The notes beneath the pieces were generated by a model. That model was not told the origin of the DNA. It searched no databases and worked only from the letters and a program-made list of their open reading frames with translations. A stretch of DNA of 64,000 bases from a virus (lineage: Duplodnaviria; Caudoviricetes), in IMG/VR virus record IMGVR_UViG_3300031949_000024, positions 5,678 to 69,677 of that record, one strand, 5' to 3'. The position numbers were made by a program, and so were the translations under genes. Of this stretch, positions 1 to 64,000 are shown one piece after another. Positions within the stretch are counted from its first letter, which is position 1. Each line of letters starts with the position of its first letter.

Positions 1-198
1 GGTCGGGTTTTGTATGGGCGGCGTCGGCCGCGGGCGGGGATGAAGGCCATCGAGGGGAAGGTGACCTGATGGTGATCGGTCGGATACTCGGAGTGACGCA
101 CCATAACAGAAGTTCTGGTGTAGTCATTCTGCCCCGGTATGTGGGGGTTCCGAAGATCATTCTTGCCGGATTTCCCGGGCCGAGACCCGAAACCGGCT

Positions 199-262
199 TA
201 GTGTCTTACGTTCCGCGGGGTGGCGGACGTAGTGTCTTACGTCCCCAACGTAGTGTCTTACG
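199..262 (+). repeat. Three direct copies of TAGTGTCTTACG (199-210, 230-241, 251-262); likely operator array overlapping a -10 box
   Basis: Exact 12-mer read three times. The last copy supplies TAGTGT (TANNNT) 7 nt before ATG 264, consistent with a leaderless promoter. Confidence 0.7.
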
Positions 263-263
263 A

Positions 264-437
264 ATGAGTCCCCGGCCCGGGCCCCGCCGGCCCACCCTCA
301 CCTTCCGCCTCACCCCCGAAGCCATCCACCGCATCGACCTCCTCGCCGAAGCCGAGAACGTCCAGCGGTCCGAGATGCTCCGCCGCATGCTGGCCTACGC
401 AGCCCGGCACATGCCCAAGGGATGGCAGCAGCCATGA
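264..437 (+). CDS. Ribbon-helix-helix (CopG/MetJ-like) DNA-binding protein
   Basis: PTLTFRLTPEAIHRIDLLAEAENVQRSEMLRRML fits the RHH strand-helix-helix pattern. Start moved from 69 to ATG 264. Confidence 0.7.
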   Translation: MSPRPGPRRPTLTFRLTPEAIHRIDLLAEAENVQRSEMLRRMLAYAARHMPKGWQQP

Positions 438-829
438 GCGACACGAACCGACGCGCCAACCGACGCGCCATCGTCCTACTGCCCTACGAGGCAGTAGCGA
501 CCTTGCTCGAACTCCCGCCCGGCCTGACAGTGCACGCCATCTACCCGGACCCGCTGCGCGACGCGTTCGCCGTCAAGGTCACCGGCGACAGCCTCGCCGA
601 CGTCCCGGCAGGCGACCAGGCACCACTGCTGGCACAGGTCCATCTAGTAGTCGACGACACGCGGCCCATCCTCGACGCACTTCGGAAGATGCATACCATC
701 TCTGCCGACAGCAAGACCTGCCACCACTGTGAGTACATCTGGCCGTGTCCGACGATCCGGCTCGCAGAGGATGAGGCGTTGGCGCATCCACTCCAGATGC
801 GACGCTTCAAGGTCGAGTGGCCGGCATGA
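434..829 (+). CDS. Hypothetical phage protein with C-terminal CxxC..WPC motif
   Basis: ATG overlaps the RHH stop; TCHHCEYIWPCPT motif. Confidence 0.55.
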   Translation: MSDTNRRANRRAIVLLPYEAVATLLELPPGLTVHAIYPDPLRDAFAVKVTGDSLADVPAGDQAPLLAQVHLVVDDTRPILDALRKMHTISADSKTCHHCEYIWPCPTIRLAEDEALAHPLQMRRFKVEWPA

Positions 830-872
830 CCTGCCCTGGGTCAGGTTTCTCCACGGGCCGGAAGGAACCCCC

Positions 873-1241
873 ATGACCAACCACCCGGGCGACCTGTGGC
901 GCTCCGTCGGACCATTGGGAGAGTGGTTTGGCCGGGCCGTCCGCAGCCAAGCCGAGATCGAACGCTGGAAGGTCAAAGCCGCGGTACTGGGCCTCACCCC
1001 GGCTGAGACCGGCGTGCTGTGGAACGAAGTCATCGCCGATCAGGTCCGCTGGCCTTGGGCGTTCAGCGCCGTCAACGAGGCCGACCGGCGGCTGATGCTG
1101 CGCTGCGCCGAACTCCGCGAACGCCCGGCGGCGGAGATGCGACGCGCAGGAGAGCAAATCCTCGCCTCGCTGGGCCTGCCCTACACCCCGGCTCAGGTCG
1201 ACGACTACGGGTGGATGCTCGAGAGGATGGCCACCGAATGA
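873..1241 (+). CDS. Hypothetical phage protein
   Basis: GGAAGG SD before ATG 873; coupled to the next ORF. Confidence 0.5.
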   Translation: MTNHPGDLWRSVGPLGEWFGRAVRSQAEIERWKVKAAVLGLTPAETGVLWNEVIADQVRWPWAFSAVNEADRRLMLRCAELRERPAAEMRRAGEQILASLGLPYTPAQVDDYGWMLERMATE

Positions 1242-1477
1242 CCTGCCCCGCCCAGGACCTTCCCCGCCCGCCCCGCCACTGTGCCGATCTTGTGGACTAC
1301 CTCCGTAAGCAGCTCGACCTCGCCGCCGCGCCGTCCTGCGCCTGCCCCGACCTCGACGTCACCAGCCCCGACGACCTGCGTCGCGGCGAGCGCGCGTTCG
1401 TCAAGGGCTACGCCGACGGCTGCCCGATCCACGGCCTCGACGGCACCGAGCCGATGTACCGAAGGGCCATCTCATGA
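1238..1477 (+). CDS. Small Cys/His protein (CxCP...CPIHG)
   Basis: ATGA overlaps at both ends; SCACPDLD...GCPIHG. Confidence 0.55.
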   Translation: MTCPAQDLPRPPRHCADLVDYLRKQLDLAAAPSCACPDLDVTSPDDLRRGERAFVKGYADGCPIHGLDGTEPMYRRAIS

Positions 1478-2172
1478 CCTCCTCCGTCTGCCTCGCCGCC
1501 CAAGTCGACCACCCACCCCGCCACTGCGCCGGCGCAGACCTCGACGGGCCGCTACCCCTCTGCCGCCCCTGCCTCGACCACGCCACGCAGGCCGTGCCGC
1601 TGCTGGTGCACGACTACCGCGACCTCGAACAGATCATCCCCAAACCCATGTCCCAATGGTCCGACGGCCAGCCCCGCGGCTCCGGCGAACCCCCCATCCC
1701 CATGCAACTGCACGTCGAAGCACTCCAGGCCGAAATTTGGTGGCTCACCACCTGCTGGGCCGAAGTGTTGACCGACGTCCACCACCTCGCCGACCCGCCC
1801 CGCCACGTCCGGCGCGGTTTCGACGTCCAATGGGCCGTCCAACTCCTCACCCCACGCATCGAAGTCCTGGCCCGCGTCCCTGCGGTGCCGATGCTGTTCT
1901 ATCCCCACACCGCCGACACCCTGTCTGCCGTGACCGGAGGGCAGGGCCTGCTCGACCTCGCCTCGGCGCACGACCGGGCACGGCCCATGTTGGGCCTGAC
2001 CGAACCGACCTACGTCCTACCGGGCCGTTGTCAGGCCAAGGGCTGCGGGGCGGCCGAACTGCGGGTGGCGGACGGGTCGGACACGGTGTGGTGCGACCGG
2101 TGCCGGGCAGTGATGAGCCGGGATGACTACGACCGGTTGGGCAACGTGTTCCTACGAGAGGCAGCAGCATGA
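1474..2172 (+). CDS. Conserved-type actinophage protein with N- and C-terminal Zn-ribbon motifs
   Basis: LCRPC and CQAKGC...WCDRC motifs; coupled start; ends EAAA. Confidence 0.65.
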   Translation: MTSSVCLAAQVDHPPRHCAGADLDGPLPLCRPCLDHATQAVPLLVHDYRDLEQIIPKPMSQWSDGQPRGSGEPPIPMQLHVEALQAEIWWLTTCWAEVLTDVHHLADPPRHVRRGFDVQWAVQLLTPRIEVLARVPAVPMLFYPHTADTLSAVTGGQGLLDLASAHDRARPMLGLTEPTYVLPGRCQAKGCGAAELRVADGSDTVWCDRCRAVMSRDDYDRLGNVFLREAAA

Positions 2173-2297
2173 TTCCCATGACCCCTTGGCCCTGGCCTGC
2201 AGAACGCGATTGCGGGCCGTACATCTGCGGCCTGGAACCGCAGTACGCAGACCCATGCCGGCGGTGCCCTGCCCTGCCCGCGCCCGGAGGCAGCATC

Positions 2298-5265
2298 ATG
2301 ACCCAGAACCAGGAAGAGCGGATCGACGAACCGATCTGCAAACTGTGCGGCCACCACGCCGACAACCACCTGTTCCGCATCGAAGCCCGAGGCGGTCCGA
2401 TGTGCAAGAAGTGCCCGGACCGAACATGCCAGGACCTGGCCACCTGGCTGCGGGCCCAGGGCGACGAGGACGAGCGGGGTGAAGCCGTGATTCCCGACCT
2501 GCAACTAGACCTCGCCAGCGCCATCGCCCGCATCGAGCAGATCGTCGCCCTGGACGACGACGATGCCCTCCGCGCACTGCTCATTGCACGCCTGCGGTAC
2601 GACGCCGTACGTCTTCGCCGCCACCTCACCCCGGAGTGGACAGCCAAACTCGAGGAGGCAGCAGCATGACCCCGGAATCAGGACAGCAGGTCGGCGAGGT
2701 CATCGCGCACGGCACTTACCGGCAGTGCCCGACGTGCCGGGTCGCAGCGCCGATCATCGGTGGGCTACCGGCTGACGGGTCGCTCACCGTCAGCCGAGGC
2801 CGATTCGAGGAAGGCGGACGGATCCATCCGCTGACGTTCACACCGCACCACGCCAACTGTCCGGAGGCAGCATGAGCAGCATCACCGACATGGTCATCTT
2901 CATGGGCCTCTACGAGTCGGAGGCCATGACCCGACTCAACGCCTGGTGCGCCTTCAACGACTCGGGCGTGCAGCAGTTCGAGCCGCTCGACACCGACGCG
3001 GCCGGCGGCCGGAAAGTGTTCACGGCATCCGTCTGGGCTATGGCCGGCAACTACTTCGACTGGGAGCGGCTGGCCGAAGCCCTGCCCACATTCGGCTGGA
3101 ACTGGCCTAACGAGGTGGTGCTGATCGTCGACGATGAGCACGGCAACGCAGTTCAGGTCTTCCGGGCCAGCCAGGCCGGCGAGGTTCTGGGTTACGAGTA
3201 CTGCAACCCTGCCACCGGTGAGCGGCTTCTGCTCGACCCGCGTGAAGTGAACGTGGTGCGGCATGGCTGACCCCATCATCCCGCCGCCTGTGAGGAACCC
3301 GCCGCCGATGCCGCCGATGCCCAACGGTGGTGGAGCCGCACCGGACCTGACCGCCGGCCGGTGGCTGGAGCTGGTTCCAGTGGAGGTGTTCGGGCTCATC
3401 TGTGAGGAGCACGAACTTCCCCAACCAGTCGGCTGGGGACTCTGTGACGCCGTCCAGGCCTGGTCGGACTGCAATCGGGCCGACGGCCGGATCTACCGGG
3501 TCGAAGATTTCGACGGGCACCGTGTGCCGGGTGAGACGGTAAAGGTTTGGGTGCCCGACGCGGACCTGCCGTTTTTCGAGCGCCAATGGGGTGACGGCTA
3601 CTCGACCGATCCGGACGTGGTGGACATGATTCCGCCGACAGCAGTCCGTGAGCCGCTACCCAAACCGGATCTCGCCGCCTTGATGCGCGATCTGACCCAG
3701 ATGTACGGCGCCATTCAAATGTCGCCGCGCAGCGAGGGTATGTGGCGTTGGGTCCTGTCGCCGGCCGCTATCGGCCTGCTGCGCGGCTACGCCGAGACGC
3801 TGGGCTTCGTCACCAGGGCGTACGACAAGGAGTCGGTCTTCGGTCTCCCGATCCGCGTCGACGAGCACGCCACACACCCGATGCTGGAGCTACGCCGTGA
3901 CTGACAATGACCGGCGGCCCGACCGCCTCGTCGAGACCATCAACGGCGAGCAGTGGTTCGTTTTCCAGCGCGAGCGCTTCGAAGTCGAGCGCCGTGGGCG
4001 TCTCCGCTGGCAGGTCATCTCGCATCATCGTGCCCTCGACGAAGAGAAACCCACCGACGTCGGCCGCCCTTTCCGGCTCCGTAGGTCCGCAAGGCGCCGC
4101 GCCGCAACGCTGGACCGCTCACCCGGCTACTACCCGATCGCCGGGCCCATCGACTGGGCCGCTGCCCAGCGGATGGGCAGGCCACGATGAACGACAACCA
4201 GCCCGAGCTGACCGTTCACAAGCTCGCCCACTACGTCCCGGTTCAACTGCTCGGCCTCGACGAGCAGGGCCGCCAGCAGTACGTCTGCCCCAGTGCTGGG
4301 TGCGGCGAAACGGCCTACTTCGACGCCGAGGGCCACTGCCCCACCGACGAGGCCCTGCAAGCCTTCCTCACCAAGGCGATGGACGACCTGGCACCGAGGC
4401 TCGGGGGCTACCTCGGGGAGTGGTCGTGACTGACCTGATCACTTGGTTGCGGGCCCAACTGGACTGGGCTGAGACCGACGCCAGCGAAGACCACACCATC
4501 GGCTGCAAGGTGCGCGACCTTCCGCCGGGCGTGGACGACTACCCCGATGAGGGGATCGACTCCACCAACCCAGACGCATGTGACTGTCCGGTTCGGCCAC
4601 GGCTGCTCGACGTCAAGGCCAAGCGCGCCATCCTCGACGAATACGAGGCCATGGCGACCTGGAGGAGTGGCGGCCGTGATTGAGCCAACGTCGCAGCAGT
4701 GCACAGACAACGCCCCGATCCAACTCGACGACGGCCAAACCGGCTACGCCTGCTGGTATCCGCAGATGGGCGGCTACGTCTCCCACTGCATCGTCGTCGG
4801 TGCCGGCGGGGGGGAATGTTTCGAGGCCTATGTCTGGCACGACGGAGATTTTCCGTTTTCCGACGACGATGTGAGCCCGCGCGAATTGCATCACTGTGAC
4901 GCTGGCCAGTTCATCAGGTTCGGCGAATGGGTGCAGTCTTTGGGGGACCGGTGACCGATCATCCGATCCTGCCCGTAGCGCCTGCCCGCTACCGTGCCAG
5001 CCATGGACGTCCCTTGGCATCTGCTCGGCCTGCTCGGATTCGTTGGGGCGTCGGCGTGGTTTCTGATCTGGTTGGTGCGGGGCAAACGCCGGGCGTAGCT
5101 CCGGCTCCTCGATGCATCTGCCCCGCAGTGGACCTGTCGTCCTACGACGGTGCGCCCGATCCTCCGGTCATGCGCGGCTACGACCCTGATTGCCCGATCC
5201 ACGGCGTGGACGGAACCCGACCGGACAGGCTCGCCTACCCTTCGCCCCGCTGGCCAGCCTCATGA
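2298..5265 (+). other. Array of nine translationally coupled small hypothetical genes (2298-2669, 2666-2875, 2872-3270, 3263-3904, 3897-4190, 4187-4429, 4426-4683, 4676-4954, 4951-5265)
   Basis: Consecutive 4-8 nt stop/start overlaps with SD-like motifs; no recognisable catalytic motifs. Confidence 0.6.
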
Positions 5266-5687
5266 TCGACCCAACCAGTGGCATGCCCGACCTGGCTGAG
5301 ACGAACCGGACGGAGACCACAATCCGCCAGTTCGACGTCGACGGTGTGGTGGTTGCCGAGACCGGTGGGGATGTACCTGTGACCGGCCTTGATCCCCTGA
5401 CGGGACAGGTCATCGCCAATACACTCAAGATCCGTAAGTCCCGAAATCTGACTCAGGAGGATCTCGCCGCAGCCATGAGAGGCCGTGGAGTCCTTTGGGT
5501 TCGCACGATCGTGGCGAACCTGGAGTCCGGCCGACGCGGCCATCTCACTGTGGCCGAGCTCGCCGCACTGGGCGACGTGTTCGGAATGGATCCCTGGGCG
5601 CTCACCCAGCCGTTGCCGCCATGCGAGACCTGTCACGGCAACCCACCTGTCGGGTTCTCCTGCCGCACCTGTGGGACGGGCGCATGA
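5262..5687 (+). CDS. XRE-family HTH protein with C-terminal Zn ribbon
   Basis: IRKSRNLTQEDLAAAM...VANLESGRR HTH; CETC...CRTC. Confidence 0.75.
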   Translation: MIDPTSGMPDLAETNRTETTIRQFDVDGVVVAETGGDVPVTGLDPLTGQVIANTLKIRKSRNLTQEDLAAAMRGRGVLWVRTIVANLESGRRGHLTVAELAALGDVFGMDPWALTQPLPPCETCHGNPPVGFSCRTCGTGA

Positions 5688-6025
5688 CCGACCCGTGGCC
5701 GTGGCCCGAGGACCTGCCCGTCGACCGGGCCCGCCGCGTCGCCAACTCGCTGCTCGGCCTGATCCCCACCCACGAACGGCACATCGCCATCCGCAAAGCC
5801 CGGGCCGTGGGCGAAACGTGGCTGGGTGCCGAACTGCTCCGCTTCGACACCACCGACGTCATCACCACCGCCGAGGCTGCCGAACTTGTGCACGTCGGCG
5901 CGTCGACCATCCGCAAATGGCACAGCGATGGCCACCTGCCAAACCACCTGGGCAGGCAGGGCCGCTATGTGGTCGCCTTGGTGTTGGATTGTGCTGCGGC
6001 CCGCCGCCGGGTCGGGTCGGCTTGA
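5684..6025 (+). CDS. HTH (excisionase/MerR-like) DNA-binding protein upstream of the terminase
   Basis: ITTAEAAELVHVGASTIRKW HTH pattern. Confidence 0.7.
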   Translation: MTDPWPWPEDLPVDRARRVANSLLGLIPTHERHIAIRKARAVGETWLGAELLRFDTTDVITTAEAAELVHVGASTIRKWHSDGHLPNHLGRQGRYVVALVLDCAAARRRVGSA

Positions 6026-6113
6026 CCTTCGTAACGGCCGGTGCGATCATGCGGCGAGAGGAGTCGGCCCAATCCGGGTGCGGCTTCCGTTTCTCCGTTT
6101 TCAGGGAGTGATC

Positions 6114-6200
6114 ATGACTGAGCCTGACGAGTCGCCCGCGGCCGAGCCCGTGGAGGCTGCCGACGTCGACGCTGCCGAGCCTGTGGCCGTCGAGGAGTAG
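6114..6200 (+). CDS. Tiny acidic peptide (28 aa)
   Basis: GGGAGTG SD; MTEPDESPAAEPVEAADVDAAEPVAVEE. Confidence 0.35.
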   Translation: MTEPDESPAAEPVEAADVDAAEPVAVEE

Positions 6201-6224
6201 CACCCCTCTTGGCGGAGGTGGGCC

Positions 6225-7670
6225 GTGTTGGATGCCACCTCCGCCGCCTTGTGGGGGCAGGCTGCCAGCACGTTCTCTCGGTCGGCGACGGCCAGGCAGT
6301 TTTTGAGCCCCGGCGACCTGGCCGCGGAGATGGATCCGCGGTCGGTGCGTACGCCGGCGTTGGATCTGATCGATGAGGCGTTGGTGGAGTGCGCCGACGG
6401 GCTGTGTGACCGGCTGATCATCAGCATGCCACCACAAGAGGGCAAGTCGACCAAATGCACGCGAAGGTTCCCGCTCTGGCTATTGCGGCGCAAACCTGAC
6501 ACGCGTGTGGTGGTTGCCTCCTACGAGCACGGGGTGGCCCGGCGTTGGGGCCGGGCGGTGCGCAACGACATCGCCGAACGGCCAGATCTGGGCCTTGCTG
6601 TCCGTCAGGACACGTCCGCGGCGCATGAGTGGCAGTTGGATGGGCACGAGGGCGGCATGTTCTGTGTCGGCATCGGCGGGGCGCTCACCGGACGTCCGGT
6701 CGATGTACTTCTGATAGATGATCCGGTAAAAGGTCCGAAAGAGGCCGAATCGCTCACGTTCCGGGATACGGCGTGGGACTGGTGGGAGTCGGTCGGCTCG
6801 ACCCGACTCGCCCCTGGTGCGTTCGTCGTGTTGGTCATGACTCGCTGGCACGAGGACGACCTAGCCGGTCGGCTGCTACGCGAGGAGCCGAACACGTGGC
6901 GGCTACTCAATATCCCGGCGCAGGCCGACCACCGGCCCGAGCTCGGCGAGGTCGATCCGTTGGGTCGCGAGCCGGGACAGTTCATGGAGTCGGCACGTCG
7001 GCGCACGGTGGAGCAGTGGCAGCGGATCCGCACCCAACGCGGCACCCGCACCTGGAACGCCCTGTATCAGGGTCGCCCGTCACCGGGTGAGGGTCTGGTG
7101 TTCCGCCGGGACTGGTGGCAACGCTACGAACGGCCGCAGTGGATCGAAACCGACGGCGTCTGTTCGGTGCTGTCCTTCGACGAGGTCATCCAGTCGTGGG
7201 ACATGGCGTTCAAAGACACCGACGGGGCCGACTTCGTGGTCGGGCAGGTGTGGGGCCGTCGCAGCAACGACGCCTACCTGTTGGATCAGGTCCGGGGCCG
7301 GATGTCGTTTGTGGACACCTGCATGGCGGTGCGAACGTTGTCGGCCCGCTGGCCGCAGGCGCACGCGAAGCTGGTGGAGGACAAGGCGAACGGCACGGCG
7401 GTCATCAACCAGTTGCGCACGATGGTGCCTGGCCTGATCCCGGTCGAGCCTGAGGGCAGCAAGGTGGCGCGGGCGTCGGCGGTGTCGCCGTTCGTGGAGG
7501 CCGGCAATGTGTGGCTGCCCTCGCCCGAGGTGGCGCCGTGGGTGCAGGCGCTGATCGAGGAGGCGTCGAATTTTCCGCTGTCGACGCATGACGACCAGGT
7601 GGATGCGTTGTCGCAGGCGTTGAACCGGCTGCTGCTCAACGCAGTCCGCCCCCGCGTGAGGTTCATGTGA
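6225..7670 (+). CDS. terL: Terminase large subunit
   Basis: Walker A MPPQEGKS, Walker B LLIDDPVK, coupling motif VMTRW, RNase H-like SWDMAFK...HDDQVDA. Confidence 0.95.
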   Translation: MLDATSAALWGQAASTFSRSATARQFLSPGDLAAEMDPRSVRTPALDLIDEALVECADGLCDRLIISMPPQEGKSTKCTRRFPLWLLRRKPDTRVVVASYEHGVARRWGRAVRNDIAERPDLGLAVRQDTSAAHEWQLDGHEGGMFCVGIGGALTGRPVDVLLIDDPVKGPKEAESLTFRDTAWDWWESVGSTRLAPGAFVVLVMTRWHEDDLAGRLLREEPNTWRLLNIPAQADHRPELGEVDPLGREPGQFMESARRRTVEQWQRIRTQRGTRTWNALYQGRPSPGEGLVFRRDWWQRYERPQWIETDGVCSVLSFDEVIQSWDMAFKDTDGADFVVGQVWGRRSNDAYLLDQVRGRMSFVDTCMAVRTLSARWPQAHAKLVEDKANGTAVINQLRTMVPGLIPVEPEGSKVARASAVSPFVEAGNVWLPSPEVAPWVQALIEEASNFPLSTHDDQVDALSQALNRLLLNAVRPRVRFM

Positions 7671-7680
7671 GGAGTCCATT

Positions 7681-7917
7681 GTGGCCAGTGCGGGACAGAT
7701 CGACATGAAGTTTCAGCTGACGGCGACGGTGCTCGCCCCGGGCGACACGCTCGTGGTGGCCGTGTCGCGGCGGCTGACCGATTGGGAACGGGATCAGATG
7801 GCGGCCGACTTCCGCACAAACCTGCCCGGCGTGAAGGTGGCGCTGATCGAACAATGCTCCGGTCTGGCCACCTATCATCCCGACCCGGACGTGCCAGACC
7901 TGCCGACGCTCACGTAG
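7681..7917 (+). CDS. Hypothetical protein
   Basis: GAGGAG SD; 78 aa ORF. Confidence 0.55.
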   Translation: MASAGQIDMKFQLTATVLAPGDTLVVAVSRRLTDWERDQMAADFRTNLPGVKVALIEQCSGLATYHPDPDVPDLPTLT

Positions 7918-7928
7918 GGGGGGCTGCG

Positions 7929-8462
7929 GTGGCCGCTCGGGTCCTGTTTGCGGGAGCGTACCGGCCGGCGGATGTGGTTGAGGCGCTGCTTCACCCGCAC
8001 AACCACCCGGGTCACGCGAGCCAGAAAAGTCACGGCCGCAAGGGCAATACGGTCCCGTCCGAAGGCCCCGTTGACACGCCAATCATGCGGCCCGGAGTTG
8101 GGCACTATGAGCCGGGGCAAACCTACTTGCGGGTTCAGTCAGCAAACCGGGACTTGACTGATCTGCTAGATCCCGAGCACGTCTCCTATTCGTGGGATAG
8201 CGAGGACGTTTTCGACAGGGGTACTTCGACGGCAGAAACGCCCGAGGAGTTAGCCGAATATCTGGCGCAGACCGGGATACCTATTGGTCTGGGTGATTGG
8301 GTGATCGTTGAGGTAGCGGGTAACGATCTAGGGCCAGGACGGGACCGACACCTCAATGAGCGCCTTGTGGACGTGGATCAGATCGTGTCGGTGCGTCCCC
8401 TCGACGATGAGTTTTTCGGCATGATTGGCGACGCTTACGAACGGCTTAACGAGGGGGCCTGA
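7929..8462 (+). CDS. Tagged effector 1: NHPGHASQKSHGRKG tag plus a possible ART-like (R-S-E) domain
   Basis: GTG 7929 follows a G-run SD. Tag at 8001-8045. YLRVQ...GTST...NERLV spacing resembles an R-S-E ADP-ribosyltransferase fold (weak). Confidence 0.55.
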   Translation: MAARVLFAGAYRPADVVEALLHPHNHPGHASQKSHGRKGNTVPSEGPVDTPIMRPGVGHYEPGQTYLRVQSANRDLTDLLDPEHVSYSWDSEDVFDRGTSTAETPEELAEYLAQTGIPIGLGDWVIVEVAGNDLGPGRDRHLNERLVDVDQIVSVRPLDDEFFGMIGDAYERLNEGA

Positions 8463-8638
8463 TGCGTTCCCTTGTTGCTTTGGCCCGTCAACGTCTGGCC
8501 CGGCCCGGTTCCAGGCATGCCCTGTTGCAGGTGGCCGGGTTCGGCTGCCTCGCGGTGGCGGCCGGCATGTGGCTGCTGCCCGTCGGCATCGCCGTCGCCG
8601 GGGTGTCGCTGCTCGTCATGTCCGGACTGCTGGAATAG
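8462..8638 (+). CDS. Small membrane protein of the kind usually found just upstream of actinophage portals (not in the ORF track)
   Basis: MRSLVALARQRLARPGSRHALLQVAGFGCLAVAAGMWLLPVGIAVAGVSLLVMSGLLE*; two hydrophobic segments. Confidence 0.7.
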   Translation: MRSLVALARQRLARPGSRHALLQVAGFGCLAVAAGMWLLPVGIAVAGVSLLVMSGLLE

Positions 8639-8642
8639 CGCC

Positions 8643-9503
8643 GTGCACTGGTCGGGCCGGTTCGCCGACGAGGTGACAGCCTCGCGTAGCCAACTCACCC
8701 GCGCGCGGGCGCTGCTCGAGCAGGTCCCGCGTAACCACCCCGGCCACCCGGACCAGAAGTCCCACGGACGCAAGGGCGGCACGAAAGCCGACGCGCAGAC
8801 CGCCGACCTGCCGCGGGTCGAAAACCCGGAAGACCGGCGGGCACAGGCCATGGGCACCAACCCCGGCTATCTCGGACCGTACACCGGCCCAGTCACCCCG
8901 AAGATCAAACGGGACGGCGGCGCCAGCTACGCCGAGAACTGCAGCCGGGTCGTCATCGCATATGAGATGCGCCGACGCGGCATCGACGTGACCGCCGGTG
9001 CAGGCTCTCCTGTCGGCGACACGATCGCCGCCTACGTGCACACGTTCCGGCAGGATGGAAAGTATCCGCTCCGGCTGGCGGAGGATCTGTCCCGCGACAT
9101 GTCGGTGCGGCAGGTCGCCACCGAGGTGGAGTCCTGGCCGCACGGGGCGCGGGGCATTGTCACCATTCAGGGCCACACCCTCAGCGTCGAACGGGACACA
9201 AAAACGGGCAAGGCCGTTTTCGTCGATGCGCAGACGGCGAAGAAGAAAAGTCCAATTTTGACCCGGGCACAGTTGGAGGCCCGGATGAAGTCGCGCGGCG
9301 CCCCGACCGACAAGTGGACGGCTGTGGCCCGCGTGGACGATCTTGACCTGTCTGACCATGGCCTGCGCTATGTCGAATCGCCGAGGCTGAGCCTCGCCGA
9401 CGGGCAGGTCGGGAAGACGTCGTTCCCGCAGGACCCGGACAGTCCGACGTTCTCGAGCTTTGAGCAGATAGCGGCCCTGCCCCCGGACGACAGTTACCCG
9501 TAG
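8643..9503 (+). CDS. Tagged effector 2: papain-fold toxin (Tox-PL-like) with NHPGHPDQKSHGRKG tag
   Basis: Catalytic-type motifs ENCSRV (Cys), GHTLSV (His), FVDAQT (Asp/Gln). Start reassigned to GTG 8643 because 8462-8638 is a separate gene. Confidence 0.75.
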   Translation: MHWSGRFADEVTASRSQLTRARALLEQVPRNHPGHPDQKSHGRKGGTKADAQTADLPRVENPEDRRAQAMGTNPGYLGPYTGPVTPKIKRDGGASYAENCSRVVIAYEMRRRGIDVTAGAGSPVGDTIAAYVHTFRQDGKYPLRLAEDLSRDMSVRQVATEVESWPHGARGIVTIQGHTLSVERDTKTGKAVFVDAQTAKKKSPILTRAQLEARMKSRGAPTDKWTAVARVDDLDLSDHGLRYVESPRLSLADGQVGKTSFPQDPDSPTFSSFEQIAALPPDDSYP

Positions 9504-9512
9504 GGGGCTGGG

Positions 9513-10445
9513 ATGGACTTCGACGCTGCCCGCGACGTGGTACGCCGCCGCCTCAACGACCTGTATGCCGGCGAGCGCGAACATCCGGCCGTGTTGCCGT
9601 ACGGGTTTGACACCGGCGGCTCGTGGGCGCCGATGGTCGACTGGCGTGGTGTGACCGGCGTGTACGTCTATCTGGTCGACAAACAGTCGGGTGGGTTGAC
9701 GCCGGTCAGCTTCCCGGAGTTTGTTGACCTGCCCGACCCGTCCCGGGCCGGGGAATGGCCCAACGCCGGGCCGGCGGCGGCTGTTGGAGTAGCCGTGCGC
9801 TGCTGGCAGGGCCGGATGGCCGACGACGTGGCCGGCACGAGAGCCATGGTGGGGCGGGCGCAGGTGCTGCTGGCGCAGACGTATCACCGTGATGCCGATG
9901 GCCAGTTCGCCTCGGGCAACGGCGGCGGGGCCGCCGACGGTTCGGACGGTGAAGGGGAAGGCGGCTCGCTCGATGAGGGCGAGGGTGAATACGGATACGG
10001 CACGGCACCCGATGGTTCTTCCTATTCGGAGTTTGACGTTGACGAGGCCGGCAATCCCCGATTCTCCAGTGAGTACCGGGCGAAGTACGGCCCGATCAAC
10101 AGCGATAGTGCCATCGGGGCCGGGCTGACATTCGTGGCCCCCGAGAAGGGCAAGTTGCACATCGCAGATGATGCGCTGGGCGCCAAACAGCGTCAGGTAG
10201 TGCAGGAGTTCACGAACGCCGAGGCCCGCGATCTGGCCGATGGCATCTACTCCGTCTACTCCGGAGAGTCGGCTTCGGTGGCCACGAAGTCGGGCGTGAA
10301 GGTGGCCCCTGCTGGCCCCCACCCAACGCAAGACGGGGTCAATGTCACGTGGAGCAACGGACGCCGGAGCACCTTTGACGGTGAGGCCGGAAACGACGAG
10401 GCCTTCGAGCTTCAGGAGTCGCTGCTGAATGCAAGCGGGACTTAG
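9513..10445 (+). CDS. Imm35/YrhB-like immunity domain fused to tagged effector 3 (TYHRDADGQFASG plus unknown domain)
   Basis: N-terminal ~80 aa (FDAARDVV...GSW...YLVDKQSG) resembles immunity proteins that neighbour papain-fold toxins. Tag at 9879-9917. Confidence 0.6.
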   Translation: MDFDAARDVVRRRLNDLYAGEREHPAVLPYGFDTGGSWAPMVDWRGVTGVYVYLVDKQSGGLTPVSFPEFVDLPDPSRAGEWPNAGPAAAVGVAVRCWQGRMADDVAGTRAMVGRAQVLLAQTYHRDADGQFASGNGGGAADGSDGEGEGGSLDEGEGEYGYGTAPDGSSYSEFDVDEAGNPRFSSEYRAKYGPINSDSAIGAGLTFVAPEKGKLHIADDALGAKQRQVVQEFTNAEARDLADGIYSVYSGESASVATKSGVKVAPAGPHPTQDGVNVTWSNGRRSTFDGEAGNDEAFELQESLLNASGT

Positions 10446-10453
10446 GGGGGCTG

Positions 10454-11854
10454 ATGCGTTCCCTGCTCGCCCCCCTGTTCAACAAGGCCCCTGCCTATGT
10501 CGGCGCCCAGGCCGGTACTGGCCTGTTCTCCCGGCTGATGGGCCGCAACGACGCCGCCGCCCAGATGGCCGCCATGGGCAGTGTCGGCACCCTGTTCAAC
10601 ATCGTGTCCACCACCTCGCAGGCTGTGGCCGAGGTGCAGTGGAAGCTTTGGCGTAAAGCCAAGTCGGGCAAGACGGAGGACCGCACCGAGGTCACCTCCC
10701 ACGCCGCCTTGGACATTTGGAACAAACCCAACAAGTTCATGACCGGCCAAGAACTGCGGGAGTCGGTGCAGCAGCATATCGACCTGACCGGTGAGGGTTG
10801 GTGCTACGTCGGCCGCAACGACCGGGCCCGTAGCCTTCCGCTGGAACTGTGGCCGATCCGCCCTGACCGGATCGCCCCGGTCCCGTCGGTGACCGACTTT
10901 ATCCAGGGCTACATCTACACCACGCCCGACGGGCAGGCGGTGCCGTGGGAGACCGACTCGGTCCTGATGCTGCGCATGCCCAACCCTTTGGACCCGTACC
11001 GCGGTATGGGGCCGGTGCAGTCGATCCTCACCGAGCTCGACTCGTCGAAGTACAGCGCCGAGTGGAACCGCAACTTCTTCCTCAACAGCGCGGAGCCGGG
11101 CGGCATCATCGAAGTCCCGAACCGGTTGGACGACGGCGCCTGGCGGGAGATGGTCACCCGTTGGCGCGAACAGCACCAAGGGGTGGCCAACGCGCACCGG
11201 GTGGCGGTCATCGAGCAGGGCAAGTGGGTCAACCGGACCTTCAGCATGCGGGACATGCAGTTTGTGCAGTTGCGGACGGTGGCGAAGGAAACCATCCGGG
11301 AGGCGTTCGGGTTCCCCAAGTTCGCCGCCGGCGAGGTTGAAGACGTCAACAGGGCATCAGCGGACGCGTCGGCGGTGTGGTTCGCGAAGCGGCTGACCGT
11401 GCCACGGCTGCAACGGTGGAAGGGCATGGCCAACAACGATTTTCTGCCCCTGTTCGGCGGGGATCCCAATCTCGAGTTCGACTTCGAGTCTCCCGTCAGC
11501 GAGGACGAGGAGGCCGAGAACGCCGAACGCGGCAGCAAGGCGACCGCGGCGAAGACGTACATTGACGCCGGGTTCACCGCCGAGTCGGTGGTGGAAGCCC
11601 TGGACCTGCCCGACGCGTTGGTGTGGGAGAAGCCCGAACCGCCCGCCCCGCCGCCCCCCCCGCCGGGTGCTCCGGCCGGTCCGGCTGTGCCTGGCGAAGA
11701 CCAGCCGCCCGACGTTCCGGCCAAGGTTCCGGCCGCCGACGATGCGGTGGCCAACCTGACCCGTGCGGTGCTGATGTTGGCGGAGGAGCGGGCCGGGCAC
11801 CGCGATGATGACCGGTCGCCTGGTGGCCGCACGTTTCGCGACTACTGGGGCTGA
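10454..11854 (+). CDS. Portal protein (HK97 family)
   Basis: HIDLTGEGW, LWPIRPDRI, YRGMGPVQ, FFLNSAEPGG, N..RVAVIEQG...F..LR, AFGFP motifs. Confidence 0.93.
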   Translation: MRSLLAPLFNKAPAYVGAQAGTGLFSRLMGRNDAAAQMAAMGSVGTLFNIVSTTSQAVAEVQWKLWRKAKSGKTEDRTEVTSHAALDIWNKPNKFMTGQELRESVQQHIDLTGEGWCYVGRNDRARSLPLELWPIRPDRIAPVPSVTDFIQGYIYTTPDGQAVPWETDSVLMLRMPNPLDPYRGMGPVQSILTELDSSKYSAEWNRNFFLNSAEPGGIIEVPNRLDDGAWREMVTRWREQHQGVANAHRVAVIEQGKWVNRTFSMRDMQFVQLRTVAKETIREAFGFPKFAAGEVEDVNRASADASAVWFAKRLTVPRLQRWKGMANNDFLPLFGGDPNLEFDFESPVSEDEEAENAERGSKATAAKTYIDAGFTAESVVEALDLPDALVWEKPEPPAPPPPPPGAPAGPAVPGEDQPPDVPAKVPAADDAVANLTRAVLMLAEERAGHRDDDRSPGGRTFRDYWG

Positions 11855-12542
11855 CAACCGCAGCTACAAGCGTGACAAGGACGGCAAGTTTTCGTCAGGC
11901 GGCAGTTTCGAAAGCCGGGTCGCCGGCGCCGCCGCCGGAGAAGGGGCTCTGCGTGCGGCTCCGTTGAATCGGGATACCGAGGATCATCTGACCGGCGACT
12001 TCCCCGGGTTTGATGACTTTGAAGGTACGGGAGTGCCCGGCCATGTCATCGGCAACAACATCGCGCACTACGGCGACAACGGCCACGCCAGCGTGAACGG
12101 CGTGCTTCGGAGCGGTGGCGATCCAATGCACCCTCCTGAGTCGCTACCTGGTGTGCTTCACTACTCCGCAAAGTCTGTCACGGATCAGGTGACCAGCCTT
12201 GACGCAGCTATGTCACGGTCGCAGCTAACCGCAGACGTCGTTGTCCACCGTGGCGTTGGTGACCCCGCCAAAGTCTTCGGCGCCACATCCGACCTGACGG
12301 GCCTTCGGTTCCGCGATCACGGGTATGCATCAACGACGACCTCCGGCGCGGCCAGCGGTGAATTCACTGGGAACCGAACGGGCGTCCAGATGAGGATCCT
12401 TGTGCCGAAGGGTACTGGGGCAATCAGCTCTTTTGGCCTTGACCGAACTGAGTTATTGCTTGACCGCGATCTGAGTTTCGTTGTACACCGCGACTATGAC
12501 GTGGGCGGGATTCGTACCTTGGATGTCGAGGTCGTTCCGTGA
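11805..12542 (+). CDS. Tagged effector 4: VIP2-like ADP-ribosyltransferase
   Basis: VVHRG (Arg), GYASTT (STS motif), MRILVPKGT, RTELLLDR (catalytic Glu). Tag NRSYKRDKDGKFSSG at 11856-11900. Confidence 0.85.
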   Translation: MMTGRLVAARFATTGADNRSYKRDKDGKFSSGGSFESRVAGAAAGEGALRAAPLNRDTEDHLTGDFPGFDDFEGTGVPGHVIGNNIAHYGDNGHASVNGVLRSGGDPMHPPESLPGVLHYSAKSVTDQVTSLDAAMSRSQLTADVVVHRGVGDPAKVFGATSDLTGLRFRDHGYASTTTSGAASGEFTGNRTGVQMRILVPKGTGAISSFGLDRTELLLDRDLSFVVHRDYDVGGIRTLDVEVVP

Positions 12543-13423
12543 CTTTCGCTGATCGGCTTATCGACGCGGGAGACTTTCCCGTTGAGATACTTGCCAAGTC
12601 CGTTGACGACGGCGGCGATGTCCACCACCTGGAGAACCGCACCCACGGCCTGCCGACGAACCTCGCCCCCACCGACATCGACCTGTCGAAGGTGCAACGG
12701 GACTGGGAACGCCAGTTGGACCAGCTGCTCAAGCAGTGGTTCACCGTCACCGAACACCAACGCGACCAGATTTTGGACAAGGTCCGGGCCGCCATCAACA
12801 ACAACGACCTGGCCGCCCTGGCCGCGCTCAACGTGTCGTCGGCCGAGCAGGCCAACATCCTCACCGCCGCTATGACGCAGATGGCACTGAATGCTGCGCA
12901 GCACGTCGTGGACGAGGCCGCGCGGCAGGGTGTGCGCACCGACCCGGTGGCCACCGACACGCACCGGTTTGCCACTACGGCGGTTGCGTTGGCCGCATTG
13001 TTGACGGCGGCGCTGACGAATTCGGCTGGCCGGGAGGCGCTGCGTCGTTGGTCGCCGAGCACCAGCGGCGACGACGTGACCCGTGCGGTGGAGGGGCATC
13101 TCGCGTCGCTGTCGACGTCGTTTGTGGAAGCGCATCTTGGTGGGGCGTTGACGGCGGCGCAGAACACGGGCCGGTTGGAGACGATGCTCGCGGCGCCGAC
13201 GGCAGCAATATATTCGTCAGAAATGATGGATAAACGGACATGTAACCCATGCCGGGTCGTTAACGGCAAGTGGATCGGCAACTCAGATGACCCGGACATC
13301 GTCGCGAAGATCGAAGCCGTCTACCCGAACGGCGGCTACGTGAACTGCGAGGGCGGGGTGCGCTGCCGTGGCACAACCGTCTATGTCTGGCGCCCCGAGC
13401 AGGTCCCTGCAGCAGGCGCCTAG
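12539..13423 (+). CDS. MuF-like head morphogenesis protein with a short N-terminal extension (possible ART immunity peptide)
   Basis: AAQNTGR, SSEMMDKRTCNPC, GGVRCRGT are MuF-type C-terminal motifs; position between portal and protease. Confidence 0.8.
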   Translation: MTFADRLIDAGDFPVEILAKSVDDGGDVHHLENRTHGLPTNLAPTDIDLSKVQRDWERQLDQLLKQWFTVTEHQRDQILDKVRAAINNNDLAALAALNVSSAEQANILTAAMTQMALNAAQHVVDEAARQGVRTDPVATDTHRFATTAVALAALLTAALTNSAGREALRRWSPSTSGDDVTRAVEGHLASLSTSFVEAHLGGALTAAQNTGRLETMLAAPTAAIYSSEMMDKRTCNPCRVVNGKWIGNSDDPDIVAKIEAVYPNGGYVNCEGGVRCRGTTVYVWRPEQVPAAGA

Positions 13424-14984
13424 CTTCTTCGGCCTGGTCGCCACCGCCCGGGCACGGCTGGACATCCTGGACCGTCAGTACAAGCGCGACAAGGACGGGC
13501 GTTTCGGGTCCGGCGGCGGCATGCACCCGGCCATCGCCGCCTGCTCGACCACCAGCGAAGTCGAAGCTGTCCTGTCGACCGAGCTGTACGACGTCACCGG
13601 CCGGCACGTCACCGTCCACCTGACCGGCCTCGGCGTCGAGGTGGCACGGGTACACGCCGAAGGCGTCCTGCGGGCCATGAAACAGTTCCCCGACACCGAC
13701 CTGCAAACCATCAGCACGTTCGGCCCGGGCGGCCAACACAGCAGCGATGTCGTCGCCGGCACAGACCACAGCGGTTCCTACGCCGTCACCACGCACCGGC
13801 CCGGCACCCGTGGTTCCGACATCTACTTCAACACCCGCTACGGCGACATCGACACGTTGACCGACATGGTGCGTCAGAACGACGCCGTCGGTTGGCTGTC
13901 CGGACAGTCGGGCGACCTGTCCCGGATGGCCTCGCATGAAGTCGGGCACGCCTGGGGCAACACACTCAAGCCCGGCGCCGCCCGACAGGCCGTCGGAGAA
14001 CTGGCCATTGACCGGGGCCTCGTCGATGCGGTCGTGGTGCGAGAAGTGTCCGGCTACGCCAGGAAAGACCTCGGGGAACTGATCGCCGAGTCGTTCAGTG
14101 ACGTCGTGTCCCGCGGCGACGGCGCGTCGCAGCTCAGCAAGGATGTTGTCGACACCGTCGGCAGCCAGTTCGAGGCCGGCCTGCAGTACCCGAACAACCA
14201 GTCCCGCTTCTTCCACCTGTTGGCGGCGGCCCGGAACCGCACCTACAAGCGGGACGCCGACGGACGGTTCGGGTCCGGTGACGGCGGGCCGCGCGGCATC
14301 CGTGACACGTTCGCGCAGGCCAAGACGATCACTTCGCTGGAGTTGGCCGCCGAGGGCGAGCTCGGCTCGATCCTGGGCCAGCGCGTCGCGGTGAAGCTCG
14401 CAGGTCTGGAGATGGACGCGGCCCGGGCGCACGTGGAAGGCATCGCCCGGTCGGCCGAGCTGTACCCGGGCACCGATCTGATCAGCGTCACTTCGTACGG
14501 GCCGCGCGGCCAGGTGTCGGACATTCCCGGGCAGCAGCCCGGCGTGCACGACAAGGTCTGGGGTGTCACCTCCTCGGTGGCTGGCCGGCCCGGGGCGGAC
14601 ATCTACCTGAACACGCGCATCGACGCGCCGAAGATGCGGCGGGTCACCACCAAGGCGGTCGCCGAGGGTGTGGTGGACGGCGACATGTCCGACATCACGT
14701 GGACCGGGTCGCACGAGATGGGCCACGCTGCGGCGTCGATGATGCGCCGCGGCGACCCGCAGCAAGGTGCGGTCAGGATCGCCACCGAGACGGCTGGCGG
14801 TAGCGTCGAGCACGTCTACAACGAGCTGCGCACGACGGTTTCGCGGTATGCGCTTACTCCCGGCGGCGATGAACTGATCGGGGAGGCTACCGCCCAGGTG
14901 GCATCATTGGGTTCGGCGGCGTCGCCGATATCGAAGGCTGTCGTCAAGGGCATGCAGGACAACTGGGACGAGTGGAGCATCTGA
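13368..14984 (+). CDS. Tagged effector 5: tandem duplicated zincin-like metallopeptidase (start uncertain, 13368 or 13383)
   Basis: Two repeats, each with a YKRDxDGRFGSG tag, HExGH (SHEVGH, SHEMGH) and a downstream ELI[AG]E. Confidence 0.75.
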   Translation: MAQPSMSGAPSRSLQQAPSFFGLVATARARLDILDRQYKRDKDGRFGSGGGMHPAIAACSTTSEVEAVLSTELYDVTGRHVTVHLTGLGVEVARVHAEGVLRAMKQFPDTDLQTISTFGPGGQHSSDVVAGTDHSGSYAVTTHRPGTRGSDIYFNTRYGDIDTLTDMVRQNDAVGWLSGQSGDLSRMASHEVGHAWGNTLKPGAARQAVGELAIDRGLVDAVVVREVSGYARKDLGELIAESFSDVVSRGDGASQLSKDVVDTVGSQFEAGLQYPNNQSRFFHLLAAARNRTYKRDADGRFGSGDGGPRGIRDTFAQAKTITSLELAAEGELGSILGQRVAVKLAGLEMDAARAHVEGIARSAELYPGTDLISVTSYGPRGQVSDIPGQQPGVHDKVWGVTSSVAGRPGADIYLNTRIDAPKMRRVTTKAVAEGVVDGDMSDITWTGSHEMGHAAASMMRRGDPQQGAVRIATETAGGSVEHVYNELRTTVSRYALTPGGDELIGEATAQVASLGSAASPISKAVVKGMQDNWDEWSI

Positions 14985-15256
14985 TGGTCAGCCGCCCGAT
15001 ACCGCAGTGCCTGACCTGCGCCCACTGGCAGTCGCCGTTGGGCCGCACCGACGAGGATGCCCGTGGTGAGAAGCCGATCCAGGTGTGCAAGGCGTTCCCG
15101 TTGCCGGCCGGTATCCCCGACGACATTTGGTGGAACCGCGTCGATCACCGCACCCCGCATGCCGGCGATCAGGGCATCGTGTGGGAGGCCGACGACGACG
15201 TGCGCAACGGCGGCAAGATGAAGTTTCCCGACTGGGCCATGAACACCGCCACCTGA
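14984..15256 (+). CDS. Putative immunity protein (CxxCxH...CxAFPxGIP...DH..P..GDxG)
   Basis: QCLTCAHW, CKAFPLPAGIPDDIW, DHRTPHAGDQGIVWE; a pattern I recall following phage head-associated toxins. Confidence 0.6.
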   Translation: MVSRPIPQCLTCAHWQSPLGRTDEDARGEKPIQVCKAFPLPAGIPDDIWWNRVDHRTPHAGDQGIVWEADDDVRNGGKMKFPDWAMNTAT

Positions 15257-15587
15257 CCTAGCCCACCCGATTCACCTGCAGCCCGGATGACCTCCGGGCT
15301 GTTTGGCATGCCCGAACGGAGGCGCGCCCATGCAGTTCTGGGCGCCGACCTTCGCCCTTCCGGGCTTGGCGTGCTTGGAGCCATCAGGCAAGTACCCCAA
15401 GGACCGACCGGTTCCATGTCGACCACGATCACGCCTGCTGCCCTGGATCCCGAAGCTGTGGAAGGTGCACGCGGGGCCTGCTCTGCCACGCCTGTAACAC
15501 CGCGCTCGGCAACTTCAAGGACAGCCCCGAGATCCTACGGGCCGCGCTTCGCTACCTGTCGAGCAATGGAGTGTGGGGTGACAACGA

Positions 15588-17041
15588 TGAGTAGGGATCC
15601 AGCCCAGGCCCATACCTGGTACCGCATTGAGAACAAGGCGGACACCCGGTCAGCGGCTATCTACTTGTACGACGAGGTTGGTTCCTGGGGAATCGCCGCA
15701 AGCCAATTCGTCAAAGAACTCCAAGACCTTCGTGCATCCAAAGTTGACGTCCACGTCAACTCTCCTGGGGGCGAGTGCTATGAGGGCCTCGCTATTTTTA
15801 ATGCGCTCCGGAATCACAAGGCAGAGATCACCGTCTACATCGACGGCCTCGCCGCTAGCGCAGCGTCCTTCATCGCGATGGCCGGCGACCGGATCGTGGC
15901 CGAACGCAATGCGACGTTGATGATCCACAACGCACACGCCGTCGGGGTGGGCGACGCCGGCGACATGCGCAAACTGGCCGACATGCTCGACCGGATGACC
16001 GACACCATCGCCAGCATCTACAGCGACCGGGCCGGCGGCACCGTCGCCCAGTGGCGGGCCCGCATGGCCACCGAAACGTGGTTTTCGGCGGATGAGGCGC
16101 AGGCGGCCGGGCTGGTCGACGAGGTGGCCTCAACCCCGGCACCGAAGAGCATGCCCCGCAACACATGGGATCTGTCGATCTTCAACTTCGCCGGCCGGGA
16201 CGCCGCCCCCGACCCGTTCGCCCCACTCGCCGAAGCAATGCCTATGCCGCCGCGCAAGAAGACGCCCGACATGCCCGCGGATATGCCGATGCTCGCCGTC
16301 GGCGACCGCGTGCAGGTGGCCGGAACACCACACGAGCCCGGACAGGCCACCGGCACCGTAGCCGAGGTCGAGCACGGGCCCGCCTACGGCATCCGCTTCG
16401 ACGGCGGCGGAGACCCGGGCGGCGACGTGCACCGCTGGTATGTCGCCGCTGAACTGGCCCCAGCGGGCGCGGCGGCCACAAACCGCGCCGAGGCAATCCC
16501 GGTGGCCGAGGCAGTCCCGGTGGTGGTCGCGGAGGATGTCCCGCTCGTCCTCGCCGCGTTCGACCCGGCCCAGTTCCGCGACGCCGTCAACGCCGCCTCA
16601 GTGCTGCCGTTCGACCCGGCCGACTTCCGCGACGCTATGGCCAGCCTGGCCCACGACGCACCCGCCCCGCCGGCCAACACACACCGGACCGTCGACCTCG
16701 GGCCGCAACCCGAGGCGGAACCCGCGGCGGCTCCGGCCAACCCGTGGAATGTCGTTCACGACCACGTCCACGGCCTAGCCCACGAAGCCCCGGCCCCACC
16801 AACAATCCAGCCCACACCCGTCGACCTCGGGCCGCTACCGCAACCGGCCGAACCGGTACCTGAACCGCCGCCGCTGAACCCCTGGGACCAGCTGCGGGCC
16901 GCAGTCCGCATAGCCGCCAACAACGCACCCGCACCACCACAACCCAACAGCACCACCACCACCGAAAGCCCGGCCGAGGAGCCGGGCTTTTCTATGGACG
17001 CGCCAGCGTTCCGGACTGCTCTGAGGAGGGCAAAGCTGTGA
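15588..17041 (+). CDS. ClpP-type (S14) prohead protease with a long Pro/Ala-rich scaffold-like C-terminus
   Basis: IYLYDEVG, VHVNSPGG, DGLAASAASFIAMAG (Ser), LMIHNA (His), ETWFSADEA. Start ATG 15588 (MSRDPAQAHTWYRIEN). Confidence 0.92.
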
Positions 17042-18510
17042 GCAATAGGATCCGACTCTCCGCCGGGCAGCGCGACGCGCTGACACGACGGGGCCTCAAC
17101 CCGGACGACCTGGGCCGCATCCTCAACCGCCAGGCCGCACCGCCGGTGCCGGCCGACAACGAGCTGAAGATGACCGTCCCCACCTCGGCCGCCGAGCTCG
17201 AGGCGATGCTCGGCGACGGCAAGAAGATGCAGGCCATCTTCGGCACCCCGCACTTCGGCGAGTTCATCACCAACTACGCCCGCGTCGTGCACGAGAAGGA
17301 CCTGTCCATCGCCAACCAGGTGCAGGAGCAGGTCCAGCGGGTGCTGGCCGACTGGCTGCGCGAAAACCAGCCCGAGGGCATCGACCGTCTCGACCTGACT
17401 CCCCGTCAGGTGGTTGCCACCGGCGACGCCCGCAACCACGTCCACAACCCGCGGGCCATGGGTGCGGTCCTCGACAAGGACTTCACCGGCCCCACCGCCA
17501 GCGCCGACTACTTCGCCACCATCTGGCACATGCAGAACCGGACCGCCGACGTTCAGGCCAAGCTGCAGCGGGTCCGCAACGCATTCTCGTCCACCGTGCC
17601 GTCCGAGGGCGGGTTCCTGATCCCGGAGACGCTGCGCTCGGAACTGCTGCGGGTGTCGCTGGAGACGTCGATCGTGCGCCCCCGCGCGCGGGTCATCCCG
17701 ATGGAGACGCTGCGGGTGCCGTTCCCGGCCATCGACTCGACCAGCAACGTGTCGTCGGTGTATGGCGGCATCGTCGGCTACTGGACGGAGGAAGGCGCGG
17801 CGCTGACCGCGTCACAGGCCGCGTTCGGCCGCATCGTGTTGGATGCGAAGAAGCTGACCGCCTACACCGAGGTCCCCAACGAGCTCATCTCCGACTCGAT
17901 CGTCTCGTTCCAGGCGTTCCTGGACCAGATTTTCCCCGAGGCGTTGGGCTTCTACGAGGACGACGGTTTCATCAACGGGTCCGGTGTGGGTGAGCCGCTC
18001 GGCTGGCTCAACGCCGCCGCGGCCGTGGAGGTCACGAAGGAGTCGGGGCAGCTCGCCGACACCATCGTGTGGGAGAACATCGTCAAGGCCTACGCCCGGA
18101 TGCTGCCGTCCTCACTCGGCCGGGCAGTGTGGGTGTGCTCGATCGACACGTTCCCGCAGCTGGCCACGATGGCCCTGTCGGTGGGTACCGGCGGGTCGGC
18201 GATCTGGCTCAACAACGGTGCGGTCGGTCCGCCCATGACGATCCTCGGCCGGCCGGTGATCTTCACCGAGAAAACCCCGGTTGTCGGCGACGCGGGCGAT
18301 ATCAACTTCGTCGACCTCGGCTTCTATCTGATCGGCGACCGGCAGGTCATGAGCGCGATGTCCAGCCCGCACTTCAAATTCCAGAATGACCAGACGGCCT
18401 ATAGAATCATCGAGCGCGTTGATGGTAGGCCGTGGTTGCAAAGCGCAATCACGCCCAAGAATGGCGGCAGCACGCTCAGTCCTTTCGTGAAAATCGCGGC
18501 CAGGGCGTAA
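17038..18510 (+). CDS. Major capsid protein (HK97 fold) with N-terminal delta domain
   Basis: SEGGFLIPE, WTEEG, KKLTAY..V.NEL..DS, FINGSGVGEPLG, ILGRPV, FQNDQTAYRIIERVDG. Confidence 0.95.
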   Translation: MSNRIRLSAGQRDALTRRGLNPDDLGRILNRQAAPPVPADNELKMTVPTSAAELEAMLGDGKKMQAIFGTPHFGEFITNYARVVHEKDLSIANQVQEQVQRVLADWLRENQPEGIDRLDLTPRQVVATGDARNHVHNPRAMGAVLDKDFTGPTASADYFATIWHMQNRTADVQAKLQRVRNAFSSTVPSEGGFLIPETLRSELLRVSLETSIVRPRARVIPMETLRVPFPAIDSTSNVSSVYGGIVGYWTEEGAALTASQAAFGRIVLDAKKLTAYTEVPNELISDSIVSFQAFLDQIFPEALGFYEDDGFINGSGVGEPLGWLNAAAAVEVTKESGQLADTIVWENIVKAYARMLPSSLGRAVWVCSIDTFPQLATMALSVGTGGSAIWLNNGAVGPPMTILGRPVIFTEKTPVVGDAGDINFVDLGFYLIGDRQVMSAMSSPHFKFQNDQTAYRIIERVDGRPWLQSAITPKNGGSTLSPFVKIAARA

Positions 18511-18520
18511 GAAATAGCCA

Positions 18521-18551
18521 ACCCCGGTCGGCAATCAACCCCCGGCCGGGG
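18521..18551 (+). terminator. GC-rich hairpin after the capsid gene
   Basis: CCCCGGTCGG...CCGGCCGGGG inverted repeat; no U-tract. Confidence 0.45.
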
Positions 18552-18602
18552 CCAATTCGGAAGAGCGGCACTTAGAAACCCCGCTCGGAGAGGCAGTAAA
18601 CC

Positions 18603-19025
18603 ATGGAGGCCCTAGGCCGACTGTTCGACATCGTCCCCGTCGCGGACGCTGTGTTCATCAACGTCAAGGACTGTGGCGGGATCACGTTCGTCGGGGTCCT
18701 CGCGGCCGGCGACACGTGGACCCTGCAGGAGGCCGACGCAGCGTCGGGCGGCACCGAACAGGATCTTGTCGTCATCGACCACTCCTACGTGCAGACCACC
18801 GGTGCCGGTGCTGACACGTGGACCAAGCTCACTCAGACGGCGGCCGCGACCGAGGTCACCTCGTCGGCGCAGGATGCGGTGGTCATTCACGTCGACGTGG
18901 AGGAGCTGTCGGACGGTTTCAAGTTCCTGAAGCTGACCTCGACGTCCACGGGCACGGTGACGGCGATCCTGACTGATCTGAAGGTTCAGCGGGCGGCGGC
19001 CAACCTGCCCGCCCGAGGCGTGTGA
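18603..19025 (+). CDS. Virion accessory (head decoration-like) protein
   Basis: GGAGAGG SD; beta-rich; directly after the capsid gene. Confidence 0.6.
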   Translation: MEALGRLFDIVPVADAVFINVKDCGGITFVGVLAAGDTWTLQEADAASGGTEQDLVVIDHSYVQTTGAGADTWTKLTQTAAATEVTSSAQDAVVIHVDVEELSDGFKFLKLTSTSTGTVTAILTDLKVQRAAANLPARGV

Positions 19026-19116
19026 CCTAACCGATCGTGTAAAGCAAGACCCCCCCCTGCGGCGAAAGACGCAGGGGGGCTTCAACAAGGGTTGAAACCC
19101 CGAAAAGGAGATCCGC

Positions 19117-20067
19117 ATGGCATCGACCCAGGCCAGGTTTTCGGCCTTGTTTTCCCGCAGGACCCCCGGCGGGGTCTACACGATCGCCGACATCGAGCAG
19201 GCGCCCGGCGATGTGTGGTTCGTGGACGGCGCCACCGGCTCTGACGCGGCCGGCTACGGCCGCACTCCCGACGCACCGTTCGACACCCTGTCGTACGCGT
19301 TCAGCTCGGACAGTGTGACCTCTGGCGATGTGGTGTATCTGATGCCCGGCCACACCGAGACCATCGGCGCAGCGGGCAGCATCGCCATGGACATTGCTGG
19401 TGTGCGGGTTGTGGGACTCGGTAAGGGCTCGTCCCGGCCGACGTTCACGTGGTCGGCGACCGGGTCGACGTGGACGATCGCGGGCGCGAACTGCACGGTC
19501 GACAACGTCCTGTGCACCACGACTGGCGTCATCAACGTCACCGCCGGGATTCTGGTCACCGGCGCGGATGTGTCGATCCTCAACGTGGAGGGCCGTGATG
19601 GTGCGGCTGATTCGCAGTTCATCGACTTCCTTGGCTTCGGCACCGGCGCGGCCCGCGGTCTGGTGAAGGCGTTCCGGTTCCTCGGGCATGCCACCGGTGA
19701 CGCGAACGCGTCGGCGTGCCAGGTGACCGCGGTGGTGGACCAGTTCCGGGTGGAGGACTTCTGGGCGATCGGCCTGTTCGCGGCGGCCGGTTTGGAGACC
19801 ACGGCCGCCAACACGAACATGCTCGCCAAAGGCGTTTACGTGGAGCAGTTGCATGCCACGACAGACGCCGGGGTGACCCTGAACGCGTCAACGACCGGCC
19901 TGATGATCGACTGCTATGTCAAGTCGGCGACGAACGACGCCGCCGGCTACACCGCCGCACTCGTCGGCGCCGCGGTGGGCTGGTACAACCCGCGCGTCGT
20001 CAACCTGGCAGGCGAGCAGGGTGGTCTCACCAGCACCACCTGGGGCGTTGCATCGGCTGCGGCATGA
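19117..20067 (+). CDS. Beta-helix (pectin-lyase-like) virion protein
   Basis: WFVDGATGSD..GRTPDAPFDTL opening motif; periodic G-D/N-V-T-I-xN repeats. Confidence 0.6.
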   Translation: MASTQARFSALFSRRTPGGVYTIADIEQAPGDVWFVDGATGSDAAGYGRTPDAPFDTLSYAFSSDSVTSGDVVYLMPGHTETIGAAGSIAMDIAGVRVVGLGKGSSRPTFTWSATGSTWTIAGANCTVDNVLCTTTGVINVTAGILVTGADVSILNVEGRDGAADSQFIDFLGFGTGAARGLVKAFRFLGHATGDANASACQVTAVVDQFRVEDFWAIGLFAAAGLETTAANTNMLAKGVYVEQLHATTDAGVTLNASTTGLMIDCYVKSATNDAAGYTAALVGAAVGWYNPRVVNLAGEQGGLTSTTWGVASAAA

Positions 20068-20534
20068 GCGCGATCATTCAGGGCGACGAGCTTCGTACCC
20101 TTCTCCTCGGCCGCACCGCGTCCAAGTCGATCACCCTCGCGGGTGCGGCGACACATCAGGTGTTCACCGTGACCGTCGGCGACGTGCTGATCACAGCACT
20201 GTGGGGCAAGTGCACCACCACCATGGCCGGGACCAACACGGTCCAACTCCAGATGGACCCAACCACAGGCGACACCACCACCTGGACGCAGGCCGACGAC
20301 CTCGGCTCGACCAACACCGAAGCCGGAACGCTGCTGATGTTCCAGATCGACGTCGACGACACGGTGAACACGCCGCATGTTGTCAAGGGCGCCGGCAACG
20401 TCCTGGCGGGTGTGGCGGCGCCGATCGGTGACGTTGAGTGCGTTGTCACCGGTGCCGGCGCTGACGGTGTCATCGCCTGGTACTGCACGTGGATCCCGCT
20501 GTCCGACGGTGCGGTATTGACGGCGGCGGCGTAG
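20064..20534 (+). CDS. Beta-rich virion accessory protein
   Basis: ATGA coupling; Thr/Gly/Val-rich. Confidence 0.6.
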   Translation: MSAIIQGDELRTLLLGRTASKSITLAGAATHQVFTVTVGDVLITALWGKCTTTMAGTNTVQLQMDPTTGDTTTWTQADDLGSTNTEAGTLLMFQIDVDDTVNTPHVVKGAGNVLAGVAAPIGDVECVVTGAGADGVIAWYCTWIPLSDGAVLTAAA

Positions 20535-20536
20535 CC

Positions 20537-20764
20537 GTGGCCACGATGGCTGAGGTTCTGCGCGCGCGGGGAAAGCTCGGCCCCTACGGACCCCCGCCAG
20601 CACCGGAGCTCGACGATGACGTTCCGGTGGTGGTGGGGGATGTGGACCGGGCGGCGGTGCGGGAGTGGGCCGCCACCATCGGGGTTGAGGTGGCCTCCCG
20701 TGGCCCGATACCGGCAGCGGTGCTGGAGCAGTACCGCAACCAGACTCCAGGCGCGGCGACGTAG
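20537..20764 (+). CDS. Protein with an Lsr2-type C-terminal DNA-binding domain
   Basis: AVREWAATIGVEVASRGPIPAAVLEQY matches the Lsr2 DBD consensus (IREWA..NG..VS.RGRIP..V..AY). Confidence 0.8.
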   Translation: MATMAEVLRARGKLGPYGPPPAPELDDDVPVVVGDVDRAAVREWAATIGVEVASRGPIPAAVLEQYRNQTPGAAT

Positions 20765-20782
20765 GACCGAGGGGGCGCCAGC

Positions 20783-22237
20783 TTGTCCTGGTTGTTTCCC
20801 AACGCCGACACGTACGCCGAGGTCGGCGCTGTGGGGGCGTTGCCGCAGAACGGCGACCCAATCTCCGTGTGGTGGATGATCCGGCCGAGCATAGCGACCG
20901 ACTTTGGCACCTACGTCGGGCTGGAGGCGGGCGCGAACCGGATCGGTCTGCTCGCCGTCGTCAGCAAGTACTTCACCGTCAACGACGGCACCGGCGGGCC
21001 TGTGCCGGTGGTCGACGAATGGCAGGTCATCGGCTACGACGACCAAGGCGGCGGCACGGTCCGCTGGCACCATTGCACCGACCCGACCGGCACCACCTGG
21101 GCGCATTCGGACGGCACGGCCGGCGGTGACCGGGCCGGTGTCGTCGACGTGCTGAGGCTGGGCATCGGCCCGGACGGGTTCCGCATGCGGGGTCACATCG
21201 CCGCGGGTTGTGCGGCTGCCGGACGGCTCGGCGACGCCGGGTTTGAGGCCCTCGGTGTGACGTCGATGGCCGCATGGGTGGCTGCCGCGGACTTGGCCTG
21301 GCAGTTCAACGTGGCCGTCGGTTCCACGGCACTCACGGACCTGACCGGCGGCGGCGCCAACCAGACGTCGCTGACCGGCACACCGACGCTGGACACAGGC
21401 CAGGAACCGCCGGGCTGGACGTACTACCCAACCACCACACCAGGAAGGCGTCGGCGAGTGACCACCTATGTCCGCGGCACGCAGGGCCGGCTGAACGACA
21501 TCATGACCACGCTGGGCACGACCACGCCGTCACTGTGGCCGTGCTGGGAGCCGACCGGTGTGCTGGTGACCGGCATTTCGGTTGGTGACCTGATCCCGTC
21601 CGAGACGGCCGGTGCGGCCGAGGCGCTGGAGGACGACTTCGCGCCCGAACTCCTGCCGTGCGGCCTGTACAGCTACCACTTCCACCCGACCGGGGACCAT
21701 CATTTCGCCGGCATCGACCACGCCAACTTCACGTTCGGAAACGGCACCGTCGACACGCCGTTCTCCGTCGGGGCATGGATCCGACCCAACGCCATCGTCT
21801 CCAACACGATCGTCGCCAAATATTCGGCGACGGTGCGGGAGTGGCGGTTCTGGATCGACGCCGACGGCAAACTGGACCTCGAACTGTACGACGAGTCGGC
21901 CGACACGACCGAGATCGCCGCCTCGACCGCGGCGCTGACGGCCGGGCAGTGGCAGTGGGTGGTCGCCACCTACGACGGTGGGGAAACGGCACCGGTGGTG
22001 AACCTGTATGTAAACGCCAGCCTCGCCAACGACGGCACCACCGCGGAGACGGGTCTCTATGTGGCGATGGAGGACACGGCCACACCGTTGACGGTCGGCT
22101 GTTCGGGTGTGACGGCCACGCCGGTCAACGAGTTCCACGGCCGGATCGCGTTGCCGTTCATCACCGGAAAGGCGTTGTCGGCGGCCGAGGTGACCACCTT
22201 GTACGGGTACATGGCGCCGATGGTGGGACTGGTCTGA
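20783..22237 (+). CDS. Concanavalin A/LamG-domain virion protein (two domains)
   Basis: FSVGAWIRP, WQWVVATYDG, NLYVNA, FHGRIA...ALSAAEV are LamG-type motifs. Confidence 0.75.
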   Translation: MSWLFPNADTYAEVGAVGALPQNGDPISVWWMIRPSIATDFGTYVGLEAGANRIGLLAVVSKYFTVNDGTGGPVPVVDEWQVIGYDDQGGGTVRWHHCTDPTGTTWAHSDGTAGGDRAGVVDVLRLGIGPDGFRMRGHIAAGCAAAGRLGDAGFEALGVTSMAAWVAAADLAWQFNVAVGSTALTDLTGGGANQTSLTGTPTLDTGQEPPGWTYYPTTTPGRRRRVTTYVRGTQGRLNDIMTTLGTTTPSLWPCWEPTGVLVTGISVGDLIPSETAGAAEALEDDFAPELLPCGLYSYHFHPTGDHHFAGIDHANFTFGNGTVDTPFSVGAWIRPNAIVSNTIVAKYSATVREWRFWIDADGKLDLELYDESADTTEIAASTAALTAGQWQWVVATYDGGETAPVVNLYVNASLANDGTTAETGLYVAMEDTATPLTVGCSGVTATPVNEFHGRIALPFITGKALSAAEVTTLYGYMAPMVGLV

Positions 22238-22267
22238 GACTGCGGGCACGGAAGGCGGTGGGCGGCC

Positions 22268-22441
22268 ATTTCCTGGTATCAGTATTTCGACATCATCCGA
22301 GAGTCCGCCGACGACCTTCGAGCCGAGCGGACCAGACGGCCCGAGGCCTGCCCTCAGGATGGGGAGCCTTTGACGGCTGGACCGGACGGCACCCTATTTT
22401 GCCGGTTCGACGGCTGGGTCTGGGATGGGGTCAACCGGTAA
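22268..22441 (+). CDS. Small conserved-type actinophage protein (SWYQ...ACPQDGEPL...FCRFDGW) with a probable ATT start
   Basis: Reading frame clearly protein-like; no in-frame ATG/GTG/TTG after the stop at 22237. Confidence 0.6.
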   Translation: MSWYQYFDIIRESADDLRAERTRRPEACPQDGEPLTAGPDGTLFCRFDGWVWDGVNR

Positions 22442-22582
22442 CTGTTGTGGTTCGGCTGCTGCGCGCTGCGGCCCGCGATGAACGCGGCACAGATCTTCCC
22501 CCGACCATCGCGTACCGCGCGGACACTGCTCCCCGCTGGGGCGGACAACGCCTGAACAACGCTTCCTCATTGGGAGAACTCC

Positions 22583-22924
22583 TTAGGCCGCGTTGCTGCG
22601 GCGGAAGATGAGCATGCGCAGCGCGGCCCGCGCGATGGTGCCTTGTAGGACGCGGTCGTCGAGCCATCCGAGGATGGCCGGGTCTGGGCGGAACCATTCG
22701 CTGCCGATGATGCGGTGCCGCGCCCACATGCGGTGGTGCTCGCGCTCATCCTCGACGGTGCCGGGCAGTGACCAGAGCATGGTTAGTTTGAGCTCGCCGC
22801 CTCGGCGGCGCGGTGAGGCGCTGTAGCCGATTTTGATGTTGTTGCCGTCGGTGCCGTAGTAGATGAAGCCGGTCGCGGTGGTCGGGCCGGTCGGCGGGAA
22901 CAGGGCGAGTTGGGTCGGGGTCAC
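22583..22924 (-). CDS. T5orf172/GIY-YIG-like domain protein
   Basis: FIYYG...IKIGYS.SP.RR...E.EHH..W..HRIIGSEWF. Confidence 0.75.
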   Translation of the reverse strand: MTPTQLALFPPTGPTTATGFIYYGTDGNNIKIGYSASPRRRGGELKLTMLWSLPGTVEDEREHHRMWARHRIIGSEWFRPDPAILGWLDDRVLQGTIARAALRMLIFRRSNAA

Positions 22925-23337
22925 TTATCCTCCTGCTGCGGAGCGTGGTTGTAGATGCGCGCGCCGAGGGCATCTGCGCGTGCGGCGAAGGCTTCCATTG
23001 CACCCTCGAGGTATTCGGTTGAGAACCGGGTATGGGCCGCCGGGGTTCGGTCTTCCGCCCCGCCAGCCGAAACCCCATAGGTGGTTGACATCACCGTCTC
23101 GATGAGGCCAGGCATGGCTGCCAGGAACTCACTGACCAACGTGTGCGTCACCTGCTGCACCTGCTTCATGAGGCGCCAATCCTCAGCGCTGGCACCGAAC
23201 GATCGTGCCTCGATCTGGTCGGCGAGCATGAGCCGGATGGTCTCCGAGCGCGTCCGGCGCTCCTGCGCCGCGATCCGGTCGATTGCCTCAATTTGATGCT
23301 CACTGAGGCGAATCCCGATCTTCTCTCTTTCGACCAT
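22921..23337 (-). CDS. RHH-domain protein, probably leaderless
   Basis: KIGIRLSEHQIEAIDRIAAQERRTRSETIRLML; TACAGT -10 box (23349-23344) lies 7 nt before the ATG; palindrome CCCCAA-A-TTGGGG at 23350-23362. Confidence 0.65.
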   Translation of the reverse strand: MVEREKIGIRLSEHQIEAIDRIAAQERRTRSETIRLMLADQIEARSFGASAEDWRLMKQVQQVTHTLVSEFLAAMPGLIETVMSTTYGVSAGGAEDRTPAAHTRFSTEYLEGAMEAFAARADALGARIYNHAPQQEDK

Positions 23338-23398
23338 GGGCGCACTGTACCCCAAATTGGGGACGCTGGGCCACAGGCGACCACAGAGGTAGGGGGGG

Positions 23399-24466
23399 AT
23401 GATGGCCACCCCCGTGTTCTACGCGACCCGCGAAGATGTCAAACGGGCGTTGGACTCCAAGCACACCGCGCGTGACAGCGCCCAGGTTGACCGCGCGCTC
23501 GAGGCGGCCACCAAGGCCATCGAAAGTCTCTGCCATCGGCGGTTCTATCCGTGGACCGGCACCCGGTACGCGGACTGGCCCAACTGGCAGTACGCTCGCC
23601 CGTGGCGGCTGTGGCTCGACGCCAACGAGCTCATCTCACTGACCACATTGGTGGCCGGCGGCACCACCATCGCAGCCGCCGACTACTTCCTGCGCCGCGG
23701 CGACGACATCGACGAACCCCCGTACACGTACATCGAAATCGACCTCGCGTCGTCGTCGGCGTTCGCGTCCGGCTCGACGCATCAGCGGCAGATCGTCATG
23801 ACGGGCGTGTTCGGCCACTCCGCCGACGAAGCCCCCGCCGGGGTGCTCGCTGAGGCGTTGGACGCATCCGAGACCGGCGTCGACGTCACCGACTCGTCCG
23901 CCATCGGCGTCGGCAGCATCATCAAAGTCGAGTCCGAGCGGATGATCGTCACCGCACGGTCCATGCTCGACACCGGCGTCAACATCGACGCCGGCGACAG
24001 CCTCACCGCAGCCGCCAACGACGTGTCCATCACCATGTCCACCACCACCAACGCACCCACCGTCGACGAAATCATCCTCATCGACTCCGAACGGATGCTC
24101 GTCGTTGACGTGGCCGGCTCGGTCCTCACCGTAAAACGCGCCTGGGACGGGTCTGTGCTCGCCACCCACGCCGCGGCTGCCGACATCTACGCCCCCCGCA
24201 CGTTGACCGTCGTGCGGGGCGAGCTCGGCACCACCGCCGCCACCCACTCCACCGCGCTCACCGTGAACCGGCATGTGGTGCCCGGCCTGGTGCGGGACCT
24301 GGCCATCGCCGAAGCCATGTCCACGTTGCTGCAAGAGGGCTCTGGCTATGCGCGTACGGCCGGGTCGGGCGAAAACGAACGTGAGGTGTCCGGCCGGGGC
24401 ATCAAAGGCCTACGCGACGACGCGTACTGGACGCACGGGCGCAAGGCGCGGAAGAGCGCGATCTAG
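23399..24466 (+). CDS. Head-tail adaptor-like protein with inserted beta domains
   Basis: YATREDVKRAL...LEAATKAIESLCHRRF N-terminus; LVRDLAIAEA C-terminus; position before the neck genes. Confidence 0.65.
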   Translation: MMATPVFYATREDVKRALDSKHTARDSAQVDRALEAATKAIESLCHRRFYPWTGTRYADWPNWQYARPWRLWLDANELISLTTLVAGGTTIAAADYFLRRGDDIDEPPYTYIEIDLASSSAFASGSTHQRQIVMTGVFGHSADEAPAGVLAEALDASETGVDVTDSSAIGVGSIIKVESERMIVTARSMLDTGVNIDAGDSLTAAANDVSITMSTTTNAPTVDEIILIDSERMLVVDVAGSVLTVKRAWDGSVLATHAAAADIYAPRTLTVVRGELGTTAATHSTALTVNRHVVPGLVRDLAIAEAMSTLLQEGSGYARTAGSGENEREVSGRGIKGLRDDAYWTHGRKARKSAI

Positions 24467-24976
24467 ATGACCAGCCCGGTCGACGTCTCCAACGCACCAG
24501 TCCGCACCCCGGCCGACTACGGCAAGCCCGGCATGCAGGGCACCGGATTCCAACCGGGCATGAACCGGCAAAACCCGGCCAGCAACCTCGGCTCACACCT
24601 CGGCGGGCTGCACCTCGAGGTCGCCATCGGCGGCCCGCTGTTCGACGGCATGGCCGCGGCAGCCATGGCCGGCATGGTCGACGAGATGCAGTACGTGGTC
24701 GCGTCGCAGGGCCTGGCCAACGTGCAGATGTTCCTGGACCGGTCCATTCAGCATCCGACGCCGTACTACGAGACACAGGTGACGGTGCAGCGCATGGCCG
24801 AGGACGTGGTGGTCCACGACCGGGGGATCGTGTATGGGCCGTGGTTGGAAACCGGAAGATCCACTACGCGCTTCCGCGGCTACCACTCGTTCCGCCGTGC
24901 CGTTGACCAGTTGCGCGGGCAGATTCCGCAACTCATCGGCCACGTCGCAGCCCGCTGGGTGGGAAGGATCAACTGA
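24467..24976 (+). CDS. Neck protein (HK97 gp10-like)
   Basis: VYGPWLETG...F.GYHSFRRA motif; synteny. Confidence 0.55.
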   Translation: MTSPVDVSNAPVRTPADYGKPGMQGTGFQPGMNRQNPASNLGSHLGGLHLEVAIGGPLFDGMAAAAMAGMVDEMQYVVASQGLANVQMFLDRSIQHPTPYYETQVTVQRMAEDVVVHDRGIVYGPWLETGRSTTRFRGYHSFRRAVDQLRGQIPQLIGHVAARWVGRIN

Positions 24977-25432
24977 ATGGACGTCCTCGCCGTCATCTCT
25001 GCGCTCGAGTCGCACGCCGCCGGGTCTGGCCAGATCGAGCGGGTCAATGCCCATGAAGTTGTCAGCCAACCCGGCAGCGGCATCTCAGCCGCGATCTGGC
25101 CCCAGCGCCTCACACCGGCCACCGGCAAGTCCGGTCTGGCGTCGACGAGCATCCGGGTCGAGTTCACCGTCCGGCTCATGTCCTCCGCCCTGCAGCAACC
25201 GCAGGACGGTATCGACCCGGCAATGATCGACGCCGCCGCCACACTGATGACCGCCTACTCGGGCGACTTCACCCTCGGCGGGCTGGTGCGCGACGTGGAC
25301 CTGCTCGGCCATTCGGGCACGCCGCTGTCGTGGAACGCCGGCTACCTCAAACTCACCGACGGCGGCACGTCGCGGGTCATCGACCTGACCGTGCCACTCA
25401 TCCTCAACGACCAGTTCGACCAAGCGCCGTAG
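24977..25432 (+). CDS. Tail terminator/completion-like protein
   Basis: Synteny; YSGDFTLGG.VR.VDLLG motif. Confidence 0.5.
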   Translation: MDVLAVISALESHAAGSGQIERVNAHEVVSQPGSGISAAIWPQRLTPATGKSGLASTSIRVEFTVRLMSSALQQPQDGIDPAMIDAAATLMTAYSGDFTLGGLVRDVDLLGHSGTPLSWNAGYLKLTDGGTSRVIDLTVPLILNDQFDQAP

Positions 25433-25441
25433 GAGGTTGCC

Positions 25442-26188
25442 GTGAGCAAGACCGCGGGCATGGGTGACCGGCTGTACCTGGCCGGCTACGACCTCAGCGG
25501 GGATGTTGGCAGCATTTCCCGCATCGCCGGCGGCCCCCGACCCCTCGGCGTCACCGGCATCAACAAGGAAGCCCAGGAACGCTTGGGCGGCATCCGCGAT
25601 GGCGGCCTCGACTTCATGTCCTTCTTCAACCCGGCCGCCGCACAGGCCCACGCCCGGCTGTCGCCGCTGCCCACCACCAACGTCCTCGGCACCTACCTGC
25701 GCGGCACCACCATCGGCAACCCGGCCGCATCGTGCGTCGCCAAGCAGGTCAACTACGACCCGAACCGCGGCAACGACGGATCCCTCACCATGGGCGTCCA
25801 GTTGGTGTCCAACGGCTTCGGTATCGAATGGGGCGACCAGCTCACCGCCGGCGCCCGCACCGACACCGGCGCGACCGCAGGCACCGCGGTCGACTTCACC
25901 GCCGGATCGTCGTTCGGACTGCAGGCCTACCTGCAGGTGACCGCCTTCTCCGGCACCGACGTGACCATCACCATCCAGGAGTCGTCCAACAACGGCGCCG
26001 ACGCATACGCCGATGTTGTCGGCGGCGCATTCGCCTCAGTCACCGGTATCACGTCGGAACGGATCGCCACCGCAACCAACCTTGCGGTCGAGCGGTACCT
26101 GAAGGTCACCACCAGCACCACGGGCGGGTTCACGTCGGTCACGCTCGTCGTAATGGTCGTACGAAACGGGGCGGTGCCAACCTTCTGA
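25442..26188 (+). CDS. Tail tube/major tail-like protein
   Basis: MSKTAGMGD...DLSGD...VTGINK.A.ER..G..DG; synteny. Confidence 0.6.
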   Translation: MSKTAGMGDRLYLAGYDLSGDVGSISRIAGGPRPLGVTGINKEAQERLGGIRDGGLDFMSFFNPAAAQAHARLSPLPTTNVLGTYLRGTTIGNPAASCVAKQVNYDPNRGNDGSLTMGVQLVSNGFGIEWGDQLTAGARTDTGATAGTAVDFTAGSSFGLQAYLQVTAFSGTDVTITIQESSNNGADAYADVVGGAFASVTGITSERIATATNLAVERYLKVTTSTTGGFTSVTLVVMVVRNGAVPTF

Positions 26189-26661
26189 TGCTGAACCGAA
26201 TCCAGCCTGCCGGGCCGGTGCAGGCGTACAAGACGTACGAGATCGCCTCCCCGATCACCACCCACTACCGCGACGGCACCTGCGAAGAGGCCGGCTGCCT
26301 CGCACATCGGAACGGGTGGAGCTCCACACCCGACCCCGCCAAGATTCTGCAGAAACTCCCACACCTCACCCCCGCCCAGGCCGTGGCCATGGCCGAGCAG
26401 CAGACCCACTACATCCGCAAACTGTCCGGCCGCCGGTTCACCGAACGGCTTGCCGAATCCGGGTTGGCGGAGTTCACCTTCGAGGCCGGGCAGCAGTGCT
26501 TCGAAACCCACAAGGTGCCGTTGGAGCGGCCCGAGTTTTATGTGGTGCGCTCCGGCGACTGGCGCCAGCTGGGCCGGCCGCAGATGCACAGCGGGCCGGA
26601 CGCCTGGGTAAATGACTTCGCCGAACATCAAGATCAGATCGCGCGGGTCGTCAACGGATAG
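26188..26661 (+). CDS. Conserved-type hypothetical tail-region protein
   Basis: TGATG coupling; CEEAGC...FEAGQQCF..H. Confidence 0.6.
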   Translation: MLNRIQPAGPVQAYKTYEIASPITTHYRDGTCEEAGCLAHRNGWSSTPDPAKILQKLPHLTPAQAVAMAEQQTHYIRKLSGRRFTERLAESGLAEFTFEAGQQCFETHKVPLERPEFYVVRSGDWRQLGRPQMHSGPDAWVNDFAEHQDQIARVVNG

Positions 26662-26739
26662 AATTTCCAGTCAGAGGTGCCCCGGCGGTGCGCTAACACC
26701 CCCGGGGCGTGTGAAACACCTATCTCGGAGGTGCCCACA

Positions 26740-27360
26740 ATGGGCGAGCGTATCTGTTCCGTTAGTGAGTGCGACAGGCCGACATGGGCCCGCGGTTGGT
26801 GCGGAACTCACTACCGACGTTGGCAGCGAACTGGCGACCCGTTGGGATCAACGCCCCGGGCAACTCGTGGCAGGTGCTCGGTCGACGGCTGCGACAATGA
26901 CCTAAAGGGACACGGCTGGTGCGACAAGCACTATCAACGGTGGCGCCACCACGGAGACCCCCTGACGGTCCTTCCGCTGGGCATGACCGGCAAAAAGCAT
27001 TCAGCCGAGGCGCGGACCAGGATGGGTTGCCGGGGACGCGTTGGCGAGGACGCTTCGCGCTACAGGCACGGCATGTCCTGCACCCCGACCTGGTACTCGT
27101 GGGTCTCCATGATCCAACGCTGCACGAACTCGAGCATTCCCGCATGGCCCAATTACGGCGGCCGAGGCATCACGGTGTGCGAGCGGTGGCGTGAGAGCTT
27201 CGAGGCATTCCTTGCGGACATGGGCGAGAAGCCAGAAGACCTGTCGATCGACCGCATCGACAATGACGGGAACTACGAACCCGGCAACTGTCGTTGGGCA
27301 ACGGCGAAGGAACAGGCCAACAATCGGCGACCACCCACCCGCAAGCGTCTCGCCGAATAG
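26740..27360 (+). CDS. Free-standing HNH-type homing endonuclease
   Basis: Two CSVxxC..ARGWCxxHYxRW repeats; [38 protein letters not shown]. Confidence 0.88.
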
Positions 27361-27409
27361 GTCGAGAGTTTCTGTCAAAACGGTTAATTAATCTAGGAGG
27401 GCAGTAGCC

Positions 27410-27823
27410 ATTTCGAAGGCCTCAGGAATTGGCTGGACCACACTCTCAGTGGACGATTCAGCCGGCACCCTTACAGACGTGAAGAACGACGTCCCCAACC
27501 TCCAGTTCTCTACGCCCAGGGGCGTTCAGGACGTGACGGGTGTCGACAAGAGCGCGATGGAACGTCTGCTGCTGCTGGCCGACATGTCGCTGACGCTGAA
27601 CTTGATCTTCAACGCGACCGGGGCGCATCTGGTGTTTCGGACGGTGCCGTCGTCGTCGGTGGCGCGCGAGTTCACGCTGACCGTGGGTGGTGTGACGTTG
27701 GGGACGACGGGGACGCCGACGTTGCTGTTCACCGACTATGCGTTGACCCGCGCGGCTGGCGGCGAGCTGACGGCCACCGCGCCTGGGGTGCTCGCGAACG
27801 GTGTTGTCCCGACTTGGTCGTAA
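27410..27823 (+). CDS. Second tail tube-like protein with an ATT start (MSKASGIGWTTLSVDD...)
   Basis: GGAGG SD then ATT in frame with the 27449 ORF; QDVTGVDKSAMERLLLLAD; N-terminus parallels the 25442 gene. Confidence 0.7.
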   Translation: MSKASGIGWTTLSVDDSAGTLTDVKNDVPNLQFSTPRGVQDVTGVDKSAMERLLLLADMSLTLNLIFNATGAHLVFRTVPSSSVAREFTLTVGGVTLGTTGTPTLLFTDYALTRAAGGELTATAPGVLANGVVPTWS

Positions 27824-27851
27824 AAGTCCGTTTCGGCCGAGAGGAGATCTG

Positions 27852-28253
27852 ATGGGTTTCACCCCGAACCGCAAGCTGTTCAAGCTGGTCTTCGAGGGCG
27901 ACCTCGACGGCCTCGAAGTAACGTGCCGGTCGTCGTCGGTGGTGGTGTACAAGCGGATCGCCTCCTACGCCAGCCGGCCCTACTCGACGCCGCCGTCTGA
28001 CGATGACCTGGCCGCGCTCTCCGACCTGTACGCATCGTTCGCGGCGGTGTTGGTCGAGTGGAACCTCGAGGAGCCGGCCGGGGTGCCGGTTCCGGCCACG
28101 TTGGACGGTGTGGAGACGCAGGAGCCGGCGTTGGTGAACGCTGTTGTTGCGGCCTGGTTGGATGCGGTGGCTGAGGCGTTGGGCGGTAAGCCGGCCGATC
28201 AGTTGGTGGCCGAGCTGGAGGCGTCGCTGCCGATGGAGCCGCTCCCCGTCTGA
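27852..28253 (+). CDS. Tail assembly chaperone
   Basis: GAGGAG SD; LVEWNLE...GVPVPAT.DG motif; immediately before the tape measure gene. Confidence 0.7.
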   Translation: MGFTPNRKLFKLVFEGDLDGLEVTCRSSSVVVYKRIASYASRPYSTPPSDDDLAALSDLYASFAAVLVEWNLEEPAGVPVPATLDGVETQEPALVNAVVAAWLDAVAEALGGKPADQLVAELEASLPMEPLPV

Positions 28254-28301
28254 CCTCTGTTCGATGCTGCTGTTGGATTTTGAGCGTGGCGGGGGCGGTG
28301 C

Positions 28302-30608
28302 ATGACCAGCCCGAACACTGTCACGATCGTTGTCAAGGCCACTGATCAGTCGGCGCAGGGTTTCGGCTCGGCGACGGCCGGTGCGGGCAAGTTGGCGAAG
28401 GCGGTCGACGGCGGTGCCGGGTCGGCTGGCGGGGCGTTCGAGTCGGCGGAGAAAAAGGCCCGCGGCCTGGGGTCGGTGTTGGGCAATGTGGGCACGATCG
28501 CCGGCGGGATCCTTGCGGCCGATGTGATCAGCCAGGGCGCGCAGCGGGTTATGGCCCTGTCGAAGCAGACCATCACCGCAGCCAGCTCGCTGGGTGAGTC
28601 GTTGAATGCGGTCGACAAGACGTTCGGCGCGAGCGCGAAGAACATTCACGCCTGGGCCGAGTCGAACGCGTCGAGCTTCGGCTTGTCGCAGCGTGCGTTT
28701 AACGAGGCCGCTACCCCGCTCGGGGCGATGCTCAAGAACCAGGGCCTGTCGATGGCCGAGGTTGAGGCGCAGACCATCAAGTTGACGGAACGCGCCGCGG
28801 ACATGGCGTCGGTGTTCAACGTCAACGTGTCGGATGCGTTGGTGGCCATTCAGGCCGGCCTGCGGGGCGAGTCCGACCCGTTGGAGCGGTTCGGTGTTGG
28901 TCTGTCGGCGGTGGCGGTGGAGGCCCGGGCGTTGGCCGACACTGGGAAGACGTCGGCGATGGCGTTGACGCAGCAGGAGAAGGCCCTGGCCCGGCTGAAC
29001 CTGATCTACGAGCAGACGGCGACGACGGCCGGCGACTTCAAGGACACGTCCGACGGGCTCGCGAATGCGCAGCGGATCGCGGCGGCCGAGATGGAAAACG
29101 CCCAGGCCAAGATCGGTACCATGTTTCTGCCGGTGATGGCAGCCGCGGCGCAGGTGTCGGGGCGCCTTGCAGAATCGATCAGCTCTGTGCCAGGTCCGCT
29201 GGCCGCAGCCGGCGCGGGTATCGCCATTCTCGGCGCGGGTCTGCTGGTGTTCGCCCCGCGGGTTATGGCAACCAAGGCCGCGCTGGACGAGATGGCGCTC
29301 AGCGAGTCGGCGGCGACGCGCGGCGCCGGCCGGCTGGCCGTGGCGGTCGGCAAGGGCGCGGCCGTGTTTGCCGGGTTGCAGATCGCGACTGCCGCGTTGG
29401 GTGCGGCCATCGGCGATGACGTGACGCCGCAGGTCGACGGACTGGCCAAGTCGCTGATCGATCTGAGCAAGCAGCAGGCCGCGTCCGGTGAGATCACCCG
29501 CCTGTTCGGCGACGACCTCGGGCAGTTGGACAAGGACTTCCACGCCCTGGGGTCGGGGGCGAAGGACAAGGCTGCGCGGGGCATCTCCGACTTCTTCAAC
29601 TCGATTGCCGACTTCGACAGCCTCAGCGGCGGGTCGTTGACCAACATGCGTGCGCGCATCGAGGGTGTTGACGCCGCGTTGGCGCAGTTGGTGGGCAGGG
29701 GCCGTGGCGAGGAGGCGGCGGCCGCGTTCGAGTTCCTGGCCAAGCGCGCTGCCGCTGCCGGGATTTCTATTGACGATCTCAAGTCTGGGCTGCCGCAGTA
29801 TGCGGCGGCGATGGCGGCGGCAGGCAAGTCGACGACTGGGGTTGCGGCGGCGGCCGAGGAGGCCACCAAGTCGCTCGACGAGCTCGAGAAGCAGTTCGAC
29901 GAGACGTTCAAGAAGACGTTCGGGTTTGAGGAGGCGCAGGACGCCGCCGCCGACGCGGTGGCCCGGCTCAACAAGCAGATCGAGCAGCAGATCGAGGACG
30001 AGGTCGAAGGCGCCGGCACCCTGGACCGCAACACGCAGGCCGGCCGGGACAACGCCGAATCGGTCCGGGATCTGGTCCGCAAGTATGAAGAGCTGATGGT
30101 GCAGGCCCAGAAGACGGGCCAGTCCACTGACGGTCTGCGGGAACAGCTGGTCGACCAGCTTGTGGCGATGGGCTTCTCCCGCGCTGAGGCCGACCGGTAC
30201 GTCAAGACCCTCATCGACCTGAAGACGGCGTTGGATCAGATCCAGTCGAAGACCGTCACGGTGCGGATGAACGTGGAGCAGAACAAGACCTGGGGTGGCG
30301 GGGCTCAGGAGTTCGCCCACGGCGGTATCCGTGGTGCTGCCGCAGCCGGCGGACCGCGCGGCAACCGCACCCTGGTCGGCGAGCACGGCCCCGAGTTGGT
30401 CGATTTGGCGCCCGGGTCGATGGTGCATTCCAACCCCGACTCGATGGCAATGCTCGCTGGCGGCGGGTCGCGCGGGTCGATGGGCTATGTGGAGATCGGG
30501 TCGGACGGGACGTGGTTCGGGGACGGCCTCATCGAATACCTTGCCGGCAAGATTCGGGCAATGGGCGGCGACCCGTCAGTCATCGGCATTCTCATTCGGC
30601 AGAACTAG
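28302..30608 (+). CDS. Tape measure protein
   Basis: V.I.VKA.D start, Ala/Gly-rich helical repeats, GESDPLERFG, C-terminal FAHGG...VGEHGPELV. Confidence 0.88.
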   Translation: MTSPNTVTIVVKATDQSAQGFGSATAGAGKLAKAVDGGAGSAGGAFESAEKKARGLGSVLGNVGTIAGGILAADVISQGAQRVMALSKQTITAASSLGESLNAVDKTFGASAKNIHAWAESNASSFGLSQRAFNEAATPLGAMLKNQGLSMAEVEAQTIKLTERAADMASVFNVNVSDALVAIQAGLRGESDPLERFGVGLSAVAVEARALADTGKTSAMALTQQEKALARLNLIYEQTATTAGDFKDTSDGLANAQRIAAAEMENAQAKIGTMFLPVMAAAAQVSGRLAESISSVPGPLAAAGAGIAILGAGLLVFAPRVMATKAALDEMALSESAATRGAGRLAVAVGKGAAVFAGLQIATAALGAAIGDDVTPQVDGLAKSLIDLSKQQAASGEITRLFGDDLGQLDKDFHALGSGAKDKAARGISDFFNSIADFDSLSGGSLTNMRARIEGVDAALAQLVGRGRGEEAAAAFEFLAKRAAAAGISIDDLKSGLPQYAAAMAAAGKSTTGVAAAAEEATKSLDELEKQFDETFKKTFGFEEAQDAAADAVARLNKQIEQQIEDEVEGAGTLDRNTQAGRDNAESVRDLVRKYEELMVQAQKTGQSTDGLREQLVDQLVAMGFSRAEADRYVKTLIDLKTALDQIQSKTVTVRMNVEQNKTWGGGAQEFAHGGIRGAAAAGGPRGNRTLVGEHGPELVDLAPGSMVHSNPDSMAMLAGGGSRGSMGYVEIGSDGTWFGDGLIEYLAGKIRAMGGDPSVIGILIRQN

Positions 30609-30620
30609 AAGGGGGAGAAA

Positions 30621-31202
30621 GTGTCCGGAATCTACGGCGACGGATACCCGGTGCTGCTCGTCTCGGCGCACACCGCAGGGTCAGCCCTTGCCAGTTCGAC
30701 GACAGCCACGTCGCTACTGCCGGGCCAGGCGAAGTTCAGCCTGCCGGCGAACTTCATCGACGTGCCCGGCAAGACGTTCCGCGTCCGGGCAACCGGCCGC
30801 GTCAGCACTCTGGTGACCACACCCGGCACACTCACACTGTCGATGCGGCTCAACTCGACGCCGATCATCGTGTCGACATCGCAGGCGATGGCGCTCAACA
30901 TCGTGTCCAAGTCCTCAGTGTCCTGGGTGCTCGACCTGGACCTGATCGTCCGGTCAGTCGGGTCGAGCACCTCGGCAACCATCATGGGCATGGGCACCTG
31001 GACGTCGGAGGCTGTCATCGGGGCGGCTGTCCCCTCGGCCGGAGGATCCGGCGTGCATCAGTGGCAGGCCAGTTCGCCGGCGGCCGGGACCGGATTCGAC
31101 TCGACCGCCACCAACCTGGTCGACCTGTACGGCACGTGGTCGGTCAACTCGGCGTCGAACTCGATCACGTGCGAGACCTACTGCCTGTACTCGATGAACT
31201 GA
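30621..31202 (+). CDS. Minor tail protein
   Basis: Ser/Thr-rich beta composition; after the tape measure gene. Confidence 0.6.
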   Translation: MSGIYGDGYPVLLVSAHTAGSALASSTTATSLLPGQAKFSLPANFIDVPGKTFRVRATGRVSTLVTTPGTLTLSMRLNSTPIIVSTSQAMALNIVSKSSVSWVLDLDLIVRSVGSSTSATIMGMGTWTSEAVIGAAVPSAGGSGVHQWQASSPAAGTGFDSTATNLVDLYGTWSVNSASNSITCETYCLYSMN

Positions 31203-31212
31203 GCCCGCTTCG

Positions 31213-33738
31213 ATGACGCCTCGGGCTCGACGCCGCCCGCACCGCCGCGGTGGGATCGTCGGCGCCGCCGACGTGCCATTGGGCGCCGTCGCCGGCGAGC
31301 AGCTCACCTTCGGTGAAAGTGTTACCCCGGCATTGCGTCAGCCGCTGGCCATCCGGGTGTGGATGGCTCCGGGCATCAATCCGGACCTGCCGGCATTGTG
31401 GGTGTGGGAGGAGATCACCGACTGGGTGATGTTCGACCCTGGACTCGACATCATCCGCGGCCAACTCAACGAGCAGGTCAGTACCCGGCCCAGCACGCTG
31501 AACATGCGTCTCAAGAACTACCTCATCCCCGAGGCTGTAGGCGTCTATGCGGTCGATGCGCCGTTCAGCGTGCGCAACCCGAACAGCCCGTGGTACGGCC
31601 GGCTCCGCAAGAACACCGCGATCCGGGTCGAGATCAACCCGGGTATCGGGTGGCGAAACCGGTTCATCGGGCTGGTACCTGACTGGCCGGCACGCAAGGA
31701 CCGGTCGGGCAACTTCAAGTACATCGACCTGCAGGTGGCCGGCCGGCTGCGCGTCTACGGCCAGGGTTCATCGCCGGTCAGGTCGTATGCCACGGCAGTC
31801 CTGTCGCGTTATCAGCCGCAGGCGTCGGTGAGCTCAACCTTCTACAGTCCGGTGCTGGGGTGGTGGTCGCTTGAGGATTCGAACGGGTCCGGTGTAGCGG
31901 CGTCCAACCTCGTCGGCGTGAGCGACATGACCGAGACGGTGACAGGTGGGGTCAACTTCGCCGGCGGCACTGCGCCGCTGTGTTCGAGCGCGTCGCCCGA
32001 CCTGACCCTTGGTGGGCTGCGGGGTCAGCCCCTGCTGCCGACGTCGGCCACGACGGCATGGTCGTTCACCATGCTGGTAAAGATCGCCAGCGGTGCCTCG
32101 GTTGATTCCGTGGTTGACATCTACACGACCGGGACGATAACCAAGGTGACGATCGGGATAACGCCATCTGGCGTGACGATCTATGCCACAAACAATTCGA
32201 CGATAACCACATCGGTGACAACGACGACGAACTTTGCCGACGGCGAATGGTATCGCCTCTGGGTTAACGCCACGGGCGGATTCGTCAGTGTGGTCATAGG
32301 AACTGAGTCGAGCGGCGTCCCGGTGTTCATCGGCGGCGCGACCCCGGGCGACATCACCGAGTTCATCATCAATCCGACTACGGCCGTCGGCCTCGAATCC
32401 GCTAGCCAGGCCTACGTCATCGGCGGGGTGACGACGATACTGAGCAACACCATCACTGCCGCCGACGCGGGCACTTCAGCATCTGAGCGGTTCGCGTCGG
32501 TCGCGGCGTTCGAAGGCATTCCAGCCAGCGTCAGTGCACTGGGCTACTACGGCCAGTCGTCGACCGCCATGGGCCCGTACCCGATCAGGTCCAAGGTCGC
32601 CGCACTTGCCAGTCCGGTGGACTCGGATGACGGTTTCCTGGTGGAACGCCTCTCCGGTGAGGTTGGCTTCGAGGCCGACTACGACCGGAGCAACGCCGCC
32701 GTCCAGTTGACGCTGGACTACTCGCTCGGCCAACTGCAAAACCTGATCCCGGTCGACGACGATTTTCAGGCCCGCAACGATTGGACGGTCGGCCGCGAGT
32801 CCGGCGTCACGAAGAGTTTCGCAGACCGTGACGGTGTGCGCGGCATCGAGGCTATCGGGCAGTACGACGACTCGGCCACCGTGAGCTTGTACACCGATAC
32901 CCAGCCGCAGTATGTGGCCGCCCATCGGGTACGTCGCGGCACCGTCGACGAAGACCGGTTCACCTCCATCGGGATAGAGCTGCACAAGGCGCAGAATGCC
33001 GCGCTCATCCCACAGATCCTCAACGTCCGGCAGGTCGCGGTCACCGCCTCCGTCACGCTCAGTGGGTTGACGTCGACGATCAGTTTGGGGGCCAGCACAA
33101 TCGGGCAGCGGCGCGGCGACATCCTCGGCACCCGTGTCCAGATCCTCAGCCCGCCCCACGACGTCACGCCGGACACGATCGACCAGCTCATCCTCGGGTA
33201 CCGGGAGACGATCAATCCGTTTCAGTGGTCGATCTCCCTGCAAACAATCCCGTACGCCCCATTCAGAAAGTTTGAGGTGTCTCCAGACGCCGACCCTGGC
33301 ACCGACCAGGCCGAGGATGAGGTCCTCATCTACGCCGCCTCCCTCGGGCCCAACCCGGAGAACAGGGCCGACTTCCGCAACGCCTACCTGCGTGACGGGG
33401 GAGAGTTTCTCGGTTTCGTAGTGCCCGATGACGGAACCTGCACCCTGGCCGAGGGGCTCGACGAGACCGAAACCGACATCGACATCACGACCACGTCAGG
33501 ACTGTGGGACACGACGTCGTACTCCTATGAGCCGAACGGCATCACCGCCCACATCCGTGACGCTAACGGCGGCATCGGCGAGCAGATCCGCATCGACGGA
33601 TGCTCGGGTGCCGGCAACCCGCAGACGCTCACCGTGGTCCGCGGCGTCAACGGATATGTGACGACACATGCCGTCGGCGAAGAGATTGTGATCGACTACC
33701 CCGGCATTGTCGGGCCAACGGGATGGGGCGGCCCCTGA
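31213..33738 (+). CDS. Large minor tail (Tal/baseplate-like) protein
   Basis: IIRGQ.NE.....PS..N..L.N, RFIGLV..W, W.LED, LamG-like middle region. Confidence 0.7.
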   Translation: MTPRARRRPHRRGGIVGAADVPLGAVAGEQLTFGESVTPALRQPLAIRVWMAPGINPDLPALWVWEEITDWVMFDPGLDIIRGQLNEQVSTRPSTLNMRLKNYLIPEAVGVYAVDAPFSVRNPNSPWYGRLRKNTAIRVEINPGIGWRNRFIGLVPDWPARKDRSGNFKYIDLQVAGRLRVYGQGSSPVRSYATAVLSRYQPQASVSSTFYSPVLGWWSLEDSNGSGVAASNLVGVSDMTETVTGGVNFAGGTAPLCSSASPDLTLGGLRGQPLLPTSATTAWSFTMLVKIASGASVDSVVDIYTTGTITKVTIGITPSGVTIYATNNSTITTSVTTTTNFADGEWYRLWVNATGGFVSVVIGTESSGVPVFIGGATPGDITEFIINPTTAVGLESASQAYVIGGVTTILSNTITAADAGTSASERFASVAAFEGIPASVSALGYYGQSSTAMGPYPIRSKVAALASPVDSDDGFLVERLSGEVGFEADYDRSNAAVQLTLDYSLGQLQNLIPVDDDFQARNDWTVGRESGVTKSFADRDGVRGIEAIGQYDDSATVSLYTDTQPQYVAAHRVRRGTVDEDRFTSIGIELHKAQNAALIPQILNVRQVAVTASVTLSGLTSTISLGASTIGQRRGDILGTRVQILSPPHDVTPDTIDQLILGYRETINPFQWSISLQTIPYAPFRKFEVSPDADPGTDQAEDEVLIYAASLGPNPENRADFRNAYLRDGGEFLGFVVPDDGTCTLAEGLDETETDIDITTTSGLWDTTSYSYEPNGITAHIRDANGGIGEQIRIDGCSGAGNPQTLTVVRGVNGYVTTHAVGEEIVIDYPGIVGPTGWGGP

Positions 33739-34232
33739 TGGGCGTGTACACCGGGACGATCCCGCCGTTCTATGTCGGGCGGCTGCCGATCTCGAAACTG
33801 ACCGAGCTATACGACTTCGCCTCGGCGGCGACCAGTGCCTGGTCCACGTGGGTCCCGACCCTGACTAACCTGACGTTGGGCAACGGCACCCAGACCGCCC
33901 GGTACCGCCAACTCGGCCAAACGGTCGACTACTACTGGTCGCTGCTCTTGGGTTCGACCAGCGCGGTGGGCACCACCCCCAGGTTCACCCTGCCGGTCGC
34001 ACCGGCAAGCTTCTACGGCAGCCTCACCACCGGGTTTCCCGGCAACTTCCACCTGCTTGACGCAGGCACCGCCCACCGGCAGGGCATGGTCCAGTTTGAT
34101 TCCGGCTCGACGGTGCAGCTGGCCTACTGGGACGCTACGCCGACGTTGCAGGGCATCACGTCAACGATCCCGTGGACGTGGACTACCGGTGACGCACTCA
34201 CGGTGTTCGGCGGCACCTACGAGGCCGCGTAA
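33738..34232 (+). CDS. Tail fibre-associated protein
   Basis: W.TW.PT..N.TLGNGT..ARY.Q.G..V motif typical of actinophage tail proteins. Confidence 0.6.
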   Translation: MGVYTGTIPPFYVGRLPISKLTELYDFASAATSAWSTWVPTLTNLTLGNGTQTARYRQLGQTVDYYWSLLLGSTSAVGTTPRFTLPVAPASFYGSLTTGFPGNFHLLDAGTAHRQGMVQFDSGSTVQLAYWDATPTLQGITSTIPWTWTTGDALTVFGGTYEAA

Positions 34233-34256
34233 ACCGTCCACAAGGGAGGCTGGCAC

Positions 34257-35072
34257 ATGGCAACGCTGTCCCAACTGCGGGCCGAGTCCTGGTGGAACCA
34301 GGAGTACCAGCCGGCCAGCCTCGCGGCCTTTTGTGAGCGGTTGCGCGCACACTTCGGCGTCGCGGCCAACGCCCTCGGATCCAAGGGCGACGAGTTCCAC
34401 CTGAGCGGCTATCACCGGTCGCGGGCGTGGATCGTCAACTCCCGTTGGTCCTCCTACGGCTGGGGGGATTACTCGGTCCAAGACGCGGCGGATCAGGGCG
34501 GCGACGAGAACTGGCTGTGCGCGGTGGACTTCACGCCCGGCGACGCCGCAACGATGATCGCAGTGTCGCAACGCCTCGCCGCGGCGGTGCAGGTGGGCCG
34601 GTGTCCGCAACTGCGGGAGTGGTACGGCAACGTCGACGGCGACCAGTGGGTCGACGGCTGGGACCTTCTCGCGGGTCGTGCGGCCACCTCCGATTCCAGT
34701 CACCTGTGGCACATTCATATGTCGTTCCTGCGCGACCGAGCCGGGGACGATCACGCCAACTTGTTTGCAATCCTGACCGGAGAAGAGGACGACATGGATC
34801 CCGTACAGGACAACATCCTGAAGGCGACCGACAACCGGCTGTGGCAGCTCATCCTGGGCAATGAGACGTACGTCGACTCGCCCGGCACGGAGGCCGAGCA
34901 GACGGTGTGGCTCGTTCAGGCCGTGAAGGACATTCAGGCCAGACTCGCGGCACCGGTGCCGGTCGTGGTTGACGCGGCGGCGGTCGCGGCCGCACTGGTG
35001 GGCGAACCGACGTTCCTGGCGGCGTTGCGGGAGACGTCGTACGAGGGCTCCCAACGCGCTGAGCGCGAGTAG
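34257..35072 (+). CDS. Endolysin, peptidase M15-like (Zn, Hedgehog/DD-peptidase fold)
   Basis: GYHRS...AVD...HLWHIHMS (H-xn-D...HxH); first gene of the lysis cassette. Confidence 0.7.
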   Translation: MATLSQLRAESWWNQEYQPASLAAFCERLRAHFGVAANALGSKGDEFHLSGYHRSRAWIVNSRWSSYGWGDYSVQDAADQGGDENWLCAVDFTPGDAATMIAVSQRLAAAVQVGRCPQLREWYGNVDGDQWVDGWDLLAGRAATSDSSHLWHIHMSFLRDRAGDDHANLFAILTGEEDDMDPVQDNILKATDNRLWQLILGNETYVDSPGTEAEQTVWLVQAVKDIQARLAAPVPVVVDAAAVAAALVGEPTFLAALRETSYEGSQRAERE

Positions 35073-35074
35073 TC

Positions 35075-35386
35075 ATGGTGCCGGCCGAGCTCGCCGGCTG
35101 GATTCCGCAGACCGGCGCCACCGGAGTGCTCCTGCTCGCCGTCATCTGGGTCCTACGCGGAAAAATCATCCCGAGGGCGATGCACGACGAGGTCCGCGCC
35201 GACCGGGACGTCTACCGGGCCGCAGCCGAAACGTCGTTGAAGGCGTCAGCGGAAATGTCCAGTCACGTCGGGAGCCTCACCACCGCAGTCGGACAGTTGA
35301 CGGCGGCAGTCGAGCAGCAGGCGCAGACGCAGCGGGAAACGTTGGCGTTGGTGCGCCAACTCGCGCCTGGGCAGCGTGCGGCGTGA
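35075..35386 (+). CDS. Membrane protein with a coiled-coil tail (lysis cassette)
   Basis: One N-terminal TM segment followed by a heptad-like region. Confidence 0.6.
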   Translation: MVPAELAGWIPQTGATGVLLLAVIWVLRGKIIPRAMHDEVRADRDVYRAAAETSLKASAEMSSHVGSLTTAVGQLTAAVEQQAQTQRETLALVRQLAPGQRAA

Positions 35387-35583
35387 GGTGGCCGTGGCGG
35401 CGGGCCCCGAACGGCAGAGACGCCCGGGCGGCCCGGTCGGCGGCCGAGGAACAGTTGGCGGCGGCGCAGCGGCAACGTTCAGAGGTGGACGAGACGGTCC
35501 GGGCGGCGGATGTGCTGGCCCAAAGGGTGGACCGGTTCACCCGCGAGGTCGAACGGTCGTGGCATGTGAGGCGGTCGGTGTGA
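35383..35583 (+). CDS. Small basic lysis-cassette protein
   Basis: GTGA coupling; RWPWRR start. Confidence 0.5.
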   Translation: MRWPWRRAPNGRDARAARSAAEEQLAAAQRQRSEVDETVRAADVLAQRVDRFTREVERSWHVRRSV

Positions 35584-35861
35584 GGCCGCTGCTGCAGGTG
35601 CTGGTGACGGCGTCGATTGTCTTGTCGTTGTGGTTTGTGTTGACGCTGGGTTCGCCGCGGCGTAGCGAAAACCCGTTGGTGGCGTGGCTGTTGGCGGCGT
35701 GGGCGTGGGTGACGGTCGCGTTTGAGACGCTGCTGCTGCTGTCGCTGTTCCGGGTTCATGTGCCGTTGTGGCTGGCTGCGGTGGTGTTGTTGGCGCAGGA
35801 CGGCGTGTTCACGTGGCGGCTGATCCTGCTCCACCGGGCCCGGCGTGGGCCCGTCAGTTGA
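35580..35861 (+). CDS. Multi-pass membrane protein (holin-like)
   Basis: Three hydrophobic segments; coupled GTG start. Confidence 0.55.
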   Translation: MRPLLQVLVTASIVLSLWFVLTLGSPRRSENPLVAWLLAAWAWVTVAFETLLLLSLFRVHVPLWLAAVVLLAQDGVFTWRLILLHRARRGPVS

Positions 35862-35969
35862 CGATTCACCTGAGGTGAACTGACGCCATTTGACCGCCAT
35901 TTGACGATGACCGGATCTGATCAGCATGAGCGGTTGATTCCATCATCGACTCACACCAGGAGTGATCCA

Positions 35970-36227
35970 GTGGTAGAGCCCACTTCGGCCCCGACCCAGA
36001 CCCAGCACCCGGGCCGGGCCACGTTCCGCACCGTCGTCGCCGGCCTGCTCGGCCTGCTCACGTTGCTGCCGTACATCCTGGCCGGCGCCCACCTGGACGG
36101 CACCGTCCTCGGCGGGCAGGCACTGGCCGTCTCGGCTGCGGTAACGCGGATCCTGGCCATCCCGGCGGTCAACGACTGGCTGACGGACCACGCGCCGTGG
36201 CTCGCGGCCACACCGAGGCAGCCGTGA
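35970..36227 (+). CDS. Holin (actinobacteriophage type)
   Basis: RATFRTVVA...LLP...ALAVSAAVTRILAIPAVN.WL...PWL pattern. Confidence 0.7.
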   Translation: MVEPTSAPTQTQHPGRATFRTVVAGLLGLLTLLPYILAGAHLDGTVLGGQALAVSAAVTRILAIPAVNDWLTDHAPWLAATPRQP

Positions 36228-37010
36228 TCACCAACACCGACTGCCGCACCGAGGCGGGCATCACGGTGGGCCTCGTCGACGCGATCATCACGGCCGCCCG
36301 GGTGCTCGTAGCGCGCGACCTGAGCCCGTCGGCGGTACGCGAAGCCCTGGCCGATCTGCGCCAGGACGAAGACGTGGCCGCGCTGCTCGCCGCCGAAGCA
36401 GCTGTGAGCGCGGCATGCAAGGAAGAGGTCTGGTCCTGGGACCACTTCCGGGACTCCCAGGTCGACGGGTACTGGATTCGCTGCTCGCTGACCGGCCCGC
36501 ACCTTGAGCACGAGGACTCCCACACCGGCCTGACGTGGCCCGCACTGGTCACGGCATGAACCCGCTCTGGTCCTTCGCCCTGGCGACCATCGGTGTGACC
36601 GGCCTGCTCATTGCGGCCACGCGACCACGCATCGGCTGGTGGTTCAACATTGCCGCGCAGGCCGCCTGGGTTGCCTATGCCGTTGCGACCCGGCAGTGGG
36701 GTTTTCTCCTCACTGCCGTTGCCTACGCGGCCGCTTATGTGCGCCTGCTCCGCTCGGCCCGTCGAAAGCCCGTCCCCACCACCCCGAGGCAGCCGTGAAG
36801 CGGGAGGTCAAGTCTGAGATCGTCACCGTGCGCCTGACCCCGTCGGAGCGTCGCCGGCTCGACGAGATCGGCGGCGTGGCCGAGGTGCTGCGCCGCGCGC
36901 TCCAGCCGCACCGCCCCGAGGCGCCGGCGAGCACGGCCAGCGCGCGGTCGTTCGTGGTCTGGCAGGACGGCACAGTCGGCCAGAGTTGGCCTGCACTGGC
37001 GAGCGCCTGA
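36224..37010 (+). other. Three small coupled genes: hypothetical (36224-36559), membrane protein (36556-36798), RHH-like (36795-37010)
   Basis: RTGA overlaps; the third has IVTVRLTPSERRRLDE. Confidence 0.5.
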
Positions 37011-37282
37011 TGGGCGCCAGCACGGCCGGCTGGCGGCTGGCCCGGCCCGGTGATACGCCCGGACAGTTGGAGCCGGAGGCGGCCGTGGGCGACGGCTGAG
37101 GACTTCTTTCCGCCACGCTATCGAAGTGCTTCGACGCTGAACGCAAAAGAGGCCGCCAGCCACGGGATCGCTCCCGGGCTGGCGGCCCCATTGCGCGCGT
37201 TTCTTTGTTAAGGACAATTAAATAAGGCCGGCCGAATACTCTATGTAGAGGCTCATACTTTCGGTCAACTGTGTGCAGGCAC

Positions 37283-37326
37283 AAAAAAAAGCCCGGCCGC
37301 CGTGAGGCAGCCGGGCTCCTTTCTTC
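37283..37326. terminator. Probable bidirectional intrinsic terminator
   Basis: A8-GCCCGG..GCC-GTGA-GGC..CCGGGCT-CCTTTCTT, between convergent gene sets. Confidence 0.75.
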
Positions 37327-37331
37327 GTCTC

Positions 37332-37952
37332 TCACACCTTCGGTGTATCCGCCATCAACGCCCGCCCGTTCAGTCCTTCCGAGGACGGCCCCTGCGTCTG
37401 CGGTCCGCTGAGACCACCTCGCGGCCCCAGCTTCACCCGGCGCGTCACGTCATGGAGCACCACCGGCTCTGGGTCCGACGCCTGTACCGTCACGGGTCCA
37501 CCCAGCGTCTCCACCACCACCTCACTCTTCTCCACCACCGCTTCGACCTTCTCGATGAGGGAGCGCAGCTTCGCGGCCAACTCGACCAACGAAACCGACG
37601 CCACCACGATCAGACCATCTACGGTGACAGGAATGAGGTAGGGCGAACTACCAGTCTCGCCGTACCGGCCGACAACGCCGACCATGTGCCAGTAGGACAC
37701 CCACGCCGCGATACCCGCAATCGTCGCCGTAGCAACGATCCGGACAACCGCCAGAAGCGGTCGCGTGATCGGGATCCGTGAGACCAGCTCAATCGTCAAC
37801 AGCAGCGCCACAGGCGGCCATGCCGAGATCGTCCGGCTGATCAGGTTCGGTTCTGCATGGAGGATGTTCGCGGCCACGGAAGCTGCGATGCCGAGGAGAA
37901 GAACCATTCTCACGGCCCACCGAAGAAGCTTGAGTTCGCCGATGTTGGACAT
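37332..37952 (-). CDS. DUF2637-like membrane protein
   Basis: AASVAANI, SAWPPVALLL, AAWVSYWHM, PYLIPVTVDGL. Confidence 0.75.
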   Translation of the reverse strand: MSNIGELKLLRWAVRMVLLLGIAASVAANILHAEPNLISRTISAWPPVALLLTIELVSRIPITRPLLAVVRIVATATIAGIAAWVSYWHMVGVVGRYGETGSSPYLIPVTVDGLIVVASVSLVELAAKLRSLIEKVEAVVEKSEVVVETLGGPVTVQASDPEPVVLHDVTRRVKLGPRGGLSGPQTQGPSSEGLNGRALMADTPKV

Positions 37953-38053
37953 CGGCACCCCCTTTCAGGGGTCGCCCCCGCCCGTCGCGGGAGGTGTGTG
38001 CGAGCCGGCGCATCGAAGCTGCCGTCCGTGTTCTCTGGCTCGCCGTTCAGATT

Positions 38054-38120
38054 TGGTGTCCCCGACCGGGATCGAACCGGTCGCTGCGCCTGACGGGGGG
38101 CGCGGCACGCCTTGCGGGAC
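38054..38120 (-). ncRNA. tRNA-like element (intact T-arm, acceptor 3' strand and CCA; D-arm absent or degenerate)
   Basis: Minus strand reads ACCGG-TTCGATC-CCGGT-CGGGGAC-A-CCA; an upstream GCGCC/GGCGC stem has a non-canonical 8-nt loop. Confidence 0.45.
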
Positions 38121-38365
38121 AGGTGCCAGATGCGCTCTGGGCGGGCGGCGCCACGATTCCCGCGGCTGCTCCGTTCTCCTGATTCCCCGGAACCGGTAGA
38201 CACCTCTCTCGGCGTGCCGTCCCCCGCCCTTACGCTGGCGGCGCGGCCACCGTTTTACCCTCCGGCGGTCCCTGGGCGTCGATTGAGGCTCGACGGCTGG
38301 GCCTTGGCCTGACGGCCACGGCAAGGCGTAAAGGCGATTCGCCTTACGCCGCCCCACCGAAGAGG

Positions 38366-38518
38366 TCAGGACTCAAGCTCGGCACCGCACTCCGGGCATT
38401 CCGTGTGGTGGTCGCGCATGCGCGGGTGGTCACACTCGATGTCCTCGTTGTCGTCGCCGTACTCGCTCTCGTCGGCGAATTCGAGCGTCTCGAGCTCGTC
38501 GTCCTTCACGTTGGCCAC
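38366..38518 (-). CDS. Small acidic Zn-ribbon protein
   Basis: GGAAGGGAGG SD; CDH...CPECG. Confidence 0.6.
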   Translation of the reverse strand: MANVKDDELETLEFADESEYGDDNEDIECDHPRMRDHHTECPECGAELES

Positions 38519-38607
38519 GATGGCCTCCCTTCCTGGCCTGACGGCCATGGCGGCGGCTCGGACCTTTCGGGCCGAGCCCCACCGGAGGTGTCAGGGACTG
38601 GTGTGGG

Positions 38608-38820
38608 TCAGAGGCCCAGTGCTTCCGCTTGGCGGTAGGCGTTCCGGATGTGCTCCGCCTGCTCGTCGGTCAGTTCCGCGTACGGCGCGATGCCGCCCGA
38701 CTGAACTCCCGTTTCGACGTCGAGGTCGTTGGCGTAGCTGGTGACTACCTCCATCGCCTCGGCGTGCTTCGGGCCGCCGCCGACTCCACACAGTTCCTCT
38801 GCCAGTTCGATGACCTGCAT
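38608..38820 (-). CDS. Small hypothetical protein
   Basis: GAGAGGAG SD; MQVIELAEELCG. Confidence 0.6.
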   Translation of the reverse strand: MQVIELAEELCGVGGGPKHAEAMEVVTSYANDLDVETGVQSGGIAPYAELTDEQAEHIRNAYRQAEALGL

Positions 38821-38900
38821 GTGTTGCTCCTCTCGTTGTGGTGCTGGCCTGACGGCCACGGCGTGTGCTGGGCTTGCTGGTTCCAGCACCGCCGAAGGTG

Positions 38901-39086
38901 TCAGGACTGCTCTGCTCGTCGCCGCTTCGACTCCTCGTAGAGCGGGGTCCAAACCTTGTCCTGGACCAGTTCCCGCTGTCCCTTCGGAAGCTTGTCGACG
39001 ATCTCGCCGATGAACTGAAGCGCGTCGGACAGGCCGGCGAGCCGCCCCATCGCGTAGTCCTTCTCGAACCTCTCTGCGGCGTCCAC
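38901..39086 (-). CDS. Small helical hypothetical protein
   Basis: GGAGGGAGAGG SD. Confidence 0.6.
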   Translation of the reverse strand: MDAAERFEKDYAMGRLAGLSDALQFIGEIVDKLPKGQRELVQDKVWTPLYEESKRRRAEQS

Positions 39087-39450
39087 TGTGGACCACCACC
39101 TCTCCCTCCGACGTGCCGTCCCTTGTGGACGGATGAGTGAGCGGCAGGGGTTCGACGCCCTGCCGCCCTTCGATCACCGCGGGAGTGCGGTGTCGCGCTG
39201 CCCCGGGGCGGTTCCTTGCTCGGCGTCTGCGTCTCGTGCGTCCGTGTCAGCTAGTGGCGCGAGTCGCTCGGGGCTGTCCCCGGCGTTGTCCGCGCATGCC
39301 TGACCTCGTTCTCGTGATCGCTTGGCTTTCGTCACCACACGCTGGTGGCTTGGTTCCCGACGCGGTTCCTGCTGCCCTTTCGGGTCCCGGTGTCTCCGCG
39401 GTGGTCTGTGCTTCTGGAGTTTTGAGGTCTTCGTTTCTTGCTCTGTCTCT

Positions 39451-39475
39451 AGTATAGCAGCGCCAGCGCTGCTAT
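39451..39475 (-). promoter_or_regulatory. Leftward -10 box TATACT overlapped by a perfect palindrome ATAGCAGCGC-CA-GCGCTGCTAT
   Basis: TATACT on the minus strand at 39456-39451; palindrome at 39454-39475. Confidence 0.65.
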
Positions 39476-39527
39476 CGCCACCCAGGAAGGAGGAAAGGCA
39501 GCGCTAGGGCTGTCGGGTTCCTGACAG

Positions 39528-39719
39528 TTACAAGGAGGAGGACCGGGCCGGATGCGCCTCGCGGTACGCCAGCACCGTGTCCCGACGCCACCACGGCGTC
39601 CGCAGGTCATAGTGACCGTCCGGCTTGAACCGCTCATTACGGGCCACCACGGCACGCCAACTAGCCGGCGCAATACCCAGCAGGGCCGCGGCCTCAGCAA
39701 CAGTCAGACGGTCTTCCAC
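39528..39719 (-). CDS. Small HTH (AlpA/excisionase-like) protein
   Basis: LTVAEAAALLGIAPASW...TPWWRRDTV. Confidence 0.7.
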   Translation of the reverse strand: MEDRLTVAEAAALLGIAPASWRAVVARNERFKPDGHYDLRTPWWRRDTVLAYREAHPARSSSL

Positions 39720-39803
39720 ACTCCAAGACTGACAGCGCTAGCGTGGCAAGTCAAGCCGATCATCCGAGGTGATCTCATGCCACCGTCTGCCACCCTGACC
39801 GGC

Positions 39804-40034
39804 ATGACCGTGCCCATCATCCCCGGACCCAACCAGCCCGAGCCTCTGCCCCAAGCGGCCAAGCCACCCAAGGTCCGGTACACCGGAGCCGACAAACGCC
39901 CCACCGTGGCCATCCTCGTCGGGCTCATCGCGTTCTGCGGCAGCGGTCAACTACTCGCCTTCCCGGTGCCACTCCTCCTGGCCGCGTTGTGCGCTGCCCT
40001 TGCCTGGGTGCTCACACCCAAGCCGCAGCCCTGA
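39804..40034 (+). CDS. Small membrane protein
   Basis: Pro-rich N-terminus and two hydrophobic segments. Confidence 0.5.
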   Translation: MTVPIIPGPNQPEPLPQAAKPPKVRYTGADKRPTVAILVGLIAFCGSGQLLAFPVPLLLAALCAALAWVLTPKPQP

Positions 40035-40054
40035 GCGAACAACCACAGGGATCT

Positions 40055-40240
40055 TCACAGCCACCACCTCATCGCGTCTGCCCCGCCCGGCCACACAGGC
40101 TCAGGACGGGGCAGGTCTGCTATGTGCCCGAACCACGTCGCGTAGGTCCGGCACGGGCCGATGCCGTGGCACTCCTCGCAGGCGCCCGCGGCGTGCTCGT
40201 CGCGGACCTGGACGGCCATACGCAGCTGCTCGGGGCTCAC
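40055..40240 (-). CDS. Small Cys/His protein (H...CEEC...PC)
   Basis: Third gene of a coupled micro-operon. Confidence 0.55.
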   Translation of the reverse strand: MSPEQLRMAVQVRDEHAAGACEECHGIGPCRTYATWFGHIADLPRPEPVWPGGADAMRWWL

Positions 40241-40338
40241 CGGAGCACCTGGACAAGCCAGGCGACGAGCCAGTAGGTGACCGCGGCCCAGATGGCTACC
40301 ACGACGGCGATACGCCTACCTATGTTGTCCAGGTTCAT
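40237..40338 (-). CDS. 33-aa membrane peptide
   Basis: MNLDNIGRRIAVVVAIWAAVTYWLVAWLVQVLR; ATGA and GTGA coupling. Confidence 0.5.
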   Translation of the reverse strand: MNLDNIGRRIAVVVAIWAAVTYWLVAWLVQVLR

Positions 40339-40412
40339 CGGAGCAACACCAGCAGGACCATCACGCCCAGGACGAACCCCGGGAAACTGTCCACGATCCG
40401 TTCAAACTTCAC
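40335..40412 (-). CDS. 25-aa membrane peptide
   Basis: GAGGGGAG SD; MKFERIVDSFPGFVLGVMVLLVLLR. Confidence 0.5.
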   Translation of the reverse strand: MKFERIVDSFPGFVLGVMVLLVLLR

Positions 40413-40595
40413 GACGGCTCCCCTCGGTGCTGAGACCTGAAGGTGCGGCGACCGGGCGCCCCTCGCCGGATGGAGCCGCGAGTTTCCCGGCCGCCGCCGA
40501 ACTAGCTTCGCATACTAAGTACTATGGTCACAATGAGAGTGACAGGAATGGGGAGTATCCGCAGGCCAAGGCCGCGCCTGGCAAGGTCCAGGACT

Positions 40596-40832
40596 GTGCC
40601 CGCCGTGCCTCTCTACCGCCGTATCGCCGACGCCTACCGTGCGCGGATCGTGGCCGGCGTGTACGTCCCGGGTGAGCAGTTGCCTGGTCAGAAGGCCATC
40701 GCCGCAGAGTGGGACTGCTCGCTGCAGCCGGTGAAGTGGGCGCTGCGGGAACTCGAGTTGGCCGGGCTGATCGAGTCGCGGCAGGGTATCGGCGCGTTCG
40801 TCAAAACGGACGCTGGATCCGCCGACACGTAG
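40596..40832 (+). CDS. GntR-family winged-HTH regulator (DNA-binding domain only)
   Basis: PLYRRIAD...I..G.Y.PG..LP....A....S...V..AL..L...GLIESRQGIGAFV. Confidence 0.88.
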   Translation: MPAVPLYRRIADAYRARIVAGVYVPGEQLPGQKAIAAEWDCSLQPVKWALRELELAGLIESRQGIGAFVKTDAGSADT

Positions 40833-40890
40833 GACGTGAGGGCGCCCGGTCGTTCGCTTTGCGCGAGCGGCCGGGCGCCTTCATGCTGTC

Positions 40891-41754
40891 TTACGCCGCT
40901 TCGGCGGCGGGTCTGGGCCGGATAGACGCCGGCCCAGGCTCCACCACTCGGGTGGGCTCATTCAGGTGGGGCAGCCGCCCGACCGCGGCGGTCAGGTCTT
41001 CGTCGTCGAACTCCAGGTAGATCTGGGTGGTGGCGACCGACGAGTGGCCGAGCAGGCGGGCAATCGTCGCCGTGTCGACGCCCATCCGCCGGAGTCGGGT
41101 CGCGAACGCCCCACGAAACCAGTGGATCGTCAACCTCGGCTCACCCATGCGGTCGAATGCCGTCGCGCAGGTTCGGGTCACCCAGCTTGCGGTCACGCTC
41201 TCGCCGTTGTGCGTGACGAGCGGCCCGTCCGTGCAGTCTCCGATCTCCTCCCATACGTCGTCGAGGAGCGGCACGGCCCGGCCTACCTCACCCTTGCCGA
41301 GGATCAGGACCCGCTCCTCGTTGAAGTCCTGGCGGTCGGCGCGGGCGATCTCACCGGCCCTCATGCCCGCGCCTGCGGCGAGGATGACGCATCGGCGCAC
41401 CGGGTGGCCGAGTTCGGCCAGGCAGCGGCGCAACTGGTCGTCGCTCGCTACGCGCGGGAGACGTTTTTTTGGGCGTGGGCGCCTCAGTTCGGCGCTGGGG
41501 TCCCAGTCCATCCAGCCGTCTCGCACGACCTGACGGTAGAAGCCGATCATGTGGCACCAGTAGGTTTCGCGGCTCTTGGTGTTGATGCCCTCTCGGCCGA
41601 GCCAGGTTCGGAGTTCTCGTGTCGACGCCTCGTCGACGCCCTTGGGTAGTTCGCGGTCGAGGGCCAGGAGCAGTCGTTCCCGATCCCGCACCGTTGCGGC
41701 TGACGCCCCTTCAGCCCGGAGGGCTGCGAGGTGGTCGTAGATGAGTTCTGACAT
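40891..41754 (-). CDS. int: Tyrosine integrase/recombinase lacking an arm-binding domain
   Basis: Catalytic set GMRAGE (R), GKG (K), HWFR (HxxR), LGH, TQIY; C-terminus AAEAA. Confidence 0.92.
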   Translation of the reverse strand: MSELIYDHLAALRAEGASAATVRDRERLLLALDRELPKGVDEASTRELRTWLGREGINTKSRETYWCHMIGFYRQVVRDGWMDWDPSAELRRPRPKKRLPRVASDDQLRRCLAELGHPVRRCVILAAGAGMRAGEIARADRQDFNEERVLILGKGEVGRAVPLLDDVWEEIGDCTDGPLVTHNGESVTASWVTRTCATAFDRMGEPRLTIHWFRGAFATRLRRMGVDTATIARLLGHSSVATTQIYLEFDDEDLTAAVGRLPHLNEPTRVVEPGPASIRPRPAAEAA

Positions 41755-41860
41755 GCCTGGATGCAACTCCCAATCGGCAACGGCAAGTGACAACTTTTCA
41801 GTCCGTAACAGGAACGACACAGTCCGTCATCGTTGGATGATCGGCTGACCTGAATGTGGC

Positions 41861-42241
41861 TTAGGCGGTGATGCGGTCACGCCTGTCGATACGTCGAGGT
41901 CGGCGCTCTTCGCCTGGGCGCGTCGAGGCCCGTCGCCAGTAGGCAACCCTAAGCCGCCGCGGCTTGTCCGGGCTGGCCAGAGGTCCGCCGTGGAGTAGCC
42001 AGTCACGGTCGACTGCCAGGCCCTCGGCGATGGCTTCAGCGTCTTCGACCATCGTCCGTGAACGCATGCCGCGTTCCCAGTTGGCCCAGTTGGCGTCGTT
42101 GAGGCCGCAGCGTTCGGCTGCGGCCCGCTGGGAGAGGTGTCCTGCATGTGCCCGCGCCAGGATCAGACGGTTCGCGTACGAGTCCTCCGGGACTCGCGCC
42201 ACGACCCTGCCCTCGCGCCCCTCGTCCGTGCTCTCGGTCAT
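41861..42241 (-). CDS. Immunity repressor (XRE HTH) with a ~40-aa C-terminal extension
   Basis: RLILARAHAG.LSQRAAAERCGL....WANWERG...WLLHG; divergent from cro. Confidence 0.82.
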   Translation of the reverse strand: MTESTDEGREGRVVARVPEDSYANRLILARAHAGHLSQRAAAERCGLNDANWANWERGMRSRTMVEDAEAIAEGLAVDRDWLLHGGPLASPDKPRRLRVAYWRRASTRPGEERRPRRIDRRDRITA

Positions 42242-42247
42242 GAACTC

Positions 42248-42363
42248 ATGTTTGTCAGTGGCCAACCGGTTTGTCAACGACAAGTGATCGGGTCAACGGT
42301 GAACTTTTCGCGGTAGTCAATCATGCTTGCGGGGTTGCGGTGAAAGTGCGGCAGTGACAAACT
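42248..42363. promoter_or_regulatory. Divergent leaderless promoters of repressor and cro, with TTTGTCA/TGACAAA operator-like repeats
   Basis: Minus: TTGACA (42277-42272), 18 nt, AAACAT, 7 nt before ATG 42241. Plus: TTGCGG (42335-42340), 17 nt, CAAACT, 7 nt before GTG 42370. Confidence 0.5.
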
Positions 42364-42369
42364 AGCGCC

Positions 42370-42576
42370 GTGACCCAGCAGTCGACCCTGTATCAGTTGA
42401 TCGAGGCCCGCCTCGACGTCTCCCTCGCGGAGTACGTCGCGGCGGGCCTTTCTGCGCGCAAGAGCTGGCGCATCCTGGCCGCCGACATCGAGCAGGAAAC
42501 CAACTGCGTCGTCTCGTGGGAGACCCTGCGCAACTGGTTCAAGGACCGGATCACGGTTGAGGTGAAGGTCGCATGA
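42370..42576 (+). CDS. Cro-like protein
   Basis: L...V.......SWR.LA.DI.......VSWETLRNW pattern; divergent from the repressor. Confidence 0.7.
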   Translation: MTQQSTLYQLIEARLDVSLAEYVAAGLSARKSWRILAADIEQETNCVVSWETLRNWFKDRITVEVKVA

Positions 42577-45500
42577 GGCCGCCGGGACGCCGTGGTGGCG
42601 GAGGCCGTAGCCCAAAGGTCCGGGGCGGCGGTGGCCGGGGCGGCGTCTCCCGCGGCGGAGGCGGATCGAAGGGTGACGGCTGCGCCGTGCTCGTCGCTGT
42701 CGGCTCCGGCCTGATGATCCTGTCCGGTGCCGCCGGCATCGCCCTCGCGGCGGTGATCCGATGACCGACCTCGACAAGCCACGCCTGCCCTCCCCGCCCC
42801 AGGCCTACCCGACTTCCCTCCCCGCCGCACAGACGGCCACCGGCGTTTCCCCCAGCGACCTCACGCCGGTGAATGGCAGCGCACCAAGCGGTCCTCTCCA
42901 TGGCACCGCCGCGCAGCCAGCGTCCCCCTTCCCTGCTGGACTCGGGGAGGGTGGACGTGGTCCCTGGATCTCCGGTGACGAATACCGGCTGGTGGCGTGG
43001 CAGCCGCTCACGGACCGGCTTGGGCGGGTCAGGTCCCGGGCCGTCGCCGTGGCGATCCGTACGAGCGTCGGCTGGCATGTGCCCACCGGCCGGGAGTTGG
43101 TGACGCAGGCCCGGCAGTCCATGCCCAGCCCGCGGTTGAGCCTGCGCCGGTCGTGGGTGTCTGCCGATAGCCGGGCTGAGGCTGAGGAGCTTCTGGCGTA
43201 CGTAGCGAGGCGGGCGGCATGAGCGAGATCACCGTCCGCGCGGTGGACATCTACGCGCCCGTCGGCGCTGGCGGGTCGATCGTTGTCGGCGCCGGTGAAG
43301 GCATCGTCGACGTCGCGAAGCTCGTGGCCGGCTTCACCCTCGAAGGCAGCGCCAACACGATCCCGGAACTGACGCTGCGTCTCACGCTGACCGCGAAGGT
43401 CCGGGCCGGCGCTCACGTCCAGGTCGACGCCGAGACGGCCGCCCTGCTGGTCGAGCTCGGCTGGACAGCTCCCGTGCTCGCCGCCCCCGGCTGAGCACGG
43501 GTTCCCGCAGCCACTTCCCCGGCTGCGGAAGGGGAGACGGACCCAGCCTTTCCAGGGGTGGGGGCCAGGGTCCGTCTCCCACCTAAGACCTACACCAACA
43601 AGACCTGACTGGAGATCGACGTGAAGTACGTCAAGGCCAAGGAGCTGAACCAGGGCGAGCGCTACCTCCTCGGAGGCAAATGGCGAACGGCCACCACGAT
43701 CGTGCCCGGCTTCAACGTCGTCGCACTCATCGAAGAGACCGGCGACGTCAACGAGGTCAGCCCTGAGCACGAGGTGCTGACCGAACGCGACTGACCCCAA
43801 TCTCTCGCGGCTTTGCCAGCCACATGTGCCGCGAGAAGGGGGTGGGCTTCCGGGCTCAGGCGCACACAGGAAGCCCGCCCCCAGCACCAGCAAGAGAAGA
43901 GCCACACATGAGCAAGGAAGACAACGCCCGCCAGCAACGCGAGATCCGCGAACGCCTCGCCAGGGCCGAGCGGGAACGCACCGAACGTGAACGTGAGGCC
44001 CGGATCCGCGAAGAGCAGGTCAGGGAGCAGCAGCGGGCGCACGAGCGTCAGGCCGCGGAAGCGCGCCGGGCCGAGGAAGAACGCAAGCGCCGGTACCACG
44101 AGAAGGGCTGAACAAGCCGAAGCGCCCCGCCACATGGTTTGCGACCGACGGAGCGCTACGAACGAAGGGATCTTAGCAATGGGCACCAGAGTCGACTTCT
44201 ATGTAGGTCGCGGCGAGCAGGCAGAGTGGCTTGGCTCGTACCCGTTCGACGGCTACCCGGACGGGGTGTTCGGCGACGTCCGTGACAACCCGGAACTCTG
44301 GGACGCAGGCGATGCGCCCGTACGCGAGGAGGACTGGCGAGCGTTCGTGGCGAGCGTCCTTGCTGAGGGCGGCGAAGCCTCTACGACACCGGACATGGGC
44401 TGGCCGTGGCCGTGGGAGACCAGCGCCACGACCGACTACGCGTACGCATGGGACGAGGGGACGATCTACGGGTCGTCCTTCGGCGACGCATGGTTCCAGG
44501 TGGACCCCACTGCCGAGGACTTCGGCCAGCCCGAGGACGAGGACGATAACGGTGGTGGGACGGCCGTGTTTCCGGACATGACCAGCCGGATGGCCGCCAC
44601 GCTCGGTCCGCGCTCCGGCGTCATCGTCATCGGGCCGTCGTCATGACCTCCAACGTTATGGACAAGCCCGACCGCCGCGCCGAACTCATCGCAGACCTTC
44701 GCCGTCTCGCCGACTGGCTGGAGGCCAACCCGGAAGTCCCGGTCGGCCCGTACCCGTACGTCGAACTGGCCCACTACCCAGACCGCGAAGGCGACGGCGC
44801 ATCGTTCGCCGAGGTGGACCGGATCGCCGCACTGATCGGGGTAGAAGTCGAGGTCTCGGGCCGCGAGGGCCACCGGTCGGCGCGCAAGGTTCTCGGCCGC
44901 GCCTCCTACAGGGCCGTTGCGGTTCCGGACCGGGCGATGGCCGAGCACGAGGCGCTCCAGTCATATCGCGGCCTGGTTGAGCCGGCAGGTGTCCGATGAG
45001 CGTGCCCGGACCAGACAAGCCCGGAACAGGAGCAGACCTCCTACGAGAGGCAGCCGAACGGCTCCGCGCTAAGGCCAACGAGGCTCAGCACAAGCGCCCG
45101 TGGTGTCCGGAGTACACATGGGCGGCGGTGCGGCATGTTCAGCGCAACGTCGAGGTCGAGTGTGCCGACCACGGCGACGACCCGGACGCGGAGTGCTTCT
45201 CCTTCGACATGTACGACGGCCATTACGTGGCCATGATGCACCCGCCGGTAGCGCTCGCGCTGGCCGACTGGCTGGACCTCGCGGAGCAGGCACTCAGGCC
45301 ATGGGAGGCGGCGGGCCACGAACTGACCCGCACCGACGAGAGGGCGGTCGCTGTCGCTCGTGCTGTCCTACGGGAGGGAGAGTCATGAGCCCGGACGGCT
45401 ACTGGACGCACGGCTACGACATGGGCGCCGCCGCCGTGGAGGGCATGTTCAGCCCGGCCCTCTGCGCCTACTGCCAAGGCGTCTACGACCTCGGCAAGGT

Positions 45501-46566
45501 CGAAGTCCTCGCCCGCTACACGGACTGTTCGGTGTGGAAGTCGCCCTGCTGCGGCATCACGGTGGACGACCGTGGCGAGACGGGATGGAAGTCCAAGCGC
45601 GACTACTACCCGCTTGACCGCGATGGCCGTGAGATCCAGCGAGGTGCGCGATGAGCGACTCCCGTACCGAGGCCATTGACCTTGCCTGGGCCAACCACAT
45701 CACCCGAGACCGCAACATCACCCGAGCGCAGTCCCGCATGTGGGCCATCCACGAAATGATGGCCGCCGGGGTGCACTACTCGCAGGCGAAGGTGTTGGTG
45801 GGCGGGTCGCAGCTGCCGTCCAACACCGGACTGGTCGGTGCGGCATGAGCGACATCGCAGGCATGGTCCGGCTGATGCAGCACGCCGCCGGACTCCTTGA
45901 AGTCCAGATCGATCAACTCACCGAACCTGGCAGGGGCAGCGGTTCCCAGCCTGTCATCGCGGCCATGGCCTACGCGGAGGCCGTCCTCCAGATGGTTGCC
46001 GCCTCCGTCACGCCCGATGGTGAAGCGGAGCGTGTGGATCGGCTGGTCGGCCGGTTGACGTCGGACTACGACGGCTGGGCCGACGAGTACACCCAGACCC
46101 AGATGTCACATGGGGAGCTGGTGTCGGTGGGCCGGTTCCTGCGGTGGGCTCTCGCCAATGAGGACGGTGCGGCATGAGCGCCCTGTGGATCGAGGACACT
46201 GTGGATCTGGTTGGCCACCACCGGATCCTCCACCAAGTCACCTACTACGAGTCGCTGGCGAAGGGCCACGTCTGGGAGTGCCACTGCGGTATGACGGCGG
46301 AGTGTCTGCCCGACTCCGGCGCGGCTCGGCGTGATGCCCGACGCCATACCGACACCGAGATCCTGGCCGCTCTTGCTGAAGCTGGGCTACTCCTCCAACC
46401 AGGAGGAGAGAGCCGGCAGGAGGTCAGTTGGTCGCACGGCGACGGCACCGACTGCACCGACGAGGACTGTCTCGACCGGTGGAAGGTGGCGCGAACGGTC
46501 ACCGAATGGCCGGACGGCACCGAGCTGATCACGCCGTGGCTTCCGGTTGACGGCGGTGCGTCGTGA
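42573..46566 (+). other. Array of small early hypothetical genes (42573-42764, 42761-43222, 43219-43494, 43621-43794, 43908-44111, 44179-44646, 44643-44999, 44996-45388, 45385-45654, 45651-45848, 45845-46177, 46174-46566)
   Basis: Mostly RTGA-coupled with SD motifs; no catalytic motifs recognised. Confidence 0.6.
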
Positions 46567-46970
46567 ACCCGCCGCTCAACCAGAAGGAACTCGGCGCCCG
46601 GATGCGCGCCGCGCGGGAAGCCATAGGCGAGACCCTGCTGACCGCCGATGCCCGCACCGGCATCCCGTCAGTGGTGCTCGGCTCGTATGAGCGCGGGGAC
46701 CGGAATCCGAGCCTGCACCGGGCCGCCGAGTGGGTGGCCGCGTTCGGGCACCGGCTCGTGGTCCTCAGCCCTGACGAGCGGGTGGTGTCAACCAAGACGA
46801 CAGGCGAGGTGTGGGTGTCGTACGTCGTCGTGTACGGGCCGAATGAGGACGGGGTCATCGAATGCGACTCGGAGGCCGAGGCGGAAGTCCTGGCCCAGCA
46901 CATCAACCTGTCGAAGGTCGGGCGTCGGGTCAACCAGCGCGGCGACATCAACTTCGGAGGTCCGTGGTGA
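46563..46970 (+). CDS. XRE-family HTH protein
   Basis: LGARMRAAREA.G.TL......TGIP..VLGSYERGDRNPS. Confidence 0.75.
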   Translation: MNPPLNQKELGARMRAAREAIGETLLTADARTGIPSVVLGSYERGDRNPSLHRAAEWVAAFGHRLVVLSPDERVVSTKTTGEVWVSYVVVYGPNEDGVIECDSEAEAEVLAQHINLSKVGRRVNQRGDINFGGPW

Positions 46971-49876
46971 TCTGCGGTCTCATCATCGTCGCGGTCATCA
47001 CGATCATCGTCGTGGACCACTACGCGCAGAAGCAGGGGAGACGGGAATGACCCGCGAGCAGAAGACCATGCTGGTCTTCACGTACACGGTCGCGAACGCC
47101 GCTTTCGTCGGGGTTTTGTTGATCGTGCTGCACGCGTCGCCGGTCTGGCCCGGCATGGTGGTCGCCTTGGCCCTCTCGGCCGTGACGGGCTGGCTGGCGG
47201 TGAGGTCGAAGTGACGCCAGGGGATGAGATCGCGTTCCGGATAGCGGTCGGGGTGTTCGTCCTGGGCCTGGCCATCTTCGCCGCGTGGAAGGTCATCGAC
47301 TGGCGGGCCGAACGGCGGCGGGCGGCCCGCTTCGAAGCCCGCCGGTCCCCTGTGGACAGACCTGTGGACGAAGACACGGTGGAGATCAAGCCGTACGTGT
47401 GCCCGTCGTGCAAGCGGAACGCCGGGCATGACGACAAGTGCTACGTGAGGCGGCAGGAACGCCGGGCCGCCGAGATCAAGATTCCACGCAAAGGGGAACC
47501 GCAGTGAGGCGCATCTTCCGCTACGAGGTGCCGGTCGATGACCAGCGGCACTCATTCAGCTTGACTGCCATGCCCATGTCGGTCAGCTGCCGGAACCCTC
47601 GTGTCGTCGAGTTCTGGGCCATCGACAACGGATCGAGGTGAAGTCGTGATCTTCCTCGTCGTCGAGTTCTTGGCCCTTGCTGGTCTTGCCCGGTTGGCTT
47701 TCGTCTACCACCAAAAGTCCCAACCAGCACCCGAGCCGGAGTACGCGTACGAGCCGGAGCACTACGAGAAGGGTGGGCCGTTGAAGACGCGGCGGGCGCA
47801 CGGCGGCAAGTCAGCGATGGTGCTGATGATCGCCACCCCGGATCCGGTGGAGGTGGCGGACATGGTGCTGTCGCTGTCGCTGGCCTTCGCCCCGCCGCCG
47901 TTGGAGCTCCGAACCCGACCAACGCATGTGGACTGGCTGGACACGCAGGAGATCGAGATTCGGTGGCACGAGCACTTCGCCGACCAGCCGGACAACCGTG
48001 CCGTGATGAAGGTCGGGAACCACCGTGCGTAGGGCGTGGCTGCGGTACATGACCCTGCATGCCGCCCTGACCCGGATTGCTGTTCTCGAAGCCGAGCTTC
48101 ACCACCTCCGCCACCTCCTCGCCTTCCAGCGTGAGGAGCTGAAGGACCGGGCACAGGCCCGTATCGACTCTTCCCTGTCGGCGCGGGTTGCGATGGCCAA
48201 GGGCGTCAAGAAGGCCAGAACAGGAGCGACAAGGTGATCAAGCACGAGTACACCAAGGACCGCGTCGTCATCACCCTGACCGGCGGGAGCGACATCTTCC
48301 GGTTCGCCGTGAACATGCTCAACGACCAGACGGAGTACTGCGAGGTCGGCCGCGCCATTCTCGTTGAGCAGCGGGAGCGCATCGGCGCCGCGTCGTTCGA
48401 CGACTGGGCGGTCCGGATTCTCGGCGAGGAGACCTTTACCCGGCTGACGTCCTACTTCCGGCGGGATCGGTTCTGCCTTGTCTGCGACAAGCCAGTGCGC
48501 GGGACGATCCCGAAGAATCGGCGGCTGGCGATGGCGCGTGCGCTCTGCCGGGAGTGTCCGTCGTGAGCATCGTCTACCTGTCGCAGATGTCGGCCGCCTG
48601 CCGCGCCGGCCTGACCGAACTCTGTACGGACGCCAGTTGTGAGAGCTACCTCCACGACGGCGACGACTTGGAACCGTTCGAGTCCGACTGCGATCACGAG
48701 CGCGCCGAGCGGCACCACCTGGAATGCCCGGACTGCGGTGCCGAACTGGCTCCGCCCGAGCCGTTGGTCGATGACATGACGTGGCTGTCTGCTGATGACC
48801 GAGCCCGACGACGGGAGGCAACCCGATGAGCGCCATGCCTGAGATCAAGTTCCTGCTCTGGTCGAACAAGCACGCCATGTGGTGGCGGCCGGACTCCCGC
48901 GGCTACACCGTCAACCGCGACGAGGCCGGTAGGTACACGCAGGCCGAGGCGCTGGAGAAGGTGCTCGCCTCGTCGTTCTGCATGATCCTGGAGCAGGTCA
49001 CGTGCATGGTCGCGGAGGCACTCGATGCCTGATCCCCACCTCCTTTCCTGGGACTGGCGTGAACAGCCCGACCTTGCCGAGCTGGCCCGTGCCCTGACTG
49101 ACGTGTCCAACGGAACCGTTCACCTGACTGAGGTGGCCACAGGTGATGACCAGTACGCCATCGTCCTGGACTCGTATCCGGTGACCGAGCTGGACGCGTA
49201 CGAGATGTACCGGAGCAGGTCGTGATCGACCTCGAAGCGATCACGGCGAAGTGGCTGAACCAGTGCGGGCCGTGCGACTACGGCATGCCCGAGTACGGCT
49301 GCACCCACCCGTCAGGCGACTACAGGCCGGTGATGCTGGACCTGGTCGAGGAGATCGAGCGGCTGCGGCGGGGCGCGATCTACCGCGCGGGTTTCAACGG
49401 CGTCATCTGTCGTCGCTGCGGTGGCGGGGAGAATGACCACCGCATGCACTGCCGCTACTACGTCGGCCCGCTGGAGCACCGGTTCACGCACGACCGCTGG
49501 AATGACACGTTCGGCGGCCGCGACTTCGACTGCATCTGTGGCCGCTCGGTGCGCGTGAGCGGCATGGCCGGTTCGGTGCCATACGGCGACGAGCCCGTGT
49601 GCCCGGATGCGGCTGTTGCGGAGCGCGGCGGCGTTGAACGCCTACACATCTGCCACGGCTGCGAGGGCGAGATCGCGGTCGCCGATCAGCGGAAGCTTGA
49701 GACCGGCGGCGGCGATGGCTGAGGTGTGGATCGTCAACGGCCACCTTCCGACGTGCGCCTACACCCAGTCGCTCGACGACCTCGAAGGTCACGAGGCGTG
49801 CACCTGCAGCGGCTGGGACGACGAGGACGAGGACGACGGTTCGGACTACTACGTGGAGGGCGATTCAGGATGGTGA
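46967..49876 (+). other. Array of small hypothetical and membrane genes (including 47047-47214, 47211-47507, 47504-47641, 47647-48032, 48025-48237, 48234-48566, 48563-48829, 48826-49032, 49025-49225, 49222-49722, 49715-49876)
   Basis: Coupled stop/start overlaps; several TM or Cys-rich peptides. Confidence 0.55.
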
Positions 49877-50835
49877 CCCCGACACCACGCCTCGGCTGGG
49901 AAGCCGACCGCTACGAATGGCTCCACGCCCGCCGCCAAGGACTCGGCGCCTCCGACGTGGCCGCCCTGCTCGGGTTCAGCACCTACACCACCCCGTGGCA
50001 GGTGTGGGCCGAGAAGACCAACGCTGCCCGTCCACCTGACGAGATGTCCGAAGCGGCCGCTCTGGGTACCGCGTTGGAGCCGTGGCTCGTCGGCCAGGCC
50101 GCGGTGCTGCTGGACCGGCCCGTCATGCGAACCGAGCACCAGCTGTATGCCCACGCCGAGCACCCGTGGCGGCTGTGCTCACCCGACGCCGAGGCCGGCC
50201 CGGACACCCTCGTCGAAGCGAAGACCGCCGGGCTCCTGTCGCGGCGTCCGGCGAAGGGCTGGGACGACGACGCCGTCCCGTTGGGGTACGAGTTCCAGGC
50301 CCGGTGGGCGATGCACGTCATGGACCGCATGAAGGTCGAGATGGTGGCGCTCGTCGCCGGCCACGGCGTCCTTCATCGGTCCCTCGTCCGGGACCTGTCG
50401 ATCGAGGCCGACCTTGTGGCGCAGGTGTCGGAGTGGTGGCAGCACCACGTCGTCGAAGGCAACGAACCGCCCGTCGGGGAACTGGACAACGCCATGCTGT
50501 CGCTGGTGTACCCGAAGCCCGACGGGACCGAGGTCGACCTGGACGACACCGACGCCGACCGGCTGTGGCTCGCCTACCTCGCCGCCCGCGACCAGGAACG
50601 CACATCCAAGGCAGTCAAGGAAGGCGCCGGGGCCGCGTTGAAGCGGCTCCTCGGCGACCACGAACACGGACTCCTCGCCGGCAGGGTCGCCGTCGCGTGG
50701 GGTACCCGCAAGGGCCCCATCGACTACAAGCGGCTCGTCGCCGACCTCATCGCCACCACCGACATCGACGTGCCCGACCCGGAGCTTTACCGGGGCCCGT
50801 CCAGCCGCAGCCTCTCCGTGAAGGAACCGAAATGA
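49870..50835 (+). CDS. YqaJ-like (lambda exonuclease family) viral recombinase exonuclease
   Basis: W...RR.GLGASDVAA, G..LEP, CSPD, LVEAKT, YEFQARW; adjacent to recT. Confidence 0.92.
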   Translation: MVTPTPRLGWEADRYEWLHARRQGLGASDVAALLGFSTYTTPWQVWAEKTNAARPPDEMSEAAALGTALEPWLVGQAAVLLDRPVMRTEHQLYAHAEHPWRLCSPDAEAGPDTLVEAKTAGLLSRRPAKGWDDDAVPLGYEFQARWAMHVMDRMKVEMVALVAGHGVLHRSLVRDLSIEADLVAQVSEWWQHHVVEGNEPPVGELDNAMLSLVYPKPDGTEVDLDDTDADRLWLAYLAARDQERTSKAVKEGAGAALKRLLGDHEHGLLAGRVAVAWGTRKGPIDYKRLVADLIATTDIDVPDPELYRGPSSRSLSVKEPK

Positions 50836-51788
50836 GCACCGACGCGCGGACCGCGCTGGCCACCCGCCGAGAGAACGGCGGCGTCGCAAAGAACACACTC
50901 ACCGACGACATCCGCAACATGGCCAGCCAGTTCCAGGCCGCCATGCCCCGAGGCGCCGAAGCCACCCAACTCATCCGGGACGCCCTGACCGCACTACGCA
51001 TGACGCCGAAGCTCGGCCAGTGCGACTCATCCTCCGTCCTCGGCGCGCTCATGACCTGCGCCCAGCTCGGCCTTCGTCCCGGCGTGCTCGGGCATGCGTG
51101 GCTGCTGCCGTTCTGGGACAGCAAGGCCAACGCGGACGAGAAAGGCCGACCCCGAGGCGGATACAAGGCCCAGTTCGTCGTCGGCTACCAAGGGCTGGTC
51201 GAGTTGGCCCACCGGTCCGGGAAGATCTCGTCCCTGATCGCCCGCACCGTGTACGCCAACGACCAGTTCGACGTCGACTACGGCCTGGCCGACTCCCTCG
51301 TCCACAAGCCGAACCTGTTCGCCGACCGCGGCGACCCGATCGCCTACTACGCCATCGCCAAGTTTGCCGGCGGCGGGCATTCGTTCATCGTCATGACCCA
51401 GCGGGAGATGCTCGCCTACCGCGACCGGCACGCCAAAGCACGCAGCAAGGAAGGCCGGATCTTCGGACCGTGGGTGGACCACTTCGAGCCCATGGCCCAC
51501 AAGACGTGCGTGCGGCAACTGTCGAAGTACACGCCGAAGTCGACCGACATGGCCGCTGCGATCGAGGCCGACGGTGGGGTGCGGGTCGACCTCACCCCGA
51601 CGGTTCCGGCGGACGAGGCGACCACCCACCCGGACTGGGAAGGCGAGGTGGTCGGCGAGCAGGAGCCCGACGAGCAGCAGGAGTGGCCGGACACCGCCCA
51701 ACCTCCCGACGCCCAGCCGGCCAAACGCACCCGGGCCAAGGCCGAGGCCGAGCCACTCCCGGGGACCATCGATGCAGACTCGGAGTAG
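50832..51788 (+). CDS. recT: RecT ssDNA-annealing protein
   Basis: AQLGL.PG.LGHAWLLPF, QFVVGYQGLVELAHRSG, W..HFE.MAHKT. Confidence 0.93.
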   Translation: MSTDARTALATRRENGGVAKNTLTDDIRNMASQFQAAMPRGAEATQLIRDALTALRMTPKLGQCDSSSVLGALMTCAQLGLRPGVLGHAWLLPFWDSKANADEKGRPRGGYKAQFVVGYQGLVELAHRSGKISSLIARTVYANDQFDVDYGLADSLVHKPNLFADRGDPIAYYAIAKFAGGGHSFIVMTQREMLAYRDRHAKARSKEGRIFGPWVDHFEPMAHKTCVRQLSKYTPKSTDMAAAIEADGGVRVDLTPTVPADEATTHPDWEGEVVGEQEPDEQQEWPDTAQPPDAQPAKRTRAKAEAEPLPGTIDADSE

Positions 51789-52179
51789 GCCGAAAGGCCC
51801 GGACGCGGAGACCGTGCAGATCGTTTTTCAGCGTGCTCTCCGCGGTGACGTGATCTGCTGCGAGGTCTGCGGCGGACCCGTCACCGGCGAGCGTGGCGTG
51901 GACTGGGCGCTACATCATCGCCGTGGCCGCGACGAACGGCCAGACTCCCATTCGGCGCAGAACCAGATGGTGGTGCATGGAGCCGACAACGTGACCGCAT
52001 GCCATGGCCGGATCCACCGCAACACCTCGGGTGAGGCGCGGGCCGCCGGATGGCTGGTCTCCCGCAACGGCATCAACTACGACCCGCTGCTGGTGCCGGT
52101 GCTCATCGACGACGGGTCGCGACGCGTCTACTTCGGGGCTGACGGCGGCTACCACGACGAACTGGAGAGTGCCGCGTGA
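51772..52179 (+). CDS. HNH endonuclease-like protein
   Basis: CEVCG, LHHRRGR, N......ACHGRIH. Confidence 0.75.
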   Translation: MQTRSRPKGPDAETVQIVFQRALRGDVICCEVCGGPVTGERGVDWALHHRRGRDERPDSHSAQNQMVVHGADNVTACHGRIHRNTSGEARAAGWLVSRNGINYDPLLVPVLIDDGSRRVYFGADGGYHDELESAA

Positions 52180-55121
52180 ACGCCAAGCTGCTCGGTCCGG
52201 CCGATGAGCCGCAGCGCGCCGGCTCCGTAGTTGCGGTGCACTACGGCGACTACCGGCGGCAGGAAATCTGGGTCGCCTCCGGCAGCAACGTCGGCAACTG
52301 GTACCCACTCGGCGGCGAGCACTGGGTGGTGTGGGACCGCCAGCGAATGCCGGCCGGCGTTACCGATCCGCATCCAGATTGGAGCAACGTGCTCGCGCGG
52401 GGTCCGGTCACTCTGCTGGTCGCTGGCGCCGAGCAAGCATACGCCGAGGGCTGGGCGCAGGGCCGGCATGACCTGTGGCAGACCATGGAGGAGTTGGCCG
52501 GTGAGGGCCCGTGACCAGGCACTTCCGGTGGGAGGACCGATGACCACACCCGAGGCCGCCACCTGTGCCTGCGGACACAAGATCATGGTCCATCAGTGGA
52601 TGCCGGCAACGAAGACCCTCCGCGCCGGCAACCGCGGGGAATGCTCGGTACAGGACTCGACCGGCAAATGCCCATGCCGAGGCCCGCGGTGAGCCGTTAC
52701 CGCGATAACCGTAGCTACACCCCACCGGCCCCGGTGCGTTGCGGGGACTGTGGGGAGCCGTCAGACCGTCCCGCCGACGGGCTAGGGATCCACATCCCGG
52801 GCTGTTCCCATGGCGGGGCTGTGGTTGGGGTCCTGTCGGAGAACGCACCAGAGAGGGGAGAGCCGTCGTGACCACTTTCGAGCTCGCCGAGGCGCGCGGC
52901 TGGGCCAAGGCTGTTGCCGCCATCCAGGTCGAGGCGGGACGTCAGCGGGCGCAGGGCCGTGACTCGCTGGCCGCGTCCTTCGATCTGGTCGTCCAAACCC
53001 TCGCCGGCAAGTGCGGCGATGTTGAGGTGTCGCACCGTTGGGGTGCCCGGTGGTGGATGTCGGAGCATGTGGACGAGTTCGCGTCCCGGCATGCGGCGGC
53101 AGAGTTTGCGGCGTTGCGTGGGCTGGTGGTGGTCGCCCGAACTGTCGTCACCGATGTGGACTGGCTGGTTGTCGAGGGAGTGTCGGATGCCGAGTAACTG
53201 GCCACGGGTCACAGCCGGGCAGCGCGCCGCCCTTCACCGGACACAGGTCCGCGCCTACCGCTACCTCGAGGATGCTGCCCCGGACCTGGCCGGGATCAAC
53301 CCGGGAGCCGCCGAGACCGCAGCGGAGGTCGTTGTTCGGCTCCGGCCCTACGTTGAGACAGGAGAGACCGATGAGTGAAGTGAGCACCGAACTGGGCGCG
53401 GCCGTGGCCGAGGCGTGCGAGCGGATCAGGTCCCTTGAGGCTGAGCGGGACTCCCTCGCTGCCCAACGGGATCAACTCGCGGTAGGTCTCAACGCGCTCG
53501 GGTTCCGGTCGGAGACCGAAGCCGAGGTGATCCCAGACGCGCTCGCGTTCGCGAATGCCCTCGCTGCACAGGTTGAGCATTGGAAGGAACTCCAGCACGT
53601 CACCAACCGGAACGCGACCGACCTGTTCATGGGTCTTGCCCGAGCGAAATTCATGGATCTCGCCCGAGCGAACGCCGAACGGGATGCCCTCTTTGCCCAA
53701 CTAGAACGAGCCCGGCCAGTCCTCGAAGCAGCAGCAGCGCTGGTTGGTGACTGGCAGGCCAAGCGCTCGACCCACGGCGGCCGCCTCACTGCTGCCGTGG
53801 ACGCCTACCAGTCCTCCCCATCGGAGCCCGCGCCGTGACTACACCAGTACCCCAAGAGGCGTATGCGGCTGGTGCCGCCGCCACCGAGGTCTACCGGCGG
53901 CGTACTGGCCTGACTCCGGCCGCGTTCGACCACTACGTCCTCGCCTACGCCGCCGCCGCCGTCGAAGCGGTCTGGCCGCTGGCGTTCGAGGCCGGCCGGG
54001 CCACAGTCCGGGCCGAGGTAGCAGCCGAGATCCGCAACCGCACGGCCGACGTGATGTCCCGCGCCGAAGCATTGGCGGGCGCCAGCGACGAGAGCCATCC
54101 GTTCGCTCTCGGCGCCGAGTGGGCTGCTCGTATCGCTGAAGGCAAGACCGACACCAAGGAGGAGACGAAATGAGCGACATTCGCGCCAGCATCAGCGAGG
54201 TGATCGCCGACAGTTTGGAGCGCATCGCCGGCGCCGAGAGGCAGGCGGCGTTGGTCGACGCGATCTGCCGGGTGATTCCGCCGTTCGAGCCGGAGTTCCT
54301 CGACGCCGCCCAGCAGATCCGGTTGGAGTCCGTCCGGCTGATGCTGGCCAACCGGATGCACGACTTGCTGGACCAGCTCCTGGACGAGGCGTTGAAGGTT
54401 GCCTCGGCCATCGAGACCGGTCAGGTGCCGGCGAAGACCGACACCGAGGAGGCGAAGTGACCCGCTACCGACCGTCTGATGCACTCATCGCAGCCCTCGC
54501 CGAGGTGCTGCCTGAGGACACCGGCTCCCAGATGGATCCGAGGGTCGGGATGTGGCTGCTCGGGTTCGACCTTCCGGGTGTGGGCCGGATCCGGATCCAG
54601 AAGGAGGCGTTGGTGGAGGTGGAGGAGCCACTACCGCCAGAGCCGCCGTACCTCTCGATTGCGAACTTCGGCGAGGAGGGCCCGTTCATCCGGCGGACGA
54701 ATCAGCGGTGGCAGAACCTCGGCGGCTACGACTTCGACTACGCCGACCTGTGCCGCTTCGGACCGCCGGTCCTGCTGGTTCCTGATCCGCTCACAGAGGC
54801 ACCCGAACTGCCATGGGAAGGACCGAGCGAGGCCGGCCGTCGCATCGGCGTGCACCTCGACGGCGACGTTTACGACCCGCCGCTGGCCCGCATCACCATC
54901 GACGGCAGGGACATGTTGTCGTTGGCCGGCGACCGAACCCGTCAGATGGGTCTGGCTCTTCTGCGTGCCGCCGCCCAGCAGCAGGAGGACCGCGCACAGC
55001 AAGAGGAGAAGACCTGATGGGCGGCAAGGCGCGCCGGCCGGTCAACGTGGTCGATCGCCTCGTGTTCCGGTGGCTGCTCTACATCGAGTTGACGTTGGCC
55101 GTTCTGTTTCTCGTGGGTTGA
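52176..55121 (+). other. Array of small hypothetical genes (52176-52514, 52868-53197, 53371-53838, 53835-54173, 54170-54460, 54457-55017, 55017-55121 and others)
   Basis: Coupled overlaps and SD motifs. Confidence 0.55.
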
Positions 55122-55152
55122 TCACTGGTTCGGTAGCAGGAGAGGAGTAGCA

Positions 55153-55584
55153 GTGGACGCCGACCGCCTTGCCGCCGTCGCCTTGGCCGAGCACCTCGAA
55201 GCGGTCCGGGCGCGACGAGGCATCACCCGGCAGGATCTCGCCGCCCTGGCCGGCATCAGCCCGATCACACTCCGGACCGCGCTGAGCACGGGCCGGGTGT
55301 ACCTGTTCACGATGCTGGCTGTTGCCCGGGTGCTGGGTGTGGACCTGTCCGCGCACAGCGTTGAGGACCGGGAGGTCCAGGCGATCGTGGACGACATCGC
55401 GGTCGAGCGGGCGGTCCGCGGCGAGGTGGTGGTGTTGACCCGGCTGGAGCAGGCGACCGCGGTGAAGGTGATGCAGCAGCGAGGCCGGTCGGCGCAGGTC
55501 ACAGCTGAGACGTTGGGTGTGGATCGTCGGTGGGTGAACCGGGTCCGTGCCGGTGAGGTCAAGTACGCCCGGGAGGTCGCGTGA
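55153..55584 (+). CDS. Two-HTH protein (XRE plus C-terminal HTH)
   Basis: RARRGITRQDLAALAGISPITL; RSAQVTAETLGVDRRWVNR. Confidence 0.7.
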   Translation: MDADRLAAVALAEHLEAVRARRGITRQDLAALAGISPITLRTALSTGRVYLFTMLAVARVLGVDLSAHSVEDREVQAIVDDIAVERAVRGEVVVLTRLEQATAVKVMQQRGRSAQVTAETLGVDRRWVNRVRAGEVKYAREVA

Positions 55585-56150
55585 GCCAGTTCCCGCGGGC
55601 CCGGCCGTCGAAGGTGGCAGCGAAGCCGGCCCGGCCGAAGGCGGCGAAGCATGTACCGCGCTGGTCGCCGGACTCCGACTGGCGAGGTCGATCCTTCTGT
55701 ACCTGTGGTCAGCCGTGGATGTCGCCGGTGCATGCGGTCCAGCCGACCAGTGATGAGCAGCGCGCCGAGGAGCTACGGAGAGTGGGCGAGTCCGATGCGG
55801 AATGACGCTACGTCCGCCGGTCTGCTGCGGTGGGTGACCGGCGCCGCTAGTCGTTGGCGAGGTGCGCGATGAGGGACCCGGGCAGCTCTCGCTTGATCTC
55901 CCAAGAGAAGGTGAGCACGAGCGGTGAGTAATCGAGACCTCAATGCGTGGCGTGGTCGCTACAACCTGTGTGTCGCAACGGATTCAGGGCGCGTGCCGAT
56001 GAGCATCAACATCCGGGAAGTGCGACAATGGATCAGGTGTCCGCCCGGCGCCCCACCGCCGGCGGATGCCCTTCCGACTCCACCGGAAAGGCACCACCCT
56101 ATGCTCGCATCCACCTCCGACATTCACGTTCCTTCGCTGGCGCGTGTCGC

Positions 56151-57182
56151 ATGACGACCCACATCGAGTGGACCGACGAGACCTGGAACGCCATAACCGG
56201 CTGTACGAAGGTCTCCGAGGGCTGCGAACACTGCTACATCGAGCGGACGCCGCCGTTCCGCATGGCCGGTCGTCGCTTCAGCCTGCCGGGCATCGGTGGC
56301 ACGACCGACCTGAAGCTCCACCCTGAGCGGCTGGTGAAGCCGCTCAGTTGGCGCAAGCCCCGGCGGGTGTTCGTCAACTCCCTCGCGGACCTGTTCCACC
56401 ACGGCGTGCCAGACGAGTACATCGCGCGAGTGTTCGCGGTGATGGGCATGGCGCCGAGGCACACGTTCCAGGTGTTGACGAAGAGGCACGCCCGAATGCG
56501 CTCGCTGCTGGCCTCGTCGGCCTTCCGTGTCGCCGTCCTCGACGCAGCACACCTCATCGCCAACGGCGAGATCGGCACTCTGCGCGTTACGTCGGCGGAT
56601 GCAGCGGACTACCGACGCCGCGAGTCCGCCGCGCTGAACGGCCACGCCGACTCAGCGCTGCCGTGGCCGTTGGCCAACGTGTGGGCCGGGGTCAGCGTCG
56701 AGAACCAGGAGTGGGCTGACATCCGCATCCCGGCCCTGCTCGATACCCCGGCCGCTGTCCGCTGGCTGTCGTGTGAACCGCTGCTCGGCCCGGTGAATCT
56801 GATCGGTCAGGGCGGCGACATGGTGGGTGCGGGCATATACGCACTGCCAGACCCGACCGAACATGACGGCGGCGAGCCCGCCTGCCAGAACCACGGCATG
56901 GAGCGCTGTCACCAGGGCTGCCGCTTCGTGGACTGGACTGTCGTGGGGGGTGAGTCCGGCCCGGGCGCCCGGGCGATGAATCTGGACTGGGCGCGGTCCC
57001 TCGTTCAGCAGTGCCAGGCCGCCCGGGTCCCGGTGTTCGTCAAGCAGCTCGGTGCGGTGTGGGCCAGCGACGCGACGTGGAACGGGTCCCCGGTGTCGCA
57101 CGAGGACAAGAAGGGCGGCGAGCCCGGGTACTGGCCGACTGACCTTCAGGTTCGGGAGTACCCGGCTGAGGTGGGCTCATGA
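56151..57182 (+). CDS. DUF5131 / phage Gp37-Gp68-like protein
   Basis: TTHIEWTDETWN.ITGCTKVSEGCEHCY, VFVNS.ADLFH, FQVLTKR, WAGVSVENQ, SCEPLLG, VVGGESG.GAR. Confidence 0.9.
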   Translation: MTTHIEWTDETWNAITGCTKVSEGCEHCYIERTPPFRMAGRRFSLPGIGGTTDLKLHPERLVKPLSWRKPRRVFVNSLADLFHHGVPDEYIARVFAVMGMAPRHTFQVLTKRHARMRSLLASSAFRVAVLDAAHLIANGEIGTLRVTSADAADYRRRESAALNGHADSALPWPLANVWAGVSVENQEWADIRIPALLDTPAAVRWLSCEPLLGPVNLIGQGGDMVGAGIYALPDPTEHDGGEPACQNHGMERCHQGCRFVDWTVVGGESGPGARAMNLDWARSLVQQCQAARVPVFVKQLGAVWASDATWNGSPVSHEDKKGGEPGYWPTDLQVREYPAEVGS

Positions 57183-57376
57183 CCTGCCTCGACACGTGCA
57201 TCACCCCAACACCCGCGCAGTGTCACTGCGCCTCCTGCCACCGCACCTACGGCGGCATCACTGGCTTCGACGCCCACCGCCGCAACGGCGTGTGTGTGGA
57301 CCCGAAGGGCTACATCAAGGTCAAGGGCGTGTGGCGTCAGGAAGCCCCGGCCAACCCGTTCTGGATCGGCCTCTGA
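57179..57376 (+). CDS. FDxHR-type small Zn-binding protein
   Basis: CHCASCHRTYGGITGFDAHR...CVDP. Confidence 0.7.
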   Translation: MTCLDTCITPTPAQCHCASCHRTYGGITGFDAHRRNGVCVDPKGYIKVKGVWRQEAPANPFWIGL

Positions 57377-58981
57377 TGACGACCCCGATTGCAGTGCAGG
57401 TCACCCGCTACCGCTGCCCGTTCTGCCCTCGGTCGCTGTCGTCCAAGACGCGCATGGTCGAGCACATCGGGAAGTGCTGGAACAACCCGGCCGCGCGCGG
57501 GTGCAAGACGTGCCGCCACTTCATGCCGGACGAGTCGGAGCCGGACGTCGGCTACGTCGAGCCTGAGCAATGCGCGGCCGACGTCGGCCTGTCCGGCGGA
57601 TGCGCAGTCTGCGGTTTGCCGCCTGAGCCCGGCCAGCACCACTGCCCGGATCCGAATCACTGGCTGGCCGAGATGACGATGCCCGGTCCGATCATCGGCT
57701 GCGACTTGTGGGAGGCGTCCGATGCGTAGCCACGACGGGTACGACCCGGAGTCCACCCTGACCCAGATGCGGCTGTCCCGGACCGAGAACCCGCTGTGTC
57801 GGGAGGCGGCTCCGGCGATAGACCGGGCAGTGGTCGAAGCGAAAGCACTGTGGCCGGATCCGGCCGAGCGGGAGACTGCCGGGTTCGGGGCGCTGGTTGC
57901 TGCGGCCACGATCGCCGCGGTGACGATCGACGGCGCGACGGCCATGACGGTCAACATGATCGGCTTGTTTGGTCAGGCGCTCGTCGATGACGCTCGGGCT
58001 GAGGTGGGCGCCCGATGACCATCTACCTGAAGGCTCCGGACGACTACAAGCCGGGCGGTCCGGACGGCCAAGGCTGGAACCGGCTCAGCCTCAACGGCCA
58101 CATGGGCAAGCCGTACGACCGCTGTGCCCTGCGTCCCCGAACCTATGCGGCGCTTGTCGAGTCACAGGACACGCGCCGGGCACAATGGGGCGCCTGCTTC
58201 GACATCTGCACCAACGGTGGCTCCTGCATGGACTGCCCACTCTTCTCAGCGCCGAGCACACGCGTGCCGTGGGACGGCATTGAGGGCCGGGTGTTGGTGC
58301 GGATCCAGGAACGCGGGGAACGCCCAGACCGTCTGCACGTCATGCAGGACGCCGAGGCGGGCTGGGACTCGCGGTCGCTGGTTCTGACTTGGGAGGCGGT
58401 CGCCCGCCTTGACGGATGGTCGATCGGCCGGCAGATGCGCGATGAGGTCTCGGCTGGCTTCTGGTTGGTGCGGGAGGTGGGTACCTGATGCCCCTTGCCG
58501 ACCCGTGGGAGAAGACTCCTCGCCTGCTGTCTGAGCTGTGCGAGGGTCACGGCCAGTTCATGTTGGAGGTGTACGCCCTGGACTACCCGTCCGGGAGTCG
58601 GACGTGGGTGTGCAAGTCGTGCTGGATTGATCTGTGGCACCGGTACGGGAAGCCTCCTCAGGGCGTGCGGGAGGTGGGCGCATGACCACACGGGCTCTCA
58701 CCGACGAGTCGGGCTACACCTGCGACTGGGGCGGCTGTAACGACGTGGCGGTGTTCGAACGCCGCAGCCCGGAGCACGGCTGGCTGCCCGTCTGCGATCG
58801 GCACAAGGGACCCAGGCCGCGCGGCCCGGCCACGACGCGGGGTGGCTGTCGGGACTGCGGCAAGGAGTACGCACTGACCGCTGATGGTCGGCTTCCTCTG
58901 CACCGCGATGGGTGGGTGACCTGCCCGGGTGCGCGCAAGCCACCTCGGTCTGACCAGGGTGTGCGGGAGGTGGGCGCCTAG
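57376..58981 (+). other. Five small Cys-rich or hypothetical genes (57376-57729, 57722-58018, 58015-58488, 58488-58685, 58682-58981)
   Basis: Coupled; three end in VREVG[TA]. Confidence 0.55.
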
Positions 58982-59769
58982 TGCGTATCCGTTCTACGAA
59001 GCCGGAGTTCTGGGCCGACGAAGACCTGGCCGACCTCGTCCGCGATGCCCGCCTGCTCTACATCGGACTGTGGAACCTGTCCGACGAGCACGGACGTCTG
59101 CGTGGCGACGCCCGGTACGTGAAGGGCCAGCTCTTCCCGTACGACGACGACCTCACGCCGGCCGCGATTGACGTCCTACTCAAGGTGCTCGACACGGCGG
59201 GCAAGGCGGTCCGGTACGAGGTCGACGGGAAGGCATTCATTCACCTGCCGAACCTCGGTCGGCACCAGCGGTTGGAGCCCGGCAAGGTTCCGTCGAAACT
59301 GCCCGCCCCACCGGTTATCGTGTCCGAGTCGTCCCAACCTGAACCCCCCGCGGACGAGTCAGCGCCGGATCTGAACGAGTCGGAGCCGGACGCAAACTCG
59401 AATGCGCTTCTTTATGGAGCATGGAGCATGGAGCAGGGGACGCGTGCGGGCGCGCGAACCGACCCATCCGCGCCCGACCCGCCGATCCCAGAGCCCCCCA
59501 CAAAATGTGATCAACACCTGAAAACCCGGAACCCGCCCAAGTGCGGGGCCTGCGGCGACGCCCGCAAGGCCCACGGCCGGTGGCTCGCTGACCGAGCGGC
59601 CCGGTTCGCCTCGGCGCCGAAGTGCCCGGCCCACCAAGGCCAGCCGGCCGGCAACTGCGGCGGTTGTCGTGCTGACGAACTCGCCCCGGCGTACCCCCCG
59701 AAACCCTCGAAGCTAGGAGAGCCGCATGACCCGCCCAACCCTGAGCGACCTCTTCGGCGAGGGCTGTGA
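58981..59769 (+). CDS. Replication initiator / replisome organiser-like protein
   Basis: RIRSTKPEFW.DE.L...ARLLYIGLWN.SD..GR wHTH N-terminus; C-terminal Cys-rich motifs. Confidence 0.8.
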   Translation: MRIRSTKPEFWADEDLADLVRDARLLYIGLWNLSDEHGRLRGDARYVKGQLFPYDDDLTPAAIDVLLKVLDTAGKAVRYEVDGKAFIHLPNLGRHQRLEPGKVPSKLPAPPVIVSESSQPEPPADESAPDLNESEPDANSNALLYGAWSMEQGTRAGARTDPSAPDPPIPEPPTKCDQHLKTRNPPKCGACGDARKAHGRWLADRAARFASAPKCPAHQGQPAGNCGGCRADELAPAYPPKPSKLGEPHDPPNPERPLRRGL

Positions 59770-60850
59770 CTGCCTCAGCGGCCCGCTCCAGCAGGCGCTC
59801 GCCGACGGCTACGTCCGCACCCAGACCCACCCCGACCTGCCGCTGACGATCTACAACTACACCGAGAAGGCCGCCTACGAAGCGGCCTGGACACCGGTCA
59901 CACTCGCCTGCCGCGGACTCATCGTCAACGCCGCCGGATCGATCCTGGCCCGTCCGTTCCGGAAGTTCTTCAACTACGGCCAGACCGGCGCGCCCACCTT
60001 CGACCTGACCGGCAAGGCCGTCGTCACCGACAAGCTCGACGGATCACTCGGCATCCTGTACCCGACGCCCGACGGGCACGCGATCGCCACCCGGGGCTCG
60101 TTCGCGTCCGAACAGGCCATCCGCGCCACCCGGATCTGGCGCGAGCGATACGCCCACCTGTACGGGCCGCCGTCGGACTTCACGCTGCTGTTCGAGATCG
60201 TGTACCCGGAGAACCGGATCGTCTGCGACTACGGCGACCTGGACGATCTGCTGCTCCTCGCCGCCGTCCACATCGAGTCCGGCCTGACCGCCGGCCCGAA
60301 CGCGATTGACTGGCCCGGGCCGCGAACGACGGTGTTCCCGTACGAAACCCTCGCTGAGGCGCTCGCGGTCGAGCCCCGACCCAACGCCGAAGGCCTCGTC
60401 GTGCACCTCCTCGACGTCGACGAGCGGATCAAGCTCAAGCAGGAGGACTACGTCAAACTGCACCGCATCGTCACCGGCCTCAATGCCCGGACGGTGTGGG
60501 AGCACCTGTGTTCCGGAGCGCCTCTGGCCGACCTGATCGAGCCGCTGCCGGACGAGTTCCACCCGTGGGTCCTCAGCATCGTCGACGGCATCGGAGCAGG
60601 CGTGGCGGCCGAACTGGAGCGGCTCGACGGTTGCTACCGGGCCACGGTCGCGCAGATGCCCGAGGAGTGGGACCCGGACACCCGCGACGGCCGCAAGGTC
60701 TACGCCGCCGTCGCGGCCGGCGACCCCGACAGCTGGGCTCTGTTCGCCCAACTCGATGGCCGACCGCTTCACGGCGAGCTACTCAAGCGGGCCAAGCCCG
60801 AGCCCTACATAACCCCGTCCGGCCGCATCTTCACCGAGGACAACGCATGA
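59726..60850 (+). CDS. RNA ligase (T4 Rnl1-like)
   Basis: CRGLI, RPFRKFFN, motif I KLDGSL, ATRGSF, FEIVYPENRIV, EGLVV, RIKLK. Confidence 0.92.
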   Translation: MTRPTLSDLFGEGCDCLSGPLQQALADGYVRTQTHPDLPLTIYNYTEKAAYEAAWTPVTLACRGLIVNAAGSILARPFRKFFNYGQTGAPTFDLTGKAVVTDKLDGSLGILYPTPDGHAIATRGSFASEQAIRATRIWRERYAHLYGPPSDFTLLFEIVYPENRIVCDYGDLDDLLLLAAVHIESGLTAGPNAIDWPGPRTTVFPYETLAEALAVEPRPNAEGLVVHLLDVDERIKLKQEDYVKLHRIVTGLNARTVWEHLCSGAPLADLIEPLPDEFHPWVLSIVDGIGAGVAAELERLDGCYRATVAQMPEEWDPDTRDGRKVYAAVAAGDPDSWALFAQLDGRPLHGELLKRAKPEPYITPSGRIFTEDNA

Positions 60851-61785
60851 CCACGCTCATCATCACCCGCGGCCTGCCCGCATCCGGCAAGACCACGCTA
60901 GCCCGAGCGTGGGTGCAGGAGGACCCGCAGCGGCGTGCCCGGGTCAACCGGGACGACCTGCGTGCCATGGCCCACGACTCGGTGTTCGTCAGCCAGACCA
61001 CCACCGACCCGGGTACCGAGCGGTCGATTCAGTCGGTCCGCGACGCGGTCATCACCGCCCTGTTGAAGCGGGGTGTCAGTGTGGTGTGCGATGACACCGC
61101 CCTGCCGCAGCGGGTCGCGCGGGACCTGCGGCGGCTCGCCACCCTGACCGGCTCCGACTTCGAGGTGTGGGACCTGACCTTCGTGCCGCTGGAGGAGTGC
61201 CTCCGCCGCAACGCCGAACGGACCGGACGGGCGCTGGTGCCGGCGGACCGCATGCGCGAGATGTGGACCAAGTACGTCCGCCCGCTCAAGGGCGCACCGA
61301 TGCCGATGCCGGAGGAGCCGGACGACCCGGTTGGGCTGAAGCCGTACGTCCCGGTCCCGGGGACGCCCAAGGCCGTCATGGTCGACGTTGACGGCACGGT
61401 CGCGCTGATGGCGGGCCGGTCACCGTATGACGAGACCCGCGTCCACGAGGACCGGCCGAACCTGCCCGTCATCGCGACTATCCGAGGGATGGTCGCTGCC
61501 GGGTACCGAGTGGTCTTCTGCTCCGGCCGGACGGAAGCATGCCGGGACGCTACCGAGGCGTGGTTGGCCGAGCACATCTGGCACCGCAACGTGCTACTCA
61601 GCCCGCTGTTCATGCGCCCGGCCGGCGACATGCGCAAAGACTCGGTGGTCAAGGCCGAACTGTTCGACCGGCACATCCGCAGCGAGTGGGACGTCACCTG
61701 CGTGTTCGACGACCGGGACCAGGTCGTGCAGATGTGGCGGTCGCTGGGCCTGACCGTGTTCCAGGTCGCCGACGGCGCGTTCTGA
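60847..61785 (+). CDS. Polynucleotide 5'-kinase / 3'-phosphatase (T4 PseT-like)
   Basis: P-loop GLPASGKT, NRDDLR, HAD DVDGTV, SGR, MRPAGD.RKD..VK, FDDR. Confidence 0.93.
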   Translation: MTTLIITRGLPASGKTTLARAWVQEDPQRRARVNRDDLRAMAHDSVFVSQTTTDPGTERSIQSVRDAVITALLKRGVSVVCDDTALPQRVARDLRRLATLTGSDFEVWDLTFVPLEECLRRNAERTGRALVPADRMREMWTKYVRPLKGAPMPMPEEPDDPVGLKPYVPVPGTPKAVMVDVDGTVALMAGRSPYDETRVHEDRPNLPVIATIRGMVAAGYRVVFCSGRTEACRDATEAWLAEHIWHRNVLLSPLFMRPAGDMRKDSVVKAELFDRHIRSEWDVTCVFDDRDQVVQMWRSLGLTVFQVADGAF

Positions 61786-61818
61786 CCCCCTGTCTCACCT
61801 GATACCCGAGGAGAAAGA

Positions 61819-63853
61819 ATGATCAAGAACGCGAAGGTCAAGATGTCCATCAACGACCATGTCCGGCTCGACCTCCTGGACGCCGAGAACTTCCTACCCG
61901 CCGAGGATGCGCACGATCTCGCGGTCGACCTCCTCGAAGCCGCCTACCAGTCCCGTGCCCTCAAACTGGTCGACGAGGTCATGGCCAAGCACCGTGGCCG
62001 GTACGTCGAGGACCTGCTGGAGTACCGGGTTCTGGACGAGGCGTGGCGGGATCTGCGGTTGGCGCTCGGCTACGACGACTCACCAACCGGCGGTGCGCTG
62101 TGATCGTCTACGTTTCGATCGGCAACACCGACGACAGGCTCACGCAGGCCGAGTGGGCTGCGTTCGTCGCCGAGGTGGAGTTCGCGCTGCCGTCCGGTGG
62201 CTGGACGCAGCGCCATGGCCGGTGGCGTTCGCCGTCAGACGACCCGTGGCAGAACGCCTGCTGGTGCATAGAGATCAACGACCACGTGGCTCAGGACTCG
62301 ATCGCGGCCTGCAATCTGGGCCTCGCCGCAGTCGCGAGGAAGTTCCGGCAGGACTCGGTTGCGTGGGCCGAGGTCACCAAGACCGAGTTCATCGGCGCCA
62401 CGCCATGAGCGACTACTACACGTGGAGCCAGATTCAGCGCGCCCTGTTCGCCGACGGCTGGAGGCACAGCACCAAACGGATCGTCGACAGCCGCCGTGAC
62501 CTCGACGGGTCACGCATCGGCGAGGATGCGACCGTGCACACGTGGGCGCGTGAGGATGAGCGGCTCACGGTCTACTACGTGCCCGCGGATGCCGAGACGG
62601 ACGGCTACCTGACGTTCTGGCCGGAGAGCCTGAGCGAGGTCAGCGCGTCCATTCACGTGGCTATGGCCACACCGGAGCTGGTCGGCGCGCGGTTGGTCGA
62701 CCTCGGCGCGATCAGAGCCCAGCCGTTCATGGAGCCGGACGAGGGCAACGCCTTCGTCAAGGAGCTGCAGCGGCATCCGCACCGGAAGCACATCGTCACC
62801 GCCGCCGAGTCCATGTACGACCTCGACGGCGAGAACGGCACCGGGGCCGGCATGTGGTACTGGCTGTTCTTCGCCCGCGACGCCGTCAACGCCCTTGCCG
62901 ACATGGACGCCTTCGCGCCTGTTCCTTCGTCTCTGACCGGAGAAACCAAATGATCAACGAAGAACGCGCCGAAGAAAGCAACCTCGTCAAGCACGCCCGC
63001 CGCGAGCTCGAACGGTGCGGCCAGACCGCCGAGTCCCCGACCTACGCCGCGTCGATCGTCGCGGCCGTTGAAGCGTTCGCCTCCTACGGCCACTCCGGCG
63101 GTTCGGCCATGGTGGCGGTCGAGCAGCTGCACACCCTGCTGCAGTTCCGTACCCTGTCGCCACTCACCTCCGACCCCGACGAATGGGAGGACCGGTCAGG
63201 GATCTCGAACTACCCGATTTGGCAGAACCGGCGCGACTCGGCGGCGATGAGCGAAGACGGCGGGCAGACCTGGTACTTCGTCGATGACCGGGCCGAGGTG
63301 ACGTCGTGACCTCTCCCTCCCTCGTCGCGGTTGAGCCGATGTGCTGCGGCGAGCCGATGGTTCACAACAGCTGGACCAGCGAGCACGAGTGCGCCGTTGC
63401 CTACTTCGCGCTGGTGGACGAGGGAATCGGCGAAGGCGCGCTGGAGCGGGCAACCGCCGAGGACGTCGGGCCTGCCCTCGTTGAGGCGTTGGAGCATTGG
63501 CGTGCGTCGCGGATCCCGGACGGAACGGGGGATGCGTCGTGACCTCCCCCTCCACCCCCGCCGCCGTTCTGGCTCTGCCCATGCGGCCGAACGACGCCGA
63601 CGCGGCAACGGTCCGCGACTACCTCGTTGCTCTCCTCGCTGCGCTCTGGGAGGAGAGCGACAACTTCAGCGGCAAGCGCCCGTTCGGCAACTCGTCGTGG
63701 CCGTATGACCTGTATGAGACGCTCGGCAAGGCCGGGCTGGTCGAGGTGATCTGGGATGAGGACGGCTACATTCGGATGTTCGGCCCCGGTCAACAGCAGT
63801 TCGCGGACCGGCTCATCGCCGACGCGATCAAGCACCTCGGAGTCTCAACATGA
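61819..63853 (+). other. Small hypothetical genes (61819-62103, 62100-62408, 62405-62953, 62950-63309, 63306-63542, 63539-63853)
   Basis: RTGA coupling throughout. Confidence 0.6.
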
Positions 63854-64000
63854 CCTCTGTGATCAACTTCGATCTGCTGGCAGAACTGCGCGCCCGAGGC
63901 GAGCACCCGCACCAGCGTGGCGCACAGCCCGACGTCGAATACCCGAACGTCGGGGTGGCCGAGGTTCTCGACGAGGCCGTGGCCTGCCAGCACCTGCTCG
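63850..64000 (+). CDS. Hypothetical protein, truncated by the window end
   Basis: ATGA coupling; open to the end of the window. Confidence 0.4.
   Translation, partial: MTSVINFDLLAELRARGEHPHQRGAQPDVEYPNVGVAEVLDEAVACQHLL

Follow-up and report, generated by a model that had tools for sequence, protein, structure and literature searches.

Short peptide headers of candidate capsid-cargo modules among the head genes of a temperate actinomycete phage

Background

Polyvalent proteins combine zincin peptidases, in one to five copies, with interspersed ADP-ribosyltransferases (ARTs) and other effectors. They belong to phages or conjugative elements, are encoded near virion or packaging genes, and have the zincins and ARTs as their hub domains. 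They are associated with MuF and neighboured by head genes, and are predicted to be injected with the DNA (Iyer, Burroughs, Anand, de Souza and Aravind 2017, J Bacteriol; PMC5512222). MuF polymorphic toxins likewise belong to the head module of temperate phages, with MuF fused to a variable toxin and an immunity gene downstream (Jamet et al. 2017, BMC Biol; PMC5576092). They include gp5-gp6 of Arthrobacter phage KBurrousTX and gp4-gp5 of BarretLemon, whose C-terminal toxin is homologous to ORF C of the locus described here. In these Arthrobacter fusions the toxin is followed by an Imm35-annotated gene, and a Pro-rich linker is present but no tag.

The capsid targeting sequence (CTS) of phage T4 is removed by the head protease gp21, and in phage P1 loading of several Dar effectors into the head follows a dependent order; some undergo processing, and injection of the set protects the incoming DNA. 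To our knowledge, the Dar proteins have no common header motif. The T4 internal proteins are diverse and have only the CTS in common, a sequence that also encapsidates foreign proteins such as GFP; in these proteins and in Alt, the N-terminal CTS directs entry into the scaffolding core, and the proteins, several of them basic, are injected with the DNA (PMC3012670). The P1 set (DarA, DarB, DdrA, DdrB, Hdf, Ulx) is cited as head-packaged antirestriction proteins in the work on polyvalent proteins (PMC5512222).

The locus analysed here belongs to a temperate actinomycete phage that encodes a tyrosine integrase and whose full record spans 69.7 kb; "the window" denotes the whole stretch of 64,000 nucleotides that was analysed. 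Five ORFs with six enzyme modules are spread through the head-assembly genes, from the terminase to a ClpP-type head protease, and all six modules come directly after one of two short peptide tags. The system is a variant of the polyvalent-protein and MuF-toxin theme already described, and not wholly new.

Organization of the locus

Table 1. Coordinates of backbone genes, tags and tagged modules in the window
Feature	Position	Strand	Evidence or remark
TerL (large terminase, backbone)	6225..7670	+	PF03237/PF17289; phrog_38 at 1.8e-106
Conserved 78-aa ORF, before the first cargo slot (ORF B)	7681..7917	+	highest GC3 in own frame
ORF B: leader 7929-7998, tag 2 8001-8045, ~113-aa domain	7929..8462	+	ART-superfamily fold, weak evidence
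Tag 2	8001-8045; 8733-8777	+	
Two-helix membrane protein, 58 aa	8462..8638	+	GC3 0.95 in own, different frame
ORF C: leader, tag 2 8733-8777, putative papain-fold toxin	8643..9503	+	PF15644 at E 6e-4
ORF D: immunity-like domain 9513-~9790, leader from 9795, tag 1 9882-9926, unknown domain 9927-10442	9513..10445	+	
Tag 1	9882-9926; 11865-11909; 13479-13523; 14244-14288	+	
Portal (backbone)	10454..11854	+	PF04860 at 2.8e-54
ORF F: leader, tag 1 11865-11909, predicted ADP-ribosyltransferase	11805..12542	+	PF03496 at 9.2e-10; phrog_3895
MuF-like minor head protein, 294 aa, no effector fused	12539..13423	+	phrog_595 at 2.6e-9; PF04233 weak
ORF H: tag 1 13479-13523 with M34-like peptidase, tag 1 14244-14288 with second M34-like peptidase	13368..14984	+	called start 13383
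Cys-rich protein, 94 aa	14972..15256	+	always directly 3' of M34 gene
ClpP-type head protease with C-terminal scaffold-like region (backbone)	15287..17041	+	PF00574 at 2.7e-30; phrog_2976 at 1.3e-88
HK97-type major capsid protein (backbone)	17038..18510	+	orthologues in L001, L005, L007 carry PF05065

The terminase, portal, MuF, protease and capsid genes, the five ORFs and all six tags were recovered as laid out in a first-pass annotation of this DNA (Table 1). Its description of the effectors as stand-alone proteins also holds, the MuF-like protein ending before ORF H. MuF is 29-32% identical to that of Arthrobacter phages and 54-90% identical across all loci of the lineage. The reading frame of MuF relative to the following gene is not the same in the window, L001 and L002, and so there is no conserved frameshift fusion. 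The capsid protein shares 73-99% identity with its orthologues in L001, L005 and L007.

The 78-aa ORF ahead of ORF B is 99% identical in L006 and 51% in L007/L013, and a family search returned no match for it. ORF C had originally been started at 8472; its start is corrected to a GTG at 8643, the GC3 plot placing a missed 58-aa ORF (8462-8638) in another frame. The ATG of this membrane ORF overlaps the TGA of ORF B, and it is kept in L006 (90%) and L007 (55%) regardless of the upstream cassette; it is a backbone gene, conserved in relatives. The 94-aa Cys-rich protein was found in the window and under eight other locus identifiers, some of which are the same contigs, with 51-97% identity. In the window, as in the annotated loci L001, L002, L005, L006 and L007, its gene abuts or overlaps the end of an M34 gene; in L007 both genes precede the portal.

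Sequence and conservation of the tags

Tag 1 reads YKRDxxGRFxSGG (n=4 copies) and tag 2 NHPGHxxQKSHGRKG (n=2 copies), without clear sequence similarity between the two. All six copies lie in one reading frame, and scanning all six frames of the 69.7-kb record by regex turned up no further copy of either. The record has 4 tag-1 and 2 tag-2 matches, where codon-block shuffles lead one to expect 0.025 and 0.115. Between copies, one third to three quarters of the identical residues are encoded by different codons, and tag conservation is therefore at the protein level. Slot-specific helical leaders of 20-35 aa precede the tags. In the AlphaFold model of an M34 module, which is otherwise confident, the tag is disordered (residues 1-15, pLDDT <50). 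Tag-like sequence is absent from the protease, scaffold, portal and capsid protein of the window phage, and no paper describing the motif was found in the literature.

Effector and immunity-like modules

The two modules of ORF H are predicted peptidases of the anthrax-LF/PPEP (M34) fold. In M34 peptidases the third zinc ligand is a Glu located downstream of HExxH. The HExGH motifs of ORF H lie at 13935 and 14712, and in 10 modules H157, E158, H161, Y202, E210 and E214 do not vary. Alignment of the profile to the catalytic core of LF, over the segment HEFGH...Y..TNE.EFFAEAF, gave E 0.025, and an AF2 model (pLDDT 83.8) matched LF 555-776 with a VIA Z of 10.2 over 186 residues and PPEP-1/3 with 7.8. 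The HExGH motif and a downstream Y-x(5-7)-E-x(3)-E helix are thus common to these modules and to the M34 enzymes (the anthrax LF catalytic domain and the Pro-Pro endopeptidases PPEP-1 and PPEP-3), but identity is 13-17%, there is no Pfam match, the other domains of LF are missing and the context is that of a phage head. ORF F is a predicted ADP-ribosyltransferase, matching PF03496 (ADPrib_exo_Tox) with 38.6 bits, over the gathering cut-off of 23.4. The ART motif positions Arg, STT and final Glu can be recognized in it, and two positions ahead of the catalytic Glu there is neither E nor Q.

The assignments of ORFs C and B are less firm. ORF C scores 21.3 bits against PF15644 (papain fold toxin 1/Gln_amidase), under the Pfam gathering cut-off of 24.1; its homologue P0004 has a precomputed match to this family. 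In tblastn, ORF C matches the toxin C-termini of the MuF fusions of Arthrobacter phages BarretLemon (4e-11) and KBurrousTX (7e-6), and also polyprotein C-termini in P0004/P0007. The ORF B domain, whose homologues are stand-alone proteins of 113-126 aa, may be a small ART-superfamily fold, although the evidence is weak: in an AF2 model (pLDDT 72.6) the top structural matches are nearly all ART/RES/DarT/PARP/Arr, yet no Z exceeds 5.5 and no Foldseek E falls below 0.19. The Atlas lead was Arr-ms at 0.93, and Pfam gave no match. For the C-terminal domain of ORF D, searches of Pfam, PHROG and Atlas were without match.

Several immunity-like domains had been proposed at first, which overstates their number. 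Both the membrane ORF (58 aa) and the Cys-rich ORF (94 aa) belong to the core genes of the lineage. The N-terminal ~90 aa of ORF D form the only supported immunity-like domain, on the basis of synteny and for the papain-fold toxin. This domain comes after the toxin in five of the five loci carrying it, and in each it is fused to a tag and an effector. A Pfam search with it found no match, and its profile similarity to the Imm35-annotated Arthrobacter phage genes is weak (hhalign E 0.0025, probability 12%). A GGAG with a GTG at 9786-9797 could yield a separate product from ORF D. Nothing comparable to this domain was found 3' of B, D, F or H.

Exchange of cassettes and distribution of the tags

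Homology between the window and a relative of 92-98% identity (L006) breaks exactly at three tags, at 7990, 9924 and 11903, the last by tag 1 of ORF F. The same leader, in the ORF B slot, is followed by tag 2 and the ART-like fold in the window and by tag 1 and an M34 peptidase in L006. The tags mark interchangeable effector cassettes, swapped there as at joints. In 11 further loci of the lineage, every tag (>30) lies between terminase and head protease. The modules behind these tags are of the M34, ART, papain-fold or unknown kind and occur both singly and within polyproteins (e.g. P0004, with two M34 modules and a papain fold; P0005, with M34 and ART; P0007, P0008, P0009). Polyproteins have a tag for each module, with as many as four in P0008 and, beyond these, six in P0154. 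In L007 a 771-aa protein is arranged as (tag-M34)x2-MuF, P0043 carries a tag between MuF and its cargo domain, and in L104 tag 2 directly follows the ClpP domain of the protease-scaffold protein.

A search of 1.84 billion representatives with the tag-1 profile returned 260 protein clusters at E<=1e-3. Most of these proteins are very basic, carry the tag at their start (residues 3-17) and adjoin MuF genes. MuF-tag-effector fusions were also matched, as were true polyvalent proteins (LPD1, ART-PolyVal, DRAT, Zeta toxin), in which a looser form of tag 1 recurs before and between the domains. Among 72 IMG/VR loci with such tagged proteins, 45 contain MuF; the nearest tag lies within 3 kb of it in 39 of the 45 and directly downstream in 18. 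Co-occurrence with ClpP-type head modules, put forward for testing in the first-pass annotation, was seen in none of these 72 other loci, and MuF is the recurrent neighbour instead. The type of head protease varies, and 57 of the 72 stretches have no M34 module. In cellular genomes the tags are seldom found (3 of 301 within the order), and their restriction to head-module genes is borne out here and in ~90 related and unrelated viral loci. Hundreds of other phages have the motifs in front of modules of head-associated proteins or at the joints between them, and so the tags probably label proteins that enter the capsid, are cut apart in it, or both.

Comparison with known systems

The domain repertoire resembles that of polyvalent proteins, and the relatives P0004, P0005 and P0008 are such polyproteins. 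The context also agrees, with two zincin modules, one clear ART and one probable ART-fold domain in the terminase-head protease interval. However, polyvalent proteins carry at least two disparate activities per polypeptide, as P0004 and P0005 do, whereas B, C and F each contain a single effector domain, ORF H has two of the same kind, and ORF D joins an immunity-like domain to one unknown domain. The modules here are mostly separate genes among terminase, portal and MuF, and the peptidases are of the LF/PPEP (M34) fold, without a Pfam model match. Header motifs, their two interchangeable forms and slot-specific leaders are unmentioned in the account of polyvalent proteins (PMC5512222). In contrast to the MuF toxins, which are covalent fusions, MuF in the window carries no toxin and the effectors are in five separate tagged proteins; MuF fusions occur in P0043 and L007. 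Like the T4 CTS, the tags are short sequences shared by diverse effectors, and the family of tag-headed basic proteins resembles the T4 internal proteins. There is no sequence similarity to the CTS, the tags also occur internally and in tandem, and the tag-bearing phages are siphovirus-like HK97-type phages of actinomycetes. The Dar system is alike in loading several effectors into the head, without homology to the proteins described here.

Possible functions of the tags

The locus may be a split, tag-headed form of phage polyvalent/MuF-toxin cargo that works by load-and-cut, a reading to which we give a probability of about 0.5. By analogy with the T4 CTS, load-and-cut is the most likely mechanism. 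In other phages the effectors are strung together in a giant protein or one is fused to MuF; here they are encoded by five late genes interleaved with terminase, portal, MuF and head protease. We infer packaging, a receptor, cleavage and targets as follows. The header would be recognized during procapsid assembly, likely by MuF, the portal or the scaffold, and the module would enter the head. The same header would be the site at which polyproteins and fusions are split into modules, by the head protease or by M34 modules. The modules would then exit along with the DNA, and their effects on the next host would be ADP-ribosylation, LF-like proteolysis and a papain-fold deamidase or protease activity, and the immunity-like domain would neutralize the papain-fold toxin in the producer. 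Because this toxin is fused to MuF in cultured Arthrobacter phages, with an Imm35-annotated gene next to it, head delivery is the natural reading. The internal tags, between immunity-like domain and effector and between MuF and cargo, do not fit purely N-terminal loading, and fit a processing site or a dual load-and-cut signal. As the protease type varies among tag-bearing phages, different proteases must read one site if the head protease cuts. The two roles also pull apart: where the tag begins at residue 3, no upstream part exists to be freed, and between MuF and cargo a separate loading signal is superfluous. More tentatively, tag 1 (with the looser RDxxGRFxSGG) and tag 2 might be general, hitherto undescribed capsid-cargo headers of MuF-bearing tailed phages, portable peptides which load any module via a conserved head component (probably MuF), set the cut site and let effectors swap as cassettes; the basic tag-headed proteins might then be DNA-associated internal proteins like those of T4.

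It is rather unlikely that the tags are processing sites only, for the head protease or the M34 modules, with capsid entry through the leaders or MuF. Tags do occur at every internal polyprotein junction, at the immunity-like/effector and MuF/cargo joints and, in L104, behind a ClpP domain; M34 is also the commonest tagged module and invariably tag-headed, and autoprocessing by zincins has been proposed for polyvalent proteins (Iyer et al. 2017; PMC5512222). However, in most tag-1 proteins the tag stands at residues 3-17, leaving nothing upstream to release, and its conserved core of ~14 residues far exceeds what known head-protease sites need. Moreover, M34 is absent from 57/72 stretches and the ClpP type from 72/72, and the two to five diverged M34 paralogues per phage resemble effectors rather than a single processing enzyme. 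Loading alone, as first proposed, with the tag docking uncut on a head component and polyproteins and immunity fusions entering whole, seems no more probable than processing alone. Encapsulin cargo peptides are a precedent for loading by a docking tag, as is the T4 CTS; the disorder of the tag suits a linear docking motif, and the tags occupy the N-terminus of stand-alone effectors and of hundreds of basic proteins by MuF. One tag per polypeptide would nevertheless be enough for docking, yet there is one per module, four in P0008 and six in P0154; MuF-tag-cargo fusions would not need one, and an immunity domain co-packaged with the next effector has no obvious use.

Less probable still is that the modules are not virion cargo but toxin/immunity cassettes of a late operon, released at lysis or acting in the producer or lysogen for competition. 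The tags would then be recombination joints ahead of toxins, comparable to VENN in CdiA. The phage is temperate, breakpoints fall at tags, a toxin and immunity pair is present, and the study of Jamet et al. (2017; PMC5576092), as read here, does not settle how MuF toxins are delivered. But the tags are conserved as protein, with divergent codons, across lineages sharing no DNA similarity, they also head non-toxic, very basic proteins, and their tight, recurrent placement by MuF and portal, together with covalent MuF fusions, points to the head.

Implications

If the headers are load-and/or-cut signals, they would provide a sequence rule for finding phage-injected proteins, a class with many anti-defence and host-takeover enzymes that is hard to recognize. 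They would also explain the reshuffling of injected arsenals between near-identical phages and supply a small, portable peptide with which foreign proteins could be packaged in HK97-type capsids. The list of candidate cargo gains an LF/PPEP-fold peptidase family and a large family of basic, possibly DNA-bound head proteins. The locus shows that the strategy of polyvalent proteins is possible without a single giant polypeptide.

Organization of the tagged head module

The phage record is 69.7 kb long with 67% G+C and a CheckV completeness of 100%, and 64 kb of it are covered by the window. The phage carries a tyrosine integrase and is therefore temperate. Its host is probably an actinomycete, since this head module recurs on a 7.3-kb contig of a Micromonosporaceae metagenome-assembled genome, where the capsid proteins share 78% identity.

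Positions of head-module genes and the integrase in the window, and of the Cys-rich ORF in related loci
Feature	Source	Coordinates	Strand	Remarks
TerL	window	6225-7670	+	
Conserved 78-aa ORF	window	7681-7917	+	
ORF B	window	7929-8462	+	
58-aa membrane ORF	window	8462-8638	+	two hydrophobic helices; frame other than B/C; ATG overlaps stop of ORF B
ORF C	window	8643-9503	+	GTG start
ORF D	window	9513-10445	+	
Portal	window	10454-11854	+	
ORF F	window	11805-12542	+	
MuF	window	12539-13423	+	
ORF H	window	13368/13383-14984	+	
Cys-rich ORF	window	14972-15256	+	94 aa
ClpP-type protease	window	15287-17041	+	scaffold-like tail
HK97-type capsid protein	window	17038-18510	+	
Tyrosine integrase	window	~41002-41394	-	PF00589, 62.5 bits
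Cys-rich ORF	L001	3990-4280		
Cys-rich ORF	L002	3616-3885		
Cys-rich ORF	L005	14342-14611		
Cys-rich ORF	L007	4822-5097		

The domains of ORFs B and C are headed by tag 2 (NHPGHxxQKSHGRKG), and those of D and F, together with both halves of H, by tag 1 (Y[KH]RDxxG[RKQ]FxSGG). A six-frame scan of the entire phage found these six copies and none besides, compared with 0.03 (tag 1) and 0.12 (tag 2) matches expected in shuffled controls against four and two observed. Within each pair of copies, codons differ at 4-8 of 8-13 identical residues, and selection therefore acts on the peptide. The tag is disordered in the AlphaFold model (pLDDT below 50) and is preceded by a helical-looking leader of ~20-35 residues, the type of which depends on gene position: one type stands behind the 78-aa ORF, two related ones are found at C and D, and the portal and MuF are each followed by a further type.

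The long ORF C starting at 8472 that was proposed in the first-pass annotation has the wrong 5' end, as the high-GC3 frame there is that of the small membrane ORF (frame-specific GC3 plot). The five tagged ORFs (7929-14984) all lie in one reading frame, and portal and MuF together in another, an arrangement with a chance of about 1 in 81; no mechanism is read into it, given other frame relations in relatives. Programmed frameshifting or read-through joining portal and F, MuF and H, or B, C and D was ruled out despite this common frame, because the frame relation between MuF and the next gene is of three kinds in the window and in the related loci L001 and L002, and because a real ORF in another frame lies between B and C.

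Effector modules

ORF F is a PF03496 ADP-ribosyltransferase (ART) with a score exceeding the Pfam cut-off. ORF C is probably a papain-fold toxin, its PF15644 score lying slightly below the cut-off, and is homologous to the toxin fused at the MuF C-terminus in Arthrobacter phages KBurrousTX and BarretLemon. The two halves of ORF H are 34% identical to each other and form one family with eight relatives, in which HExGH, YA and ExxxE are invariant. The profile of this family aligns with the catalytic core of anthrax lethal factor (E 0.025), and the AlphaFold model of the peptidase is confident (pLDDT 83.8, pTM 0.85), matching lethal factor residues 555-776 (Z 10.2, 186 residues aligned) and Pro-Pro endopeptidases (Z 7.8); the best Foldseek matches belong to the lethal factor/Pro-Pro endopeptidase (M34) family too. 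Profile, model and fold match agree in identifying the H halves as predicted M34-like zincins.

The domain of ORF B (~113 aa) has homologues that are stand-alone proteins. Its earlier description as ART-like is a reasonable lead rather than a result: nearly all matches of the model (pLDDT 72.6) are to ART-superfamily folds (MbcT and RES toxins, ParT, DarT, TreX, Arr, cholera-type A1 and PARPs), but they are weak, with Z 5.5 or less. The C-terminal domain of D has no match in Pfam, PHROGs or Atlas.

Immunity-like domain and Cys-rich protein

The N-terminal ~90 residues of D directly follow the papain-fold toxin in every locus carrying that toxin, and are joined in each case to leader, tag and an effector, which may be M34, ART or unknown. 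The next gene behind the MuF-toxin fusion of KBurrousTX carries the annotation Imm35. The D domain matches the Imm35-annotated Arthrobacter phage genes weakly in hhalign (E 0.0025, probability 12%), and neither it nor those genes match any Pfam family. The assignment of this domain as immunity for the papain-fold toxin is thus supported by synteny. Within ORF D, the sequence GGAG-N5-GTG (9786-9797) lies at the point where the related proteins P0019 and P0022 start, and could be an internal start yielding a separate leader-tag-effector protein without the immunity-like domain.

Immunity-like domains had been proposed behind several effectors, of which the one accompanying the papain-fold toxin is retained. 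The 58-aa membrane ORF was ruled out as immunity for B, being kept in relatives whatever cassette adjoins, including where the upstream cassette is a different module. The Cys-rich ORF (~90-94 aa; CxxC...C...H) is a core gene of the lineage. In the window, as in each of the five loci for which gene tables exist (L001, L002, L005, L006 and L007), it adjoins the end of an M34 gene; in L007, both genes lie upstream of the portal. Its product may be a partner of the M34 peptidase, whether as inhibitor, as chaperone or in a zinc-related role.

Cassette exchange between relatives

Protein and DNA searches extended the lineage by 11 loci, in which the backbone proteins (TerL, portal, MuF, the Cys-rich protein, ClpP and capsid) show 44-99% identity. 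These loci hold more than 30 tags, all between terminase and head protease, heading M34, ART, papain-fold or unknown modules in single proteins or in polyproteins with layouts such as M34-M34-papain, M34-ART, four M34 in a row and (tag-M34)x2-MuF. The closest relative, L006, has 92-98% DNA identity to the window, and homology ends at 7990, 9924 and 11903, that is, immediately before the tag of B and immediately after the tags of D and F, with different modules beyond. Comparison of the two phages thus shows the tags to be joints of exchangeable cassettes. Slot B has an identical leader in both; behind it stand tag 2 and the ART-like fold in the window, against tag 1 and an M34 peptidase in L006, which indicates that the two tags are functionally interchangeable.

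Two smaller observations concern single contigs. At L007 4005-4814, the tag and HExGH of a tagged M34 gene lie in different frames, likely through an assembly frameshift in that contig; L013, apparently the same phage, has an intact copy. In L001, an Endonuclease_7 gene (PF02945, 7230-7805) directly follows the capsid gene and is absent from the ORF list of the window at the matching place. Among 50,697 phage records searched with megablast and tblastn, no cultured relatives of H, F or one basic tagged protein were found, and MuF alone was matched, distantly.

Spread of the tags beyond the lineage

A tag-1 profile of 30 columns, searched against 1.84 billion representative proteins (E<=1e-3), retrieved 260 clusters. 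Most of these are proteins of 60-600 residues with M-A-R-T-Y-K-R-D-x-x-G-R-F-A-S-G-G at the N-terminus and an extreme content of basic residues (21-29% K+R); they match no Pfam or PHROG family, and many also carry a second motif, NRLTRDNAGRITSVGG.GATARGGRL (e.g. P0033, P0045-P0049). Each phage has two to five paralogues, frequently located immediately 3' of MuF (L021-L092); they are candidate DNA-associated internal head proteins. In 72 IMG/VR loci (L021-L092) that carry basic tagged proteins and are represented by partial stretches, the basic kind accounts for 133 of 135 distinct tagged ORFs. A MuF gene is present in 45 of these stretches, and the nearest tag lies within 3 kb of it in 39; in 18 the tag follows MuF immediately on the same strand. 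A ClpP-type protease was found in none of the 72, so the suggested tie between tags and ClpP-type head modules does not hold in general. Nor is an M34 peptidase required, being absent from 57 of the 72 stretches, partial as these are; the other 15 carry a tag-basic-M34 protein.

In L014 and L018, which were examined in detail, the portal belongs to another family (DUF4055) and a PF04233 MuF adjoins three tagged paralogues. P0043 is a MuF-tag-domain fusion, and in one further match the tag is followed by a ParB-like domain. Four matches are genuine polyvalent proteins in which a looser motif, ...RDxxGRFxSGG, precedes the domains: six times in a protein with LPD1 and three HExxH, three times in one with a DRAT-like ART, twice in one with a Zeta toxin, and once in one of 3,038 residues with InPase and nine ART-PolyVal. 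Of 301 genomes from the host's order, no more than 3 contain a tag-1 match. Seven more viral contigs (54-68% G+C) have tag 2 behind helical leaders, with MuF in four, tag-1 variants in one, and the tag directly after a ClpP domain in one. In this last contig (L104, ~1062-1103), tag 2 immediately follows WDLSVFNYAGR, the end of the ClpP domain, at the junction with the scaffold-like tail.

Possible roles of the tags

Judged by its set of domains, its position among head genes and its polyprotein relatives, the locus most likely belongs to the theme of polyvalent proteins and MuF toxins; proteins of this kind have been proposed to be injected together with the DNA and to be processed by zincins (PMC5512222, PMC5576092). 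It differs from that theme in being split and built around short disordered headers. As suggested in the first-pass annotation, these headers might serve purely to load modules into the head, which would account for N-terminal tags on stand-alone proteins and for MuF as neighbour; it would leave unexplained why polyproteins have one tag per module, and why a tag separates the immunity-like domain from the effector after it, and MuF from its cargo, and we regard it as rather unlikely. A pure cleavage site would explain precisely these internal positions, but would account neither for a conserved core of ~14 residues nor for the tag standing at residue 3 in hundreds of proteins; it is about equally doubtful. 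That these are toxin cassettes without a role in the virion seems more improbable still.

A dual signal, which would load the module into the head and also mark the place of cleavage, is favoured, with a probability of roughly 0.5, because it fits stand-alone N-terminal tags and the MuF neighbourhood as well as internal tag positions. In phage T4, the capsid targeting sequence is removed by the gp21 head protease. This sequence is the sole one common to diverse internal proteins and takes foreign proteins into the head (PMC3012670), providing a precedent for the loading part of the dual signal. MuF is the best candidate receptor of the tags, because it is their one constant neighbour.

The tag motifs are not mentioned in the paper on polyvalent proteins (PMC5512222), and full-text searches on polyvalent proteins, MuF and capsid targeting found no description of them. 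The contribution of this analysis lies in the breakpoints located exactly at tags between near-identical phages, the interchangeability of two tags behind one leader, the identification of the peptidase modules as a predicted M34 fold, the recurrent fusions of a putative immunity domain, tag and effector, and a family of basic proteins adjoining MuF.

Follow-up and report, generated by a model that had tools for sequence, protein, structure and literature searches.

The DNA analyzed here came from an uncultured actinobacterial phage (Caudoviricetes) represented by the 69,677-base viral record IMGVR_UViG_3300031949_000024, and the window, the whole stretch of 64,000 nt that was analyzed, corresponded to positions 5,678–69,677 of that record. 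Between its large terminase gene and the gene for a ClpP-type prohead protease lies a cargo block in which the portal and MuF-like head protein genes stand among accessory modules headed by one of two short peptides, tag A or tag B (table 1). The 538-aa protein of this block showed an internal duplication (36% identity, E 2e-35), and H-E-x-x-H and a downstream Glu were invariant in its zincin-like domains. The cargo ORF upstream of the portal gene ended in an acidic domain, in place of which its orthologue in the relative L016 carried a zincin after the tag. The Cys-rich ORF downstream of the zincins, which might be a counterpart of the small immunity ORF that follows MuF toxins, matched no family. 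We rejected frameshift fusions of portal with ADP-ribosyltransferase or of MuF with zincin, as both overlaps (50 and 56 nt) were in the +1 frame relative to the upstream gene with plausible starts of their own, no slippery motif was common to the two, and the genes were separated in the relative L012.

Table 1. Genes and tag copies of the cargo block and its limits, in window coordinates
Feature	Coordinates	Strand	Remarks
Large terminase	6225..7670	+	Upstream limit of cargo block
Tag B copy 1, NHPGHASQKSHGRKG	8001..8045	+	In ORF 7782-8462; relatives have tag A behind this pre-tag constant segment
Tag B copy 2, NHPGHPDQKSHGRKG	8733..8777	+	Heads a weak papain-like (Gln_amidase) module; ORF ends at 9503
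Cargo ORF	9513..10445	+	Starts with a constant domain; tag A and a variable acidic domain of unknown function follow
Tag A copy 1, QTYHRDADGQFASG	9876..9917	+	About residue 122 of ORF 9513-10445; Gly/Asp/Glu-rich linker after
Portal protein	10454..11854	+	PF04860
Cargo ORF	11805..12542	+	18-residue leader overlapping portal 3' end, tag A, ADP-ribosyltransferase (PF03496, E 9e-10)
Tag A copy 2, RSYKRDKDGKFSSG	11859..11900	+	Residue 19 of ADP-ribosyltransferase ORF
MuF-like head protein	12539..13423	+	Untagged here
Cargo ORF	13368..14984	+	538 aa; two units of tag A plus zincin-like domain
Tag A copy 3, RQYKRDKDGRFGSG	13473..13514	+	Residue 36 of double zincin ORF
Tag A copy 4, RTYKRDADGRFGSG	14238..14279	+	Internal; opens second zincin repeat
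Cys-rich ORF, 94 aa	14972-15256		After the zincins; conserved also in L005, L015, L034, L055
ClpP-type prohead protease	15287..17041	+	Long C-terminal extension; true start probably near 15587; downstream limit of cargo block
Major capsid protein, HK97-type	17038..18510	+	N-terminal delta-like region

Tag A, of 14–15 residues, reads R/Q-x-Y-K/H-R-D-x-D-G-(K/R/Q)-F-x-S-G. Six-frame translation of the window returned four full matches, all on the plus strand and all in the frames of the three tag-A-bearing ORFs; the sequence-only reading had likewise reported four copies in three ORFs, at coordinates that proved correct to within 0–6 nt. The degenerate DNA pattern for Y-x-R-D-x-D-G-x-F was observed four times in the window compared with 0.00 expected from 100 dinucleotide shuffles, the tag A DNA pattern had exactly four matches across the full record, and the loose core D-x-x-G-[RKQ]-F-x-[STGA] recovered the same four places and no others. 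Tag A was confined to the terminase-to-protease block of the record. A Gly-rich stretch (SGNGGG, SGGS, SGGG, and SGDGG) followed each of the four copies, and beyond it lay, as had been noticed earlier, a different or duplicated effector: an acidic domain, an ADP-ribosyltransferase, or one of two zincin-like repeats. The internal alignment of the 538-aa protein began at the tag, confirming that the fourth copy starts the second repeat, and the earlier view of the tag as a per-domain element was supported. Tags A and B together headed all six accessory modules from terminase to protease.

The codons for Y, R, D, G, and F of tag A varied among the four window copies; thus, what is conserved in tag A is the peptide, and the copies do not form a DNA repeat. 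The flanking Arg of the tag was encoded by six codons, including AGR, and its Ser by both TCN and AGY. This range of synonymous codons at conserved residues indicated that selection acts on the tag A peptide. In the AlphaFold model of the double zincin ORF, the tag and the helix preceding it had pLDDT values of 60–69 compared with >90 for the domain, and the zincin domain began about 15 residues after the tag, which ruled out the tag as a piece of the zincin fold. The models accordingly place tag A in a flexible stretch that belongs to none of the folded domains. A MuF-tag-domain fusion, in which the tag had pLDDT <50 (AlphaFold, single chain, shallow alignment), gave no sign that the tag docks onto MuF in cis, and this idea was dropped because no confident structure was obtained. 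A tag profile found no match among PDB sequences.

Comparison with close relatives located the tag at the edge of exchanged DNA. Homology of 92–98% ended 3–7 nt past the tag and returned around the start of the next gene; the breakpoints lay at 9924 after copy 1 (compared with L016) and at 11903 after copy 2 (compared with L016 and L012), and phages with 97% identical portals differed in the modules downstream of the tag. Because recombination between related phages exchanges what lies downstream, the alignments mark tag A as the 5' boundary of swappable cassettes, and the breakpoints show how such phages swap weapons in frame. In orthologues, tag A was substituted in place by tag B, NHPGHxxQKSHGRKG. 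Neither the boundary role nor the interchange of the two tags had been part of the sequence-only reading. In secreted polymorphic toxins, the VENN motif of CdiA is a junction at which variable C-terminal cassettes swap; like VENN, tag A is a short conserved peptide at a cassette exchange point, but it differs in sequence and delivery route, can be present in several copies in one protein, and is also found at native N-termini.

A census of 1.84 billion representatives yielded 60 clusters with the tag, which can be written roughly as R-[TSQ]-Y-K-R-D-x-x-G-[RKQ]-F-x-S-G-G-G. Most tagged proteins had 100–300 aa with the tag within the first 60 residues, and polyproteins with two to four tags were also observed; free proteins carried the tag at or close to their N-terminus, and MuF-fused polyproteins carried it between domains. 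The cargo comprised ADP-ribosyltransferase (ART), zincin, papain-like, and J domains and proteins of pI 12, with zincin the commonest partner; zincins were combined with papain-like or ART domains in the relatives P0004, P0074, and P0009, and MuF was fused directly to tag-headed cargo in the relatives P0047, P0057, and P0073. The five relatives counted had 3–6 tag copies per genome, clustered in the structural region. MuF was encoded in 23 of 24 assessable tag-bearing records, compared with a share of about a third among phages (Jamet et al. 2017, PMC5576092). In a second clade, 3–5 genes per genome opened with M-A-R-T-Y-K-R-D-x-x-G-R-F, and their products were pI-12 or J-domain proteins. Altogether 44 genes of this clade started directly with M-A-R-x-Y-K-R-D, the tag beginning at residue 2–3, and 38 of the 44 had an in-frame stop 1–14 codons upstream. 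The two clades shared no nucleotide similarity, their portals belonged to different families, and their head proteases differed or could not be detected; neither a ClpP-type (PF00574) nor an S78 (PF04586) head protease was found in the second.

IMG/VR contained 44 tag stretches compared with about three credible ones in 596 Gb of cellular genomes, and the tag was nearly missing from 185,579 species genomes. MuF polymorphic toxins are encoded by temperate phages or prophages; the near absence of the tag from cellular genomes is an argument against frequent lysogeny. Six low-GC matches of the first DNA scan were taken as chance, since no linker followed the motif. No cultured phage was found to carry the tag: full-length cargo had no match in cultured phages, nor did short-peptide tblastn return one, although a 14-residue motif cannot reach E <10 in 2.3 Gb. 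Dagobah, the nearest cultured relative, has TerL-portal-ClpP-MCP and no MuF, cargo, or tag. No paper or model for the motif was found in the literature or Pfam. The RHS/YD repeat, which the tag brings to mind, consists of tandem Y-D-x-x-G-R-L hairpin arrays that form a shell; it was rejected because tag copies are single and isolated and match neither Pfam RHS models nor PDB sequences.

Two known systems share this gene neighborhood. For MuF polymorphic toxins, packaging of the variable toxin domains in the head and their delivery have been predicted (Zhang et al. 2012, PMC3482391; Jamet et al. 2017, PMC5576092). The window resembles them in that its genes adjoin the portal gene, that a MuF head protein is encoded one cargo gene away from it, and that ART, metallopeptidase, and papain-like domains occur. 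It differs in that MuF and cargo are separate ORFs, MuF overlapping the tag-zincin ORF by 56 nt in a different frame, whereas P0047, P0057, and P0073 encode true MuF-cargo fusions in one polypeptide; cargo also lies upstream of the portal gene, and the tag also heads free proteins without a MuF domain. A conserved junction or leader peptide is absent from both MuF-toxin papers and is the new element here. Phage-type polyvalent proteins (Iyer, Burroughs, Anand, de Souza, Aravind 2017, PMC5512222) likewise include zincin, ART, papain-like, and MuF domains in portal-terminase modules, with at least two effector domains per polypeptide, as in the 538-aa protein with its two zincins and in relatives with two to four modules. 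However, the modules here are mostly separate genes, each with its own tag, and that paper makes no mention of an inter-module motif.

We proposed, with a probability of about one half, that tag A is a portable leader peptide for cargo that the capsid carries and that is injected, within a system of the MuF polymorphic-toxin and polyvalent-protein kind. The sequence-only reading had the peptide bind or target the capsid interior; the results supported its view of a per-module tag but not the capsid interior as partner. The spread of the tag in relatives and in the second clade fits a label of virion cargo, and tag A probably marks proteins that travel inside the virus head. It would then be the conserved leader of a swappable-cargo system in the head-gene block of MuF-encoding tailed phages: by binding a putative conserved head component, it would serve as a handle taking late-expressed effectors (ADP-ribosyltransferase, zincin and papain-like peptidases, and J-domain proteins) and basic internal proteins into the procapsid, and it might lead them out along with the DNA. 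Such a common partner is not obvious because the clades differ in portal families and head proteases, and the ClpP-type protease was rejected as partner or cutter since the second clade lacks both PF00574 and PF04586. Cargo fused to MuF would have no need of a separate loading signal, which speaks against the leader reading. ESX YxxxD/E, Tat, and Sec signals were dismissed on reading the sequence, their spacing or hydrophobic region being unfit.

The function would resemble that of the T4 capsid targeting sequence, an N-terminal peptide of about 10 residues on IPI–III and Alt that is removed at L/I-x-E by gp21. Both are short peptides common to unrelated, partly basic or ADP-ribosylating proteins, which T4 packs into its head and injects; the likeness is a functional analogy. 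The sequences are unrelated, the tag has no L/I-x-E site, the head protease is ClpP-type, tag A also occurs internally, and these phages are siphovirus-like with HK97-type heads. To our knowledge, beyond T4, P1, and P22 little has been established about how siphovirus-type phages load their heads with non-structural proteins; a short, conserved modular tag at the start of each cargo module opens the question to direct experiments. If the tag has a loading role, its sequence could also be used to find injected effectors and anti-defence proteins in metagenomes and, if it is portable, the tag could serve as a tool to load proteins into phage particles.

The tag could instead be a processing site, at or just before which the head protease or a co-encoded zincin cuts polyproteins to free their modules, with stand-alone copies as inherited junctions. 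Tags do sit in disordered inter-domain linkers of polyproteins with two to four modules, zincin is their most frequent partner, and zincins have been proposed to process polyvalent proteins (Iyer et al. 2017, PMC5512222). We nevertheless considered processing unlikely: the second-clade genes with the tag at residue 2–3 and, in most of them, a stop shortly upstream leave nothing to cut off, that clade lacks ClpP-type and S78 proteases, and at least 12 conserved positions are long for a cleavage site. The capsid-protein N-R-T varied among relatives without co-variation with their tags, and mimicry of this cleavage site by the pre-tag segment was rejected because the site was neither conserved nor co-varying. 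The sequence-only reading had the peptide exposed by proteolysis; judged from the 44 genes that start directly with the tag, such exposure is not needed in the second clade.

Somewhat less probable still is a role after packaging, in which the leader guides cargo, together with the DNA, out through the portal and the tail channel or binds a conserved host hub after injection. Mature modules would bear an N-terminal tag after any upstream cut, like the native N-terminal copies, a flexible leader and Gly linker suit threading, and the identical tag occurs in clades with different head proteins; however, early proteins should also bear a motif that binds a host hub, whereas all copies lie in structural-gene blocks, and the pI-12 low-complexity proteins better fit an internal DNA-associated role than that of host-targeted enzymes. 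We regarded it as very improbable that the tag is merely conserved coding DNA that permits in-frame cassette exchange, its peptide having no function. Breakpoints that coincide with the tag and differing modules behind near-identical portals agree with such a junction, but nucleotide identity was not conserved at the invariant residues, the same peptide was kept in two clades without nucleotide similarity, and tag B, a different but equally conserved peptide, replaces tag A in place.

The leader reading may extend to NPYHDxxGRF-type tags. Both types stand close to the N-terminus or at junctions of modules, are followed by a flexible linker, occur in the same gene neighborhoods, and share the core D-x-x-G-R-F-x-S/T; tag A carries D-x-x-G-[RK]-F-x-[ST] within a flexible leader ahead of head-block cargo modules. 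They differ before the Asp (N-P-Y-H compared with Y-K-R in tag A), and intermediates were found (NPYRDRLGRFASG and NPNHDARGRFGSGG). With an HMM of 139 NPYHD tags, two of the four window tags ranked first among 1,173 six-frame ORFs, at E values of only 1.7–2.4. Sequence comparison thus makes it plausible that tag A is diverged kin of these tags. More tentatively, tag A, tag B, and the NPYHDxxGRF-type tags might be versions of one portable address label for capsid loading and DNA-coupled delivery; if so, many tailed phages load enzymes, toxins, chaperone hijackers, and DNA-coating proteins, and any protein given the tag becomes phage cargo. The proteins with NPYHD tags contained ART-PolyVal, 2H phosphoesterase, and XkdF protease domains.

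The peptide tag A, R/Q-x-Y-K/H-R-D-x-D-G-(K/R/Q)-F-x-S-G, had been described by the sequence-only reading as present in four copies, and all four were confirmed in frame at 9876-9917, 11859-11900, 13473-13514, and 14238-14279; a degenerate DNA pattern for the tag gave four matches compared with 0.00 expected from shuffles. This pattern revealed no copy beyond the four over the full genome, nor did a much looser core pattern within the window. As had also been proposed, the fourth copy stands at the head of the second repeat of an internally duplicated protein (36% identity, E 2e-35). An alternative peptide, tag B, occupies 8001-8045 and 8733-8777, and the earlier view that every module carries its own tag was borne out, with tag A or tag B heading each accessory module from the terminase to the protease; the MuF, portal, Cys-rich ORF, protease, and capsid protein are untagged. 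That tag A is a real sequence feature is well supported. Around residues 355-370 of the protease (~16340-16400), within an apparent small beta-barrel of its C-terminal extension, the string Y-G-I-R-F-D-G-G-G-D faintly resembles the second half of tag A (G-R-F-x-S-G-G-G), which is probably a coincidence.

Head-gene block of the window.
Feature	Position	Family match
Large terminase	6225-7670	
Tag B ORF	7782-8462	
Tag B ORF	ends 9503	papain-like (Gln_amidase), weak
Cargo ORF	9513-10445	
Portal	10454-11854	PF04860
ADP-ribosyltransferase (ART)	11805-12542	PF03496
MuF-like protein	12539-13423	
Double zincin protein, 538 aa	13368-14984	
Cys-rich ORF, 94 aa	14972-15256	
ClpP-type prohead protease	15287-17041	
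HK97-type capsid protein	17038-18510	

The window covers 64 kb of an IMG/VR viral record of 69,677 bases, which is complete according to CheckV, and has a GC content of 66%. Because the closest cultured portal is that of Streptomyces phage Dagobah (46% identity), and one credible genomic tag A copy adjoins a MuF gene in a Micromonosporaceae MAG, the host of the window phage is probably an actinomycete. Dagobah is also the nearest cultured relative, and its locus (L057, 1-14275) consists of a bare TerL-portal-ClpP-capsid module that lacks MuF, cargo genes, and the tag; therefore, the entire MuF and cargo set of the window seems to have been inserted into a conserved backbone of head genes.

We compared this block with the phage contig L016, whose portal is 97% identical to that of the window. 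Nucleotide homology extends over 8500-9924 (92.5%) and ends 7 nt past tag copy 1, restarts at 10444 directly ahead of the portal start, continues to 11903, 3 nt past tag copy 2, and restarts at 12646 within MuF; homology with a second contig, L012, also breaks at 11903. The ORF at 9513 shares its N-terminal domain and tag with its L016 orthologue, in which a zincin (a metallopeptidase-like module) follows instead, and the ART modules of the two phages are only 39% identical. In these alignments, tag A is the cassette boundary and behaves as a polymorphic-toxin junction. With regard to the modules themselves, the acidic domain behind the tag in the ORF at 9513 has homologues and gave no family match. 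In the repeats of 13368-14984, H-E-x-x-H and a downstream Glu are invariant over 23 homologues, and the AlphaFold model has a pLDDT >90 across most of the domain (mean 84.7). The Foldseek matches of this domain are zinc metallopeptidases (4l7a, the catalytic domain of lethal factor, and PPEP-1), with a probability of at most 0.96 and E values of 4e-3 or weaker; since these structural matches are weak, the repeats are described as zincin-like and assigned to no named family.

The motif census called for by the sequence-only reading placed tag A in two phage clades, within structural or head gene regions. Among 1.84 billion representative proteins, a 36-column profile recovered 60 clusters at E values no higher than 1e-3, and a word-indexed search recovered 30 from 5.8 billion clusters; all are metagenomic. 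The proteins are mostly 100-300 residues long with the tag within the first 60, and some are polyproteins with two to four tags and a module behind each. Pfam names were limited to ART (10 clusters), Gln_amidase (2), and MuF (1) among the 60, and the architectures include MuF-tagA-X (P0047), MuF-tagB-X-tagA-X (P0057), and tagA-zincin-tagA-zincin-MuF (P0073). Because 44 stretches of IMG/VR match Y-K-R-D-x-x-G-x-F-x-S-G, compared with 14 matching stretches in 596 Gb of species genomes, of which ~3 look real, tag A is phage-specific. The five relatives counted, two complete genomes with terminal repeats among them, carry 3-6 copies each, grouped in the structural region. Class 1 contigs are relatives of the window phage, with tags between the terminase or portal and the protease or capsid genes. 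Class 2 is a different siphovirus-like clade (portal phrog_145/DUF4055, MuF PF04233), whose nearest cultured portals are those of cyanosiphoviruses (37-38% identity). Three to five genes per class 2 genome open with M-A-R-T-Y-K-R-D-x-x-G-R-F-A-S-G-G-G; the initiation codon lies exactly at the tag in 44 distinct starts, and 38 of these have an in-frame stop 1-14 codons upstream. The class 2 tagged proteins are rich in K, R, and A (pI ~12), some with a C-terminal J domain (HPD motif). In the class 2 contigs L023, L044, L048, and L049, some tagged genes are divergently transcribed from a common intergenic region; few class 2 tagged genes have a Shine-Dalgarno sequence, and several have CTGAGGCA ~20 nt upstream.

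A MuF gene was detected by profile in the loci of 19 tag-bearing contigs and PF04233 in 4 of 5 further tag-bearing records, the exception being a 39%-complete fragment; since the contigs belong to two clades, fewer independent observations underlie this count than it suggests. MuF is reported from about a third of phage genomes (Jamet et al. 2017, PMC5576092). The actinophage MuF fusion gp9 of Mycobacterium phage Tierra lacks the tag, and thus the tag is not universal among such fusions. MuF head delivery (Zhang et al. 2012, PMC3482391; Jamet et al. 2017) and polyvalent proteins (Iyer et al. 2017, PMC5512222) are established concepts; the searchable text of these three papers mentions no such motif, and the motif strings gave no result in full-text literature searches. 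Tag A is best filed as an undescribed leader or junction tag within known MuF/polyvalent cargo systems.

The tag B protein of contig L076 and the tag A protein P0035 are homologous across the pre-tag segment and zincin (E 1e-27), and the two tags fill the same 15 positions in their alignment. In addition, 18 of 22 pre-tag residues are identical between ORF 7782 and P0014, a protein with tag A at this point, and further exchanges are present among the tag-profile proteins; tags A and B are interchangeable in these alignments. Tag B is much the commoner, with at least 119 stretches in viral contigs (44-69% GC among the matches listed), about half of the matches in the pattern scan being chance frames. 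Its consensus is K/N-H-P-G-H-x-D/S-Q-x-x-H-G-R/G-K/R-G, and it is placed either 30-60 residues into the protein or within polyproteins as long as 2,095 aa; carriers include L076, L084, L098-L113, and L136. The exact pattern N-P-Y-H-D-x-x-G-R-F matches >120 IMG/VR stretches (36-67% GC among the matches listed) and has the architecture of tag A, near the N-terminus or between modules, heading ART-PolyVal, 2H phosphoesterase/Acb1-like, and XkdF-protease domains; no Pfam model covers this tag itself. The intermediate forms NPNHDARGRFGSGG and NPYRDRLGRFASG share polyproteins or loci with tag B, and an HMM of 139 NPYHD tags ranked two of the four window tags top among 1,173 six-frame ORFs, at E ~2 only. 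Given such intermediates and ranks, we consider it probable, though not proven, that tag A is a diverged variant of the NPYHDxxGRF family.

In the AlphaFold model with the zincin-like repeat, the pre-tag segment forms a helix, and tag A itself forms only a single bridge from its Arg to its Phe position. Because the pLDDT is 60-69 in both, compared with >90 in the domain starting ~15 residues on, tag A is predicted to be a flexible linear motif outside any fold; in the MuF fusion P0047, the tag-bearing linker has a pLDDT of 29-42. Among 78 distinct nucleotide versions of the tag from relatives, conservation extends to positions left free by the search pattern, namely Arg at -2 (77 of the 78) and Gly at +12 to +14. 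The conserved Arg uses six codons, AGA and AGG included, and the Ser at +10, only loosely set by the pattern, uses both TCN and AGY. Since unforced residues stay conserved through many codons, selection on tag A acts on the peptide.

The tag is the sole feature common to all tagged proteins, and thus the most economical reading, which we consider plausible, is that it brings cargo into the procapsid or guides its exit. Late-expressed ARTs and peptidases would have no obvious use once the producer cell is dying, an internal DNA-associated role would suit the pI-12 proteins, and the same cargo is fused in relatives to MuF, a family in which SPP1 gp7 is described as a head component (PMC5576092, PMC5512222). 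The capsid interior, portal, MuF, scaffold, and DNA are candidate partners. If the tag had a purely recombinational role, the varied synonymous codons at conserved residues would not be expected, and this explanation is contradicted by them. The tag might also be a cleavage site, which is possible for the polyproteins; however, this explanation is weakened because class 2 tags are natively N-terminal and ClpP-type and S78 proteases are absent from that clade.

Several features of the gene calls were also observed. Over its initial ~55 residues, the mechanically called ORF 8472-9503 is rich in Cys, Pro, Trp, and Arg and looks to be out of frame; its L016 orthologue begins at a GTG equivalent to ~8637, and a 58-aa hydrophobic ORF in a different frame (8462-8638) occupies the gap. 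The protease ORF as listed begins ~100 codons ahead of the ClpP domain, and because the start of its L016 orthologue corresponds to about 15587, the stretch 15287-15587 may have no coding function or may contain something other than protease sequence. ARAGORN called an 87-nt tRNA-Val (GAC) directly after the capsid gene (19212-19298), of unusual length and possibly false. The Cys-rich ORF, which gave no family match, is kept directly ahead of the protease gene in L005, L034, and L055 and, in L015, ahead of the portal gene; possible identities include an immunity protein, an inhibitor, and a small head protein. The first 50 nt of the ART ORF (11805-11854) lie within the 3' end of the portal gene, and the first 56 nt of the zincin ORF (13368-13423) within that of MuF; in both cases the downstream ORF is in the +1 frame, and no slippery site was seen at either overlap. 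The same arrangement is found in L016 and L005, and other relatives have true MuF-cargo fusions.

What the first reader, a model, noticed from the sequence alone, without database searches (positions are those of the whole stretch)
38305..38908. Three conserved box-plus-hairpin elements punctuate a leftward small-gene operon
Seen: each intergenic unit has TGGCCTGACGGCCAYGGC (itself a TGGCC-N4-GGCCA palindrome), a sequence-variable but pairing-conserved hairpin, and a distal GTCAGG complementary to CCTGAC in the box. Two mutually exclusive folds are therefore possible. The stops of two genes lie in the distal box, and SDs follow units 2 and 3. Inference: an undescribed cis-RNA motif (RNase III-like processing as in the T7 early region, or a protein-gated translational or antitermination switch), or attC-like single-strand recombination sites defining gene cassettes near a tyrosine recombinase.
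Basis: partly seen in the sequence, partly recalled or inferred. Interest (0 to 1): 0.75.

Follow-up and report, generated by a model that had tools for sequence, protein, structure and literature searches.

The report
Conserved hairpins punctuating phage early genes
Three near-identical 65-nt hairpin elements, each starting on the stop codon of a small early gene of an uncultured actinobacterial phage, belong to an undescribed conserved family that probably marks RNA processing or 3'-end points and also serves as the seam at which related phages swap small accessory genes.

Summary
The exact 18-nt box occurs three times (38305, 38534, 38845) and nowhere else in the 69.7-kb phage genome. On the coding (minus) strand each unit folds into one long imperfect hairpin: (U)CCUGAC, a short mismatched helix, CGG, a variable apical stem, then GCCGUGGCCGUCAGGCC.

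I found 49 distinct copies in about 35 viral and soil metagenome contigs, none in cultured phages, and no Rfam match. Pairing is supported: 91.8% of cells pair against 81% in shuffles, nine pairs show double changes, and a variant class has CCCGAG/CUCGGG in the basal stem.

In 30 of 38 assessable main units the UGA inside the basal stem is the upstream gene's in-frame stop. Units share the genes' strand, usually just upstream of a DUF2637 gene. The small genes around them differ greatly between phages, and homology blocks break inside the units.

Best reading (0.42, mechanism untested): a sense-strand RNA punctuation hairpin read by conserved host machinery, most likely RNase III, comparable to T7 early sites or mycobacterial TRIT. 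Its conserved sequence would secondarily provide recombination seams, as PeSLs do in T4-like phages.

Integron attC, canonical terminator and REP/RAYT membership tests were not met. Invariant unpaired C residues leave a second fold (GGCC-N4-GGCC) possible.

The parts
38842..38907 (-). Its basal stem holds the stop codon of gene A. The 3' box is at 38845-38862.
   Evidence: 71-74 bits; -34.5 kcal/mol, z -3.8.
38531..38597 (-). Unit 2. Its apical hairpin is identical to those in L018, L196 and L243. The 3' box is at 38534-38551 (GCCATGG form).
38302..38372 (-). Its basal stem holds the stop codon of gene C. The 3' box is at 38305-38322. A non-coding stretch follows.
   Evidence: With flank the minimum-energy fold prefers the extended mini-hairpin.
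38901..39086 (-). Gene A, 61 aa, no family. Its stop is the TGA inside unit 1. Homologues (F7) precede units in L149 and L243.
38608..38820 (-). Gene B, 70 aa, no family. Its stop lies 13 nt upstream of unit 2.
38366..38518 (-). Gene C, about 50 aa with a CxxC...CxxC tail. It has a GTG start 5 nt after GGGAGG. Its stop is the TGA inside unit 3. A homologue (F18) sits between two units in L216.
39087..39475 (-). Purine-rich non-coding leader of the leftward operon. It is conserved in L019.
37959..38301 (-). Non-coding stretch after unit 3, ending in a tRNA 3'-end-like piece (38054-38082). It is probably the attP region or a structured RNA. In L017, L018 and L025 the equivalent stretch is bracketed by a main unit and a variant unit.
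37332..37958 (-). DUF2637 membrane protein gene. This conserved gene lies just downstream of the last unit in about 23 related loci.
40891..41820 (-). Tyrosine integrase (Xer-like), 2 kb upstream on the same strand. The same synteny holds in G007 and G008.
40524..40832 (+). Short GntR-type winged-helix protein between the integrase and the operon. It is conserved in L022, L024 and L025.

Best explanation
The units are a family of 57-75-nt hairpins that act in the sense-strand early transcript as punctuation between small accessory genes.

Each unit begins on or just after the stop codon of the preceding gene and ends 15-45 nt before the next ribosome-binding site. The basal half is a nearly continuous helix of about 12 pairs with two fixed mismatches. 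The apical stem is free to vary.

Most likely the folded RNA is read by conserved host machinery. The best candidate is host RNase III, cutting as it does at T7 early intercistronic sites or, as proposed, at mycobacterial TRIT elements. The polycistronic transcript would then be divided into gene-sized mRNAs, each ending in a protective hairpin.

The units are almost identical in sequence between otherwise dissimilar phages. They therefore also serve as seams at which small genes are exchanged by recombination, as PeSL motifs do in T4-like phages.

Shown here:
- anatomy and conservation of the units;
- pairing covariation;
- the register with the stop codon;
- orientation and synteny;
- hypervariable neighbouring genes and seams inside the units.

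Inferred:
- that the structure acts in RNA;
- that the exchange is homologous rather than site-specific.
For: - Three exact boxes and no others in the genome.
- 49 distinct units in about 35 contigs.
- Pairing: 91.8% of cells pair against 81.0 +/- 0.6% in shuffles. 93 cells have changes on both sides against 30. Slid controls give 27-42%.
- The basal stem CCUGAC/GUCAGG is replaced by CCCGAG/CUCGGG in 8 variant units.
- In 30 of 38 assessable main units the UGA in the basal stem is the in-frame stop of a high-GC3 ORF. 8 of 10 variant units, which lack a UGA, follow non-coding DNA.
- Units are always co-oriented with the flanking genes and packed between a stop and the next SD. There is no room for a promoter, so downstream genes must be expressed from the same transcript.
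- The box is 100% conserved while the neighbouring integrase is 32-35% identical and the DUF2637 protein 24-34% identical. This points to a conserved host reader.
- The phage has no RNase III gene of its own.
- Precedents: TRIT is a sequence-conserved hairpin overlapping stop codons, with an RNase III-like dual cleavage pattern (PMC3152330, PMC13714241).
- Seams: units are often the only DNA homology between loci. 19% of left block ends fall in units, which make up 3.9% of the length. The same apical hairpin follows three unrelated genes. The window carries an extra 'gene C plus unit' lying exactly between two 3' boxes relative to L018 and L243.
Against: - No transcript data of any kind were available.
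- Sense and antisense strands fold equally well, so wobble pairs do not show that the structure acts in RNA rather than in single-stranded DNA.
- RNase III has little sequence specificity. It does not explain why the 3' strand is much more conserved than the 5' strand, nor why C63, C64, C73 and C74 are invariant though unpaired in the long hairpin.
- All basal-stem covariation may stem from a single evolutionary event.
- The host is unknown. The model found nothing in three Mycobacterium-group genomes (weak test).
Confidence: 0.42

Rival explanations
1. The unit is a two-state RNA switch gated by translation or by a protein. A ribosome terminating on the UGA in the basal stem melts the lower helix. 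The invariant 3' box then refolds into the GGCC-N4-GGCC mini-hairpin, which may be a protein-binding site. Expression or processing of the next gene would thus be coupled to translation of the previous one.
For: - The stop codon sits in the basal stem in 30 of 38 main units.
- C63, C64, C73 and C74 are invariant, unpaired in the long hairpin but paired in the mini-hairpin.
- The mini-hairpin scores -9.1 kcal/mol, forms when the 5' arm is masked, and appears in the minimum-energy fold of units 2 and 3 with flank.
- L021 carries a matched C/G insertion that lengthens the mini-hairpin.
- The variant units keep GGCC-N4-GGCC with a different N4.
Against: - The four G-C pairs of the mini-hairpin never vary, so there is no covariation for it.
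- Its outer U-A pair is not kept: the base after GGCC is A, G, C or U.
- In L024 a G-to-A change keeps the long-hairpin pair and breaks the mini-hairpin pair.
- The downstream SD is free in both states in most units.
Confidence: 0.16
2. The units are factor-independent terminators or attenuators without a U-tract. They would impose graded polarity on the early operon, with read-through when the terminating ribosome covers the 5' arm.
For: - A stable G+C-rich hairpin lies directly after each gene.
- From memory: U-less terminators were reported in the early region of Streptomyces phage phiC31 (Ingham et al. 1995). The reference is listed in PMC3993855, but the paper itself could not be read.
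- TRIT was first proposed to be a terminator (PMC3152330).
Against: - No U-tract follows any unit, and the terminator scan finds none.
- There is no space for a promoter before the next gene, and variant units sit about 50 nt upstream of the DUF2637 start, so efficient termination would silence conserved genes.
- Mycobacterial RNA polymerase needs a U-tract in vitro (PMC3993855).
- TRITs overlap few mapped termination sites (bioRxiv 10.1101/2022.06.01.494293).
- Simple terminators need no 18-nt invariant sequence.
Confidence: 0.12
3. The element acts at the DNA level in recombination or mobility. It could be an attC-like folded single-strand site used by the nearby tyrosine recombinase, giving a phage-borne cassette array. 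Or it could be a small REP/MITE-like palindromic element that spreads on its own.
For: - Gene content around the units is cassette-like and variable, with an indel bounded exactly by two boxes.
- Identical hairpins occur in unrelated contexts (34 unit pairs).
- A tyrosine integrase lies 2-3 kb upstream on the same strand in three records.
- The fold is equally good on either strand.
Against: - The integrase scores 63 bits against a 265-bit cut-off for integron integrases and resembles Xer/phage integrases.
- Integrases are only 32-35% identical while the site is invariant.
- The hairpin is not linked to the upstream gene, and joints occur on both sides, unlike attC.
- There is no Y1 transposase and no target duplication.
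- There are only 1-3 copies per 45-100-kb genome, always in the same neighbourhood and orientation.
- The stop-codon register and the tight packing before an SD point to expression.
Confidence: 0.1
4. The unit is a tRNA-like or 4.5S-like substrate of host RNase P: a long helix followed by a single-stranded G/CC that pairs with the enzyme's P15 loop. This would give tRNA-style punctuation of the operon.
For: - G71 and the two following C residues are invariant, and the next base is free. This matches the RCC part of the RCCA contact (established knowledge).
- A tRNA 3'-end-like piece lies in the same transcript.
Against: - Cleavage at the 5' base of the helix would remove the upstream gene's stop codon in 30 of 38 units.
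- There is no T-loop-like apical loop.
- ARAGORN and Rfam see nothing tRNA-like in the units.
Confidence: 0.07
5. The box is a double-stranded DNA operator bound by a phage repressor, for example the nearby GntR-type protein. It would block elongation, like the stoperators of mycobacteriophage L5.
For: - The TGGCC-N4-GGCCA palindrome is present.
- The sites are intergenic and in one orientation.
- A GntR-type winged-helix gene lies nearby.
Against: - Selection for pairing with the distant 5' arm and for the apical stem has no place in an operator.
- There is no isolated box anywhere else, including the promoter region.
- The outer T/A of the palindrome is lost in variant units.
- The half-site spacing changes in L021.
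Confidence: 0.04

Closest known systems
RNase III processing sites of the phage T7 early region (R0.3 to R1.3)
   Same: Intercistronic hairpins in a polycistronic early transcript. The lower stem and internal-loop region are conserved and the upper stem varies. Each lies just before the next gene's ribosome-binding site. (T7 properties are from established knowledge.)
   Different: There is no sequence relationship. Here the upstream stop codon lies inside the lower stem, the 3' strand is invariant over 17 nt across distant phages, and cleavage is untested.
TRIT (Tuberculosis Rho-independent terminator) elements of Mycobacterium
   Same: A hairpin conserved in both sequence and structure, positioned in a narrow register overlapping stop codons, with no U-tract. 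It is now thought to be cut by RNase III rather than to terminate transcription (PMC3152330, PMC13714241, bioRxiv 10.1101/2022.06.01.494293).
   Different: TRIT is a chromosomal, multi-copy (147 copies), largely bidirectional element. The units here are phage-borne, 1-3 per genome, in one orientation and one neighbourhood. My model found nothing in three Mycobacterium-group genomes.
PeSL (promoter-early stem-loop) motifs of T4-like phages
   Same: Short conserved intergenic stem-loop motifs flanking small, highly variable early genes. [quoted passage not shown]
   Different: PeSLs combine a terminator-like stem-loop with an early promoter. No promoter or U-tract is detectable here, and the hosts and sequences are unrelated.
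Integron attC sites
   Same: Imperfect palindromes with conserved ends and a variable centre at the 3' end of each small gene. Gene content is variable and a tyrosine recombinase lies nearby.
   Different: The core sequences differ. The integrase is not of the integron type. The hairpin is not cassette-specific, and joints lie on both sides of the unit.
REP/BIME and Correia-type intergenic palindromes
   Same: Repeated, sequence-conserved palindromic units just downstream of stop codons that shape mRNA 3' ends. Correia repeats are RNase III substrates (PMC13714241).
   Different: Those are chromosomal, present in tens to hundreds of copies, and tied to RAYT or transposition. No Y1 transposase is present here, and no enrichment of the box was found in five actinobacterial genomes.

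Membership tests
Integron attC / gene cassette array | Integron-type integrase (IntI) next to the array | tested here: not met
   The window integrase scores 63.2 bits on TIGR02249 (cut-off 265) and 46.7 bits on NF011946 (cut-off 435). Its best matches are XerC/XerA-like.
Integron attC / gene cassette array | Core sites R''/R' of the RYYYAAC / GTTRRRY type | tested here: not met
   The conserved ends are CCUGAC / GUCAGG, or CCCGAG / CUCGGG. The attC consensus is from established knowledge.
Integron attC / gene cassette array | Each attC belongs to the cassette of the gene upstream, with a single crossover point in R' | tested here: not met
   The same apical hairpin follows three unrelated genes. 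34 unit pairs share a hairpin with no flank homology, and joints are seen on both sides.
Integron attC / gene cassette array | Cassette content varies between relatives | tested here: met
Canonical intrinsic (Rho-independent) terminator | G+C-rich hairpin immediately followed by a U-tract | tested here: not met
   The hairpin is present, but no T-run follows any of the 49 units, and the scan finds no terminator in 37900-39600.
RNase III processing site (T7 early type) | About two turns of mostly double-stranded RNA with an internal loop, in an intercistronic position | tested here: met
   The helix has 20 modelled pairs plus fixed mismatches and lies between a stop and the next SD. This is a permissive criterion.
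RNase III processing site (T7 early type) | Cleavage by RNase III | not testable with these tools
   No transcript or enzyme data are available.
TRIT (Mycobacterium) | Sequence similarity to the TRIT consensus, with many chromosomal copies in the host | tested here: inconclusive
   The unit model finds nothing in three Mycobacterium-group genomes, but only 150 of about 9,000-15,000 candidates were scored. The TRIT consensus itself was not available as text.
TRIT (Mycobacterium) | Narrow register overlapping the stop codon | tested here: met
   30 of 38 main units have the stop inside the basal stem, and the rest have it 4-42 nt upstream.
PeSL (T4-like phages) | Stem-loop joined to an early promoter | tested here: not met
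   No sigma-70-type promoter was found in or after the units. The scan covers only that promoter type.
PeSL (T4-like phages) | Conserved motif at the boundaries of indels and replacements of small early genes | tested here: met
REP / RAYT system | Associated Y1 (RAYT) transposase and many dispersed copies | tested here: not met
   No PF01797 match in the phage. There are three clustered copies only.
Known Rfam RNA families | Match at the gathering score | tested here: not met
   No match at gathering thresholds in the window. The best sub-threshold hit over a unit is Ms_AS-8 on the opposite strand, 20 bits against a threshold of 48, E 0.43.

The most novel reading that the evidence does not exclude
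The units are portable expression adaptors with two folds. The upstream gene's stop codon is built into the base of the long hairpin, so each terminating ribosome melts it. The invariant 3' box then snaps into a GGCC-N4-GGCC mini-hairpin that a conserved host factor reads. Processing or translation of the next cassette would thereby depend on translation of the previous one. The same adaptor would let phages plug unrelated early genes, perhaps anti-defence genes, into one operon.
Probability: 0.13. Interest if true: 0.72.

Novelty: new variant of a known kind. Interest (0 to 1): 0.5.

Why it matters
If confirmed, this would be a new structured RNA family from uncultured actinobacterial phages with an unusual design: a stop codon embedded in the stem, an invariant 3' strand, and a free apical stem.

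It would extend the idea of RNase III-read, TRIT-like punctuation from mycobacterial chromosomes to phages. It would also be the first actinophage counterpart of the PeSL shuffling seams of T4-like phages.

The units mark a hypervariable block of tiny early genes next to a conserved DUF2637 gene. That layout resembles accessory or anti-defence gene islands, so the motif could serve as a search handle for such genes. The element is also a candidate insulating or processing part for operon design in high-G+C bacteria.

Tried and rejected
- **Anti-SD mimic** (CACCUCC in the 5' arm sequestering the next SD): rejected. The motif is not conserved (CUUC, CUAC and CCCC forms occur), and the changes keep a helix with a fixed mismatch.
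- **SECIS or read-through of the embedded UGA:** rejected. The frame after gene A's UGA is not that of gene B and runs into a stop.
- **tmRNA or tRNA for the neighbouring tRNA-like piece:** ARAGORN finds only one tRNA-Val elsewhere. No 5' acceptor strand is present.
- **Rfam:** nothing at gathering or E-value thresholds.
- **Cultured phages:** blastn with the 2.3-kb region and with unit 2 gives only noise.
- **Prophage or host copies:** Only chance hits were found in those 120.
- **Box frequency in hosts:** not enriched over the reversed control in five actinobacterial genomes.
- **Host tRNA search with the window's tRNA-like 25-mer:** no match in 401 sampled Actinomycetota.
- **Strand test by wobble pairs or energies:** uninformative.
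- **Locus search with the DUF2637 alignment:** too divergent to seed.
- **Ingham et al. 1995:** could not be read.
- **Pfam on ten cassette and neighbour proteins:** no families.

Full report
**Setting**

The window is bases 5678-69677 of a 69,677-b IMG/VR virus record rated complete, with about 67% G+C. Its large terminase is 55-59% identical to those of Brevibacterium and Arthrobacter phages, and also to one Microcystis phage record. Its integrase matches mycobacterial, Gordonia and Rhodococcus phage integrases at about 30%. It is therefore an uncultured temperate actinobacteriophage whose host is unknown.

The finding lies in a short leftward (minus-strand) block. From right to left the layout is:
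- a tyrosine integrase at 40891-41820 (-);
- a few plus-strand genes, including a GntR-type winged-helix protein at 40524-40832;
- a purine-rich non-coding leader of about 390 nt (39087-39475);
- gene A (38901-39086), unit 1, gene B (38608-38820), unit 2, gene C (38366-38518), unit 3;
- a 340-nt non-coding stretch ending in a tRNA 3'-end-like piece (38054-82);
- a DUF2637 membrane protein gene (37332-37958).

The 18-nt box is present three times exactly and nowhere else, even with three mismatches allowed. A covariance model run without filters finds only these three units in the window.

Read on the coding strand, each unit is (U)CCUGAC, five or six variable bases, CGG, a variable stem-loop, then GCCGUGGCCGUCAGGCC. 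Each folds as one long imperfect hairpin of -34 to -45 kcal/mol, z -3 to -7.

The stops of genes A and C are the UGA inside CCUGAC, and gene B stops 13 nt earlier. Units 1 and 2 are followed within 15-27 nt by an SD and a start codon.

**The family**

The exact box occurs in 13 IMG/VR contigs, nine of which hold complete units with different apical stems. More copies came from a model built on these (R1), relaxed pattern scans and one scan of metagenome contigs. Together they gave 49 distinct units in about 35 contigs, mostly from soil.

Each phage record has one to three units, always clustered and on one strand. None is found in cultured phages or in Rfam. None is found in the 120 loci returned by a truncated scan of bacterial genomes. 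Five actinobacterial genomes show no excess of the box over a reversed control.

**Structure**

Counts were made on the 49-sequence alignment A5.
- 91.8% of cells form standard pairs, against 81.0 +/- 0.6% in shuffles (0 of 500 reach the observed value).
- 93 cells carry changes on both sides, against 30.
- Sliding the partner by 1-3 columns drops pairing to 27-42%.
- The apical stem covaries heavily.

The basal stem is invariant in the 'main' class. A 'variant' class of 8 distinct units in A5 has CCCGAG/CUCGGG instead, which amounts to two compensatory changes. The same class turns the middle U.G into C-G and keeps the two mismatches.

This supports the long hairpin along its whole length. 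The caveat is that the basal-stem changes may reflect a single evolutionary event.

Folding energies of the sense and antisense strands do not differ. Pairing alone therefore cannot say whether the structure acts in RNA or in single-stranded DNA.

**Features that pairing does not explain**

The 3' strand is far more conserved than the 5' strand. Four C residues (columns 63, 64, 73, 74) are invariant although unpaired in the long hairpin.
- The mini-hairpin scores -9.1 kcal/mol.
- It forms when the 5' arm is masked, as under a terminating ribosome.
- It already appears in the minimum-energy fold of units 2 and 3 when flank is included.
- One unit (L021) has a matched C/G insertion that lengthens it.

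Its four G-C pairs never vary, so covariation evidence for it is lacking. The outer U-A pair is not kept.

**Relation to genes**

In 30 of 38 assessable main units the UGA in the basal stem is the in-frame stop of a high-GC3 ORF. In seven others the stop lies within about 40 nt of the unit start. Eight of ten variant units, which contain no UGA, follow non-coding DNA (the earlier count is).

This explains why the basal stem is frozen in main units and free to change in variants. It also means every terminating ribosome must open the lower helix.

Units are packed between a stop and the next SD. No sigma-70-type promoter or U-tract terminator is detectable. Variant units sit about 50 nt before the DUF2637 start codon. 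The units therefore cannot be efficient terminators if the conserved downstream genes are to be expressed.

**Neighbourhood and exchange**

A DUF2637 gene lies just downstream of the last unit in about 23 loci. An integrase lies 2-3 kb upstream on the same strand in the window, G007 and G008.

The small genes before and between units are mostly unique, with no Pfam family. Recurring families appear in different orders.

Evidence that the seams lie in the units:
- Between many phages the units are the only DNA-level homology in the region.
- The window differs from L018 and L243 by an extra 'gene C plus hairpin' lying exactly between two 3' boxes.
- 19% of left ends of homology blocks fall within units, which make up 3.9% of the sequence.
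- The apical hairpin of unit 2 is identical in four loci, where it follows three unrelated proteins.
- 34 unit pairs share a hairpin with no flank homology. 21 pairs share only the downstream side, with or without the hairpin.

Seams thus lie on both sides of the units.

**Mechanism**

The box is 100% conserved while the integrase is 32-35% identical and the DUF2637 protein 24-34% identical. This argues for a conserved host reader rather than a fast-evolving phage protein. The phage has no RNase III or Y1 transposase gene of its own.

The best fit is an RNA processing or 3'-end-forming hairpin, with these parallels:
- T7 early RNase III sites (established knowledge);
- mycobacterial TRIT, a sequence-conserved hairpin overlapping stop codons (PMC3152330) that rarely coincides with true termination sites (bioRxiv 10.1101/2022.06.01.494293) and shows an RNase III-like dual cleavage pattern (PMC13714241);
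- Correia repeats.

The recombination role is best seen as a consequence of the conserved sequence, as for PeSLs (PMC2839356, PMC4122927).

I give this reading 0.42. A translation- or protein-gated two-fold switch is the main rival at 0.16, because only it explains the invariant unpaired C residues. The other rivals are:
- U-less terminator: 0.12 (mycobacterial polymerase needs a U-tract, PMC3993855);
- DNA-level recombination or mobility: 0.10;
- RNase P-type punctuation: 0.07;
- double-stranded DNA operator: 0.04.

**Verdict**

This is a real, previously undescribed conserved structured element. Its kind is familiar: intercistronic punctuation hairpins that double as shuffling seams. Its design is distinctive. 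The function remains untested.

Noticed in passing
window 37959-38301 (-); L018:2934-3233; L025, L019, L017 equivalents: The non-coding stretch after the last main unit is 91% identical between the window and L018 over about 200 nt. The two then end in tRNA 3'-end-like pieces (T-arm, acceptor strand, CCA) of different sequence, which looks like attP cores for different host tRNAs. A small hairpin near its start shows two compensatory changes between the window (CGTCGA...TCGACG) and L019 (CGCTGA...TCAGCG). In L017, L018 and L025 the stretch is bracketed by a main unit and a variant unit. The window's 25-mer was not found in 401 sampled Actinomycetota genomes.
   Followed up: partly
window 40524-40832 (+): This is a short (102 aa) GntR-type winged-helix protein between the integrase and the leftward operon. 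Homologues are present in L022, L024 and L025. It is a candidate repressor of the switch region.
   Followed up: partly
window 39101-39416 (-): The purine-rich leader upstream of gene A is conserved in L019 (76-97% identity) with an insertion of about 500 nt there. No sigma-70-type promoter passes the scan, although a TATACT is visible.
   Followed up: partly
window 38860-38818 and 38549-38516 (-): The GTG/ATG inside the 3' box (GCC-GTG-GCC) is in frame with the start codons of genes B and C in the window. It is not in frame in L149, so this is probably coincidence.
   Followed up: partly
L059 and L090 (Stieleria tagensis contigs): A repeated planctomycete element, three copies per locus, contains the same 18-mer within a longer palindrome, CCGTGGCC-GTCA-GGCCACGG. 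It has no 5' arm or apical hairpin of the phage type. It is most likely an unrelated repeat caught by the pattern.
   Followed up: no
L021:2741-2797 (+): This is a degenerate unit-like hairpin. It keeps the CGGUGGGG...CGCCGUG middle part but lacks the basal stem, and lies upstream of two full units in the same phage.
   Followed up: no
window 37332-37958 (-) and about 23 related loci: The DUF2637 membrane protein gene is the constant neighbour downstream of the hypervariable small-gene block. This layout recalls variable accessory genes placed next to a conserved marker gene.
   Followed up: partly
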